A stretch of DNA of 64,000 bases from Selaginella moellendorffii. Taxonomy: Eukaryota; Plantae; Lycopodiophyta. The position numbers were made by a program, and so were the translations under genes. The DNA lies in assembly GCF_000143415.4 (NCBI RefSeq), contig NW_003314267.1, positions 2,260,932 through 2,324,931 on the forward strand, read 5' to 3'. A model generated the notes under the pieces. It was given only the letters and a program-made list of their open reading frames with translations, searched no databases and had not been told where the DNA came from. This document shows, piece by piece, positions 1 through 64,000 of this stretch. Each line of letters opens with the position of its first letter. Positions within the stretch are counted from its first letter, which is position 1.

Positions 1-410
1 CCCTCGTGAACGGAAGCTGAGAGCCGCAGCTCTCCCGAGAGCCCCGCTCTCTTGACACCCTACCCCTTGGGTCGAGCCCAGCAGGAACAAACTGGACCAG
101 CCAGATGTCAATCAACATGTGGTGTGATTCCCTTAGCCAACCAACAGAGTCAAACCCGAGACCGCTCTGATACCAAATTGGAAAAGGGGGTGCACTCTTG
201 TTCATGGGCCCTTTCCCTCTATATTTGAACCCCATGGATCGTCTCTCAAGTCGTTCCTTTTGGTTGCTTACACTCGTGAACGGAAGCTGAGAGCCGCAGC
301 TCTCCCGAGAGCTCCGCTCTCTTGACACCCTACCCCTCGGGTCGAGCCCAGCGGGAGCAAACTGGACCAGCCAGATGTCAATCAACATGTGGTGTGATTC
401 CCTTAGCCAA

Positions 411-506
411 CCAACAGAGTCAGACCCGAGACCGCTCCGATACCAACAGAGTCAGACCCGAGACCGCTCCGATACCAACAGAGTCAGACCCGAGACCGCT
501 CCGATA
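411..506. repeat. 3 x 32-bp perfect tandem repeat spanning the PBS
   Basis: ccaacagagtcagacccgagaccgctccgata at 411, 443 and 475; only a single copy in the other internal unit (141-172). Confidence 0.95.
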
Positions 507-528
507 CCAAATGTAAGCTCCTGAGTTT

Positions 529-584
529 GGACTTCCCGGGAGGTCACCCAGCCCAGTACTATTCAAACCCAAGGACGCTTAACC
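529..584 (-). promoter_or_regulatory. 5S rRNA-derived Pol III internal control region (A box/IE/C box) within the Cassandra LTR
   Basis: Minus strand reads GGTTAAGCGTCCTTGGGTTTGAATAGTACTGGGCTGGGTGACCTCCCGGGAAGTCC, closely matching the plant 5S core AGTTAAGCGTGCTTGGGCGAGAGTAGTACTAGGATGGGTGACCTCCTGGGAAGTCC. The 5S 5' part is absent. Confidence 0.88.
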
Positions 585-1303
585 CCAAATATCCCAAGAC
601 CCTTAACCGATTGGAAAAGGGGGTGCACTCTTGTTCATGGGCCCTTTCCCTCTATATTTGAACCCCTATGGATCGTCTCTCGAGTCGTTCCCTTTGGTTG
701 CTTACAGCAGTGTTGGTTGGATAAACGAGGTAAGTTGGCAAATTAGAAAGGAAAAATTTGTGGCTTACACTTTCTAGTTTCCTAAATTTGATATAAATAC
801 ATAATAAAAAAACTTATAAGTTTTAGTAAATGAATAAATTATAGCAATATTTTAAATTTAACATAAATTATAATTAATTTATCATAAAAAGTATAAATTT
901 TTATATATATTTTGTATTGTTTTGATTTATGTATCATTTCATGATAATCATTCATAAAGTTTTATTTGGGCTATTAAATTACTATATAAAATTATATTGA
1001 TTTTATATTTTATATTAATATTCAACTTTTCATGGCTTTTGAGAATATAAAAATTTTATGTTGCCAACTAAAATTCTTCGCTGATTGTTCAGTAACAATT
1101 TATATATGTATAGTGCTAGTTATTATTTATATTGAAAATAGAATAATAATATAACATATATTTTAACCAATGCAATTTAAAAACTTCATATTTAAAAAAT
1201 ATAATAGTAATATTTACCATTAAGCTTTTTAAATTTAGCTTTATATATGAATAACTGGCTGGGGGTTTTATAGTTAGGGTTAGGGCTTTATGGTGGAGCG
1301 AGG

Positions 1304-2134
1304 ATGGCAACAGCAGCAGCGGGCGAGTACCACAAGAAGCGCAAGCGCGGCAAGAACTGGAGCAACCAGGAGGCGATCCTCCTAATCGAGGCCAAGGACG
1401 CCACCAGCCGCGAAGGTATGGGCGCCTCGGCCAAGTGGCAAGCCGTGGCGGATCACCTCGAGAGCCAGGGCGTGCTGCGCGACGTGGAGCAGTGCCGCAG
1501 CAAATGGGAGAACATGCTGGGCGACTACCGCTCCATCCTGGAGCACGAGAGGCGCGGCTCCTCCTCCTACTTCGCGCTCACCAAGGAGCAAAAGAAGGAC
1601 CTCCGGCTGCCCGCCAAGTTCTCGCAGGATATGTTCCAGCTGCTCCAGCGCACCGTGACGCGCGGCGAGGCGGACATGGACGCTCTCCCCGTCGTCAATG
1701 CCGCGGCTCCTTTCGTCCCCGGGGATAGCTTCTCCAGCGAGGAGGTGCCGGGGCCGGGAGAGACGCCATCGCTCCTCCAGTTCCGCGAGGTTGGATCATC
1801 CGGGACTGGTGCTACTGCTACTGCTACCGCCGATCCCAATCCTCCAGCTCCTCATGCTGCTACTCCGAATGCTGCTGCTGCTACTGCGACCACCAAGAGG
1901 AAGCTTAGATCGATCGCTGCGGAGCCGGGGAGTGGATCGTTTGAGCTGGTTGCCAAGGCCATCTCCGAGTCCCAGGAGAAGATCCTGGCGTTTTTGCAAG
2001 AGCGGGAGGAGAGGAGGATAGAGATCGAGGAGAGGAAGCTGTCGAGGATGGACGAGCTGTTTGAGCTGCTCAGCAACATGGCTCACTCCTGGAAGACGCT
2101 GAGCGAACGGATGCTTGTCAACAGCTCGAGATGA
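1304..2134 (+). CDS. Trihelix (Myb/SANT-like) transcription factor, intronless CDS
   Basis: NWSNQEAILLI..KWQAVADHL..RDVEQCRSKWENM trihelix Trp pattern and a C-terminal coiled coil (EREERRIEIEERK). Confidence 0.88.
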   Translation: MATAAAGEYHKKRKRGKNWSNQEAILLIEAKDATSREGMGASAKWQAVADHLESQGVLRDVEQCRSKWENMLGDYRSILEHERRGSSSYFALTKEQKKDLRLPAKFSQDMFQLLQRTVTRGEADMDALPVVNAAAPFVPGDSFSSEEVPGPGETPSLLQFREVGSSGTGATATATADPNPPAPHAATPNAAAATATTKRKLRSIAAEPGSGSFELVAKAISESQEKILAFLQEREERRIEIEERKLSRMDELFELLSNMAHSWKTLSERMLVNSSR

Positions 2135-2613
2135 GCGTCGAGTCTTCTTCTATTTTTTGTTCCCAGTGCCGACACCACTGCGGTAAGTTATGTAGGTCTC
2201 TAACATACAGAATTTTGTCTCCTTTGTCCTCTCACAAACAGTGTTGTGTCACTCCCCCACCGCAAAGTTTTACGTAAATTTCACACCAAAAACTTACTGT
2301 GGAAGTTTTTATGAGAAGAAAATCTGTCGATCTGATTTATTTACAAAAGCTTTTAAGAACTTTCAACCAAACTCACTTCAAAGACTTTCCCAAGAACTTC
2401 AAACAAAGAAGTTTTGTGAGAAACAAAGGTGTGATCTGTGATTGATTTCTGGTTTCACTCCTCATAGAAAAGTCTGACGTACAGATAGAATGAGTAGAAC
2501 TCTTTCTATCTCAACTTCTCCCAAAACTTGAGAAGCTCACGCTTTCGAGAAAAAGAGAAGGAAAATCCGTGGATCTGTGATTGATTGATTGATTTTTCGT
2601 GTTGCTGCCTAAG

Positions 2614-5415
2614 CTAGCTAGCATTTTCTTCCCTACGCTGCATCTCCTCTTCATCCTCGTCCTCATCTTCGTCCTCGTCCTCCTCATCCTCATCCAAACT
2701 CTCGCGACGAGCAGCTTGATCCTCCTGACTAATGTTCAGATTAAGCCCTGCATGCAGCTGCGGCTGCTGAACCTGAGCCTGAGCCTGCACCTGCTGCTGC
2801 ACCTGCACCTGCATCTGCACCTGCACCTGCTGCTGAATCTGCAGCTGCTGCTGCTGGTTGCTCAAGTTGAGCGCCTTGAGCGCCGCGCGCTGCTTGTCCG
2901 ACTTCTCCCTCCTCTTCGGATCCGCGTAGTAGCGCACGAGCGAGTCCCACTGCTCCTGCGACACATCGCTGGGCCGGCTCGACCCCTGCTCGATCATCCG
3001 CATCACCTTGTGCCGCCGGAAGTTGAGCGCCTTGGCGACCTGCTTCTTGAGAAACGCGTCGTCCAGGCTGCCGCCAACGTACGTGAACTTGGAGTCCATG
3101 TAGTCGCGTATCCGGACCATGCCTTCCTCCGGCTGGAGCGCTATGTGCGGGATGGACACGTCCAAGAAGAGCAGCGCCGAGTGCCGCAAGATCGAGTTCC
3201 ACCATGTCCCGGTTGCTCCAGTCGGCTTCCCGTCGATCAGAGTTACGTTAGTCTTCTCTCCCTCCGCCACCGCCGCCGCTGGCTGCTTGCTTTCTTTCTT
3301 CGATGATGGAGGAGTGGCGAGTGCCTCACACCGGTTCTCAAAACTTTGAGGTGGAATCGCGGCAGTGAATGCTTCCGGCTGCTGCTGCTGCTGCTGCTTC
3401 TTCTGCGAAGACCACACGATCCGAAACTCCTTGTCACTCTCTTCCCCTTCTTGGAGAGACCCCTCGTCGTCGTTGCCGCCGTCGTCGTTTGTGTCGTCCT
3501 CGGTGCTGCTCGAGGATTTGCAGTCTCGATAAGTTTGCTGCTGCTGCTGCTGCTGCTGTTCTTGCCCATGTCCCTGCTGCTGCTGGAAAAATTGCTGCTG
3601 GTACTGTCTAGAGCTACTGGAGAGTGTTAGTTCCTGCCTAGCGGACGAAGAATCCCACACCGGAGCGGGACTTTGCTGCTGGTGGTGTTGCTGGACTTGT
3701 CCGTAAGAAGAGCTTTGCGGTTTCTGGTGATAAAAACTCGGCTGCTCGCTCGCTGGAGCCTGGAATCTACTGTAAGGAGGCACCGCATCGCTGCTGTAAA
3801 ACTCGCCACCGCCGCCACCTCGACCATTGTTATTGCTCGCGGCCCTGTTGTTAAAGTCCGAGGGTGACGAGGAGGAAACTCTGCGAGCTTGACGGGGGAG
3901 AGATGCCGTGGAAGAACACGAACCCGAGTCCATGGCCTGCGAGTCGGACGACGACGATGTCTCAGTGTCCGGTGGCCTCGTCAACCTGTTTACTATCGAG
4001 CGAGCCTTGTTCGCTCCTATTCTTTTCACTACCTCCACAAACAGCGCCTTCAAATCCCGCTCGTAGCTATCCGGGTTGCTCCTCTTGAGTCCCTTGATTA
4101 TGTCACGTATCCTGTTCTTCCTAGTGCTCGCGCCGTGGTGGCTTCTATTCGAGGCTCGACCGTTCAGAGCTGGTGTTGCCGCTGGAACTGGCTGTGGAGG
4201 TGGTGGTGCCTTCCGGATCATCGTACCTCTAGCCTTTTTCTTCCAAGCTTTTCTCGGCGGTGGCTGCTGCTGCTGCTGCTTGCTGTTCCATGCCCTGCTA
4301 TCCGAGATATCCTCACTCTCGGTACTAGCATCGTCTGTGATGGTCTTGGACTCGCTACTTCTATCCTGTAAATCAGTTCCCGGTTGCGTTGGCATCAATG
4401 CCAGCTGATGGTGAGGCCGCCACTCGATCATGTGTGTCTCTGGAACAAGCTCCTGTGAATACCTGAAAAAGCAGAAAAGAAAGAAAAAAAGATTCCAACT
4501 TTGTTAGAATTCACGAGAAAAAGCGAGGAGAAGTATACGTACGCTGGCATCCGAAACTTGTCCGTGAGCCCTGTAGCGGTGGCAGCTGGGTGGTGGTGGT
4601 GGTGGTGGTGTGGCGGCGGCGGTGGTGGTGGAGGAGCCAAGTGGGGGTGGTGAGGAGTTAGCATCAGTGAGCTTTCGTACATTCTCGTATTTAAGTTGAT
4701 GGCGTCGGATGGAAGCCTGAGAGGCTGCCGCATTGGAAAACCTGACATGTAACCTGATAACCAATGAGACGAGAAAACCAACAAGACAGGCAAACAAGAG
4801 AGAAAGGATAAAAAACCCTTGGAGAAACAAGAAAAAAGGACAGGGAGCTCACCACGAAAACGACAGCCAGCTAAACAACTCACGCTTTGGAAACAGTCAA
4901 GCAAAATGAGGAAAGAAAACGAAGAAAATCTAACCCGGGACAAGCAGGACACGGACAAACACACAAAAAAGGAAACGAGAGATTTTTTGTTACCTTGTTG
5001 AGGTTCGGGCTGCGAGAATTCCGGAAGAAACAAGGTCCCGTTTGGAGGTGAAGTTGCGGCGGCGATCTTGGAGGTGGCGTTGGCTTCGTGGTGATGGTGG
5101 TGGTGGTGGTGATGGTGATCGAGCTTGGATCTCTTGCCTTTGGAGTCGACGTCGGTGTCTACCTCGGATTCGCCATCGTTTTGCTGCATCTGCTTTTGCT
5201 TGCGCTTGGCTCGAGCCTTTCGGTTGTGGAACCAGTTGTGGACGTTGGCCTCCGTAACATCACCTTGGCGAGCGAGATCCACGGCGATCTCTTTGATCCG
5301 CTGCTTGTTGATACTGTCGCCCTCCTCCTCGAACAGCCGGACGAGCATCCGGAGCTGCTCCTCGTTCGGTTTCCATCGAACTTTGACGACGGCGGGAGGC
5401 AATTCTTGCAAAGCT

Positions 5416-5446
<31 letters not shown>

Positions 5447-5465
5447 AATGGCTTTCCTCCATCAT
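2614..5465 (-). CDS. WOX: WUSCHEL-related homeobox (WOX13/ancient clade-like) protein, 843 aa, with C-terminal CACTA TNP1/Transposase_24-like domain; exons 5465-4994, 4753-4543, 4462-2614
   Basis: Homeodomain RWKPNEEQLRMLVRLF..VTEANVHNWFHNRKARAKRKQ followed by the WOX13-type ESEVDTDV motif. Two GT-AG introns keep frame (472+211+1849=2532 nt) into the 605-aa ORF. Many polyQ/polyH tracts. Confidence 0.8.
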
Positions 5466-7017
5466 CTTGGGATCTGGTCATTGGAAAACCGAGAAGAAAA
5501 AATCCATCTTTTTGAGTGTGCTTTAAACAACTTGCCTTGCTCAACTCGTTCGCATCCTCAGGCTCCGCATTCTCGGCAGAAAAACTAGGAAGAGAAAACA
5601 AACAAGGAAAAATTCAGTCCGGGATGGCAGAGATCCCCAAAACTCTCCGAAGAACACGAGCAAGAGAAAAAAAATTCTCTTTCTTTTCTCCACGGCCCAA
5701 GAAAGAGAGAATGATACATGATAATGGCCCAGTCTCCTATAGAGGAAGAGAAAAGAAAAGCTGGCCTATATAATAGGATCGAGGGCGTTATCGACGGCAC
5801 CGGCCCACACAAGTGAAAATCCATCACCACGCACAAATGCAGGTTAGAAATCTCATCACACTCCCAGCAGCCGGGCAAAAATTCGCGAGCAAATCCACGA
5901 ATCGCCCACGAAAAGAAAAAGAAGCGAAGAAAACAAACCAAGAACACACCACCCCCACCAAAAAAAATTCATTGTTTTGATTCGAGGGAGAGAAGAGAGG
6001 AAGAGAAAAAAAAAACCCCCAAGCAAAGAGGAGAGAAAAAAAAGGAGACGGTGTGGATGCGTAGCTAACCTGGAAGATTGGCGATCGATCTATCGAATCA
6101 GGCGGCGCCGCCGCCGCTGGTGGCGAGCCCCAATCTTTGCCCCGATCCGCCACGACCCAAGTCACCGAAATTCGATCTCATCTATCCCACAGCCTCGCGA
6201 TTGCGGCGCGGTGGAGAGGAGCTGGCGCTGTGCGTCGGCCATGGCAGCTCTCTGTCGCGCGCGCCACTCTAAGCCGCCATATCCAAGTACTCTACCCGTG
6301 CGGGAATTTGGGCACGGCGATTCCAGGCCAGAATCTCCGCCCATCACGCATTCCGGACCGACGGATGGACGGCATCCACGAGCCGCTTAATGCTAATCAT
6401 GGTTAGCGGCCTGGGCGCTAATTCCAACGTCGGTAAATGGGGCTTTTAACCCCGGGGCAGGTTTAACCGACACCAGCGGTCACTGTCAGGCGTACGAAAG
6501 CGTACACCCGCCGGTCAGCGCGCCGTACCACATTGCATTCATTGTCGCTTATAATCGAGCGCGATTAGCTGCTAATAATCAATCGCGCAGGGACTGCGCA
6601 CGCATTGGCGATTATTTAATCTTTAATTAAACTCTGCGCTTCCATGCTTAACGTGAAAGACATCCAAGCAAGCGATCTATCTGGGTGGTTGTACAGTATG
6701 CGTATGCGATTGGCCAAGTATATTATACATTATATTGTACGAAAGATGGCGTCGCTTTTCCGGTATTTGCCGCTTGGGCGGCCAGCACTCTTTTCCCGAG
6801 TTTGGAATGTGGAATGGGCCCGACATTCATGCAAGAAGCGTTCCTCTTTAAGTACGGACGAGTGTGGGCCATGGCCGAATCTTGTGTGAAGCCGTACAAG
6901 GGCACGAACGTAAATTAGGGCAGAACAGGTCGGCTCTTGATTGACCATGACCATGGCGGCGCCGCTGGTGGAATAAGCGGCGCCGCTGGTTCTCTGCAGC
7001 TCGCGTCTAGGGCTTTT

Positions 7018-9477
<2,460 letters not shown>

Positions 9478-9596
9478 AAGCAAAGTTTTGTGTCCACTAA
9501 CGTTATATTTCCCAAAGGTCTTTACTTAAAGGTGAAAGCCTAATGTATAAAGATCCTATTTAGGGCATATTCCAAGGTTTTAGGGTTCTTAGATTC

Positions 9597-11471
9597 ATGA
9601 GCATTCTCACTCCGCCTTCTTCCCCCGCGCTCTCCTCCGCCTCGGACGATTTTGCTCTCCTCCTCGATTCCGAGCTCGCCGCTGAATCTGCCGACGAAGG
9701 ATCCGAGCCCGCGGCCAACAGGGAGGAAGCGGAAGATCTCGATGACGAGAATGAGGAGAGGTAACGATCATTCTCATCTCAATGTCGGTGCGATGGATAT
9801 TTCTTGGCAGGAGGAAGAGATTACGGCTGGATTCCGCGAGCAATTGTGAGTGGAATCTTTGTTTCTTTGTTAGAATGCGGGCGCTTAGCAAAATTTCTGC
9901 GTGTGCTGTGTGTTTCAGCGAGCTGTCCTCCACATCCCGGATTTATGTGGGGCGTTTGTATACGTTGCGGTGTGCTCAAGCCAAATTCAGAGCCTGGAGG
10001 AAGCGCCAGCAACGTTGCCTTGAAATACATCCATGAGGTAAGAGATTTCGTTGCCAGATCGTTTTTTGGTTCATCCTTCTGGTTTTAGGAGTTTGAGCTT
10101 GCTGGAGATGTTCTAGCTCGTGTTCGTGAAGACGAGCTTCGGCAAGTGTTGGGCAAACGGAAGCTCTTCCTGGTTTTGGATTTGGATCATACTCTACTGA
10201 ACTCTGCGCGCTGGATGGAAGTTTTTCCAGATGAGACGGCTTACCTTGAGCACACCTACATGAATGTTCCGGAAGACAAAATACCAGCATTATCCAATGG
10301 TGCTCCAGGTATCTTACTCCATCTTTCTTTTTTTCTTGTTTCCAGCTTTTGTTCTTTGTATTTCAGCTGTTGCCGGTGTTATTCAACCTGGAGGGGGAGG
10401 ACTGCACCGGATTCACGGCATGCAATTGTGGACAAAGCTGCGGCCTTTCGCTCATAAGTTTCTAGAAGAAGCAAGCAAACTGTTTGAGATGTATGTGTAC
10501 ACAATGGGCGAGAGGATGTACGCTGTGACAATGGCTCATCTCCTTGATCCCACCGGAAAGTTTTTCAAAGGTAGAGTCATCTCGCAACGCGACAGCACTT
10601 GTAGACAGACGAAGGACCTGGACATCGTTCTTGGAGCCGACTCGGCAGTGCTCATCCTTGACGATACAGAAGCGGTACTTATTTCTTAAGTTTCTATCTT
10701 TCGTTTTATTGGGAATGTCTGCTTCCAGGTCTGGCCGAAACATCGAGCCAATCTCATTGTCATGGAGCGATACCATTTCTTCCAGTCAAGCTGCCGGCAA
10801 TTTGGTTTGGAAAACCCGTCTCTTACGAAGGCCGAGAGGGACGAAAGCAAAGACGAAGGCGCGCTAGCAAACGTGCTCAAAGTCTTGCAAAGGATCCACA
10901 GCGACTTTTTCATGGTTTGTTTTAGCTTTTTCGAAAGAGTTTTTTTTTCTGGAAAGCTGCCACTTGCATCACTTTCCTTTCTCTACTGTCGCAGGAAAGC
11001 GATGATTCTCGTTACACTTGCGACGTCCGCGATGTAAGTCATTATCTCTTCGTTCTCTTCGCTGATTCCAACGCTATCCAGATCACCAGCGTCGTCCGGT
11101 CGGAAATACTCTCGGGGTGCAAGCTCGTGTTTAGCCGGATCTTCCCGACCGACTGCCTGGAACCCGAGCTCACTCCACTGTGGAGACTGTGCGTGGATCT
11201 GGGGGCCGAGTGTGTTCTAGCGCACGACGACTCGGTCACTCACGTAGTAGCGCTGGATCGATTCACGGACAAGGCCAAGTGGGCGAAAGAGCACCGAAAG
11301 TTTTTGGTCCATCCGGCGTGGGTGGAAGCAGCGCACTCGCTGTGGAGAAGACCAAACGAGTTGGAATTCCCAGTGCGCGAAGGCCAAACGCGAGCTCCAG
11401 TGTTTACATTTGCAAAGACTGTAAATGTAGAAGTCGAAAGGAATCGGGAAGAGAAAGACCAAACAAACTAG
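9597..11471 (+). CDS. CPL4: RNA Pol II CTD phosphatase-like 4 (FCP1 domain + BRCT), multi-exon
   Basis: N-terminal SSASDDFALLLDSEL, catalytic LVLDLDHTLLNS, TKLRPF, and BRCT VTHVVALD..VHPAWVEAA. Confidence 0.88.
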
Positions 11472-11591
11472 AACGATGAAATAGCTTGTGAGTGATATAG
11501 AATATTCGAAGTATGACTGGAATATTCTTTTATTTTTTGTGTGTCTTTGTGTTAGATCTAGGGTTCATCAATCTGCGGTGCTGGGGGAGCT

Positions 11592-14563
11592 ATGCCCATT
11601 CTCGCCACGTTCGAGGATCAGGAGCGCGAGAGCGAGTATGGATACATCCGCAAGGCAAGCGCGATCGCTCCATGGCTTTTCTTTGGATTTCCAGCTGCAT
11701 TTGGATTGAGTGATTGGAGGATTGGATGGATTGATTTGATCGCAATGCGATTTTGTTCCAGGTCTCCGGGCCTGTGGTCATTGCCGAGAATATGGCAGGC
11801 GCGGCGATGTATGAGCTGGTTCGCGTCGGGAATGACAAGCTCATGGGTGAGATTATTCGATTAGAAGGGGACTCGGCAACGATTCAGGGTATTGCTTTCT
11901 CGTTTCTTTTTTGTGATTGGAAGCTTTTCCTTAGCTGCAATTCTCGCGATTTTCTTGTAGTGTACGAGGAAACCGCTGGCTTGACCGTGAATGATCCAGT
12001 TCTTCGAACACACAACGTTTGTTTTCCTTTCTTTCTTTTTGATTTGTTTGTGAGTTTTTTTGACTTAAGCATTGAAACAGCCACTGTCAGTAGAGCTTGG
12101 ACCTGGAATTTTGAGCAACATCTTCGATGGTATTCAGGTATCACGGCTATGCATGAAAACTTTGGTTTTGAGGTCTATTTTGTTTGATTTGCAGCGTCCT
12201 CTTAAATCCATTGCCATTAAGTCGGGCGATGTCTACATCCCGCGAGGAGTTGCTGTGCCAGCACTTGACAAGGATAAGCTGTGGGAATTCTCTCCAAAAA
12301 AGATTGGTACGCTAATTTGTTCACTCGTAGTTGCTAACGAGCCTTTTTTTTTTTGTTTTTTTTGTTTTTTGTATTTGCAGGTGTTGGATCCGCCATCACT
12401 GGTGGAGACTTGTATGCAGTAAGTATGTGATAAGGATGAACAGCACAACAGGTTTCACCTATTTTTCTTTTGCAGATTGTCCATGAGAACTCGCTTATGG
12501 AACATCATATTGCTCTCCCTGCGGATGCTATGGGGAAAATAACTTATATTGCACCGCATGGTCAGTATAGTCTCCAGGTTAGTGGTAAGTGGTCCGTGTG
12601 GTATCGTTTGGACTCACGTTTTGCTGCAGGACAAGGTTCTGGAGCTTGAATTTCAAGGTACAAAGAAGCAGTTCACTATGCTTCAGGTAATCAATCAACT
12701 GTATGTTAACAGTTCTGAAGTTATGATGTTTTCTTTATCAGATGTGGCCTGTCCGAACGCCACGACCTGTAGCATCTAAGCTTCCTGCAGACACTCCTTT
12801 GCTTACTGGACAGGTATGTGAAATTTTATTGTCGAGCTAGAGCTGAACTGGCCTTTCCTTACAGCGCATTTTGGATGCTCTGTTTCCTTCCGTGCTAGGG
12901 GGAACCTGTGCTATTCCGGGAGCATTTGGCTGTGGAAAGACCGTTATTAGTCAGGCGCTTTCGAAGGTATTTGGAGTTCATTTGTAATGCGTGACTGACT
13001 TTGTCATGAAACAGTTTTCGAACTCTGACGCTGTCATTTACGTGGGATGTGGCGAACGAGGAAACGAAATGGCTGAGGTCGGTTCTAGAATTTCCCATTT
13101 TTCTTATCTTTGTTTCTACAAATCACCTCTTGCAGGTGTTGAAAGACTTTCCACAGCTTACTATAACACTTCCTGATGGACGCGAAGAGTCTGTCATGAA
13201 GCGTACAACTCTCGTCGCTAATACTTCAAATATGCCTGTGGCGGCACGAGAAGCTTCAATTTACACGGGTATGTCCTTCCAATTCAGGCTCAGCGCTGAT
13301 TTTATCGATGGTTTCAGGCATTACTCTGGCTGAGTATTTCCGTGACATGGGCTATAATGTCAGTATGATGGCTGACTCGACGTCGAGATGGGCCGAAGCC
13401 TTGCGTGAAATATCCGGTCGACTCGTAAGTCTCTGATTTTCTTTCTATTCCTAATTTACAAACGCCGCGCAGGCCGAAATGCCTGCCGACAGTGGTTATC
13501 CAGCGTATTTGGGTGCACGTTTGGCTACGTTTTACGAGCGGGCTGGAAAGGTTAAATGCCTTGGTAGTCCCGACAGAACTGGAAGTGTTTCTATTGTCGG
13601 TGCCGTGTCTCCTCCTGGTGGCGATTTCTCAGACCCTGTTACGGCAGCGACTCTTAATATTGTCCAGGCAAGCGTCTTTGTGCCAGTTGTTTTTCAGTGT
13701 TGACTGGGACACTGTTGTTTGTTGCAGGTGTTTTGGGGACTTGACAAGAAGCTTGCGCAAAGAAAGCATTTCCCTGCTGTCAACTGGCTGATATCTTATT
13801 CGAAGTATACCCAGGTGAGAGACATTTATATCTTGTCTCGTGGAAAACCATTGATTGTTTCTTTTGATGCAGGCATTGGAGGGATTCTATGAGCATTATG
13901 ATCCGAACTTTATTTCAATCCGAACAAAAGCACGTGAAGTGCTACAAAGAGAAGACGATCTAAACGAGATTGTTCAGGTACGTGAACTGGTGAGAGATTC
14001 AAAGTCAGTACTTTCTTTTCACAGCTTGTCGGCAAAGATGCGCTGGCCGAGGGAGATAAGATTATTCTTGAGACGGCCAAGCTCTTGAGAGAGGATTATT
14101 TGGCGCAAAACGCTTTCAGTGTGTACGTGTTCCGGGCTTGCTCTTGTTTATCGCTAACAATCTGCTCCAGATACGATAAGTTTTGTCCGTTCTACAAGTC
14201 CGTTTGGATGATGCGAAACATCGTTCATTTCTGCGACCTGTCCACTCAGGTATGCACTGCCATACCTCTTTCACGTCCTTGAAAATTTACTTTCTCTTGC
14301 AGGCTGTTGAGAAAGCTGCCGGATCCAAGGGTCAGAAAATAACTTTCAACATCATCAGGCAGCGCCTCGGAGACATCATATACCGTTTAGTGTAAGGACT
14401 CTCGATTTTTTCTTGAAGCCACCATTGCACTTCCTTTTCCAGCTCCCAAAAATTCGAAGATCCGGCCGAGGGCGAGTCTGCGCTGTGCTCCACGTACCAG
14501 AAACTCTACGACGATTTGACAACCGCGTTCCACAACTTGGAAGACGAGTACCGCGCGGCATAA
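11592..14563 (+). CDS. VHA-A: Vacuolar H+-ATPase catalytic subunit A, about 20 exons
   Basis: [15 protein letters not shown], Walker [39 protein letters not shown]-terminal FHNLEDEYR. Confidence 0.97.
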
Positions 14564-15587
14564 GATAGAACTGGTTTTCTCCACCCGTAAATAACGTCTC
14601 GTCGCGCTTGGTAAAAAACCATTCTTTTCTTTGCGTCCAAGCTCTCCATAGGTGGTTCTCTGCGCAATATTTATATACTACTCCTGGTATTTTTTTTGCT
14701 TTGAGCTAAGTTTGTTCCAGTGGCAGTGGCAGCAGCAAACTCTCACGATCTAGCTACTGTCACTCCAGGCTTTATCAGTTGCTTGGAATCTATACTCTCT
14801 TGGGACTCAAGTAAGCGATGCGCCAACCATGACAGCATTCATGAATGGGGCCATCCATCCCCATCCATGCATGTGTCATAGCCATGGCATATGCGCCATA
14901 CGTTCAAGGTATATACCTATCGGAGCCAGCGCATGGCCATGGGTCCCATGCCCTCATGATAATGACCATGGCCATAAACGCGACACATGCCACAAAACCA
15001 ACGGTGTCGGTGGCGTGGCATATTCGCGTGGCATCTTTTTAGTGTACGGAATTCGCTGCCAGAGTGAGTACGGATGGCCGAGGATCCAGCGTCTCTGTCC
15101 AAAGCACACGAGGAACATTAAGAAATTTTCACCTATGTGGCGAGGCTAGTGTTGTAAATGTAATTTACGCTATCACGCGGGCTTTACCATGGTCAAAGCA
15201 AATAAGAAAAAGAAGATAGCCCTTTACACGGGATATATTATTTTAATCTCGCGGTAACTACTGTTCTTGTGTGTGTGGTGGCTCTGTTCTTTCTTCCAGG
15301 CGCTAGGTCTAGCGCTTTGGAGGAGGAGTGTGATTCTCGCAAGACGATGCTGCCGCCGCCGGGATCTGCTGTGGATTGCTCCCGCGTCATGTCCACCTCC
15401 CGAAATCTGGGGCTTCGGCGCCGCTGCGCGACGCGCTCCTGATCTCGTGGAGCCGGGAATCCATCCGATCCGGCTGGGGCGCGCCGGGCATTCCGATCTG
15501 ATGCGTGCCGCCAGGCGCTAGATAGATTCTCCTCATCGCGTCAAGAAGGGGGAGCGAAATTTCAGGATTGCGCGTGGATTAGCGGCA

Positions 15588-17376
15588 ATGTCGGACAGTA
15601 GCAGCGGCTCGGCGTCATGTAGCAGTGATTCTATCTCCGGCGGCAGCACGGATTCCATATGCCTCGACTTGGGCATGGTTCCATGGGGAGGACAGGTAAT
15701 ATAACGGTTTCTTCGTAGAATGTAGGCTATGGCTTTCACGAATTGCTAGAATTTGAGGGAGCTAGCTCCTTGTTTTTCCCCTTGTGTGCTTTCTGGACGA
15801 TCCTTACAAATTTTCTTCTCTTTGTTTTTCTTTGGGCAGAGTCATCTAGTATCAACCTCTTACGGCCCAATTTCTGTGATAGTTTGTGGCGACCAGGACA
15901 AACCTGGGCTTCTTACGTACCCAGACTTGGCTCTCGATAGTAAGTGTTTCTTTCTTTGTTCCTCTTTCACTAAAGCTGCTATATCCATCCTTTTTTTTTT
16001 CCTTTCTTTTGAGCAGCTGCTTCTTGTTTCGATGGATTTTTCTCATGCCCGGAAACGTCGTCTCTGGTGTTTCACAACTTTTGCATTTATCATATTGAGG
16101 CTCCGGGTCACGAGGTTCGTACTTTCGTGAAAGAAGGTGTGAGAGAAGTTAGAAATTTCTTTTAATTCTTCTTCTTTCGGTTGCAGGTCGGTGCTCCTGC
16201 GGTGCCATCCAACGCACGCCTTCTTTCGGTGGATGACTTGGCAGATCAAGTTGCCGAAGTCTGCGACTATTTTGCGTATGTACAGTTCTTCCTTGTGGAC
16301 TTTTATCTTATTCAGCTGTTCGTGTTGTTTATTTCAGGTTGCAAGAGGTGATATGCTTGGGCGTAGCGGCTGGTGCGTATATCCTCTCGTTGTTCGCGGT
16401 GAGCAGCTCTTCCTTGTCATCTGGACTTTGATTAATCTAGTTTTCGTGCACACAGATGAAGTACCGGGAGCGTGTGCTTGGCCTTGTTCTGGTCTCGCCA
16501 ATCTGCCGAGCTCCAAGCTGGTCAGAGTGGCTATACGACAAGGTTGGTTGGATTTGAAATGTCATATCAGTATACTGAAAGATTCCTTGTACCAGGCGGT
16601 CATCAATTTGCTATATTTCATGGGAATGTGTTCATTCGTTCGGGACAGTCTTTTAGAAAGATATCTTAGTCCAGTAAGGAGATTGCTAGCTTTCCTGGTT
16701 CCGATTGGTTAGCTCATCACGTCATGATCTTGTGTAGGATACTTTAGCGTCCGGAGAGTCGGGAGCTCTTGCAAGATATCAAAAGGTACAGTGCAAATTC
16801 TCCCTGTGCTCTAGACAAAGGTTGTCTTGCTCGCGCAGGTTTTAGATGACAGACAAAGCAGGAACGTCATGCATTTCTGGCAATCGCTCCACAGGTAAAA
16901 CTGTTCAGCGCAAGATTTTATGTACAGCGCGCTCAAAGCTGTGTTTCACTCGGACAGGAGAAAGGACCTGACGGCGGGGCTGATGAATCTCAAGTGCCGG
17001 ACGCTCGTGTTTGTGGGGGAGCACTCACCGTTTTACAACGAGGCGGTCTACGTGAACTCTCAAATGCCATCGACGTCCACGGCGCTAGTGGCGGTAAGCA
17101 TTCAAAGTTCCAAACTTCTAAACGTGATTCCACCACCCGCAGGTCCAAGAGGCTGGCACGCTAGTGACGGAAGAACAGCCACTGTCGATGCTAGTCCCCA
17201 TGGAGTACTTTCTGAAGAGCTTTGGGTTTGGCAAGCCGCCGTCGACGAGCCAGAACTCGTCTCCGCCGACGAGCCCGCTCAGCTTGCTGCCTTGCATTTC
17301 CCCGGAGCTGCTTTCTCCCGAGAGTCTTGGCCTCAAGCTCAAGCCCATCAAAACCAAAGCTCCAGTCGATGATTAG
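15588..17376 (+). CDS. NDL: N-MYC downregulated-like (NDL/SF21) alpha/beta-hydrolase-fold protein, multi-exon
   Basis: [24 protein letters not shown]-terminal [21 protein letters not shown]. Confidence 0.9.
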
Positions 17377-17491
17377 ATTCGTGGCTCCTCGCCATCGCCA
17401 TTTATCCCGGTGTTCATCACTCCGGCCATTTCTTCCTCATTCCTCTTTTCTTTTCTTGTACAAGATTGTCTGTGCTCCCCTCCCATTCTTT

Positions 17492-17498
<7 letters not shown>

Positions 17499-17531
<33 letters not shown>
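17499..17531. repeat. (CT)n microsatellite in NDL 3' region
   Basis: About 16 CT units, directly visible. Confidence 0.95.
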
Positions 17532-17535
<4 letters not shown>

Positions 17536-17857
17536 CCTTGACGAGAGTTGTTTGTTATTACGCGGCGGCTTATTATTGTTCAGGAATAATTGTGGCACAA
17601 TTTTTTTGAGGAAGGATTCTTATGATTCCTGTAAAAAATAAAAAACAAAGCTTCAAAGTTGTACTGTGCGTACAACAGTAAACACGTTTTTACTTCTCTC
17701 AAAGTCTCCATGGATCTTTTACAAAACAGATGTGTGTAGTTCTTTCAAGGAAAAAAAACACAAGATCTTTGGCACAAATTTGTGTACCTACTGTAGATTT
17801 GGCGTTATTTACTTCTTCCTTTCGATGCTATGGAGCAATAAGTTTGCGCCGCCACCT

Positions 17858-20539
17858 TTAGGTTCTTGCTCTAGCGCATTCGCGAGTGTGTGAGTGAATT
17901 TCACCTCAGGGGTCGAACCAGCTCGGGTTGTAACACCAACAGCTCGGACAAAGAGTGGTGCTGTTGCTTTCCATCCGTGTCATCGCCACTGCAAAACAAA
18001 CATGGTGCTCGCTGAGTGAGTGACTACGCTCGAAGATCAAAGAGCTCGATAACTTACCAGGTTCTAGTGTCGAGGTTGAGGAGCCTGTGATTGATCCTCA
18101 AGTCGTCCGTAACGTAGCTGGCAACGAGAGCTCCAGCGTCGGGGTGAGGCCAGCTGCGAGAGCTCGCGAAACGGAGTATAAAGCTGCCCGTCTTTGGGAT
18201 TCCGTCCACGCCGCGCAAGAGCTCCTCGGCCTCCTTGCGAGACACCATTCCTTCTATCCACTTGGGAGTGACGCTCTCCCACGTCTTGCGGACCTGTGGA
18301 GTCGCCACCGTCATCGCCACGGGATAAAGCCATTGCCACAACCTGTCGAACTGCTCACGCGTTGTCGTCGCGTTTCCAGTCCCGCAGTTCTGCTGGATGA
18401 ATTCGATGTCCTGAAAAAAAGGCCTTGTTTGTGATATAATCTTTTGAGATACAATCGTTACCTTAGAGGTGAAACGTCTTTTACTCTGGCCAGAGATGTT
18501 GTAGAAGCTCTCTTCCAGCTTGCTCATCAAACTTGGCCATGGAGCTGAGTAGCCATCGTGAGAAACCTGCCTCCAAATGTCTTCTCCTTCTCGTAGCAGC
18601 TTCTTTGCGATCAAAACTTGATACCTGAGAAGTTTATGAAACATTAGCAACCAGGAAGGAGATAAACGAGAATAGAAAACGAATCGCCATCATACCCGTT
18701 ATGTTGGCACCCGGTATATTGAGAGACTCGGCCGGCGAATTCATGAAGCTCTTCTTCGGTTTTGCTCACAACGAGTGCTCTCAGAAATGCTGCTCGGCTG
18801 TGAATTGTTTCTAAGCAGTACTTGAATACCATGTAGTCCGAGAATGCCTTCTCCCCACAGCTGCTGTTCATGAAAGCCGGAAAGCTCTTGCGGCTTTCTG
18901 GACGTTGCTTCTTGTCCATTGCCTTGTATACACTAGCCGGAGCAGGCCGCGAGCACGTTGCAGGAGCTGGCGGAGGAGCCATTCTTTGGGATCCAACAAG
19001 ACCGTCGGCACCTTTGGATATCACTGAGCCTTCTGGCGTTTTGTCTGCCGGCATCGGAAACCGTGAAGGTAACTTATCATCTCCAATGCGTGGCGCCTTG
19101 CTTGGTGCGAACTTCGGAGCGGCCATGCCGTTGGATTCATTCGCTCGTAATGTTTCAGGTCGATCCTCTGCCGCTGAAGGTAAGTTGGTGCCATCGACCG
19201 GGTAAACGGCTGCGAAGGAACGCTTCCAGGGTGCTGAAGGCGTTCGACTATTTCTGTTTCGCGAAACGCAGCGGATCGGCCGCGAGAAAACTCTGAGAAA
19301 TGGAAACTTTGGAATGTTTGGCGACTCGAAGCATACACGAAACAGTCGGTTGTCACATTTCGAGGAGAGCTGCATGCAAAAGACACAAGCTGAAAACTTT
19401 CAAAAATATCCAACCCTTGCAGCATACCTGCGAAATCTTTAGCTTAAAAGAAGCTCTACCGTGGACTAGTTTGATAGGCCTCTCAGTAGATGGGAATTCT
19501 ACTCCATCGAATGTAGTTAAAAGCGGCGCTTCTGCGTCATCTTTTGGCTTTTCAACCAGATAGCCCGTATCCGCATAGACAAGGGACGCGACAAGCTGCA
19601 GAAAGTGAAAGAAGTAAGTGCCAATCTGATACTAGAAGAGCAAAGTCACCTCTATATCTTTGTGAATAGCTCGTCCCAAGGCATCCAACAAAACCACATC
19701 AAGAGCAAAATTTCTGCGACATGATGCCTTGCCTCCAACGACGCTCCATACGCCATCTCCTCCTTCTTCAAGTTCATGGTCCTCGGATCCTCCAGTCGAG
19801 CCATCAAGCGACAGCTCCAGAGGTGGATTCTGTGACAAAAGTCGTCGTAAAGGAAAAACTAAAGCAAAATCAAAGGCAGTACCTTTACGTAGTGATTGGT
19901 CACGGATGGTTGCGGAAGGACACAAACATGATGTGCATATGCTTGCACAAAACCGCCACGATTTTGTCCGTCTCCACCACTAAGTTTAACAGGTTCTACG
20001 GTCTCGTCACATGATGGAAAGCTTATTGCCTTCTCTCCAGTTACGACGCCATCAATGTGTAGACGTGCAATGTTGTGTCCAATCTACAAATCAAAACATG
20101 ACTTTTAGAAATCCTCCCATCTCATAAAAACTTCATCAGCAGCTACCTCACACCCAACGTGCACCCATTTCTCAACTGGACAACTTTGATCAGCAAGTAC
20201 ATCGAGCTCGCTTGATTCGGTTTGAACCAAGGGATGAAGAACCAGCCGTAAATCGTTGTCGAGTGATAGAAATGGAAGCGATTGGATACTCGAAGTAGAC
20301 TGTATGCATAGAAACATAGCACAAACACTCTTTAGCTCATGAGAGGAAAACAAGAGGCTCACCTGTCGGATGATAACCCCGGGGTGTCTGTTGTTCTTCA
20401 AGAGATACATCCACAAACATAGCGTGTAAGTGCCATCCTCGCTGGTGTTCTCTCGAGTTAAAGTCACTTGCAAATCGTCTAGAGGTAAGTACTCATCGTT
20501 GTCAAACACGGCGAACGCTTTGGACAGTTTCACGGCCAT
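17858..20539 (-). CDS. Plant SH2-domain STAT-like protein (SHA/SHB type), multi-exon; 3' end approximate
   Basis: N-terminal ConA/LamG-like YTLCLWMYL..KWVHVGCEV, LFRVCFE..RPIRCVSR, and SH2 WIEGMVSRKEAE..GSFILRFASSRSWPHPDAG. Confidence 0.85.
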
Positions 20540-21170
20540 GAGAAGGCGCTACTCCCCGTCTCGCACGAACTGGCATTTCACAGAAGAGAGCACGAATCAA
20601 TCAGTGGTCACAAAGCTAGACTAGACGCACAGAAGAGATGGCATCCAAAACCCCATTAGACCTCACACCGCATCCATTCCCAGCCGCAATTCGGCGCTGC
20701 CAATCTCCAAATGTAGATTGGAGCCTCCGCCGGCTCGATAGCGCGGCGCGCGCATCCAGCGAGCGTCCAGGCCATCGACCGCAGCGATATTTCGAGCTAC
20801 AACGGGAGAATCGAGCTTACCTAGTCATCCGGCGACGAAAATATCCAGGAAATCCAGATCCGACAGCGGGAATCTGTGCTCCATCCCAGCCGCATCGCGG
20901 ATCCTATGCCGCCGCGCTTCAATCCCTAGCGCATCGTAGCGGAAGAACAAATCTTGAGTAAGACTGTGTGTGTGCGTTGCCAGCAGAGTTCATCCTTCAC
21001 AGGAAAAAGAGCTCAACCTTCCTCGCCGCCGTACCTATTCTGGTTTTATGACCGGTCACTGCCGCCATTCAGCCGGTTGTCAGTTTGCTTCATTTCGTAC
21101 GAAATAGGGCTCGTGGCCGGTTAGCCTGTCAAAGCACTTACCGGTCAATCCGTACGCCCACTTAAAATTA

Positions 21171-21311
21171 TCTGTCCACCTCGGTTGCCACGTCGACTAA
21201 CACGTCACTACACTTGGAGACGTTAGAGAAGTGAAATTAGGGCAGCTAGAATGCTCATCAAGCGCAAGCTCAGAATAAGAGCATCGCGGTCGATCTATTG
21301 CCCTGATCGTC
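21171..21311 (+). pseudogene. Degenerate duplicate of the ORC4/GEN1 intergenic promoter and GEN1 5' coding sequence
   Basis: tctgtccacctcggttgccacgtcgactaacacgtcactacacttggagacgttagagaag..tagggcagctagaa..gctcatcaagc..gatcgtc aligns with 24043-24253, with deletions that remove the ATG. Confidence 0.85.
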
Positions 21312-21628
21312 GCCGACATCGCAATCCTTCTGTAAATCACAACTTCTCACAGAGGAAGAGAGAAAATCCGAATGGAGGTTGGTATCTCTACATTTGACAT
21401 GAAAGTATCTTTTCTTTGGACAATGTTGGAGAGGATCTAGAGCTAGAGGTGATTAATCCATTTCTCTAACACTCACTCATAGTGAATTGCTACAGGACAT
21501 CCTGTCGCTGAAGAAAAAGCTTTAGATACGTGCTGCCGATGATAATCTTCCTGTGTCTCTCAGGAGTTTCCAATAGCTTAGCTCGAAGTATCCTTCAATC
21601 CAGAGTGTTAGAACTTATGAATCATAGA

Positions 21629-21880
21629 TACGGCTGTGAAGCAAACGATATTCATCCTGCCGATCTTAATGAAGCCGAAGGTACCAAGTTTCACCTTTCA
21701 AGTTCTCTTCATAAAACCAGCTTTCGTATTTGCAGGACGCAGTGGTCGAGCTGGTCGGCCAGCAAATGCTTTGACACTGTATGCCGGCCGAGGAAGACTG
21801 CGGTCTATCGCCAACGTCATGAAAGCTTCTGGCTGTGATGGATGCTTTCCTTGCCCAAGGTTCACAAAAGGAACCAGAAG
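21629..21880 (+). pseudogene. DEAD-box helicase (RH57/ROK1/DDX52-like) C-terminal fragment
   Basis: GRSGRAGRPANALTLY..LRSIANVMKASGC..WMLSLPK (motif VI and tail); frameshifted, helicase core absent. Confidence 0.7.
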
Positions 21881-21930
21881 CGTATCAGGCGAGAGCTAGC
21901 GCGTGAATGACTTGCAAGTTTTCCCAGTCT

Positions 21931-23988
21931 TTAAGCTTCTGCAGAAACGTTCCAGGAGAAAGTTATAAGGGAGAACATTGACAAGTCACCTGGTTGTGAG
22001 TACCACTGACGCAATGTAGCCTGCAGACCAAACATTCTAAGTTAGTCTTTCATTGCAGCGTGTTAGCAAACGTACCGGACAAACTGGACTGGCCTCGAGG
22101 CCTTGCTCAAGCTCCTCAAAAGAGATGAGCATTTTCACAGGTCTTAAATGTGACAAGCTGCTCACAGCTTTTCCATCCGAGTACCCAATAAGCTCGCGCT
22201 CCAACAAGTGCTCAAAGGCCTACTCCATGTAAAACATTTGGTTAGGAGCTTTTCAGGAAATTGAAAACCTTGTAAGCAGCCTTTTTCGAATAGGAATCGG
22301 AACTCTTATAACCATCTTGATACTCTGCAAGAACAATTTGAGCGAGAATATGGTTTAAGTCAGTGGCTCTTACCTTTGAAAACAGAGTTGAAGGTATAGG
22401 TGTCACGCTCTTTGTTCTCCAGACGCTTCATTGATGTAAGCAGAAAAAGCTCGAGCACAGACAAATCTATATGAGTAAACCATTAGATGAAATATACGAG
22501 AGCCATTTCAGCAGCTACCAGCAAGTGCGCAAATTGTCGGTGGATGTTTTGGTGTTGTAGACTTGGTGTTTTTTAAGTAGTCCAACAGGTTCCGAAAGCT
22601 ACATAGAAGTTGAAAATCAATGAACTGTAATGAATAGCTTACTCACACTGAGTCAATAATATTTCTTGGACTAGAATCAAGTGCTGCCAGCTTATTCACG
22701 AGCTCTTTCGTGGTCTCCATTTGTAGCCAGGCCTAAGAAACAACGAGGACTTCTAATTTTCACAAGAAAGAGAGGCTACTACCGAGATTTTTGCGTTGAA
22801 AGCGTTGGCATGCTGAGCCAGGTTTGCAGATGAATCGACTGGAATAACTAGTACCGTTTCCAGAAACCTGACGACAGAGCAGAAATATGTACTAAAATTT
22901 GATGAAATGAAAGCTTACCTGGTGATCTCTTCACTAGCAGGAGGAAGAAAAAGGATCTTGCGTTGTGAAAAACGAGATCTCACTCGTTTTTCTAAGAGTT
23001 GGTCGGCATCCTAGAGAGGAACAATAAGAGAAAGAGTTTCTAAGATATATATATACCAGTCTGCAGCTGATACCAATTACAGCTGCTTGGGAAGAGGGCG
23101 ATTGCAACAGATCCAACAAGTTGTACAGAAGGGACTGCTTTGGTTTCTGCAAACAAGAGACAAGGTAGATGCAAGAACTAGTTTCAGCAAAAAAAACCTG
23201 CGCAAAAAGATCGAATTCGTCCAGAACAAGAACAAGGGCCTTGTGAGAGAAAGAAAACTGCCTGGGAGGACACTTAAGCACATAAAAATGGAACCTTGGT
23301 CACGTAAAAGAGGCACGTACTCCAGAATAACAGTCAGGAATCGCAAGTTCTCCTCAAAGGATGCCTGCGGGGAGAAAGAGCGTGAATAAACGAAAATAAT
23401 TCCAAAGAACTCACAGCTTTGGAAAACTCGAGCTCGTGTTCCACGCATAGTTGCTTTGCAATCTCCTGTCATCAACATCACTCAAAACGTTATTCGTGAA
23501 AAGCGAGAGACTTCATACATACCTTTAAAGCACTTCGATCATCGGCATGTAAAAGACCATTCAGCCTAACCTGAGAACGAAAACAACAGAACAAAAGTTT
23601 TAGAGGTGAGATAACAAACAAAAGATCTTCCCTACGATCGAAATTCGATCCGGAAAAGTCTCCTGGATTTCTCTCAAAACGTGCTCGAGCACCTACATTG
23701 GGTGCTAATGTTAAAACCAGAAAGAAACCAATGTAGCTAGAACGGGTACCATGGATTTACCACAGCCTCGGGGCCCAAGAAGCAACGCTGAATTGTTGCA
23801 CGCTTGACAAATCGTGTGCCTGAAAAGATCATACAGTTTCCTGGAGAGGAAAAAAGTTGCGCCGAGCGACCAAAACTCGAAAATTCGCCCCACCTTCGAT
23901 TCTCCTCGGCGCTTGCGAACACCGGAGACGCTCGCGGATCGTAGAGCCGGCAACGGAGAATCTGCATTGCCGCGTCCAGAAGAGCCAT
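21931..23988 (-). CDS. ORC4: Origin recognition complex subunit 4, multi-exon; 3' end approximate
   Basis: CNNSALLLGPRGCGKS (Walker A), VLDEFDLF, QSLLYNLLD, LEKRVRSRFSQR. Confidence 0.92.
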
Positions 23989-24139
23989 CGTAAACCCAAG
24001 AACCCTAAAAATGAAAATGCTCTTAGCTACGTGGCAGGGGAATCTGTCCACCTCTGTTGCCACGTCGACTGACATGTCACAACACTTGGAGAGACGTTAT
24101 AGAGAAGGGGGAAAGTTTAGGGCAGCTAGAAAGGAATCC

Positions 24140-26288
24140 ATGGGCGTTGGGGGAGGATTTTGGGAGCTCATCAAGCCGCTGCGCCATAGCTCCGAAGATC
24201 TGTCAACGCTTCAGGATAAGCGCCTCGCAATCGATCTGTCCCATTGGATCGTCCAGCAGGAGGCCGTGCTCAAAGACAGGGCGCGCAAGCCTCACTTGCG
24301 TCTTTTGTTCTTCCGCGTCGTCACGCTTGTTGCCAAGGCAAGATTGCCGGTTTTTCTGCTCGATTTCTCAAGAAATTTTCACTCCAGGTCGGTGCATTGC
24401 CTGTTTTCGTGGTGGATGGAGACGCGCCATTGCTGAAGCTGCCTGCGAGGATCGAGCGCTTCAGTCGCTTTTCCGGAATTCCCGCCGCTCAGCTGAATGG
24501 AGGTGATAATCATCGGAATCGGGCTTTCCTCGAGAATGTAGAAGAGTGTGTGGTAAGTTTTCTTACGTCCATGAAGATTTTCTTCACGAAAGTTTCTCTC
24601 TATAGGAACTTCTGGGCTTGCTCAACGTACCGGTGTTACGTGCAACGAGCGAGGCGGAAGCCTTGTGTGCGGAGCTGGAGCGAAATGGCGTTGTAGACGC
24701 TTGTGTGACACCCGACAGTGATGCATTTCTTCACGGTGCGAGGTGTGTGATTCAAACCTTGCAAGCGGACATCAAAGTAAGGTGGGGATTCTTCTCTAAA
24801 GCTGCTGTAATTGTGGGAAGTCTGACAGAAACCTCTTGTGGAGTCATATCTTGCTTCAGACATCAGACTTGCGTTGCAACTCGAACGAGAACATCTTATT
24901 GCGTTAGCTCTCCTCGTAGGTTGCGACTACAATTTGCGTGGAATACCTGGTGTTGGCTACAGCAATGCAATGCGCCTGGTTCAGCATTTTTCTAAAGACG
25001 AGATCCTTGACAAGTAAGCCGGTTTTTTATTTTTTATTTTTGTTGTCTTATTGCTATCGATCTTAATTTCCTTGCTAATGGATCAGTCTTCGAAAATGGG
25101 GAAGGCGTGAGTATCCATCACCAGAAGTTATAGGAAAACTAAGTGATTCGGCAAATGGATTCGACAGCAAAGAAGGAGATGATGCTGCATTGCATCTTGG
25201 ACGAAGAAAAGATTCTCATTGTTCTATGTGTGGGCATCCCGGGAACAAGAAACTTCATACCAAGCTAGGCTGTGAAGATTGCGGGTCATTGAACACTGCC
25301 GGATGCTCTCAAAAAGCGAAGAACTTCAAGTGTGGCTGCGGGAGTTGCGCACAGGTATCATATGTAAGATGCCTTTTGCGCCAGGTTTCTAACACTGTTG
25401 TTTGCAGGATCGAAGAAGAAAGAAGCATGAGAAAGATGTGACATGGTGGTCAAATCTCCGTGCAAAAATTTCTGCGATTGAAGACTTCCCAAACGAAGAA
25501 ATTATTGAGATTTTTCTGAATACTGGGGCCACTAGTTATCTTAGAGGTTCGTACAGACGCTTTACAAACATACGTGTGAGCATCAACTTTTATCATGTTT
25601 CAGAAGGGCAATCCTTGGATCTTCGCTGGGAAGCTCCTCAAATGGAACCTCTAGAACTATTTCTCGGTTCGCATTTACATTGGGATGTAAGTTATATTCG
25701 CAAGAAGGCACTTCCACTACTGTCGCACTATTGTCTGAAGTCCATCGCCGAAGGTCCTTCAATGGCCCTTCTCAACGGTCGATATACCCCTACCTCTATA
25801 CTGAAACTCAAAACGAACGTGGGAAAACCACTGTACGTAGTGAAGTGGAATGCGGTGGATAGCTTTGGCGGGCCCGGTGGAGAAACGAATGAGGATTCCA
25901 TTACAACTGACGAACAGATTTCGTTAATCAAAAGAGCTTGTCCGGCTCTTGTTTCGAAGTTTGAAGATCAGCAGGTAAACTGTTTCTTACTCAGTTATAC
26001 AATCTTTTCTTTCTTTCTTTCTTTCTTTTTTGTTTTTTTATGTTGTTTTAGAAGTTCAAGAGACCGACTAGACGGAAAAAGAAAGAACCCGATCCAGATC
26101 AAAGGAGTATCATGTCCTTCTTCAAAGTAAAGTCCAAACAAGTTTCTTGGGAAGGAAGTGGCGTAGAGCTGTTGGCACCCACGGCTTTTCGTAAGGAATC
26201 TAACTCCTTGTCAAGCAAGCAAATTATAGACCTGGACTCGTCGGATGAAGATGATGTTCGGGTATCTGTCAAGAGGCGGCTATTTTGA
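24140..26288 (+). CDS. GEN1: XPG/Rad2-family Holliday junction resolvase GEN1-like, multi-exon
   Basis: MGVGGGFWELIKP, LAIDLSHWIVQ, EAEALCA..DSDAFLHGA, GCDY..GIPGVG, and Zn-like HCSMCGHPG..CEDC. Confidence 0.9.
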
Positions 26289-26436
26289 TAAGATCGGGTA
26301 TGTGAACGTCGTTTTCTTCGTCTTCTTTGTTTCTGTTTTTCCTTTTTTTGTTTTAACAACTTCTTGTTCTGGTGGTCAGGCATCTAATTAAATAGGTGCC
26401 AGCACCGAAAGTACAAAATTATTAGAACGAGGCGTT

Positions 26437-27661
<1,225 letters not shown>

Positions 27662-29528
27662 TACCTCCTGTCTCACGAGAAGCAGAAACAGGAAACGAGG
27701 AGGTAAGGATCAATCAGCTTGATTCATTTGCAGATGTTTTCTTCTCTTGCAGTGTGAGCCTTTTATAGCTGCAAGTTTCCTCGGCTAACGTTCGCACAAT
27801 CATATTCATATGGAGGTGGACACGAAACTTGAGCCTTTAACAAGAGTTCGATCGTGGATGGCGTGCGACTCCCACGTTTCCTTGTTTGAATTCGAATTTT
27901 TAAATTGTGGCGCGAATTATTGTGAGGCCTCTAAGCGAACATCGAGTCATACAGGTATGCTGCCTACTTTTTCCACGATTAATGTTTCTTTTTGTTTTTC
28001 CGAGAGATCAGCAGCTGATTCAATGAAAACTTGCTTCATTTCCTATGATACTGCAGCTGAAACTAATGTACTCTACGCGGCTCAAGTTAAACGGAAGCTA
28101 AATGATTTATTGACGCTCTATTATTGTACACGCGATTTCAGTAACCTCATAGTGGTCAAAATTTTCTAATAGATTAGTCCCCTGCTAGATCTTATAGTTT
28201 TGTTTGCTGTTTCCAGCGAAGCGAAGACCGCACGCCCAGGTCGATCGGGTCTACCACGTCTCGTAAAGTAAAGGTACAGACGTGACTGTTGCGGTTACTA
28301 AACAAAGTCTGCAAACACGCAGCGTCACGATGTCTGGGAGATGAGAAAGGTCTTGTTAGCTTTATATTTTTCTCGCTGATGCCTTTGTGAAGGTTTCAGA
28401 GAACGGGACTTCACCACCAAATAGGAATCCGCAGCGTTTTAGAGGAATGCGGACCTAAAGTCCGATTCAATGTTTAGTTGGGAAGGTACGACATAGTTTG
28501 GATACCTCTTTCCGACCCGGGTGTTAAACAGGCAAACAGAAGCTGGTTGTTGACGGAACAAGTCTTCAAGGCTGACGGTACACCAGACGTTCTTCTACTT
28601 GCTCGAATGTCTGACGAGATGTTTACTGTAAACGCTGCAGAATAGCTGTGGAAAATGGAAGACTTGTACAGAACTTTGCCGGAAGCACAAAGGTGATTTT
28701 GTTCACGTTCTGTCATTATTTGACAGGAAAAGGTTCATTTCGAGGCAGCAGTCAACCGTGGTTGACGTGCCAGTGCAATCCAGTGCTCATTCATTGCGAG
28801 AGATCAAGTAGAAGGCAAGTATGTGCTGTTTAGATCCGGTTTACTTTTCTAATCGCAATTTCATTGGAAGACGAGCTCGAGCGCGTTGAGAGGCTCGAAA
28901 GCAAGCCCGAAGCCAACTTGCTCGACAGTGATGGCGAGAAACGAGAACTAAGAAACTTCGAGCTTACAGGGAGTACGAAGAATTACTTCTTTACTGGCGA
29001 AGGTCTATTCTGAAAAGCTTGTACGCTAAAAGTCGCCAGGAATCCTTTGCTGCTTTTGGAGGCGAATAGAAAAATGTGACGCGCTATGGGCGGCAGCACG
29101 AGAAGAATCGGCTTCGGTGGGTTATTGAGCTTTCCAGCTGTCTGATTAAAATGTGTTTTCAACGTTGGTAACATGGCTTGCTCGCAGGCTATCACGTACA
29201 AGCAAGCAGCGTCACGGGAAGCAATATAAACAAGTCTTCGTCAAGAACTAGCCAGGGATTGTGAAAGGCAAGAAATGGAAACTTGGGGGGCTTAATCGCG
29301 AGGAAATCTCCCGTTTGCTGGTAATTACCAGCATTCGTATCTGGAAAGATCCGGGTCAGCGACGAGAAAGAGAAAGCGTTACGCAAGCTTTGTCCGCGCA
29401 GTGCATGCACTGAAGTAACGGGGGTGGATCAAAGTTGGTTGAGCTGGAACTTGAATGCTCCGGTCACTCTTGGTGGGCGTTTGATGAAAAGGAAGGCGAG
29501 GATCTGTCATCGACGAAGAAGATGATCG

Positions 29529-31019
29529 ATGGTCGTCGCCAGGGATCAGGCTATGGTAGTACAGCGCAGGACGATGGCAATGCCGTTAACTCGACTCGTT
29601 CTCGCCACTTTGTTCGCCGTTTGGGTGGTATGGAACTTCGTACCTCTGGAGCAGCTCCAATCCTTCACTGCTCCACCAGCGGCAGAGATCAGATTTAGCC
29701 ACAGCGTAGAGCAGCACTACAAGTTCTCGGGCCACAACGATGGTGGTTCCTTGTCCGAGGAGATGGAACTGGGCTGGAAGAAGAAGGAGATCATCGACAG
29801 CTTGAGGGGTGGAAGTGATACATCGTCACGGGTGGTTTCATCGGGTTCCCCCTGTTCCGGCCGAGCTATCTACATTTACAAGCTCCCGGAGAGATTCAAT
29901 CGGGCTATACTCGAGCAATGCGGGACATTTCTCCCGTGGTTCAGCATGTGTGACTACTTCACAAACTCGGGTATGGGAGTCCCAGTGCAGAGCTCCAGTT
30001 CTTCGGTCCTAGCACCAGCAGGGAAGTGGTTCCAGACCAACCAGTACGCTCTCGACGTTCTCTTCCACCAGAGGCTACTCCACTATCCATGCCTCACGGA
30101 CTCTCCAGAGGAAGCGTCGCTCTTCTACGTTCCATACTACGCCGGCCTTGACGTTCTCAGGTACCACTACACCAACGAGACGCTGGAGCAGAAGAACGAG
30201 CTCGGGCTGGAAGTGATGGATCTCCTCAAGCGGCAGCAGTGGTGGTGGCGGAGGAATGGCAGGGACCATCTCTTGGTGATGGGAAAGATCACCTGGGACT
30301 TTCGCAGGAACAACGAGACAATGTGGGGGAACACGCTGCTCAAGATGGCCGAGTTCGAGAACATGACCAAGCTTCTCCTGGAGCGAGATCCCTTCGAGCC
30401 AAACGAGATCGCAGTGCCACACCCGACTTACTTCCACCCGAGCTCCGACTCCGACATAAGCACCTGGATCTCACGCATCGCTTCCTCCAGCAGGGACAAT
30501 CTCGTCAGCTTCGCCGGGATGCCGAGGGACCCCGAGCACCTCCGGACTCACCTCATCAACCAGTGCAAGGATCGCCCAGATCGCTGCAAGCTGCTGGCCT
30601 GCTCGGGGAATCTGTGCGACAGTCCGGAACCGACCATGGAGCTGTTCTTGAGCTCCCAGTTTTGCATGCAGCCGCCGGGGGACAGTGCCACCCGACGCTC
30701 GGTCTTCGATTCTCTCATCGCCGGGTGTATCCCAGTGTTGTTCGACGCCGACACCGCTTACTTCCAGTATGCGTGGCACCTTCCCGAGGACTCGTCCTCG
30801 TACTCGGTGTTCGTGTCGGCCAGCGATGTCAAGAGGCGGAGAGTGGACGTGGTGGACGTGGTGGAGCACGTCTCTCCCAGGCAGAGGCTGCTCATGAGGA
30901 GGAAGATTATCGAGGAGATTGTTCCGGGGTTGCTCTACGCGCAGCCGGGGACGAGGCTGCTCAAGTACCGGGATGCGTTTGACACCACCATCGCCAGGTT
31001 GTTGCAAAAAGGTAAATAA
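29529..31019 (+). CDS. GT47 (exostosin) xyloglucan galactosyltransferase-like (MUR3/XLT2 clade), intronless
   Basis: N-terminal TM, CSGRAIYIYKLPERFN, WFQTNQYAL, GRDHLLVMGKITWDFRR, FCMQPPGDSATRRSVFDSLIAGCIPV. Confidence 0.92.
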   Translation: MVVARDQAMVVQRRTMAMPLTRLVLATLFAVWVVWNFVPLEQLQSFTAPPAAEIRFSHSVEQHYKFSGHNDGGSLSEEMELGWKKKEIIDSLRGGSDTSSRVVSSGSPCSGRAIYIYKLPERFNRAILEQCGTFLPWFSMCDYFTNSGMGVPVQSSSSSVLAPAGKWFQTNQYALDVLFHQRLLHYPCLTDSPEEASLFYVPYYAGLDVLRYHYTNETLEQKNELGLEVMDLLKRQQWWWRRNGRDHLLVMGKITWDFRRNNETMWGNTLLKMAEFENMTKLLLERDPFEPNEIAVPHPTYFHPSSDSDISTWISRIASSSRDNLVSFAGMPRDPEHLRTHLINQCKDRPDRCKLLACSGNLCDSPEPTMELFLSSQFCMQPPGDSATRRSVFDSLIAGCIPVLFDADTAYFQYAWHLPEDSSSYSVFVSASDVKRRRVDVVDVVEHVSPRQRLLMRRKIIEEIVPGLLYAQPGTRLLKYRDAFDTTIARLLQKGK

Positions 31020-32283
31020 CTACATGCATGTAAATTGGATCGGTCATAAGAAATCTAGAGCTGGATTAGATTTAGAGTTGGATTTCCTCTAAATCTATAA
31101 CCACAATTTTTCTTTAAAAATCCAGATAAAGGGATATCCTATGATACCAGGATATTCTTGGTACAGCCATTACACCGGATAGAAATATCTCCTCGGCGCA
31201 GTTAAACTTTCTCTAATTCTTTTGTAATCAGTGTTTGACCTTGCTGCTTACCAACTAGCTAAACATCAAACAAGCCCTGTGCTCACAGAAAAAAGAGAGT
31301 TACTTATCTATCAGTCAATCCCTCCTGGGGACAAGATAAATTGACCAGCACAAAACAAATCCCTTATTCATTTTGGCAACTTGTAGATATTGGGGGAGTA
31401 CACCTCTGTACCTGGGGTAGGTGGCCTAGTAAAAATTGCATTATATTGCAATATATATATATATATATATATATCAATTTCATACACATGTGTGTTTGAA
31501 TTGTTTAAACATGCATATGATTCATCTTTTATATATAAATTTTTAATCTATGTCAATTCATTTGCCACATCACCATCTTCTTTTTTGTAATTTAAATTTG
31601 GCAAGAATGGCAAGAATGAGTCGTGAGATGATTTAAACCTGGCATCCTAGATGGAGCTTGATGTTCAATGGCTACATGCAATGGGGTCCAATCTAGAGTC
31701 TAGCCCATCTTTACCTCAGAATAAGCAAGAATCGTGCCATATGCATTGCAATATAGCACTCAAACTCCTCACCAAAAGTTTTGATCCAAGGGACTAGAAT
31801 GTCATAGCATTCATAAGCGATTGGTAGAGATTGTGGCTGGCAAGTTGGATGAGCTAGAGTGTGTGATTCTGCTGTTGGGCAACACGTTCTAAGCATTTCC
31901 ACCCAATTGTATCTGGCAATCTTAGACATGTTTATTTGTTATGGACAATCCTAGTTGACATGGGTTGGATTCATATCTGGCATTCTGCCAAATTATATTA
32001 CACACAATCACGTTTCAATTGTTATGCATTATAATACTCTGTGCAATTGAAAAAAAAAAATACACATGTGTAAATAAAAAATGCACTCATGTGCAATTAT
32101 ATATTGATTGCCATATGATTGGGCATCAATATTATAGCATTCATTTTAAAAATGAGTAGCCTTTAAATAATAAATTTTTTTCTTAAAAATAAGAATTTTT
32201 TTAAAGGTTAGCAAAAAATTTCAAAAACACTTTTTGTTATCAAAACGAGGGTTTTAAACGAATTATGTTCGAACTGAAGCTTC

Positions 32284-34296
32284 ATGGCGGAGGGGAAACG
32301 GGTCAAGGTAGGCGAAGTTCTTGTGGGTTTGGGTTCCGAAGAATGGAGCGTGCCAAGCGGCACGACAGTGAAAGAGGTGATCCAGATGATTCTCTCGTCA
32401 CGGGGTTGTAGCAGCTCCAAAATAGTCCTCGAGGCGCATGTCGATCAGGATGGGAGCGTCATCCCTCTCCCCGACACTTTGAAGCTAACGGAGATCGAGG
32501 GCTGGAGATACAAAGCCAGAGCGGAGGTGGTGTTCAAACCTCGTCGGTTTGCAACTGGCGTCGCGATACAAGACCCCACTGAGTGCTTCTTTATCGAGCC
32601 CGAAGGCGCTCAAGCTCTGGCCGAGGACCTCGTCGCTGGCCGCTACTGTGTTGTGTGTGACCGAAGGCAGAGCGGGAAGACCACCCTGCTCTACGCGGTT
32701 GCGAAGAGATTGGAACAGTCGGGCTTGGTTCCGGTTTACATCGGGGGCTTGAGCAGCGCGGCCAAGGACTGGACTTCTTCAGATATGTGGAGAGACTTGT
32801 GCAGGAGGTTGCACCTTGCGTGCCCGGCTTTGTTTGCGGAACAGAAACACGAAGGGATGTGTGACGATATCGTCTTCATGAGCATGTTCCGCAAAACAGT
32901 GCGAGTCAGTTGCAAGGTGGTGGTCATTCTAGATGAAGCAGATACCCTGCTCAAGCTCGACCCTGGCTGCCTAGACGTCTTCTTCCATACAATCAAAGAC
33001 ATGAAGTCACAGAGGGCCTCCTACAACCTGTGGGCATTTGCTCTGGCTGGTGTCGAGACGATCAAAGACCTGCTCGAGGCACAGTATGACAGAAGAAGGC
33101 ATGCAGCAAACGAAGGGTACCTTGAAAGCGCTGCACCGAGCAGATTGTCCCCTTTTCCGCATGACTTGTCACAAGCTTTGCGTCCGTTCACCGTGGAAGA
33201 ATTGATCAGTCTCATGGAGCAGGCCAACGAGGAGCACGGAGGGAAGATTCTGCAGGTGGTGGAGGTGGCAACACACATCTGGCAACAGACTTCGGGGCAC
33301 AAAGGATTGGTCGGGACTTGCCTGGCGTATATGATGCAGGAGGAAGCTTTTACGTTCAAGTCTTGGCTGGAACTGTCGGACTCGTTCAAGCTCGGCCGCC
33401 ACCTCTTCGGACAGGCAACGTATGCCCGAATCATGTCCTTCTTCAGGACGACGTCCACCATCTCTCAAGCGCTGTACGATCTTCTGGTCAGCTTCCTCGG
33501 ACAGGAGAAGCGCGAGCTACAGAGCGTGGTGCACCTCCGTGATTTGCTGGCTGAAGGCGTATTGACTGCCGTATCATCGGGAGACGATAAGTACCAAGTT
33601 AGCATATCGTCTCCGTTGCTTCGTACGGCCATACTTCGACGGTGTTCTATCTGCGGCCAGCAGGTCGACGATCCTCCATCACCTCGCCATCTTGTGAACC
33701 GAACTTGGCTCGTCCAGCAGGCAATCAGGACGCTCGACTACGACTGCATTTTCAGGTGAGCTTTGCGGCTTTCTTGTGTGCTCGTTCACCTTTTGATGTT
33801 TCCATGCAGGCCCGAGTGCTCCGAGTACTCCCATCAGTTCATTTTCATGTGCAGGGTCAAGGCAGTGCTGCAATCGGCCTACCCCTTTGTTGGTGCGGTT
33901 GTCCTCCCTGAGGTGAAGGAGGTTCCGGTCGAAGGTGTCCGACGCAGCCAGTCACGCCTCCATACCTTAGTCCGCGACCATCAGCACTTTCCAAGGTTCG
34001 GGTTTGAATATGTTGTCGATGCAGACGTGAAGAACTTGAGAGCTCGCTACCAGATGTCCGTAGACTACAGTAAGCAGCACTCTGCACAGGTCTACTTGAT
34101 CAACTTTACTCTGCGCAAGGATCCTTTGGAGATTAAACCAGATGACGAGTCGATATATTTCTGGGGGGTGCGGTTTGATCCCGAGGACCAGACTGCAACC
34201 GTGACTAGTTTGGATGCGAGAGGTGCACGGGAGGCAGCTGTTTTGAGTTTACGCAATTGGACTGGCAAGCTCAAGTTTGATGACTTGGTGGGATGA
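32284..34296 (+). CDS. Crinkler/RHS-like protein: N-terminal Ubl-like domain + P-loop NTPase (AAA_35-like) + C-terminal PD-(D/E)XK-like domain; exons 32284-33755, 33810-34296 (652 aa)
   Basis: Walker A RRQSGKTTLL, Walker B VVILDEAD, helical TSGHKGLVG. A 54-nt GT-AG intron joins both ORFs in frame. C-terminus SEYSHQF..VLPEVKE..RLHTLVRD..GFEYV. Confidence 0.7.
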
Positions 34297-34567
34297 AATA
34301 CTAAGTGCTTAAAGAATGGCATCCTAAAATCTTCATGATTAAACATTATATACATTATTGTAAAATAATGTTATCAAAGGGTTCAGTCCTTTTGCATGGC
34401 AATAAATTTCAGCGCTTTTGGATGAAAAGCCTGATTGAGAGGAGGCACACATAAGCAAATCCAACAGCAAAGTCGGGAACAGAAGAGAGTACGCTACAAT
34501 CATCAAGCTGCTCGGGGCAATCGTTAAGGAAAAACAAATTTATCACAATTTTAACATAGTTTGTAAC

Positions 34568-37514
34568 TTAGCTTCTTGATACTGGAGCTTCCATAAATCT
34601 CCTGCGGCTTCTTGCTGGAGCTGCTGATCTCGACGACAATGGCTGGGACGAACAAACACTGTTTCGCTGTTGTGGAGTTGCCGGAGTCATCTTCACGGGC
34701 TCTACTCTATTGCTGACGGTAGTGCTGCTCGAGATCACGGAACTTTGCTCCACAGCTGCTAGAACAGGTGTAGATAGCACTGGCTGATAGTCTCCACCAA
34801 ATGGATTAGTTCCACCACGTCCCAAGTTGCTCATTGTTCCATGGCTTTCACCGCCAGATCTTCCCAACGCCTTCGCTGCTGTGCTTGCCTTGGTGGTGGT
34901 GGTGGTGACAGGAGCTCGGGCCTCGTTTTGCCGCTGCTTCCACACGTTCACTGCGTCGTTGATCTTCTTCTTTCCCAGGTTTTTCCCAGCAGCCAGACGC
35001 ATGTCTTTCTCTCGTTCTTTTGCCTTCTTCATGGCAGCCTGTGCTGCAAGAGCAGCAGCAGCCACGGACTCCGCTAGACTCGGCTGCTTCTTTTCGTCAC
35101 CAGCGTCTTCTTTGTCCTCGTCTTTCAAAGTACTAGCGTTTTCTGGAGCAGTAGCAGTATCAGCACCAGCAGCAGTAGCTTGAGTGCTTTCGTTGGCGTT
35201 TTCGTCGACATACGGCTGGTACTCCTGGGTTTCATGGTCGTAACTGTACCACGCACCATCCTTTCCACTGTAGTAGAGCCCTGTGTTGATTCATTTTGTA
35301 AGTTCTAAGAAAATTCAAAAACACGTGAAGGCAATCACGAACCTCGAGTTGCATCGTAGTACATCCCTGATGCTGCATCGTGATAGTAACCTGACGCCTC
35401 GTCCCAAACGAAACCGGTCTCTGGTGTTGCAGCACTATCGCCAATCTGATCATCTTGCTGTTGCGGGTTATACTCTTTCGGAGCCCAAGCGTACTGTCAT
35501 TTATATCCGCGTGAGAACACATCTACGTAAAACATAACAATTGCTTACTTGTTGAGGGAATGCTGCGGCCTCAATTGCAGAGGCAGCTATGCCACTTGCC
35601 AGAGCAGAGTATCCATTTAAGCTTTTGGCATATGATACTCTTAGAATCTGGCTGTTTCTCTCCAAAACACATCCGTTTGTAGCGTTCATGGCCCTTGTAG
35701 AATCATCAATCTGAACACAGCATCCAGCTTATAAACAACACATAAACTTCAACATGAAAGAAATACTCACCGAGTGAAATGAAACAAAAGCGTATCCCCG
35801 AGAGAGCTGAGTATGCCTATCCCTGACTATCCGAACTTCCTGCTCGAAATAACAAGTAAATTTCTGCACTAACAAAAATGTAAATTCGATCATACTTTCA
35901 GTGACGCGTGCTTGGAAAACTCGTTGCTGAGTATTTCCTCGTCGATGCTATTGTCTAAGCCCCGGACAAGCAAGACTTGGCTCGGACCTGGAAAACTCCA
36001 CGTTAGTTTATGCTACAGAGAGAAACCCAGAAACTAACCAGGATCTGAAAACTTCCTTCCGGCGCTGATCGGAACCTCCGCCAGTGGTGCATCCTCCGCA
36101 CGCTTTTCGTTGCACTGTTAACACATCCGAAAACAACGGGGTAAAGAATCAGAAACGTATCATCTTACCTGAAAGCATAATACACGGCGTGCAAAATTTG
36201 CACATCCACACAAAGTACATATCCAGTCATTAACTTCTCGGCCCGGTTGTCTTGCGCCAGGAAGTCCCCCAGGTCCAGCAGTTGGCTTGCTACTGTCACG
36301 ATTTGCGGTGAAAAAGCTGCCATAAACATCCATGTGCAAAGTCATACCTGTATTCAAAGCAGAGCTTGCGGCCATCCAAAACCATGCCTTCATCCCAAGC
36401 CTCAGCCATCATCGTCTGTGCAGCTTCCTGCAATAACCTTACTCGCTCTCAGCATCGGAGATGAACATTTCTAATAGTTCCAAACAAAGTTCTTACCACG
36501 GACGGAAAATCTACGAAGGCAAAACCACGAGAAACGCCAGAAATTCGCTCTTTGATCACTCGAACGTGCTTCAAGGGGCCCCAGATGGCCTACATTCAAC
36601 AGAATAAGCATACAAAGAAATTAAGAAACTTAAAAGTCGTCATTCTTACGAAGGCCTCGTAAAGATCGTGCTCCCCGGTTTTTTGTGAAAGTCCCTTGAC
36701 AACAATCGTAGCTGAAGGAGCCTGGCAACATTTACAAACAAGTTAAAAACAGGAAATCATGTCGAGTTCACTCACAACTGCAGGAAAATCGTATCGGCCT
36801 CTGTCGTTGAGCTGTTTCTTTGAATCGTACTGCAAGTTTCCGTGTTCCTCGTACGCTGTATCTCGTCCGTAGCCGTTCCAGGAAGAACTTGAGTTGCTCT
36901 TGTCGTCATAGCCAGAAAAAACCACGCGATCACGTCCTCGATCACGAGCTGGGCTTCGGTCCCTGTTCCTGCTTCGGCTCCTACTCCTACTCCTGCTTCT
37001 ACTTCTCTCTCGGTCTCGATGCCAGTCTCTACCTCGACGATACCTCTCGCGCTCAAACTGACCGCCACCCCTTGGATGCTCTTCAGTTCCATGCGTCGAG
37101 TACTTGTCCTCGTAAGACGACCACTTCGAAGAGCCTCGTCTTCCATAGTCTTGGGCAGAGGCCCAAGAGCCCCCATACTCGTTTTGGTGGTAGAATGCCG
37201 CTCCTTCATAGCCGACATCATCATCCGCAGTATAACTCAATCTACGAACAAAACAAAGAGAAACACTTAAGAAACTGGAAGAAAAAAGAGGTAGAGAGCT
37301 CTCGATCGACTTACCGGTCACTTTGCTCGTAGCGAAGCCCATAGCCCTCCACAGCCTGTATAACGAAGAAGATTGAGTCAGGATCGCATTCGTTATGGAA
37401 CTAGAGCATAAAGTCATGATTTTTAGTGTCGCGAGGCGGCGGCTGCCGGGCTATCACTGAGAGAAGAAGAATTTAACGGTGTCATACGCTGCTAGAGTAA
37501 CGCCCAGTGTCCAT
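34568..37514 (-). CDS. SUA: SUPPRESSOR OF ABI3-5 (RBM5/RBM10)-like splicing factor, multi-exon, apparently lacking the G-patch
   Basis: Start MDTGRYSS, RS repeats, RRM (RGFAFVDF), RanBP2 finger DWICTLCGCANFARRVLCFQC, second RRM, AIEAAAFPQQ, OCRE FVWDEASGYY. Confidence 0.82.
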
Positions 37515-38027
37515 TCTCACTTGAGCTGCTGCATTGGCCAAATGATCCCCGGCAAGAAGAAGAAACAAGAAAGAATTTCGCAGCGCAGACACTAGCAGAA
37601 ATCTATCTGCAAACGAGGCGACACAGCGCAGTGAGGATCCAAGCTAGAGGAAGAAGCCGCATGAGCCCTAGCTACTGACCTCGATCCCACACGCCCTAAA
37701 ATCTCTGAGGTCACAGGGTCGATTCCAGCCCCTTGCAAATATCGATAGATTCCGGGTTCGATTCTCAGGGCCCGCGCCTTTTTACCCCTTTTTGTGTTAA
37801 GAGCCCTATTTCGTTTTGTCTGGAGCGGCAGCGATTTGCCCTGTTGCGGTCGATCGGCGCGGCGCGGATTGGTCGAAGATAGATCTCGCAGCAGCGATCG
37901 CGCGCGCGCCCTGCTCTGGTCTGGAATCTGGATCGAAAATAGAATAGAATAGATTTCGATTTTAATAGGGGGTTGCCGGGTCGAGATCATCCAGGACAGG
38001 GAGTAAGCCAGCGCGGCTTGTCGCTGC

Positions 38028-38258
38028 TTGTTTGCCGTTTCTTCTTCGTGCCTGTGTGTCACCCTCCTCGCGCGAGAGAAGTCCCATCCTCCAGTCCATC
38101 CGTCCGTCCATAGTCTTGTTTTTCTCGTGTTCTCTCCTTTTTGCGTTCTCCACCATCCATTTCTCACGAGATACGTGCCACACGCTAGGCTTCTGCTTCA
38201 AAATCCCCTTTCTTCCTCCCTGGAATCCACTCTTTCAACTCCTCAGTTGCCACTCTAG
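38028..38258 (+). promoter_or_regulatory. Putative conserved-peptide uORF upstream of polyamine oxidase
   Basis: Open frame ending LLQNPLSSSLESTLSTPQLPL*, resembling (from memory) the PAO2/3 CPuORF C-terminus. No in-frame AUG seen. Confidence 0.45.
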
Positions 38259-38524
38259 ATCCTTGGGTTGAATTTTCTCTCGTTGTTCTTCTTTCCTTTT
38301 CTTTGCTTTGATCTTTGCTTTGTGTGTTCCTCCTCTAATAAGTGTGCATGTCTGGAGTTTGTGTATGCCTGAGGTTGCTTTCGCCTCATCTCGGTTACTT
38401 CGTTTTTCTGTTCTTTATATTTCCCTTCAAGTATCTCTTTTGCTCCCTGGATCCATCCTCATTATCACAACCCAGTAGTAGTAAACACCATAAAAATTGA
38501 ATTCTCGGCTTTCTTCTACACGCA

Positions 38525-40786
38525 ATGGCACCCACGATGTTATCATCCAGTAAGAATTACTTTGTTTCCACCTCTTTGTTGCTAATTCCTCTCTCTTTCC
38601 TCAGATGATTCATCGTCATCTTCTCCTACTGTTCTCGTTGTAGGGGCTGGGATCTCCGGCTTGGCAGCTGCAAGAATGCTTCACAAAGCAGCGTTCAAGG
38701 TGGGAATCCTTGTCTCTTTTGTTCTTCACTTATTCATTTTGTTCATTTGATTTTGTAGGTGACGGTACTCGAGTCAAGAGATCGAATTGGAGGTCGGATC
38801 TATACAGACTTTTCTTTCGGATTTCCTGTTGATATGGGTGCCTCATGGTAGTTTATGAAAAGAGCAAATCTTTTAAGGAAAGAAACGAGACGATCTTGTC
38901 CTTCTGTGCAGGCTACATGGAGTTTGCCAAGACAACCCCTTGGCTTCCTTGATAGGACGTTTGAGGCTGCCTCTTTACCGAACAAGTGGGGACGACTCTG
39001 TCCTCTATGACCACGACCTTGAAAGGCAAGCAAATTTGTTTTTGATAGGCGTCATCTAGGTGGTAGGAACACTCGAAATCTAGGAGTGTGTGAGTGTGCA
39101 CAAAGTAGCTACTTTTACTCTCTAGCTGCATGGGAAAGGACAGAGCATTCTGTTTTTTCTTATGTTGAGTTCTTGGGAGCTCTGGGTTAATATAGTTGCT
39201 CCAGGTTTCTATCAAGAATCAGGCTTGCAGGCTCTGGCATCAGCGACTATGACTGAGATTTATCTTCCAGAGGTGATGTGATTTCAGGGAAATTTCATTC
39301 GTTAGCTCGAGTTCGTCTAGTTGCCGCAGATAGTTGTGGTTCTATGGTATTTCTAACTCGTTCCATGATGTTGCAGCTATGCTCTCTTCGACACGGCAGG
39401 GAACCAGATTCCACCGCAGCTGGTGACTAGAATGGGCGAAGTTTTCGAGGCCTTGCTTGAAGAAGTATCTTACTGTTTCTTAGAAAGCATAGCGTTAAAC
39501 TCCTTTGGTTCTTTTCGTGCAGACTAAGAAAGTTCGTGAGGAGTTTGCACAAGATATGTCGCTGAAGCAGGCCTTCTCGATCATACTTAAAAGACGTCCA
39601 GACCTGAGGTACGAGCTTTCCTACTCCGACTTAGCACTAAATATCCCTGTTTCAGACAAGAAGGCCTGGGACACCGAGTTTTACAGTGGTACTTATGTAG
39701 ACTGGAAGGATGGTTTGCTGCTGACGCAGATAAAATCTCCCTCCAGAACTGGGATGAGGTGAGACATGACCAATTCTCTTCCCCGTGACTCAGATCCTTT
39801 CGTGTGCAGGAAGAATTACTTGAAGGTGGCCACGGCCTCATGGTCAAAGGTTATTGGCCTGTCGTTTTCTCTTTGGCCGAAGGACTCGATATAAAATTGA
39901 ATCACAGGTAACACGCGCAAGAACGCGATAGTCCACGACTGATGAGTTTTTCTTTTTTTCTTTGCATTTTGTCTGTCCAGAGTAACAAAAATAAGTCGAC
40001 ATCCGAAAGGTGTCCGCGTTGCTGTAGAAAATGGAAAGGTTTTCAACGCAGACGCGATCGTTGTTGCTGCTCCTCTCGGAGTGCTCCAAGCCAAGATCAT
40101 AAACTTTGAGCCTCAACTCCCGGACTGGAAAGTAAAAGCCATCAATGAACTGGGTGTCGGAAACGAGAACAAGATCGCCATGCTCTTCGACAACGTTTTC
40201 TGGCCCAACGTCGAGTTCCTGGGCGTGGTCGCTTCCACCACGTACGAGTGCAGCTACTTCCTCAACTTGCACAAAGCCACAGGACACCCGGTTCTCGTCT
40301 ACATGCCCGCTGGAAATCTCGCCAACGATCTGGAGAAGCTGAGTGAATCAGCCGCCAAGAATTACGCGTTCTCGCAGCTCAAGAAGATCCTGCCAAACGC
40401 TTCCTTGCCGGTAAGTTCTTCGTTGTTCTTGGTCTCTAGTTTGGAGCTAAAAAACTCTTTTCTTCTTCTTGCAGACCAAGTGCTTGGTGTCTCACTGGGG
40501 ATCCGACGTAAACTCCCTCGGCTGCTACAGCTATGACGCCGTGGGTGTCTCTCACGGCGCCTACGATCGACTGCGCGCTCCAGTGGACAATCTCGTGTTC
40601 TTCGCTGGAGAGGCGACGAGCAGCAGCTTTCCAGGGACCGTCCACGGCGCGTTTGCCACTGGAGTTCTCGCCGCCGCCGAGTGCCGCAAGACCATCGAGG
40701 AGCGATGCAAAGATCTGGAGCTCTTCCAGCCGGCCATGGCGGAAGAAATCGAGCTCGCCATCCCGCTCCAAATCTCTCGCCTGTGA
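38525..40786 (+). CDS. PAO: Peroxisomal polyamine oxidase (PAO2/3/4 clade), multi-exon
   Basis: [15 protein letters not shown] motif, [33 protein letters not shown]-terminal PTS1 ISRL. Confidence 0.93.
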
Positions 40787-40857
40787 AGTCATGGATTAAA
40801 TGAATGCCCTAAAATTTAAATCTATACATTTTTTTCCAGTAGCTTGCTAGTGGAGTA

Positions 40858-40924
40858 GGGTTTCTAGGCGCGATCGATCGAGAGCGTGGAGGGTTTCTAA
40901 GCCGCGATCGATCAGAGCGTGGAG
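40858..40924. repeat. Two ~33-bp tandem copies in the ERD2 5' region, overlapping a telo-box
   Basis: gggtttctaggcgcgatcgatcgagagcgtgga / gggtttctaagccgcgatcgatcagagcgtgga; exact TAGGGTTT at 40856-40863. Confidence 0.8.
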
Positions 40925-40949
40925 TGGCCGATCAATCGGAGCAGCAGCG

Positions 40950-42009
40950 ATGAATATCTTCCGGCTCTGCGGCGACATGACCCATCTCCTCAGCGTCGTG
41001 GTGCTGCTGCTCAAGATCCACACCATCAAGTCTTGCGCCGGTAAGGGAAGAGAGAAAATTTTCTTCGATTCTTTTGATTTCGTGCTGCTTAGAAATCTTT
41101 GCGCAGGGATTTCTCTCAAGACGCAGGAGCTCTATGCCCTCGTCTTTGCGACGCGCTACTTGGATATTTTCACGCACCATGTCTCGCTCTATAACACGGT
41201 GATGAAAATAATTTTTCTCGGAACCTCTTTCACGATCGTGTGGTACATGAGGCATCACAAGGTCGTGCGCCAGACTTACGACAAGGAGCAGGACACTTTC
41301 AAGCATTACATGCTGATCATTCCATGCTTTGCTCTCGCGCTCCTGATCAAGACCAAATTCACTCCACTGGAGGTAGGTTATACTTGGCACCGACCTCTTT
41401 TTCTTTGGTAGATGATCTTTCTTCTTTCCTTTTCCTTTTTCCTCTTTTTCTTATTCTTTCCTTTTGGTATGATATCATCTAAGTTTTTCGAATATGGCAG
41501 GTTTTGTGGACGTTTTCTATCTACCTGGAGGCTGTGGCGATCTTTCCTCAGTTGGTGTTGTTACAGCGAACCAAAAACATCGACAACCTCACCGGGAACT
41601 ATGTCTTTTTGCTTGGGTACGCTTCACAAACTTGCTTTCGTTTCATGCTTTTGATTTCATTTCAGGGCATATCGAGGGCTGTATCTGTTGAATTGGATCG
41701 TTCGATATTTCACTGAAAAGGGCTACAGGCAATGGATAAGTATGACATTTTTGTTTATATCACAACTTACCAAGGATTTTAAATTCATTTCTTCTCCGTT
41801 TTTTCCCGTGTGCAGCATGGATATCTGGAATTGTACAGACCGCGCTGTATGCGGACTTCTTTTACTATTACATCAAGTGGTACGGAATCCCAATCCAAGT
41901 TTTTTTTTTCCAATCCTTTTTTTTTTTTTTTTTGAGTGTGTGTGCTGATCCTTATTCTGTTTTGCGTTGCAGCTGGAGGAACAACGAGAAGCTTCATCTT
42001 CCTTCTTGA
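40950..42009 (+). CDS. ERD2: ER lumen protein-retaining (KDEL/HDEL) receptor, multi-exon
   Basis: MNIFRLCGDMTHL, GISLKTQELYALVFATRYLD, WTFSIYLEAVAIFPQL, LYADFFYYY, KLHLPS. Confidence 0.96.
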
Positions 42010-42168
42010 ACGTAGATTCTTGTATCTAAGCAGAGAGAGGAAGAGCGGCGAAGAACGCTCTACTGGAATGTGAGTCTTTGCTTGAGCAAATTTTCTTCTT
42101 TATCTCTTCACATTGGAGTTATATCACACATCTTACAAGTCGATCAAGCTTCTCCTTGCTTGGAACTT

Positions 42169-42627
42169 TCATCCCTCTGCAGCTCGAAGCTCCTCGTTCT
42201 CCAGCCCCAAGAGAGTGACTGTAAAAGCCGAGTTTGGCAGAGGGACAATTGGCGGCACCACTTGTCGAGTATCCTCGACCTCGATTCCGGCCTGCGATTC
42301 TTATCATACACTGGAGATCCTACAAAAAGGAATACCGACCTTCTTGGCGAGCTTCTTGAGGAGCTCCCGCTCCTTTTTCTGCGTCAACAAGCACCAAATG
42401 TAAGTAAATTTGCCTATCCAAGCCACTGAAATTCTCTCTTTTGCTCTCAGGAAGAAGAAACGAACCCAGAAGTACATGTTTTCCAGGGAGTGCTCGCGCT
42501 CCGACATATGATCCTTGGTCATGTCGAGAGCATACGGCGATGGAAGGTAGGCCATCTTCCTCGCGAGTAGCAAACGACACCACAGCGGCGGCAGGGTGGT
42601 AGCAGCACAACGCATCGCCATCGCCAT
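42169..42627 (-). CDS. Small mitochondrial F1Fo ATPase inhibitor (IF1/IATP)-like protein, 107 aa; exons 42627-42466, 42378-42340, 42291-42169
   Basis: Transit-peptide-like N-terminus and SEREHSLENMYFWKKERELLKKLAKK; all three exons join in phase 0. Confidence 0.55.
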
Positions 42628-43727
42628 TGGAAAAGAGCGGCGGCACAAGTAGCTGTGAGTTTCTTCTAGATGGTTTCTAGAAAAGTAAACAGTGTTTTTC
42701 TATATCTATCCAGTCGCTGTGGAAGAAGACGACTGCGCACCACGAGTCACGCCTGGATTAGCATAAAGCAGAACAAAATCAGTAGTAATGACTGTCAAAT
42801 CCCGCCAGGTTGTGTAAGATTTGCAGCTGCCATTTTACTGGAATGGTTATCTGATTAGCTAGCTTGTTTACAAGACTCCTCTTCAAATTTAGACTGGAAA
42901 CTTTTTAATTGTTTTAGGGTTAGGCCTATTCGAGAAGGTGGCTACGGAGGAGGAGGTGGCAGCAGTGGAGGAGGAGGTGGCAGCAGTGGAGAAGGAGGAG
43001 TCTGTTTCTTGGCCTAGAGATTATGAGGTGTGTTAGCTCAGTTTCCACATTATCTCTACACACCAATTGACATTTGTTTTGCAATGTGTTACTTGCTTCA
43101 CTTTGTGTTTCTTGTTCTGGTGTATTAGGATGTGGCATGCCAAGAAGTAAAGTTTAATGGTGGGAGAGCATCTGCTGCATCACTCTGGGCCTGTGCTATA
43201 AGGGAACACTACCTCATCACTGCGCCAACCGGTGGTAGAAATTGGATACCGGAAAATGATTCTGATGGGTATTTGGTTCGGGACTTTTGCCAATACATCC
43301 AAGGATTCAAAGGAGCATTGCAAGTGTCTTCTGTCGCTGGAATTCGCAAGAAACAGATGGAAAGGATCAAGGAGGCTGAGCGAAATATAATTGGCAATCG
43401 AGGAGCGAATGAAAATGCAGCAGAAGAGCTTGTGGTGGCCGAAACAAGGTAATATTTTACTAAATTTTAATAGTAAAATTAAAATTTTATTTTTTCTCAG
43501 CAAAAAGAAAAGTAAAACCTTTAAGAAAAAGAAGAAATAAGATCAGAGAGTATTTGTTGGTAAGTCTATAACTGTATACTTGTTTTGCTAATATGTTGTT
43601 ATGTAGTGAGACGCAAATTACAAGTTTCAGATTATATTAAAAATAAAATTTCGATTAATAAAAGTTAATGATATAATGTGTTTTTTGGGTGTTTTTTTTT
43701 CTCTGTTTTGATCAGTTTTTTGCTCAG

Positions 43728-44630
43728 GTGTTGGTTGCGGGTAAATTCAAATTTTGGCTCTTGAGCACAGGAAGGATCACGGACTTAAAAACCATGAAGT
43801 ACAACTTTGATCAGGTTCAGAGTTCCCTATACGCTTTGAGCGAGTTCAAGTATTTTTATTTTACTGTTTTTGTTCTGCGGGCAATTTTCTGGTTTGAGAG
43901 GGGTCATGCAAGGGACGTGCTGTTCTTGGCCACAACCAAAGGTGACCGCAAGAAGCATGATGAGTTCGACATGGACGACGAGAAAGCATGGGGGCAAGTC
44001 CAAGTCATTTTCAAAGACGTTGGAATCGACACAGTCGTTTTGGTCATATCTCGCCTCTACCTGTTGCACAACACGGGCATAACCGAGAATGCGACTTCAA
44101 CGCTTGTACCTCAGGGATACTACCATGTTATCGTCAAGTCTTTTGAATCACAGCTCGAAAACATTCACTGGTTATAGTTCAGTTTCTTGTCTTTTTTGCT
44201 GATATTTCCCTTGTGCCATTTGATGCCATGATCGATGAGGACAACAAATATTTGATCGAGAGGTATGCTGTAGCAACTATTTCCTCGTTAAGGCTCTTGA
44301 AGCATTGTGACAAACAAGTCCTGCAACAGCAGCAGCAACGGCAATCGCGTTCGCTCCACCAGAGATCTATACTATGCCAAGGGGTCGAATCCCTTCTAAA
44401 GAGTGCCAACGCACACAGCCTTGATCCGAGAGGGTGATGCAACAAAGGATTTTGTGCTCCCGAGAGTCCACTCAGGTGCGCATGGAGAAGATATACAGAA
44501 ATCTGGTCCAAGGAATGGATATTGCGAGAGCTCTCAGGGAGACTGCTGTGGAGATGATCAAGGCCAATGATGGTAAGCCGGAAGCTTTACGACGTGAGCC
44601 ACTGGGCAGCTTTCATGGTCTCTGGGAGTC
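43728..44630 (+). pseudogene. CHAT (caspase-like, HetF-associated) domain gene remnant
   Basis: LVPQGYYH, IDEDNKYLIERYAVATISSLRLL, MEKIYRNLVQGMDIARALRE..HWAAFMVSG; frameshifts; His/Cys catalytic core missing. Confidence 0.7.
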
Positions 44631-45141
44631 CCTTCACGATACTGCCAGGACTTATAAGGTCGCCAGTAGTGTGTTCCAGGTGATTGGAGTGGCTCCATAT
44701 GGCATACTCTTCACCATGGCATTGCAGATTAGCTGTGGTTTACTTTAAAAAAGTTTTTCCTGATTTTGGTTTACTGCAGGATTGAAATTCAAAGTTCACA
44801 AATGGATTTTGAAAAAGTTTTGCAAAGGTTATATAAATGATTTCGAAACTCTCAAATGAATATCATCCTTAGATGGATGGGCAAACCAAACATGTAAATC
44901 ATAATTGATCATGCAGTGAATGGTAATGCTCTCAACCGATAAGAGAAAGCTAGAACTGAGAGAAACGTTATATCATCCTCTGTCTCCCATCAAGCTCATC
45001 ACGGTTGGAGTCTCCTTGTTGCAGCCAAGAGCACAGGAGATTCTTGGTGGCTATGGAGTCGAAAAAGTTGACAAAGCAGAGAGCTGCGAATGAAACAGAG
45101 CAAGCATAATAATATAGTACAAACATAATTAACATGGGAGA

Positions 45142-45827
45142 TTACTTTTCCATCACAATCTCCCAAGTGTTTCCAGACTTCCTCTTGATAACAGCCACCT
45201 TTAACTCCTTCTGGCTATTATTATATGCTTCTATGATAAGAGCGTTGGCAGGTCGGGGGTTTTGGCCGAGCGGAGCAACCACACATGAAAAGACTGACTT
45301 TTCCCACTGGATGGCAAAATTCTGGTACTTAGTGTTGGGATCTTCTTTAGGGAACTTCACAAAGGGCCCATTACTTTGACTGTCAAGCCTCCATCCATCC
45401 TTGTAGAAGCCATCTTTCTTCTTGAACGGACCAAGTAGAGTTCTCTGATAGAATAACAATGGCAACAATGTAATATAGGAAATCCTTATATACCTGTGGA
45501 AGCCTGGTGTCATCTAGGATATCATCGTGCCAATACTCCAGCAAATGCTGGATGTCCTTCTTGTCCTTTGTAGTCCCTTCTGTAATAGACCCTCCTGCAA
45601 TACAGAAACATATCTATGAATGAAAACAGTCCAAAAAATCTCATGGTGTTGTGAGATCATGTATAAATGAATGAACGAAACAGACCTTTTAGCCCCACTG
45701 CTTGCACATATTGATCTAAACGCACAAACGAAATTATGAGCTTATTCAGCAAGTTCAAAAGCTATCACTCACCAGCGCCTTCATCTTGCAGCTTTGCATT
45801 GTCAATAGAGACCGTAGACTGCGCCAT
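45142..45827 (-). CDS. Orphan 162-aa protein of unknown function; exons 45827-45773, 45715-45686, 45594-45494, 45444-45142
   Basis: Three GT-AG introns conserve frame (55+30+101+303=489 nt). TATATAAG about 60 nt upstream of the ATG. Confidence 0.7.
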
Positions 45828-47189
45828 AGTACCAGAACAGTAGAAGAAGAAGGAAGGGATGCACAACAACCATGAGACCTTTGAATACTTATATATGTGA
45901 AAAATGTTTTTTTTTTTCCTGTGTTGATGTTAACAAGTTGCAATTCCTACAGTGTATACTGTAGCAATTGGCGGTCCATGATGATGATAAGGACAACACA
46001 ACAAATGTTTAATGGTCAACATTGCAACTCGTGGAACAATGGAATTGGACCTATTCCTTACTCTCATTTAATGCTTGTGGGCCTAAACAAAATTCAAGGG
46101 TCTTTTTCGTCTCACAAGTGAGGTGCAATGAGTCTTATCCACTCACTTTAGCCCTTTCTCACTCCCCTTCAGCAATATAAATGTTTTCATTTGAAATATG
46201 ATCATGGACCTCATTTAAGCATATGCCCATTCTTTGGTGGAGATGGGAGTACCATTATGAATAAGCTGGGTCCATTAGTCATTCTAGATTGTTGTGGTGG
46301 CTGTTTGAGTGACTTGGAATGTCACATAATTTTCATTTGAAGCTGTGGTAGTTTCATGGGACAAGACTATGTGGTGTTGTTTTGTTTTAAGCTGTGGTAG
46401 CTTGATTCAATCAACCAAAGATGGAATGCTTGTTTGCTGTCTAAAGACTGGTTAATGTACAGTAGTTGGAGTTGTTAACACCCTATTGTTCTCACATTGA
46501 AATGCAGGCTTCTTAAGCAGTTTTATGGTGGCAAACAGTGGCAAAGAAAGGACCTCTACTCATGATCATGAGCAGGATCTGACTAACGATGTCTTGCAAC
46601 TTGAGGATGGTAAAGTTCTTGACATAGCCAAGAAGGTGATAGGATCAGGAAGAAGCTTCTAGATTTGATGTGTGATCCTCAATTTTCCAGGTGACTTAGT
46701 GAAGTGGCACATGCTGCTAGGCTGGGACACCCAAAGGGAAAGTATAAAATACCCCACCTACAAACTTGGGGAGGACTTTGACATTTACTTAGACCTTTTG
46801 AATGTGCTGCTTGGAACAAAAAGGTAAAGGGAGAGGAAATAATAAATGCATTGTAGATAGAGAAGCATAACATTAGTTTGTTTCCCAAAGGAGCAAGGAT
46901 TATATGAAAACTTGAAAAGAGGTAGTGACTTGGTGTAGGTAGTTATTGCAGCTTGGCAATCCCACCAACAAGTGCAGGAAGTACAAACTTAACAAACCTG
47001 TGCAAGTCTATCAGGCAAATCTATTGCATGTGACTCATATTCTAAACTAAGACCTAGATGAAGTTGATTCCATGGCATGACAATTTTTTTACAATGTATT
47101 GCTACAGTGAAGGCATGGGTTGATAAATTATTACAAATGTTCTTTCAAGTGGCAAAAGAGGGGATTAGTGAAGCCAAGGCTATTTGAAA

Positions 47190-47798
47190 GTTATTCCATG
47201 TGAGGCAATTAGTCATCTACCCATACCGCAATCCCACAGTGGATATAGCTATTCTATATGAGGCAACTAGTCATCCACCTGTACCGCAGTCTATTATATA
47301 GACTAGTTATTCCATGTGAGGCAACTAATCATCCACCCATACCGCAGTCCCACAGTGGATATAGCTATTTTATGTGAGGCAACTAATTATCCACCCATAC
47401 CGTAGTCCCACAATGGATACCTTCATCCATAGATACTCCACACGTACTACAGTCCATTGTATAGACTAGCTATTCCATGTGAGGCAACTAATCATCCACC
47501 CATACCGCAATCCATAGATACTCCACACAAGAGGAAGGACATACGCATGGATGCCCAATACGTAAGGTATATTATATTTTTAAGTAGCCACTAATCAATG
47601 GAAATCAAACCCATGCCATTTGCTCTGATACCACATGCAGCACACTTTATCTCTCTCCCCTTAATCCAACTGAAAAAGGGGTAATTATTTAATGAGAGAG
47701 CCTTTAATAGCTATTTTATCCCTATTTATCCCCCCAAAGTTCCAAGGATCCACGGTGATAATATATCTAAATCTCATCCTATAATCACATGCGTTACA
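47190..47798 (-). mobile_element. LTR/TRIM remnant: short LTR (about 47636-47798), PBS(Met) and internal minisatellite
   Basis: gctctgatacca (minus TGGTATCAGAGC) at 47622-47633 lies next to a TG..CA-bounded ~163-bp segment. Confidence 0.6.
47192..47528. repeat. 58-bp minisatellite, about 5 diverged copies
   Basis: Unit tattccatgtgaggcaactaatcatccacccataccgcagtc.. starts at 47192, 47250, 47308, 47366 and 47471. Confidence 0.9.
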
Positions 47799-47799
47799 C

Positions 47800-49900
47800 A
47801 TATGCATCAAAATCAAATAAGAATGAAGAGTCCAGGTAATAAATGGTGAAAATCAAATGTGGCAAATTCTCTTCAAAAGGAAGTTCTTTCAAGAGTTAGG
47901 GGAAGAGAGTATTTTTTGGAGTGATGATGATGATGATATACTACAATTTATGGGAAGTGGCCATATTTGAAGAACTAGTGAGTATGATGACATGGGGAAT
48001 GTGTAGTTAAAAATAATGAACAATGAGTCTTACAAAGTTAAAGGATAATGAAGATCCAGTTGAGGGTTGGAGCAAAGGAGGGCTCAAATGAGTTGGTGGG
48101 GTGTAGTTTTGGTCTTTTCTTTAAGCATTGTAAGTGTTTTTACTTTATGGACCTCTTATGCCACTATATTAAAGTTATGTTTTGATATTTAGAGTATGAC
48201 ATAGAGATGTATGGATATTTCTTAAAAGTTGTGGAAGGAATTTACACTGAAGGATAACAAGGATCTAGAGGAAATCAGCAAGAAAGTCAGCTATAAAAAA
48301 GAGGGCAACAATAAGGAAGGGTTAGGTTATGTCTCATAATGTAGTTGGGCTTGTCAATTAGGGATAGAATTGCCTTTGGAAAGTTGAGCTTGCATTAGAT
48401 GAGAGATCTAATTTCTGGATTAGAAGTTAAACCTCTATATACTTGCTTGTTGAGCTTGTAATGTGTCTATTAAGGTTGTGTCTTTAAGGTTAGAGCAATT
48501 AACAGTGTTTAAAAGCATTTAAAGGAGTGAACTTTAAAGTGTTTTAAAGAGTTTTAATTATAGCCTATAAGCAATTTCATAAAGTAATCTTTATTTTCTT
48601 TTCTTTGAATCATATGCAATAGAATCTACATGGCAATCCTAATCTCAATTCTAGTAGAGACCCTACTTGCAAATCCAATTGAATTTTGTGAGCTAAGAAT
48701 ATAATTCCATCTTTCCTTGGTTGGGGTAAGTTTTTAGTAAATAAAGTTTCTTAAATTTTTGTGTGAGGAAACTTTTGTCTAGGAGTTATGAACATTTGCA
48801 ACATACTTAAAGAACTATATGGTGGTAGATTTAATAAGGTTTAGACTCTATTTATCTTGTTAGCAGCCTTGCTATCATCTACTTGCTACTGGGTATCTCT
48901 ACTTGAAATTTTGAACATACATTTGAGATAGATATAATTTAAATTCAACTAGTTATGCTCTTGCTGTTCTCTTCTCTAATCTTATGAAATCACACACATT
49001 CTTCCTCTCTCCTCAAGCAACTTAATACCCCATTGATAGAGTGACAACCTCTCTTTATCCTTTCCAGCAATATTTGAGCTCAAATGAATTCCTTAAATTA
49101 GTAAGGAGTTCAATAGTTTTGAGGGTGAGTTTGAAGTTTTATATGATATAAAGTGTTCTTAAATCTATCATCTAATTCTCTTTCATCTGCTTTTTCCTCT
49201 TTCTAGAATATTTGTTTTGTCTTAGACTGAGCCACCTTCTTATCACATTATTTCTTCATAATTTCTAGTATTCTCTTTTACTAACACATTAATCAGTTCT
49301 GACTCTCATTCTTTATCTAGCTTTTGTTCCTCCTTTTCCAAGGTTTCTTTTATTCTTCCACATTGTTTCTTCCTTTATTTTCTTGATTTCTCCTTGTTAC
49401 TTCCTCACCCAATATCACCCAATACATATGTCCTCAACGATAAGTCCTCAATAACCTAGTATACATCCACTAACCTGTCTATTTTGGTGAATTTGTCAAT
49501 GAGCATTATGTAAGTTATCACCATTGGAGCACACCCACTTCCAAACCATATCTTCAAGTAGCCTCTCAGCCTCATCATGTTGGAAACCTTGCAAAACCTG
49601 TTATAGGTCACCACCACATCCAAAGAGAAAAAAGTACTTGGAAAGTCTGCTGGCAAATGCCCAACTTAGTGAAAGTGTCTTACAGGGAAATATATTTTTG
49701 GCATAAAAGATGATCTCACGAATCTTTTTTGTTCAAGAGAACATCTTTCCTTCCAAATCTGTGATTAACGGCAAAGCATCCACACTTCTTCTCTATCATC
49801 TTCTCATAGCCTCTTTCATCTAAATTTGTGAGTCCAAGAAGTACAACAGTGTTTTAGCTAGAAGTGTTTATAATATCACGAATCATTAATGATAGAAATC
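47800..49900. mobile_element. Probable degenerate transposable element sequence
   Basis: AT-rich, CpG-poor, stop-riddled region adjacent to the LTR remnant; no identifiable intact domain. Confidence 0.3.
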
Positions 49901-49990
49901 ACAATGTACCCCAATTTTGATTTTGTAAGCATGCTTAGGTTTTAGACCAGAGGAGCCCTAAAATGTGGTAGGGCGCGGTGATTTGCGACG

Positions 49991-53215
<3,225 letters not shown>

Positions 53216-53434
53216 AATTCAATCTTACTGTTGAATTTCGATCGTCTGTTCTGCAGAATGATATATATATATTCTTTATAAGTTTTGCATCGCGAATACT
53301 GTACATAGAGGTCATTGCCTATGTAAATTAAAGCGACGGGAGGTAACAGTTTTCTGGGAATCACTTGGTTTCTTCAGTAAGCTTTGTTTCATGGTGGCTT
53401 TTTTGTTTCTAATCCGGTGGCCAGAAAGTTCCAA

Positions 53435-55840
53435 ATGTGTTATTTACAGCAGCAGCATTCTAGCAGCATCTCGACGTTGCTAGCCGCACTGAAGCAATCG
53501 ACACAGGCCAGAGATCTTACTGCCGGGAAACTCATTCATGCGCTAGCCATCAACACCGGCCGGGACTCAAACATCTATGTCGCAAACTCGCTCGTCAACA
53601 TGTATGCCAAGTGTGCCTCATTGCTGGAAGCCCAAAGACTTTTTGAGAGGATGGCACAACGCAGCACAGCCTCGTGGAACACCATGCTACTGGCATTTGC
53701 CGACAACGGGCATTTTGATCGGGTTTTTGAGCTCTTCACACTGATGCAGCTCGAGGGCTGTGACGTAAACTCCCGGACTTTGGTGGCATGCCTCAAGGCC
53801 AAGTCGAGCTCGCGCTCTCGGGATTGTTTAGCATGGACAGGAATGGAAATTCACTCGAGAGCTTTGGAGCTGGGCCTGGAGCTCAACTTGTTCGTGGCGG
53901 CGGCATTGGTTGAGATGTATTCTAGATCTGGGAGCATGGACAGCGCATTCAGAGTTTTTGAGAACATCAAAAATCGCTGCGAAGTTGGCTCTTGGAACGT
54001 TTTGATGCTCGGGTATGTCGAGAGTGGTGATGGAGAGTTTGCACTTGAACTTTTTCACTGGATGCTGCAGGTTGCGCGTGTTCCAAACGCACAAACTTTC
54101 ATAGCAGCGCTCAAAGCCTGTGTGAGAGTCTCGGAGCAACAGGAAGATCATCTCGATCGTGGAAGAAAGTTTTTGCTCTTGGAGAAAGTTATGGCTCTTC
54201 ACAGCGAGGCAGTGAAACTGGGACTCGATTCCAACGTTCTCCTGACCAACACCCTCGTGGATTCGTACGGGAAGAGTGGAAGTTTGGAGGATGCCAATAA
54301 AGTTTTTCACGAGGCTCCCTGCGATCAGACTCTGGTGTCTTGGAACGCTTTGATACTGAGCTATGCGGACAATGGGAAAGGAAGAAGAGCTCTCGAGCTC
54401 TTCTCGAGCATGCCGTTCGAGCCGAGCACACGGACTTTCGTCGCAGCAGTGAGAGCTTGCACGACCATCGCGACCGAAAACTCCGACAAAGGCAACATAG
54501 ATTTCACGGCAACATCGAAAGTGTTGGAGCTCGGGATGGCTGTTCACTCTCGGGCTGTGATACTCGGCCTCGACTTGGACGTGTTCGTCGCAACCAGCTT
54601 CATCGACATGTACTCCAAGCTCGGAAGCATGGCAGACTCGCAGCGAGCTTTCGACCGGGCCAGCTCTCGCAGCCCCGTTTCTTGGAACGCGCTCATTCTC
54701 GGCTACGCGGAAAACGGCGATGCGGAGAAGAGTTTTGAGCTCTTCTCGGCGATGCAGCAGGATGGAGAGGTTTCACCCGATGCTCACACTTTAGTTGCCG
54801 TGCTGAAGGCTTGCTCCAAGCTCGCAGCAAAAGAGAAGCCCCGGCAAGTCGATGGAAAGGTGGTGAAGATGGTGAACTTGGAGAGATGCTTGGCGATCCA
54901 CTCTCAAGCTGGGGAGCTTGCTCTTGGCCGATACGTGACGAACACACTGGTGGCCTGCTACGCCAAATGCGGAAGTATGGTCGACGCCGAGCGGGTTTTC
55001 TGGAAGAGAAAGGAGCACATTTCTCAGGTTTCCTGGACAGTGATGATGCTGGGATACGTCGAGAATCACGAAAGTGAGAAAGCATTGCTGCTGTTTGAGA
55101 CGATCAAAGCCTTCGAGGATCTCCAGAGGCAGAGGATAACTTCTCTCCTCCTCGCGGCTCTCAAGGCCTGCTCGAGCTTGGCGGATCTGCGAGCCACCAA
55201 GTCGATCCAAGCTCAAGTTTTTAGACGCGCTACCATCGACGACGACGACGACGATCACGATCACGGCGACGCAGCAAGCAACACCGTCGTGAGCTCTCTC
55301 ATCCACGCCTTTGGAGAGTGTAGCAGCATGATCGACGCCCAGCTCGTCTTTGATTCATTCCAGCCTCCGAAGCTCGACGTCGTCTCCTGGAACTCACTCA
55401 TGGCTGGATTCTCTCGACAGGGAAACTCCAAGATGGTCTTCCAGATCTTCCGCGCTCTTCAGGACGAGCAGCGTTTCCATCCCGACGGTGCCACCTTTCT
55501 CAGCCTTCTCACGGCTTGCAACCACGCCGGTCTCGTCCTCCATTGCAAGAGATACTTCCATGCCATGGAGGAGTTTGGAGTGATCCCAGGGATCGAGCAC
55601 TACCACTGCGTGGTGGATCTTCTCGCGCGAGCAAACGAGATGGAGCAAGCGGTGGCGGTGCTGGAAAGCATGCCTATGAGAGCTACTGTGGTGACTTGGA
55701 GGAGTCTCCTCGCGGCTTGTCTCAAGTGGAAGAATGTGGCGGTCGGAGAGTTTGCGTTTCAATCGCTTATGGAAGCATCGCAAGGAAATGATCCGGCTGG
55801 CTATGCTTTCGTGACAAGCTTGTATAGAAGCTGTTCATAG
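53435..55840 (+). CDS. PLS-class pentatricopeptide repeat protein with E-domain, no DYW; intronless
   Basis: Repeated ANSLVNMYAKC / VSWNALILGY motifs, PGIEHYHCVVDLLARA, VTWRSLLAAC. Confidence 0.93.
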   Translation: MCYLQQQHSSSISTLLAALKQSTQARDLTAGKLIHALAINTGRDSNIYVANSLVNMYAKCASLLEAQRLFERMAQRSTASWNTMLLAFADNGHFDRVFELFTLMQLEGCDVNSRTLVACLKAKSSSRSRDCLAWTGMEIHSRALELGLELNLFVAAALVEMYSRSGSMDSAFRVFENIKNRCEVGSWNVLMLGYVESGDGEFALELFHWMLQVARVPNAQTFIAALKACVRVSEQQEDHLDRGRKFLLLEKVMALHSEAVKLGLDSNVLLTNTLVDSYGKSGSLEDANKVFHEAPCDQTLVSWNALILSYADNGKGRRALELFSSMPFEPSTRTFVAAVRACTTIATENSDKGNIDFTATSKVLELGMAVHSRAVILGLDLDVFVATSFIDMYSKLGSMADSQRAFDRASSRSPVSWNALILGYAENGDAEKSFELFSAMQQDGEVSPDAHTLVAVLKACSKLAAKEKPRQVDGKVVKMVNLERCLAIHSQAGELALGRYVTNTLVACYAKCGSMVDAERVFWKRKEHISQVSWTVMMLGYVENHESEKALLLFETIKAFEDLQRQRITSLLLAALKACSSLADLRATKSIQAQVFRRATIDDDDDDHDHGDAASNTVVSSLIHAFGECSSMIDAQLVFDSFQPPKLDVVSWNSLMAGFSRQGNSKMVFQIFRALQDEQRFHPDGATFLSLLTACNHAGLVLHCKRYFHAMEEFGVIPGIEHYHCVVDLLARANEMEQAVAVLESMPMRATVVTWRSLLAACLKWKNVAVGEFAFQSLMEASQGNDPAGYAFVTSLYRSCS

Positions 55841-56999
55841 CAAAAGAATTTATATCATTCTTATTATTTTGGCTTATTAACCACAGTTCTTCGGATTGCT
55901 TTTTTTGCATTGAGAGTGATACATAAAGTGCCAGGGGGATTAACTTTCCCCAATATCCCTTTTCCAGTCCCCACCAAGTCCCCTTTTGTCCATGGCCGTG
56001 TTCACCAACACTGCCATTGGATCAAGGCCTCCAAACCCGACCACTAAGTCCTTTGGTCCATTGGGGTTACTTCTTCACATGACTGTATCCTTGGTCTTTA
56101 CATTAGAGGATGGCTTGTCCTCCTTTTCACAGTCTGGGATTTTGGGGCAACATTTCGGAACACCATGGTTTTACGCGAGCCTCATGGGTACGAGAATGGG
56201 TTCTTGCTGGGTGATTCTTTGCTGGCTAGGTTTCTTGAAGATTCTGGTATGGTAACTGGTTTTCTTGGTTTTTTTTTTAGTTTTTATTTAAAACAATAAA
56301 TTAAAATTTTCGTATTCATAAAAAATACTGAAATGATATTCTAATGTGTTTGGATATTCTACTCTAAATACCAAGAATATTCCTCCCTTTTTATAAAATA
56401 ACTATTGAGCGTGACTGATTTATTACTATGATTATATGACACTAGTTTTTCAATAGTAATATTAACATTATACATCCCTTCCCAAAGCTCGTTAATGATG
56501 CAAACATAAGAAGATAATTGCTGACCATTGGCCAAATGCCCACTATTAACGTACAGTGACCAGTGAATCACACAAGAGTTTAAAACACATATCAAATGTT
56601 AAGAATGCCCCTTTTGAGCACATCCGAGAGTGCCTTCACCTCCCATCACAACACTCCTAAACCAGGAGGTGGCAACCTGTGGTTTAGCAAACAATTCCTA
56701 CCCATTAAAACGAATGATAATAAAATCTGGATCATTATAAAAGCAACAAAGCTGATTTACTTAACAGCAAACCAAAAGAGATTATAAATAAGCTTATAGC
56801 GACGCGCGACCTGTAAAACGCTCAATTCTACCCTCTAGAGCAAACACAAATCAAAAGCGAAACGGCAATCAGAACCGAGCTAAGATAGGAAATTTGAAGT
56901 GACAAACTGAGCTAACGAAGGAATGGATCGCCCAAGACACTCCCCAGGCAACGTTGAGGCTACCGGAAGAAGCCAAGCGTGCTCGACACCTTTTTCTTC

Positions 57000-57384
57000 G
57001 GCCTGCTTCTAGCAACAAAGAAACTGAAGGGAAAATGCTAGAGAAGGAAGACCATCTTTAATCTTCCATAAAGAGTTTTCAAAATGTGGTCCAGTCCGCA
57101 GTTGAAGGCCTCATGAATTCTGATTTTCGCTCCAGCAAAAGTCTGTCAAAGTGTTTATAAGATGGAGTGTTCACCCCCATGTCTCGTGGGGCGTTGTGAA
57201 ATGCTATAAACCTTTGGTCTGTTGCCTATATGCTTCAACGAGTCTAAGAATGTCCCCTCATCCCCTGGACTTGCTGCAAATGCAAATGCCGCAAGTGTTC
57301 CAGATGGGGATGCAGGCCGCCGAATGTTTGGCAACATCGACTGGAGAACTTTGGGAGCCACCACACCTGTGAAAGATCGCAAAG
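57000..57384 (+). pseudogene. Papain-like cysteine protease N-terminal fragment
   Basis: NIDWRTLGATTPVKD followed by a GTAAGT donor; upstream prodomain-like remnants with stops; start coordinate approximate. Confidence 0.7.
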
Positions 57385-57490
57385 TAAGTCTTGGACCTCA
57401 ACTTCAATCTTGTTTTCTCACCTTATCTTTATGAATCTGGTAGCTGGGCTTTAGCACGCAAAGTTTGAAATCAACGAAATAAATCTGAAG

Positions 57491-57727
57491 CTAAATCCTC
57501 CTGGAGCACGGAACTGGGGCTGATGGCGGTGGTCGAGGAGAGGGTGGTGGCGGAGATGGCAGTCGCGGTAATGGAGATGGTGGTACCTTTTCTTTGACAG
57601 GAAAGTAGACGAAGCCATTCAATCCACATCGACCCAGTGGGAGGTCATGGTTTCCATGCTGCAGCCTCATGTAGCCTTGCTCTCCCCAGCTTGTCTCCGC
57701 CGAGTTTTTGATAGTCCAATAGTCCAT
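57491..57727 (-). pseudogene. Papain-like (RD21-type) cysteine protease C-terminal fragment, inverted
   Basis: DYWTIKNSAETSWGEQGYMRL..GRCGL..FPVK plus Pro-rich linker. Confidence 0.78.
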
Positions 57728-58501
57728 GGCCCTCCCAGGTCCAGGCCCATGGTTTATACATCGATTTTGAAGATTTTATTTCGTTCTCTTGTTATGTGAG
57801 TATTATGCATGGTAAACACTAAAAAAAAATGGAGATGGGGGGTATCGATCCTCTTACCTAATCGTCGTACCTACATCCCCTTGCTTTGACAAATAATATT
57901 AGATTAGTGTAATCAAGGATAGTAGGAAACTTTTCTACGGCTGGTGGAACAAATGTATTGCTTCTGGACTTTAAACATGTCCATATTTTGATTTCGGTAT
58001 GGTCACTGGTAAGTATTGAGCCTTCCCTTCCACATTCTGGTCCCATGACTAAATTCCCAAACAGTTTAAAAGAAATGGATTATGATAACGATTCGAATTG
58101 TATGGTTCACCTTGAGCCAAAAAGTCTCATTCTTTTAGCACTTGATCATTTAGTCTTGGTGCTCTAGTTGCAAAGAGGAAGTTCCATCAACTCCGGCTCC
58201 TAGGGTTGATTTTGTGTTTGCTGCTGGTGTGAAATTGGAATTGGAGGCAGTTGTATACATCATTTACCAATACCACCATGACTCAATTCTACATCTCCTC
58301 CCAGCTAGAAAGAATCCATCCTTTAGTCTTCTGCTTGCTGAGTGACCTTTAGAGTATGTTTATTTCATTAAAAACATTTTGTTAAAAAAAGAAAGGTTAA
58401 GATTATAAACATTCAAATGATACTTATAACATGTGTAAAAATATATTAACTGATAAACACGTCAAAATAACCAATAAAAACATTATTTTAGAGTCGTCTA
58501 C

Positions 58502-60990
58502 TTATCGTCCATTTGTCAGAGAACCAACGGTGTCTTCTGAGTAGTCCATAGAAGGATCTAAACCTATGGAGAAAGAAGAATTTGGAGATGATGGCTCAGG
58601 AAATTGTACAGTATCCTCCATCATTTGCACCACTTTCCCCATTGATGGCCTTGCATGTGCATCGTGCTGAATGCACCACAATGCAACTTTAAGCAGCCTC
58701 TTGAATTGCACGAAATCCACTTCCTCCCCAACAAGCTTCTTGTCAACAATGCTTTCCATATCTCCAGCCTGATACATGTTGTAAGCCCAGTCCGAGAGAC
58801 ACCATCGGCTGTTTTCTGAGTTTATGGCAGATATCGTCATGATGTACTTCTCTCTGCCACTTATAATCTCGAGCAAAACCATTCCAAAACTGTAGACATC
58901 CACTTTGGTTGTGATTGGAAGGTTGCTGATCCACTCAGGCGCAAGGTATCCTCTGGTTCCACGAACAGTTGTGACACTCAATGCCCTCTCCCGTTTCATT
59001 AGCTTGGCCAAACCAAAATCCGCTACCTTTGGACAGAAGCTCTCGTCAAGCAGGATGTTTTGAGGCTTGATATCACAGTGGAGAATGCATTCCTGACATT
59101 CATCATGAAGGTATGTTATCCCTCTTGCAATCCCCAAAGCAATGCTGAATCGGCTGGCCCAGCTGCAAAAGTGCTTTGCATCATCCAAAAAAAGTAACTT
59201 CTCTAGTGAACCATTAGGCATGTACTCATAAACCAGGAGCTTTCGATTGTCCTCATAGCAATACCCCAACAGCCGGACGAGGTTGATGTGGTGAATCTTG
59301 CCGAGGGTCTCCACTTCAGTTTGGAATTGTTTATCAGCTTGCATGGCCATTTGCAGTTCCTTGACTGCAACAAGGGTGCCATTTAGAAGCCGCCCCTTGT
59401 AGACCGTCCCAAATCCTCCCGATCCAAGCTTGTCACAGAAGTTGTCTGTGAAAGTTTGCAGCTGCTGATACGTGAACCTTGCAGGCCCACTGCTGAAATC
59501 GAGATCCATCATGTTGTTACGTGCTCTAGCGCTTATGGTCCAGCAGAGCCCCACAACCAAGAGGAACACCACCAACACAAGTGTTGTAATGAATAGAGCA
59601 ACTCGAGGAGCGTCTCTGAAAAATGGCCGATGGATCACCAGCCACTGGAAACCAGGAACGACAGTGGCATTTGCATTTGTCACGTATATGTTTGCATCTG
59701 GACTTTGTCCTGGATCTTTGGCAGAAAGCTTCAAGAAGAAAACGTTGTCCACGTCCAGGGACTGCTTGCCATTGAATAAACCCGAGGGATCTAAACCCTT
59801 GAGCCAGCATATTCCAGCGCCAGCCATTTGGAAAGCAGCTCCGAGACACTCGCACTCCCTAAGGCATCTTTGGATACAATCCTCCTGGGATGACGGAGTT
59901 GGCAGCGGGTCACTATTGTAGTCATTGTATTTGAAGTCCGTGCGTACAAGTTGGATCAGTTTGAAGTTTCTTGGATCTGTTGAGTTTTGGCCTGTGGGAC
60001 ACTTGGCCAATGGAGTGTTGTAAGCACAATCCTGTGATGAATCGGACGCATTTGTGGGGTGAAATCCCAGAGGACAGGTGCAAGTTGCAGTCGGCCGGTA
60101 CGTGCAAATCCCGAATCGCCCACATTTCCCAAAGATGTTGCACTCGAGAAGAACAGCTTGCCAAGTTATGATCCATCTTTTGTTAATCTCATCAAGAGTG
60201 TAGATTCTCAAGTTGCCATCATCGTCCACGGTCAGCCTCCGGGTTAGACCAACTTTAGGATAATCAAGCGCATACCTCTGTGCTGTGTCATATACTTTGA
60301 CAGGGTTTTTCCAGGAGCTGCCGCTCCCATCAAAGAAACTAGTGCTGAAGTTGAGACGAGGACTGACTACAGAATTGGCAGAATTGGATTGATTTTCATT
60401 CTCAATCCTCCAGTATGGTTCAAGCCAATATCCCTGGTAATAGAATGCAACTTTACTCCCATCCATCTGAAGGAAATATTTTCGGTTATTGGAGACAAGC
60501 TGGGTGATTCCAATGAGCTGCTGATCAGGAAGAATGGTGTCCGTGGGGCGGTCAAATGACTGCCAAGCAGGCACTCCGTTGCTTGCTAGCAGCTCTAAGT
60601 TGCCATTCTCCTGAAGTAAAGCTTTTGTAACTGAGAGAGTTGTTGTAGAAGTTCCCCAGACAATTCCAGCAGCGTTGGAAGTGAGAATCAGCCGACCATC
60701 GGTCTGGAAAGCGAGCTGGTCGCCTTTGATAAGCCCGATTGGAGAACCTCCAGTGTCATTGGACATTGCGCTCCAGATGACTGTGTTGGGCATTTTGGTG
60801 TACCATATTGAGAAACTATAGAGGGAACGAGATGCCTAAAGCCTGCACAAAAGGTGGCCTTGAGAGATGTAATCCATGGTTGGAGGTCTTCGCCTCTCAC
60901 AATTGTGGTTGTTCCAGGACTTCCACCATCAGCTGCCACGAGAGTTAAAATGAAAGAACACAACATGAGAATCCTAAAATAGAGAAACAT
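58502..60990 (-). CDS. G-type lectin S-domain (SD2-like) receptor kinase with a frameshift near 60837 (pseudogene or sequencing error)
   Basis: B-lectin, EGF (CNIFGKCGRFGIC), PAN, TM, kinase GSGGFGTVYKG/HCDIKPQN/DFG. Signal peptide lies in a different frame (ORF 60688-60999). Confidence 0.88.
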
Positions 60991-61840
60991 CAAGAGCAAT
61001 TGCTATTTACTAAATGAACTGGGAGACACCAAAGTGAAATGCCTGCATTGTTTTTATAGCTGAAAGTTTTCTTCCCTGAAAGCTAAAAGTCATTCATTAG
61101 CTGGTCTCACCCGGATTATTTTGAGTCAGTCGTAGCCACTTGTGTATCCAGAAGTCTTTCAGGGAAAGACTTGAAAAGTCGTAGTCTAGCATTAATGTTT
61201 GTAAAAGGACCCAGCATACATTAGTTTAGTCTAAAGCATCCTTTTATATTTAAAAGAGTAAGGGTGAGATTTTTTTCCTTTGTGTATGAAAGACACGTAA
61301 AAAATGGTTACAATGGTTAACAAAAAATAGTTAAGGAAGCGAGTGCATTGGTGCCCATTGGGAATTTGCTCTTTTGCTGGAAGCATTTATGGATTCTATG
61401 TTAGAGATTGCTAGGTCTCATTGTTTTACCATCTTAATATATGAATTATTGCTCACTAGAATCAGTTTTATCATGTGCAATTGACTTGTAAGGTTAGACT
61501 CTTCTATTTTTATTATTTTTCTCAAATAAGCATAGATGGCACAAGAAAGCAGTGATGGCAAATGGTGGGTGCAAGGGCTCTTAGAAGGTGAGTATACAGG
61601 TTTGAGCATCAAGGAGAGGTTATGTGGATTGGATGTTGTCAGATGAAACATTCACACATGTGAGAACTTGTTCCTTCTTTTTGTCTATTCTCACAATCTT
61701 TCCATTCCAGGAGCTAAGTATTACCTTCTCAAGCTGAGGATAAGACTGATAATTATGTGAAGATTAACCTGTGGGAATGCAAACCTCAAGTGGTAAGAAA
61801 TTCATTCCGTGCTATTGTAGCTCTTAATGTTAATCTGCAG

Positions 61841-62130
61841 AACTGACATTTTCCAATGTTTGAGGAATACAATCACTTGCAATGTGAAAAGGAAGAAGAG
61901 AAGCGACGGATGTGGGTAAGCATTTGCTTTCCTATAGTTACACCTATGCGAAAAAAATCGTTTTCTGGCTGGCAAGATCACAAGCGCATCCAGGAGCAAC
62001 TAATCACTAAGCAAGAAGCTACATCCAAGTCCTATCAAGCCTAACAACAAAAAGACTGCGGGTCTAGGCACAAGGCAAACAGTGCCGCCAGCGGCAACAT
62101 ACCGGCCAACGGCCGTCTATCCATGGGAGG
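61841..62130 (+). pseudogene. MAP65 microtubule-associated protein C-terminal fragment
   Basis: MFEEYNHLQCEKEEEKRRM | DHKRIQEQLITKQEA..NGRLSMGG, with an intron-like break and an internal stop. Confidence 0.65.
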
Positions 62131-63009
62131 AGGAGAAAGAGCCGGACATGCAACACCAGCTCCAAAGCTCGAGGATAACAACACAGGGGGTCTGTCAGTG
62201 AGATCGCTTCTGCCACCCCCGATTATTGCCTACAGGTGCCTATCTTCTGAGCTTCCAGCCGACCAGAAGCCATTGACGCCATGTGTCACAGCAGCAGGCT
62301 TCCACGAGAATCATCAACTCCGCAGACAGCTTTGCCAGTCCAGTGAAGTCGACTTCTTTATCTCTAGATGTCAAGCACAACAACACTAGCATCGTGAATA
62401 ACAGTGCAAATAGTTACACTAGCAAGATAATAGCAGCACCACTTTATACAAAAACTGCGAGCTGCAAAAGAGGAGGTCACTCCAGTCGCCTATAAGCAGG
62501 CCGATCAAGGGAAGTTTTCCTTTTAAGTATTGTCAGTGCCTCTAGGTCTTTCATATGCATGGAAATTGGTGTGCTCTACACTCTTCCCTCGCAACAGTGA
62601 CCCATAGAGATCTATACTTCCAAGAGCCTCTGTCAGCTTCCACTTGTTGCTAGACTTCAGTGCTAGCATACAATCCAGTCCTGTAGCCTGGTAGTGTAAT
62701 GTTACTGGTACTCTGTTGTATACATTGGAACCACATTCTAACTCTTATATATAATAACAGTAAATAGTATATATTAAGATAGTACTGATTTCATACATTT
62801 ACACAATACGATAAAATGAATTTTAATATTTATGCAAGAACCACGGCCTGCAGGTTCTGTAATATATGTGAGTGCACACCTTGGGGAAGAGTTTCAGGAG
62901 CTACATATTCATAGGTATTGGGCTCTTCTACACACATAGATGGAGACCCTCCAAGTCCAAGTCATACTGCAGCCTTTGGAGGTCTGAGATTGCTCTCTCT
63001 GCTCTACAG

Positions 63010-63570
63010 GTGACAAGCCAATTGCTGAGAAGCCTGCTGGACTTCATGCGTCACGTCGCGAGCTTCGGGCTGGGACTCGTGAGATTAGACATTTGCCAGG
63101 AGTCCGAGAGGCATACAGATGTTATGGACGCCATCATAAATCATCTCGGCCTGGGTAACTACAGAAGCTAGCGAGCAACGAAGAGGCAAGAATGGCTGCT
63201 GCTCACAGAGCTCCGCAGCAAGAGATCACTCTTTGGTGCTGATCTTCATATGACTGAAAAGGTCCAGGATGTGCTAGGCACATTCTACGTTATATCCGAG
63301 TTGCCACCCGACTGCTTTGGAGCCTACGTTATCTCCATGACTACAGCTTCGTCCAATGTTTTCACAGTTGAGCTTTTGCAACAAGAGTGCCGGGTGAGCA
63401 AGCCACTGCAGGTGTTGAGAAGCTCGCGGATTTAGAAGAAGCTCTAGCAGCCATGGATCGCCTCTTTTTTATCAACTGGTATCGTAGTCACAGCAATGGG
63501 AAGCAGGGGTTACTCCAACTCTGGGAAAGATACAGGGAGATTATGTGCTGCTTGGCAACAGTTCCAGACG
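63010..63570 (+). pseudogene. PPC: Phosphoenolpyruvate carboxylase internal fragment
   Basis: [57 protein letters not shown]; premature stop and frameshifts. Confidence 0.9.
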
Positions 63571-64000
63571 CAGGGGAAAAAAAAGAGAGAAGTTTTATCA
63601 AGGCCTTTCCGATGTAATTGCCTTGGATGATTGGATGTGCCATCTTGCAAATCATGGATTGTTTTCTTCTCCTCAATCGCTTCTTCCCACAGGTGGACAA
63701 GCTTATGGCGGCCGAGGGTAAAATGAGAACAAGCAATGTGTACTTACCCAGATTCTTGAGTGTAGTTAAGGTTACAGGGTGATGCTGCTGGCTACGATCT
63801 TGTAGTGGTGGATGCCATGCACAAAGAAAAATTTGCAAGTTCTCATGCAAGGCAAATTGCGGGGCAGAGGAGAATCAGTTCGATGGGGTTTGCTAGGGTG
63901 ACTGCTGTCAATGGCCAATACATCATTGGAGATGCTTTATGACCAATACAGAATTAATTTTCAATTATAATCCTGTGCAGGGAAGGAGGCGAAGTTTGCT

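What the first reader, a model, noticed from the sequence alone, without database searches (positions are those of the whole stretch)
2614..5465. WOX homeodomain fused in frame to a CACTA/En-Spm TNP1 (Transposase_24)-like domain: candidate domesticated TF-transposon chimera
Seen: the homeobox exon splices through two canonical GT-AG introns (phases 1 and 2) into the 605-aa ORF (..MPA|YSQELVPETHMIEW..), giving 843 aa, about three times a usual WOX13. Near the C-terminus (about 2870-3250) it reads GKPTGATGTWWNSILR..QPEEG..KF..FLKKQVAKALNFRR..RPSDVSQEQWDSLVRYYADPKRREKSDKQR. This follows the remembered TNP1/Ptta pattern G-x-P-x-G ... P-x-x-V-x-x-EQW-x-x-LV-x-Y[W]-x-x-P-x-x-x-x-KS, but stops before the usual H-x-x-G motif. 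No DDE transposase or CACTA TIRs are visible nearby, and the domain is embedded in polyQ/acidic TF-like sequence. Inference: a TnpA-like DNA/chromatin-binding module has been co-opted by a stem-cell-family TF. I know of no described WOX with this architecture.
Basis: partly seen in the sequence, partly recalled or inferred. Interest (0 to 1): 0.85.

Follow-up and report, generated by a model that had tools for sequence, protein, structure and literature searches.

The report
WOX homeobox gene carrying transposon-derived domain
A Selaginella stem-cell-family (WOX13-type) transcription factor gene really is spliced onto a long last exon, and that exon holds a conserved protein module whose only other relatives are the second, TnpA-like gene of CACTA transposons, so a transposon part appears to have been recruited into a developmental regulator.

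Summary

**Orthologue.** S. kraussiana WOX13E is a 574-aa protein whose CDS was confirmed by RT-PCR. It has the same layout: the homeodomain is 93% identical and the C-terminal module 63-74%.

**The module (window 2866-3258).**
- Pfam Transposase_24 matches below threshold (14.9 bits; cut-off 28.7).
- An exhaustive phmmer search finds 61 further relatives (E 5e-9 to 1e-3).
- 13 of 27 relatives sampled carry Transposase_24, starting where the WOX module ends.
- In 4 of 5 contexts checked, the relative lies beside Transposase_21/DUF4218 genes, as in CACTA elements.
- A profile comparison gives 99.4% probability.
- The AlphaFold model (pLDDT 92.9) matches Transposase_24 clusters at TM 0.77.

**What is absent.** The WOX copy lacks the transposon proteins' C-terminal GRTGPxG part. 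No inverted repeats flank the gene, and no transposase turned up among the large neighbouring ORFs checked.

**Selection.** Strain variants leave the module's protein sequence unchanged and do not touch the homeodomain.

**Function.** The module's biochemical role is unknown. No solved structure matches it.

**Earlier work.** The papers I searched do not describe the module. The scan noted the same fusion on another piece of this genome.

The parts
6072..6095 (-). 3' end of an upstream 5'UTR exon; its start was not determined. An intron at 6071..5587 follows.
   Evidence: The loose end of the spliced contigs at 5586 maps uniquely to 6072-6095.
5536..5586 (-). Small 5'UTR exon, followed by a 62-nt GC-AG intron at 5535..5474.
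   Evidence: A joint 5473/5536 with CT..GC on the + strand is seen in all 4 runs.
4994..5473 (-). First coding exon. The ATG is at 5465, and it encodes 157 codons plus 1 base: polyQ, the homeodomain, an ESEVD motif and a His run.
5202..5384 (-). WOX-type homeodomain, residues 28-88.
   Evidence: Pfam Homeodomain E 2.7e-11, 43.6 bits. It is 93% identical to S. kraussiana WOX13E.
4754..4993 (-). Intron 1: 240 nt, GT-AG, phase 1.
   Evidence: The joint is in contigs of 4 runs and in the sequence. Low-depth contigs inside it (2.8 against 21.6) suggest some unspliced RNA or DNA carry-over.
4543..4753 (-). Coding exon 2, 211 nt. It holds the LRLPSD..YESS motif shared with SkWOX13E and Pro/His runs.
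   Evidence: tblastn of P0001 and the joints.
4463..4542 (-). Intron 2: 80 nt, GT-AG, phase 2.
   Evidence: The joint is in contigs of 4 runs and in the sequence.
2413..4462 (-). Last exon. The CDS runs to 2617, the stop is at 2616..2614, and the 3'UTR extends to about 2413-2458.
   Evidence: Contigs cover 2413-4459. ORF.
3862..4410 (-). Linker with blocks conserved only with SkWOX13E (SESKTITDD, GTMIR, RIRDI..YERDLKALF..VKR). It has no relative among the transposon proteins.
2866..3258 (-). TnpA/TNP1-like module, residues 630-760 of the 843-aa protein. It is a beta-hairpin plus five helices with pI 9.7. The stretch aligned to the transposon profile is 2881..3264.
2617..2865 (-). Q/V-rich stretch followed by an acidic D/E tail. 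This replaces the GRTGPxG...RDKGY part of the transposon proteins.
   Evidence: Sequence. hhalign stops at query residue 138. The transposon model has two further helices.

Best explanation
This is one expressed gene, the orthologue of Selaginella kraussiana WOX13E. Its product has four parts: an N-terminal WOX13-clade homeodomain, about 540 residues of fast-evolving low-complexity linker, a folded basic module of about 130 residues, and a Q/V-rich and acidic tail.

The module is homologous to the conserved core of the second (ORF2, TnpA/TNP1-like, Pfam Transposase_24) protein of CACTA/En-Spm transposons. It covers the roughly 100 residues that precede the Pfam model plus its first ~30 positions. 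It lacks the last two helices, including the GRTGPxG motif, of the transposon proteins.

The most likely history is that part of a CACTA ORF2 was incorporated into the last exon of a WOX13 gene. This happened before the split of S. kraussiana from the window's species, and the module has been kept under purifying selection since. That makes it a domesticated transposon module.

Shown here: the gene model, the homology, the transposon context of the relatives, the truncation and the conservation.

Inferred only: the module gives the homeodomain protein a second nucleic-acid or chromatin contact, a self-association surface, or both, by analogy with TnpA. TnpA binds subterminal repeats and dimerises. 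I put that functional reading at about 0.4.
For: Gene model:
- Spliced contigs from 4 studies.
- An in-frame 843-aa CDS.
- SkWOX13E has the homeodomain, the exon-2 motif, the linker blocks and the module in one 574-aa protein. Its cDNA/CDS was confirmed by RT-PCR and it is expressed in four tissues (PMC4742569).

Homology:
- Transposase_24 is the only Pfam family hit by the module in both species, at E 0.03.
- phmmer finds 61 further relatives covering query residues 11-140.
- 13 of 27 sampled relatives carry PF03004, best E 1.9e-26, starting at the position aligned to query residue ~113.
- hhalign against a transposon-only profile gives probability 99.4%, E 4e-21.
- The AF2 model has pLDDT 92.9. 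It matches ESM Atlas clusters in which 71-90% of members carry PF03004, at TM 0.77 over 147 residues.
- The transposon protein's own model has the same order of secondary-structure elements.

Transposon nature of the relatives:
- One protein occurs identically on 22 contigs.
- Transposase_21 with DUF4218 (and DUF4216 in two of them) lies 4-5 kb away, head to head, in 4 of 5 contexts.
- Published work uses Transposase_24 as the marker of CACTA ORF2/tnpA (PMC8195511, PMC8978399).

Domestication:
- No inverted repeats flank the gene, no second copy lies in the window, and the neighbours are ordinary genes.
- The module is 63-74% identical between species, while the linker is about 35% identical or unalignable.
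- Of 23 variants between runs, 16 change the protein. None of those 16 lies in the homeodomain or the module.
- On the tree the two WOX tips are short (0.15-0.2) and sit on a long stem.
Against: - The Pfam match is below the gathering score and covers only 27 of 138 positions.
- The tree does not nest the WOX pair inside any transposon clade with support, so the donor and the direction of transfer are not proven.
- No solved structure resembles the module: Foldseek E>0.4 and best VIA Z 5.5-5.8, which is noise level. The sequence profile also found no PDB chain. The biochemical role therefore has no direct support.
- A 2026 preprint describes the TnpA DNA-binding domain as two tandem tri-helical HTH motifs. 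I could not show that this module is that domain.
- dN/dS between species was not computed, because no S. kraussiana DNA was retrievable.
- No single contig spans the whole CDS. Continuity across 3528-3586 rests on one run.
Confidence: 0.8

Rival explanations
1. Reverse direction. The module is an old host (WOX13E-lineage) domain that CACTA elements captured, and it then spread as part of their ORF2.
For: CACTA elements often capture host gene fragments (stated in PMC8195511), and their ORF2 is described as open to added domains (PMC8978399). The WOX pair sits on its own long branch, not nested within transposon clades.
Against: The module is an integral, contiguous part of the conserved Transposase_24-bearing block in many divergent transposon proteins from liverworts, a moss and seed-plant clusters. 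Only one host lineage has it, and that copy is the truncated one. No other homeodomain protein appears among the 61 relatives.
Confidence: 0.1
2. Recent transposon insertion, read-through or assembly chimera. The homeobox gene and the 605-aa ORF are not one functional unit.
For: The last exon is unusually long and rich in simple repeats. Contigs break at the CAG repeat at 3528-3586 in three of four runs.
Against: The splice joints are the same in 4 studies, and run X8 has a contig bridging the repeat. The architecture is the same in S. kraussiana, with an RT-PCR-confirmed CDS. There are no inverted repeats and no transposase nearby. Only the ~130-aa module resembles transposon proteins; the rest of the exon does not.
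Confidence: 0.03
3. The module is retained but is only a structural spacer or a decaying relic with no role of its own.
For: It lacks the C-terminal third of the transposon block. No fold with a known function matches it.
Against: It is 63-74% identical across a deep Selaginella split, while the flanking linker has diverged beyond alignment. The family's invariant or near-invariant residues (W116, L44, Q54, Y72, R94, P108) are all kept. The predicted fold is confident. No amino-acid variants were seen among strains.
Confidence: 0.07

Closest known systems
Selaginella kraussiana WOX13E (UniProt A0A0P0LAI8, GenBank KR870330; Ge et al. 2016, PMC4742569)
   Same: Same architecture in the same order: homeodomain (93% identical), LRLPSD..YESS motif, SESKTITDD and YE.DL.ALF blocks, EFRIVWSS, then the module (63-74% identical) ending in KSDKQRAALKALN.
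   Different: It is 574 aa against 843 aa. The window's protein has large polyQ, polyH, polyP and acidic expansions. The published paper compared homeodomains only and did not discuss the C-terminal module.
CACTA/En-Spm ORF2 (TnpA/TNP1-like) proteins carrying Pfam PF03004 Transposase_24
   Same: A shared core of ~128 residues (G.KP..G.P.G..W...LDPS..I..QP...FEY....R......P..V...W..LV....KS) with the same predicted beta-hairpin and helices. Scores: hhalign 99.4%, TM 0.77.
   Different: The transposon proteins continue with GRTGPxG...LGRSPDPDE...RDKGY (two more helices) and the rest of the Pfam domain. They are multi-copy and sit beside Transposase_21/DUF4218 genes. The WOX copy is truncated, occurs once in the window, is fused to a homeodomain, and scores below Pfam's threshold.
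Canonical WOX13-clade (T1WOX) proteins such as AtWOX13 and moss WOX13L
   Same: WOX-type homeodomain. An ESEVD motif just downstream of it resembles the ESExE-WOX13 motif described by Deveaux et al. 2008 (PMC2584047).
   Different: From general knowledge, the usual proteins are about a third of this length and end soon after the homeodomain region. No transposon-like module has been described in them: the WOX phylogenomic survey PMC6788696 has no occurrence of 'transpos'.
Transposase-derived transcription factors and host-transposase fusion genes (FHY3/FAR1, MUSTANG; KRAB-transposase fusions), as discussed in bioRxiv 10.64898/2026.08.24.746577
   Same: The principle is the same: a transposon-encoded protein part is immobilised, conserved and used in a host regulator.
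   Different: Those derive from the transposase itself and usually supply the only DNA-binding domain. Here the donor is the accessory ORF2 protein of a CACTA element, and the recipient already has a homeodomain.

Membership tests
WOX (WUSCHEL-related homeobox), WOX13/T1 clade | Homeodomain of the WOX type | tested here: met
   Pfam Homeodomain 43.6 bits, above the cut-off of 22.9. It is 93% identical to a protein its source names Wuschel-like homeobox 13E.
WOX (WUSCHEL-related homeobox), WOX13/T1 clade | Clade motifs: WOX13/T1WOX motif N-terminal of the homeodomain and ESExE motif just downstream | tested here: inconclusive
   ESEVD follows the homeodomain (translation), which is close to ESExE (PMC2584047). 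Only 26 residues, mostly polyQ, precede the homeodomain, so an N-terminal WOX13 motif is not evident. No clade phylogeny was run here.
Pfam PF03004 Transposase_24 (Ptta/En/Spm family) | Score at or above the curated gathering threshold (28.7 bits) | tested here: not met
   14.9 bits, E 0.03, model positions 2-28 of 138 for the window. SkWOX13E scores 13.9-15.1 bits. By Pfam's rule it is not a member. It is homologous to the block that precedes and overlaps the start of the model in proteins that do pass, such as P0002 at 43 bits.
Pfam PF03004 Transposase_24 (Ptta/En/Spm family) | Presence of the full domain, including the part after the KS motif (GRTGPxG and beyond) | tested here: not met
   The hhalign alignment ends at query residue 138 of 226. 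The template continues to 264 columns. Q/V-rich sequence replaces the rest.
CACTA/En-Spm transposon (as a mobile element) | CACTA terminal inverted repeats and a Transposase_21 (TnpD) gene in the element | tested here: not met
   No flanking inverted repeats beyond simple-repeat matches. No transposase domain in the neighbouring ORFs, which are GH47, NIF phosphatase, ATP synthase, Ndr and a trihelix gene.
Domesticated transposon-derived gene | Immobile, and conserved as an orthologue in another species | tested here: met
   One copy in the window. S. kraussiana has the same fused protein. Synteny between the two species was not tested.
Domesticated transposon-derived gene | Expressed as part of a host transcript | tested here: met
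   Spliced contigs in 4 studies. SkWOX13E RNA-seq and RT-PCR (PMC4742569).
Domesticated transposon-derived gene | Purifying selection on the transposon-derived part | tested here: inconclusive
   Module identity is 63-74% against about 35% in the linker. None of 16 protein-changing variants falls in the module or the homeodomain, which together make up 23% of the CDS. A simple binomial gives about 0.016, or about 0.06 if five variants in the repeat near contig ends are dropped. A formal dN/dS could not be computed.

The most novel reading that the evidence does not exclude
The TnpA-derived module still recognises CACTA subterminal-repeat-like motifs, or multimerises as TnpA does. WOX13E would then tie a WOX stem-cell and regeneration regulator to binding sites that CACTA elements scattered through the Selaginella genome. 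That would be an old, lineage-specific rewiring of a developmental network by a transposon accessory protein. It would also be the first domesticated CACTA TnpA-like module, and it would show that this protein family predates flowering plants.
Probability: 0.15. Interest if true: 0.85.

Novelty: new variant of a known kind. Interest (0 to 1): 0.62.

Why it matters
Transcription factors derived from transposons are well known, but they come from the transposases themselves. In the papers I could search, I found no host gene built from the CACTA accessory (TnpA/TNP1-like) protein, and no WOX protein described with such a module.

WOX13-clade genes act in stem-cell formation and regeneration in non-seed plants. 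A lineage-specific WOX with an extra conserved, basic, transposon-derived module is therefore a concrete candidate for how a developmental regulator gains new targets or partners.

The relatives found here also show that Transposase_24-type ORF2 proteins sit in CACTA elements of liverworts and mosses. A 2026 preprint, working from RepBase elements, reports that TnpA-like proteins appear restricted to flowering plants.

The module's fold has no solved counterpart, so a structure would inform both the WOX protein and the TnpA family.

Tried and rejected
- **Pfam on the whole 605-aa ORF:** only noise hits. The Transposase_24 signal appears only when the module is scanned alone, and it is sub-threshold.
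- **Word-indexed protein searches:** they returned only SkWOX13E, five transposon fragments or nothing. I found no further orthologues and no fragments from other lycophytes. These blanks are weak evidence because of the tool's length and word limits.
- **S. kraussiana DNA for dN/dS:** the protein is not on record in the contig collection.
- **PDB searches:** the sequence profile found no chain. By fold, Foldseek found nothing at E<=0.001, and VIA-align's best Z was 5.5-5.8 (APC/C subunit, FF, RomX, BEN, P-element transposase), within the tool's stated noise range. I do not read a function from these.
- **Other parts of exon 3:** no similarity to any transposon relative; only SkWOX13E matches.
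- **Donor clade:** the tree gives no supported nesting, and long branches meet.
- **Chance resemblance:** rejected.
- **The ORFs on the opposite strand and in other frames of 2600-5600:** by-products of repeat-rich sequence, not pursued.
- **Species of the window:** not determined, because run organisms are coded. The closest named protein is from S. kraussiana.
Full report
**What is in the sequence.** The first 157 codons from the ATG at 5465 hold a homeodomain (Pfam PF00046, E 2.7e-11, residues 28-88).

Reading the minus strand gives:
- a GT at 4993-4992 and an AG at 4755-4754 (intron 1, 240 nt, phase 1);
- an exon at 4753..4543;
- a GT at 4542-4541 and an AG at 4464-4463 (intron 2, 80 nt, phase 2);
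- a last exon starting at 4462.

I joined these exons only inside a local script, to count residues and classify variants. The CDS is 2532 nt, which is 843 aa plus a stop. All searches used single exons or parts of them, by reference.

**Is it one transcript?** Twenty public runs from nine studies hold the stretch. I laid the contigs of four runs from four studies on 2300-5800.
- All four runs show the same three joints: 4459/4540 (80 nt skipped, cut +3), 4751/4992 (240 nt skipped, cut +2) and 5473/5536 (62 nt skipped).
- Single contigs of 1852-1941 nt run 5586 > 5536 | 5473 > 4992 | 4751 > 4540 | 4459 > 3586. They therefore carry the homeobox exon 876 nt into the 605-aa ORF.
- Their loose end beyond 5586 maps to 6072-6095, so there is a further 5'UTR exon.
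- Contigs of similar depth cover 3528 down to about 2413-2458, which includes the module and the 3'UTR.
- The break at 3528-3586 is a CAG repeat that the tool skips. In run X8 a contig covering 3236-4078 bridges it.
- Intron 1 has only low-depth contigs (2.8 against 21.6).

These runs are labelled 'RNA?' by guess. Contigs without the introns show that they hold spliced RNA. No single contig spans the whole CDS, so a full-length read is still wanted.

**An orthologue with the same layout.** A search with the module region found one protein, S. kraussiana 'Wuschel-like homeobox 13E' (P0001, 574 aa, with PF00046). Compared with the window it shares:
- the homeodomain, 93% identical;
- the exon-2 motif LRLPSD..YESS;
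- the SESKTITDD and YE.DL.ALF..VKR blocks;
- EFRIVWSS;
- the module, 63-74% identical.

Ge et al. 2016 (PMC4742569) identified SkWOX13E from DNA-seq and RNA-seq and confirmed the cDNA/CDS sequences by RT-PCR. [quoted passage not shown] Their analysis used homeodomains only, and the word 'C-terminal' does not occur in the text. The architecture is therefore real, conserved within Selaginella, and already deposited. The papers I searched do not interpret it.

I could not check it. It may be the second haplotype or a paralogue.

**What the module is.**
- *Pfam.* Scanned alone (window 2827-3294, 156 aa), the module hits only Transposase_24, at E 0.03 and 14.9 bits against a cut-off of 28.7. The match covers profile positions 2-28 of 138. 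The S. kraussiana module behaves the same way.
- *Exhaustive sequence search.* A phmmer run against 1.84 billion representatives gave SkWOX13E (1e-71) and 61 further proteins at E 5e-9 to 1e-3. These matches cover query residues ~11-140.
- *Pfam on the relatives.* Of 27 scanned, 13 carry PF03004 (best 1.9e-26), and none carries a homeodomain. Their PF03004 match starts exactly where query residue ~113 aligns. About 100 residues of the shared block therefore lie upstream of the Pfam model.
- *Alignment.* The consensus is G.KP..V...G.PYG.G..W...L.K...LDPS...IR.QP.....L..RL...FEYS..L....LR...G.AL...R..L...I......P..V....W..LV....S.....KS. W116 is invariant, and L44, Q54, Y72, R94 and P108 are nearly so. 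The WOX proteins keep all of these residues.
- *Profile comparison.* hhalign of the last 226 residues of the window's protein against a profile built only from transposon proteins gives probability 99.4% and E 4.3e-21. Columns 11-138 align with columns 11-138 of 264.
- *Where the similarity ends.* The transposon proteins continue with ANACR..KGRTGPxG..GI.ERL...LGRSPDPDE...EM.RDKGY. The WOX proteins have a Q/V-rich stretch and an acidic tail there instead.

**Structure.**
- With the 44-sequence alignment, AlphaFold2 gives mean pLDDT 92.9 and pTM 0.79. The elements are strands 15-20 and 23-25, helices 29-43 and 56-69, strand 70-73, and helices 79-102, 113-124 and 126-155.
- The ESM Atlas search by shape returns clusters in which 71-90% of members carry PF03004, some also with Peptidase_C48 or DUF8039. 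These match at TM 0.77-0.78 by query, over 146-147 residues, with rmsd 2.8-3.0.
- The feature-based Atlas search also lists a PF03004 cluster, at score 0.88.
- A model of the transposon protein P0002:84-323 has the same elements in the same order, then two extra helices (152-164 and 170-177) that the WOX proteins lack.
- No solved structure matches either model. Foldseek gives E>0.4. VIA-align's best Z is 5.5-5.8, and the tool's own notes place that in the noise range. A sequence profile finds no PDB chain.
- The fold is therefore confidently predicted but has no known functional counterpart.

**Are the relatives really transposon proteins?** The named ones come from Riccia sorocarpa, Riccia fluitans and Ceratodon purpureus. 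The rest come from unnamed assemblies. I checked five genomic contexts.
- P0005 is encoded identically on 22 contigs. It lies about 5 kb from ORFs with Transposase_21, and with DUF4218 on the longest contig, on the opposite strand.
- The same head-to-head arrangement, with Transposase_21 and DUF4218 (plus DUF4216 in two cases), holds for members of three other clusters.
- One context (P0006) shows no transposase.

Published work treats Transposase_24 as the domain of CACTA ORF2/tnpA and Transposase_21 as that of tnpD (PMC8195511, PMC8978399).

**Is the WOX copy domesticated?**
- The window holds no second copy.
- No inverted repeats flank the gene beyond simple-repeat matches.
- The neighbours are ordinary genes: a trihelix/Myb_DNA-bind_4 gene at 1304-2134, then GH47, NIF phosphatase, ATP synthase alpha/beta and Ndr.
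- Only the module resembles transposon proteins. The first 385 residues of the last exon match nothing but SkWOX13E.
- Among 23 variants between the four runs, 16 change the protein, and none of these lies in the homeodomain or the module. The only variant in the module is synonymous (D727D), and the homeodomain has no variant at all. The two folded parts make up 23% of the CDS, so this is suggestive, not conclusive.
- On the tree the two WOX modules form a pair (100/99) with short tips (0.15-0.2) on a long stem (1.28). They are not nested with support in any transposon clade. The donor and, strictly, the direction of transfer remain unproven.

**How it probably works.** The module is basic (pI 9.7, against 6.4 for the whole protein). 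It has a K/R-rich helix (KKQVAKALNFRRHKVMR) that holds the near-invariant R94. It ends in a helical hairpin that runs into a Q/V-rich helix. TnpA binds the subterminal repeats of its element (PMC8195511). For an Arabidopsis TnpA, one preprint predicts a positively charged DNA-binding domain followed by a coiled-coil dimeriser (bioRxiv 10.1101/2024.04.02.587720). A second preprint reports TnpA as a sequence-specific transcriptional regulator (bioRxiv 10.64898/2026.08.24.746577).

By analogy, I think the module most likely adds a second nucleic-acid or chromatin contact, or self-association, to the homeodomain protein. The acidic tail would then act as an activation region. This is inference at about 0.4. 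I could not show that the module is the 'two tri-helical HTH' DNA-binding domain the 2026 preprint describes.

**Comparison and novelty.** By Pfam's rule the module is not a Transposase_24 member, because the threshold and full-domain tests both fail. It is a truncated homologue of the conserved core of Transposase_24-bearing CACTA ORF2 proteins. The gene is a WOX13-type gene by its homeodomain and by its named orthologue. The principle of a transposon protein part co-opted into a regulator is known. The source (the CACTA accessory protein) and the recipient (a WOX homeodomain factor) are, as far as my searches reach, undescribed.

**Verdict.** I rate it a new variant of a known kind, with interest 0.62.

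Noticed in passing
window 1304-2134 (+): A 276-aa ORF with a Myb/SANT-like trihelix domain (Myb_DNA-bind_4, E 1.7e-11). It lies convergent to the WOX gene, and the two 3' ends are only about 280-320 nt apart.
   Followed up: partly
window 5474-5535 (-) and 5587-6071 (-): Two introns in the 5'UTR of the WOX gene. The first (62 nt) has a GC-AG boundary and is seen in all four runs. The start of the upstream exon was not determined.
   Followed up: partly
window 3269 and 3349: In-frame length polymorphisms between runs in the linker just upstream of the module: +12 nt (a CCG repeat) and -3 nt. Runs also differ in the Q/V repeat at 2807-2820, but those differences lie near contig ends and may be assembly artefacts.
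   Followed up: no
window 4756-4948: Low-depth contigs lie inside intron 1 in two runs (depth 2.8-17.8, against 21-80 for the exons). This could be unspliced RNA, intron retention or DNA carry-over.
   Followed up: no
L001, L005, L006, L007: CACTA-type contigs, apparently from bryophyte or unnamed plant material. A Transposase_21/DUF4218(/DUF4216) gene and the Transposase_24-type ORF2 lie head to head, 4-5 kb apart. Named relatives come from Riccia and Ceratodon. A 2026 preprint reports, from RepBase elements, that TnpA-like proteins appear restricted to flowering plants.
   Followed up: partly
ESM Atlas clusters: Several structural relatives combine the module with Peptidase_C48 (ULP-like protease) or DUF8039. 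This is the same domain order reported for CACTA ORF2 in Chenopodium (PMC8978399).
   Followed up: no
same genome, other pieces (scan notes s1-375121, s1-392375): Earlier first-stage notes report Sola-like transposases with a TnpA/Tnp1-type N-terminal module in this genome. If that is true, they are candidate donors or relatives of the WOX module. I could not read those stretches.
   Followed up: no
window 7230-19375: The neighbouring ORFs carry ordinary domains (GH47, NIF phosphatase, ATP synthase alpha/beta N-terminal, Ndr, and a weak SH2 match). The WOX gene therefore sits in a gene-dense, non-repetitive region.
   Followed up: partly
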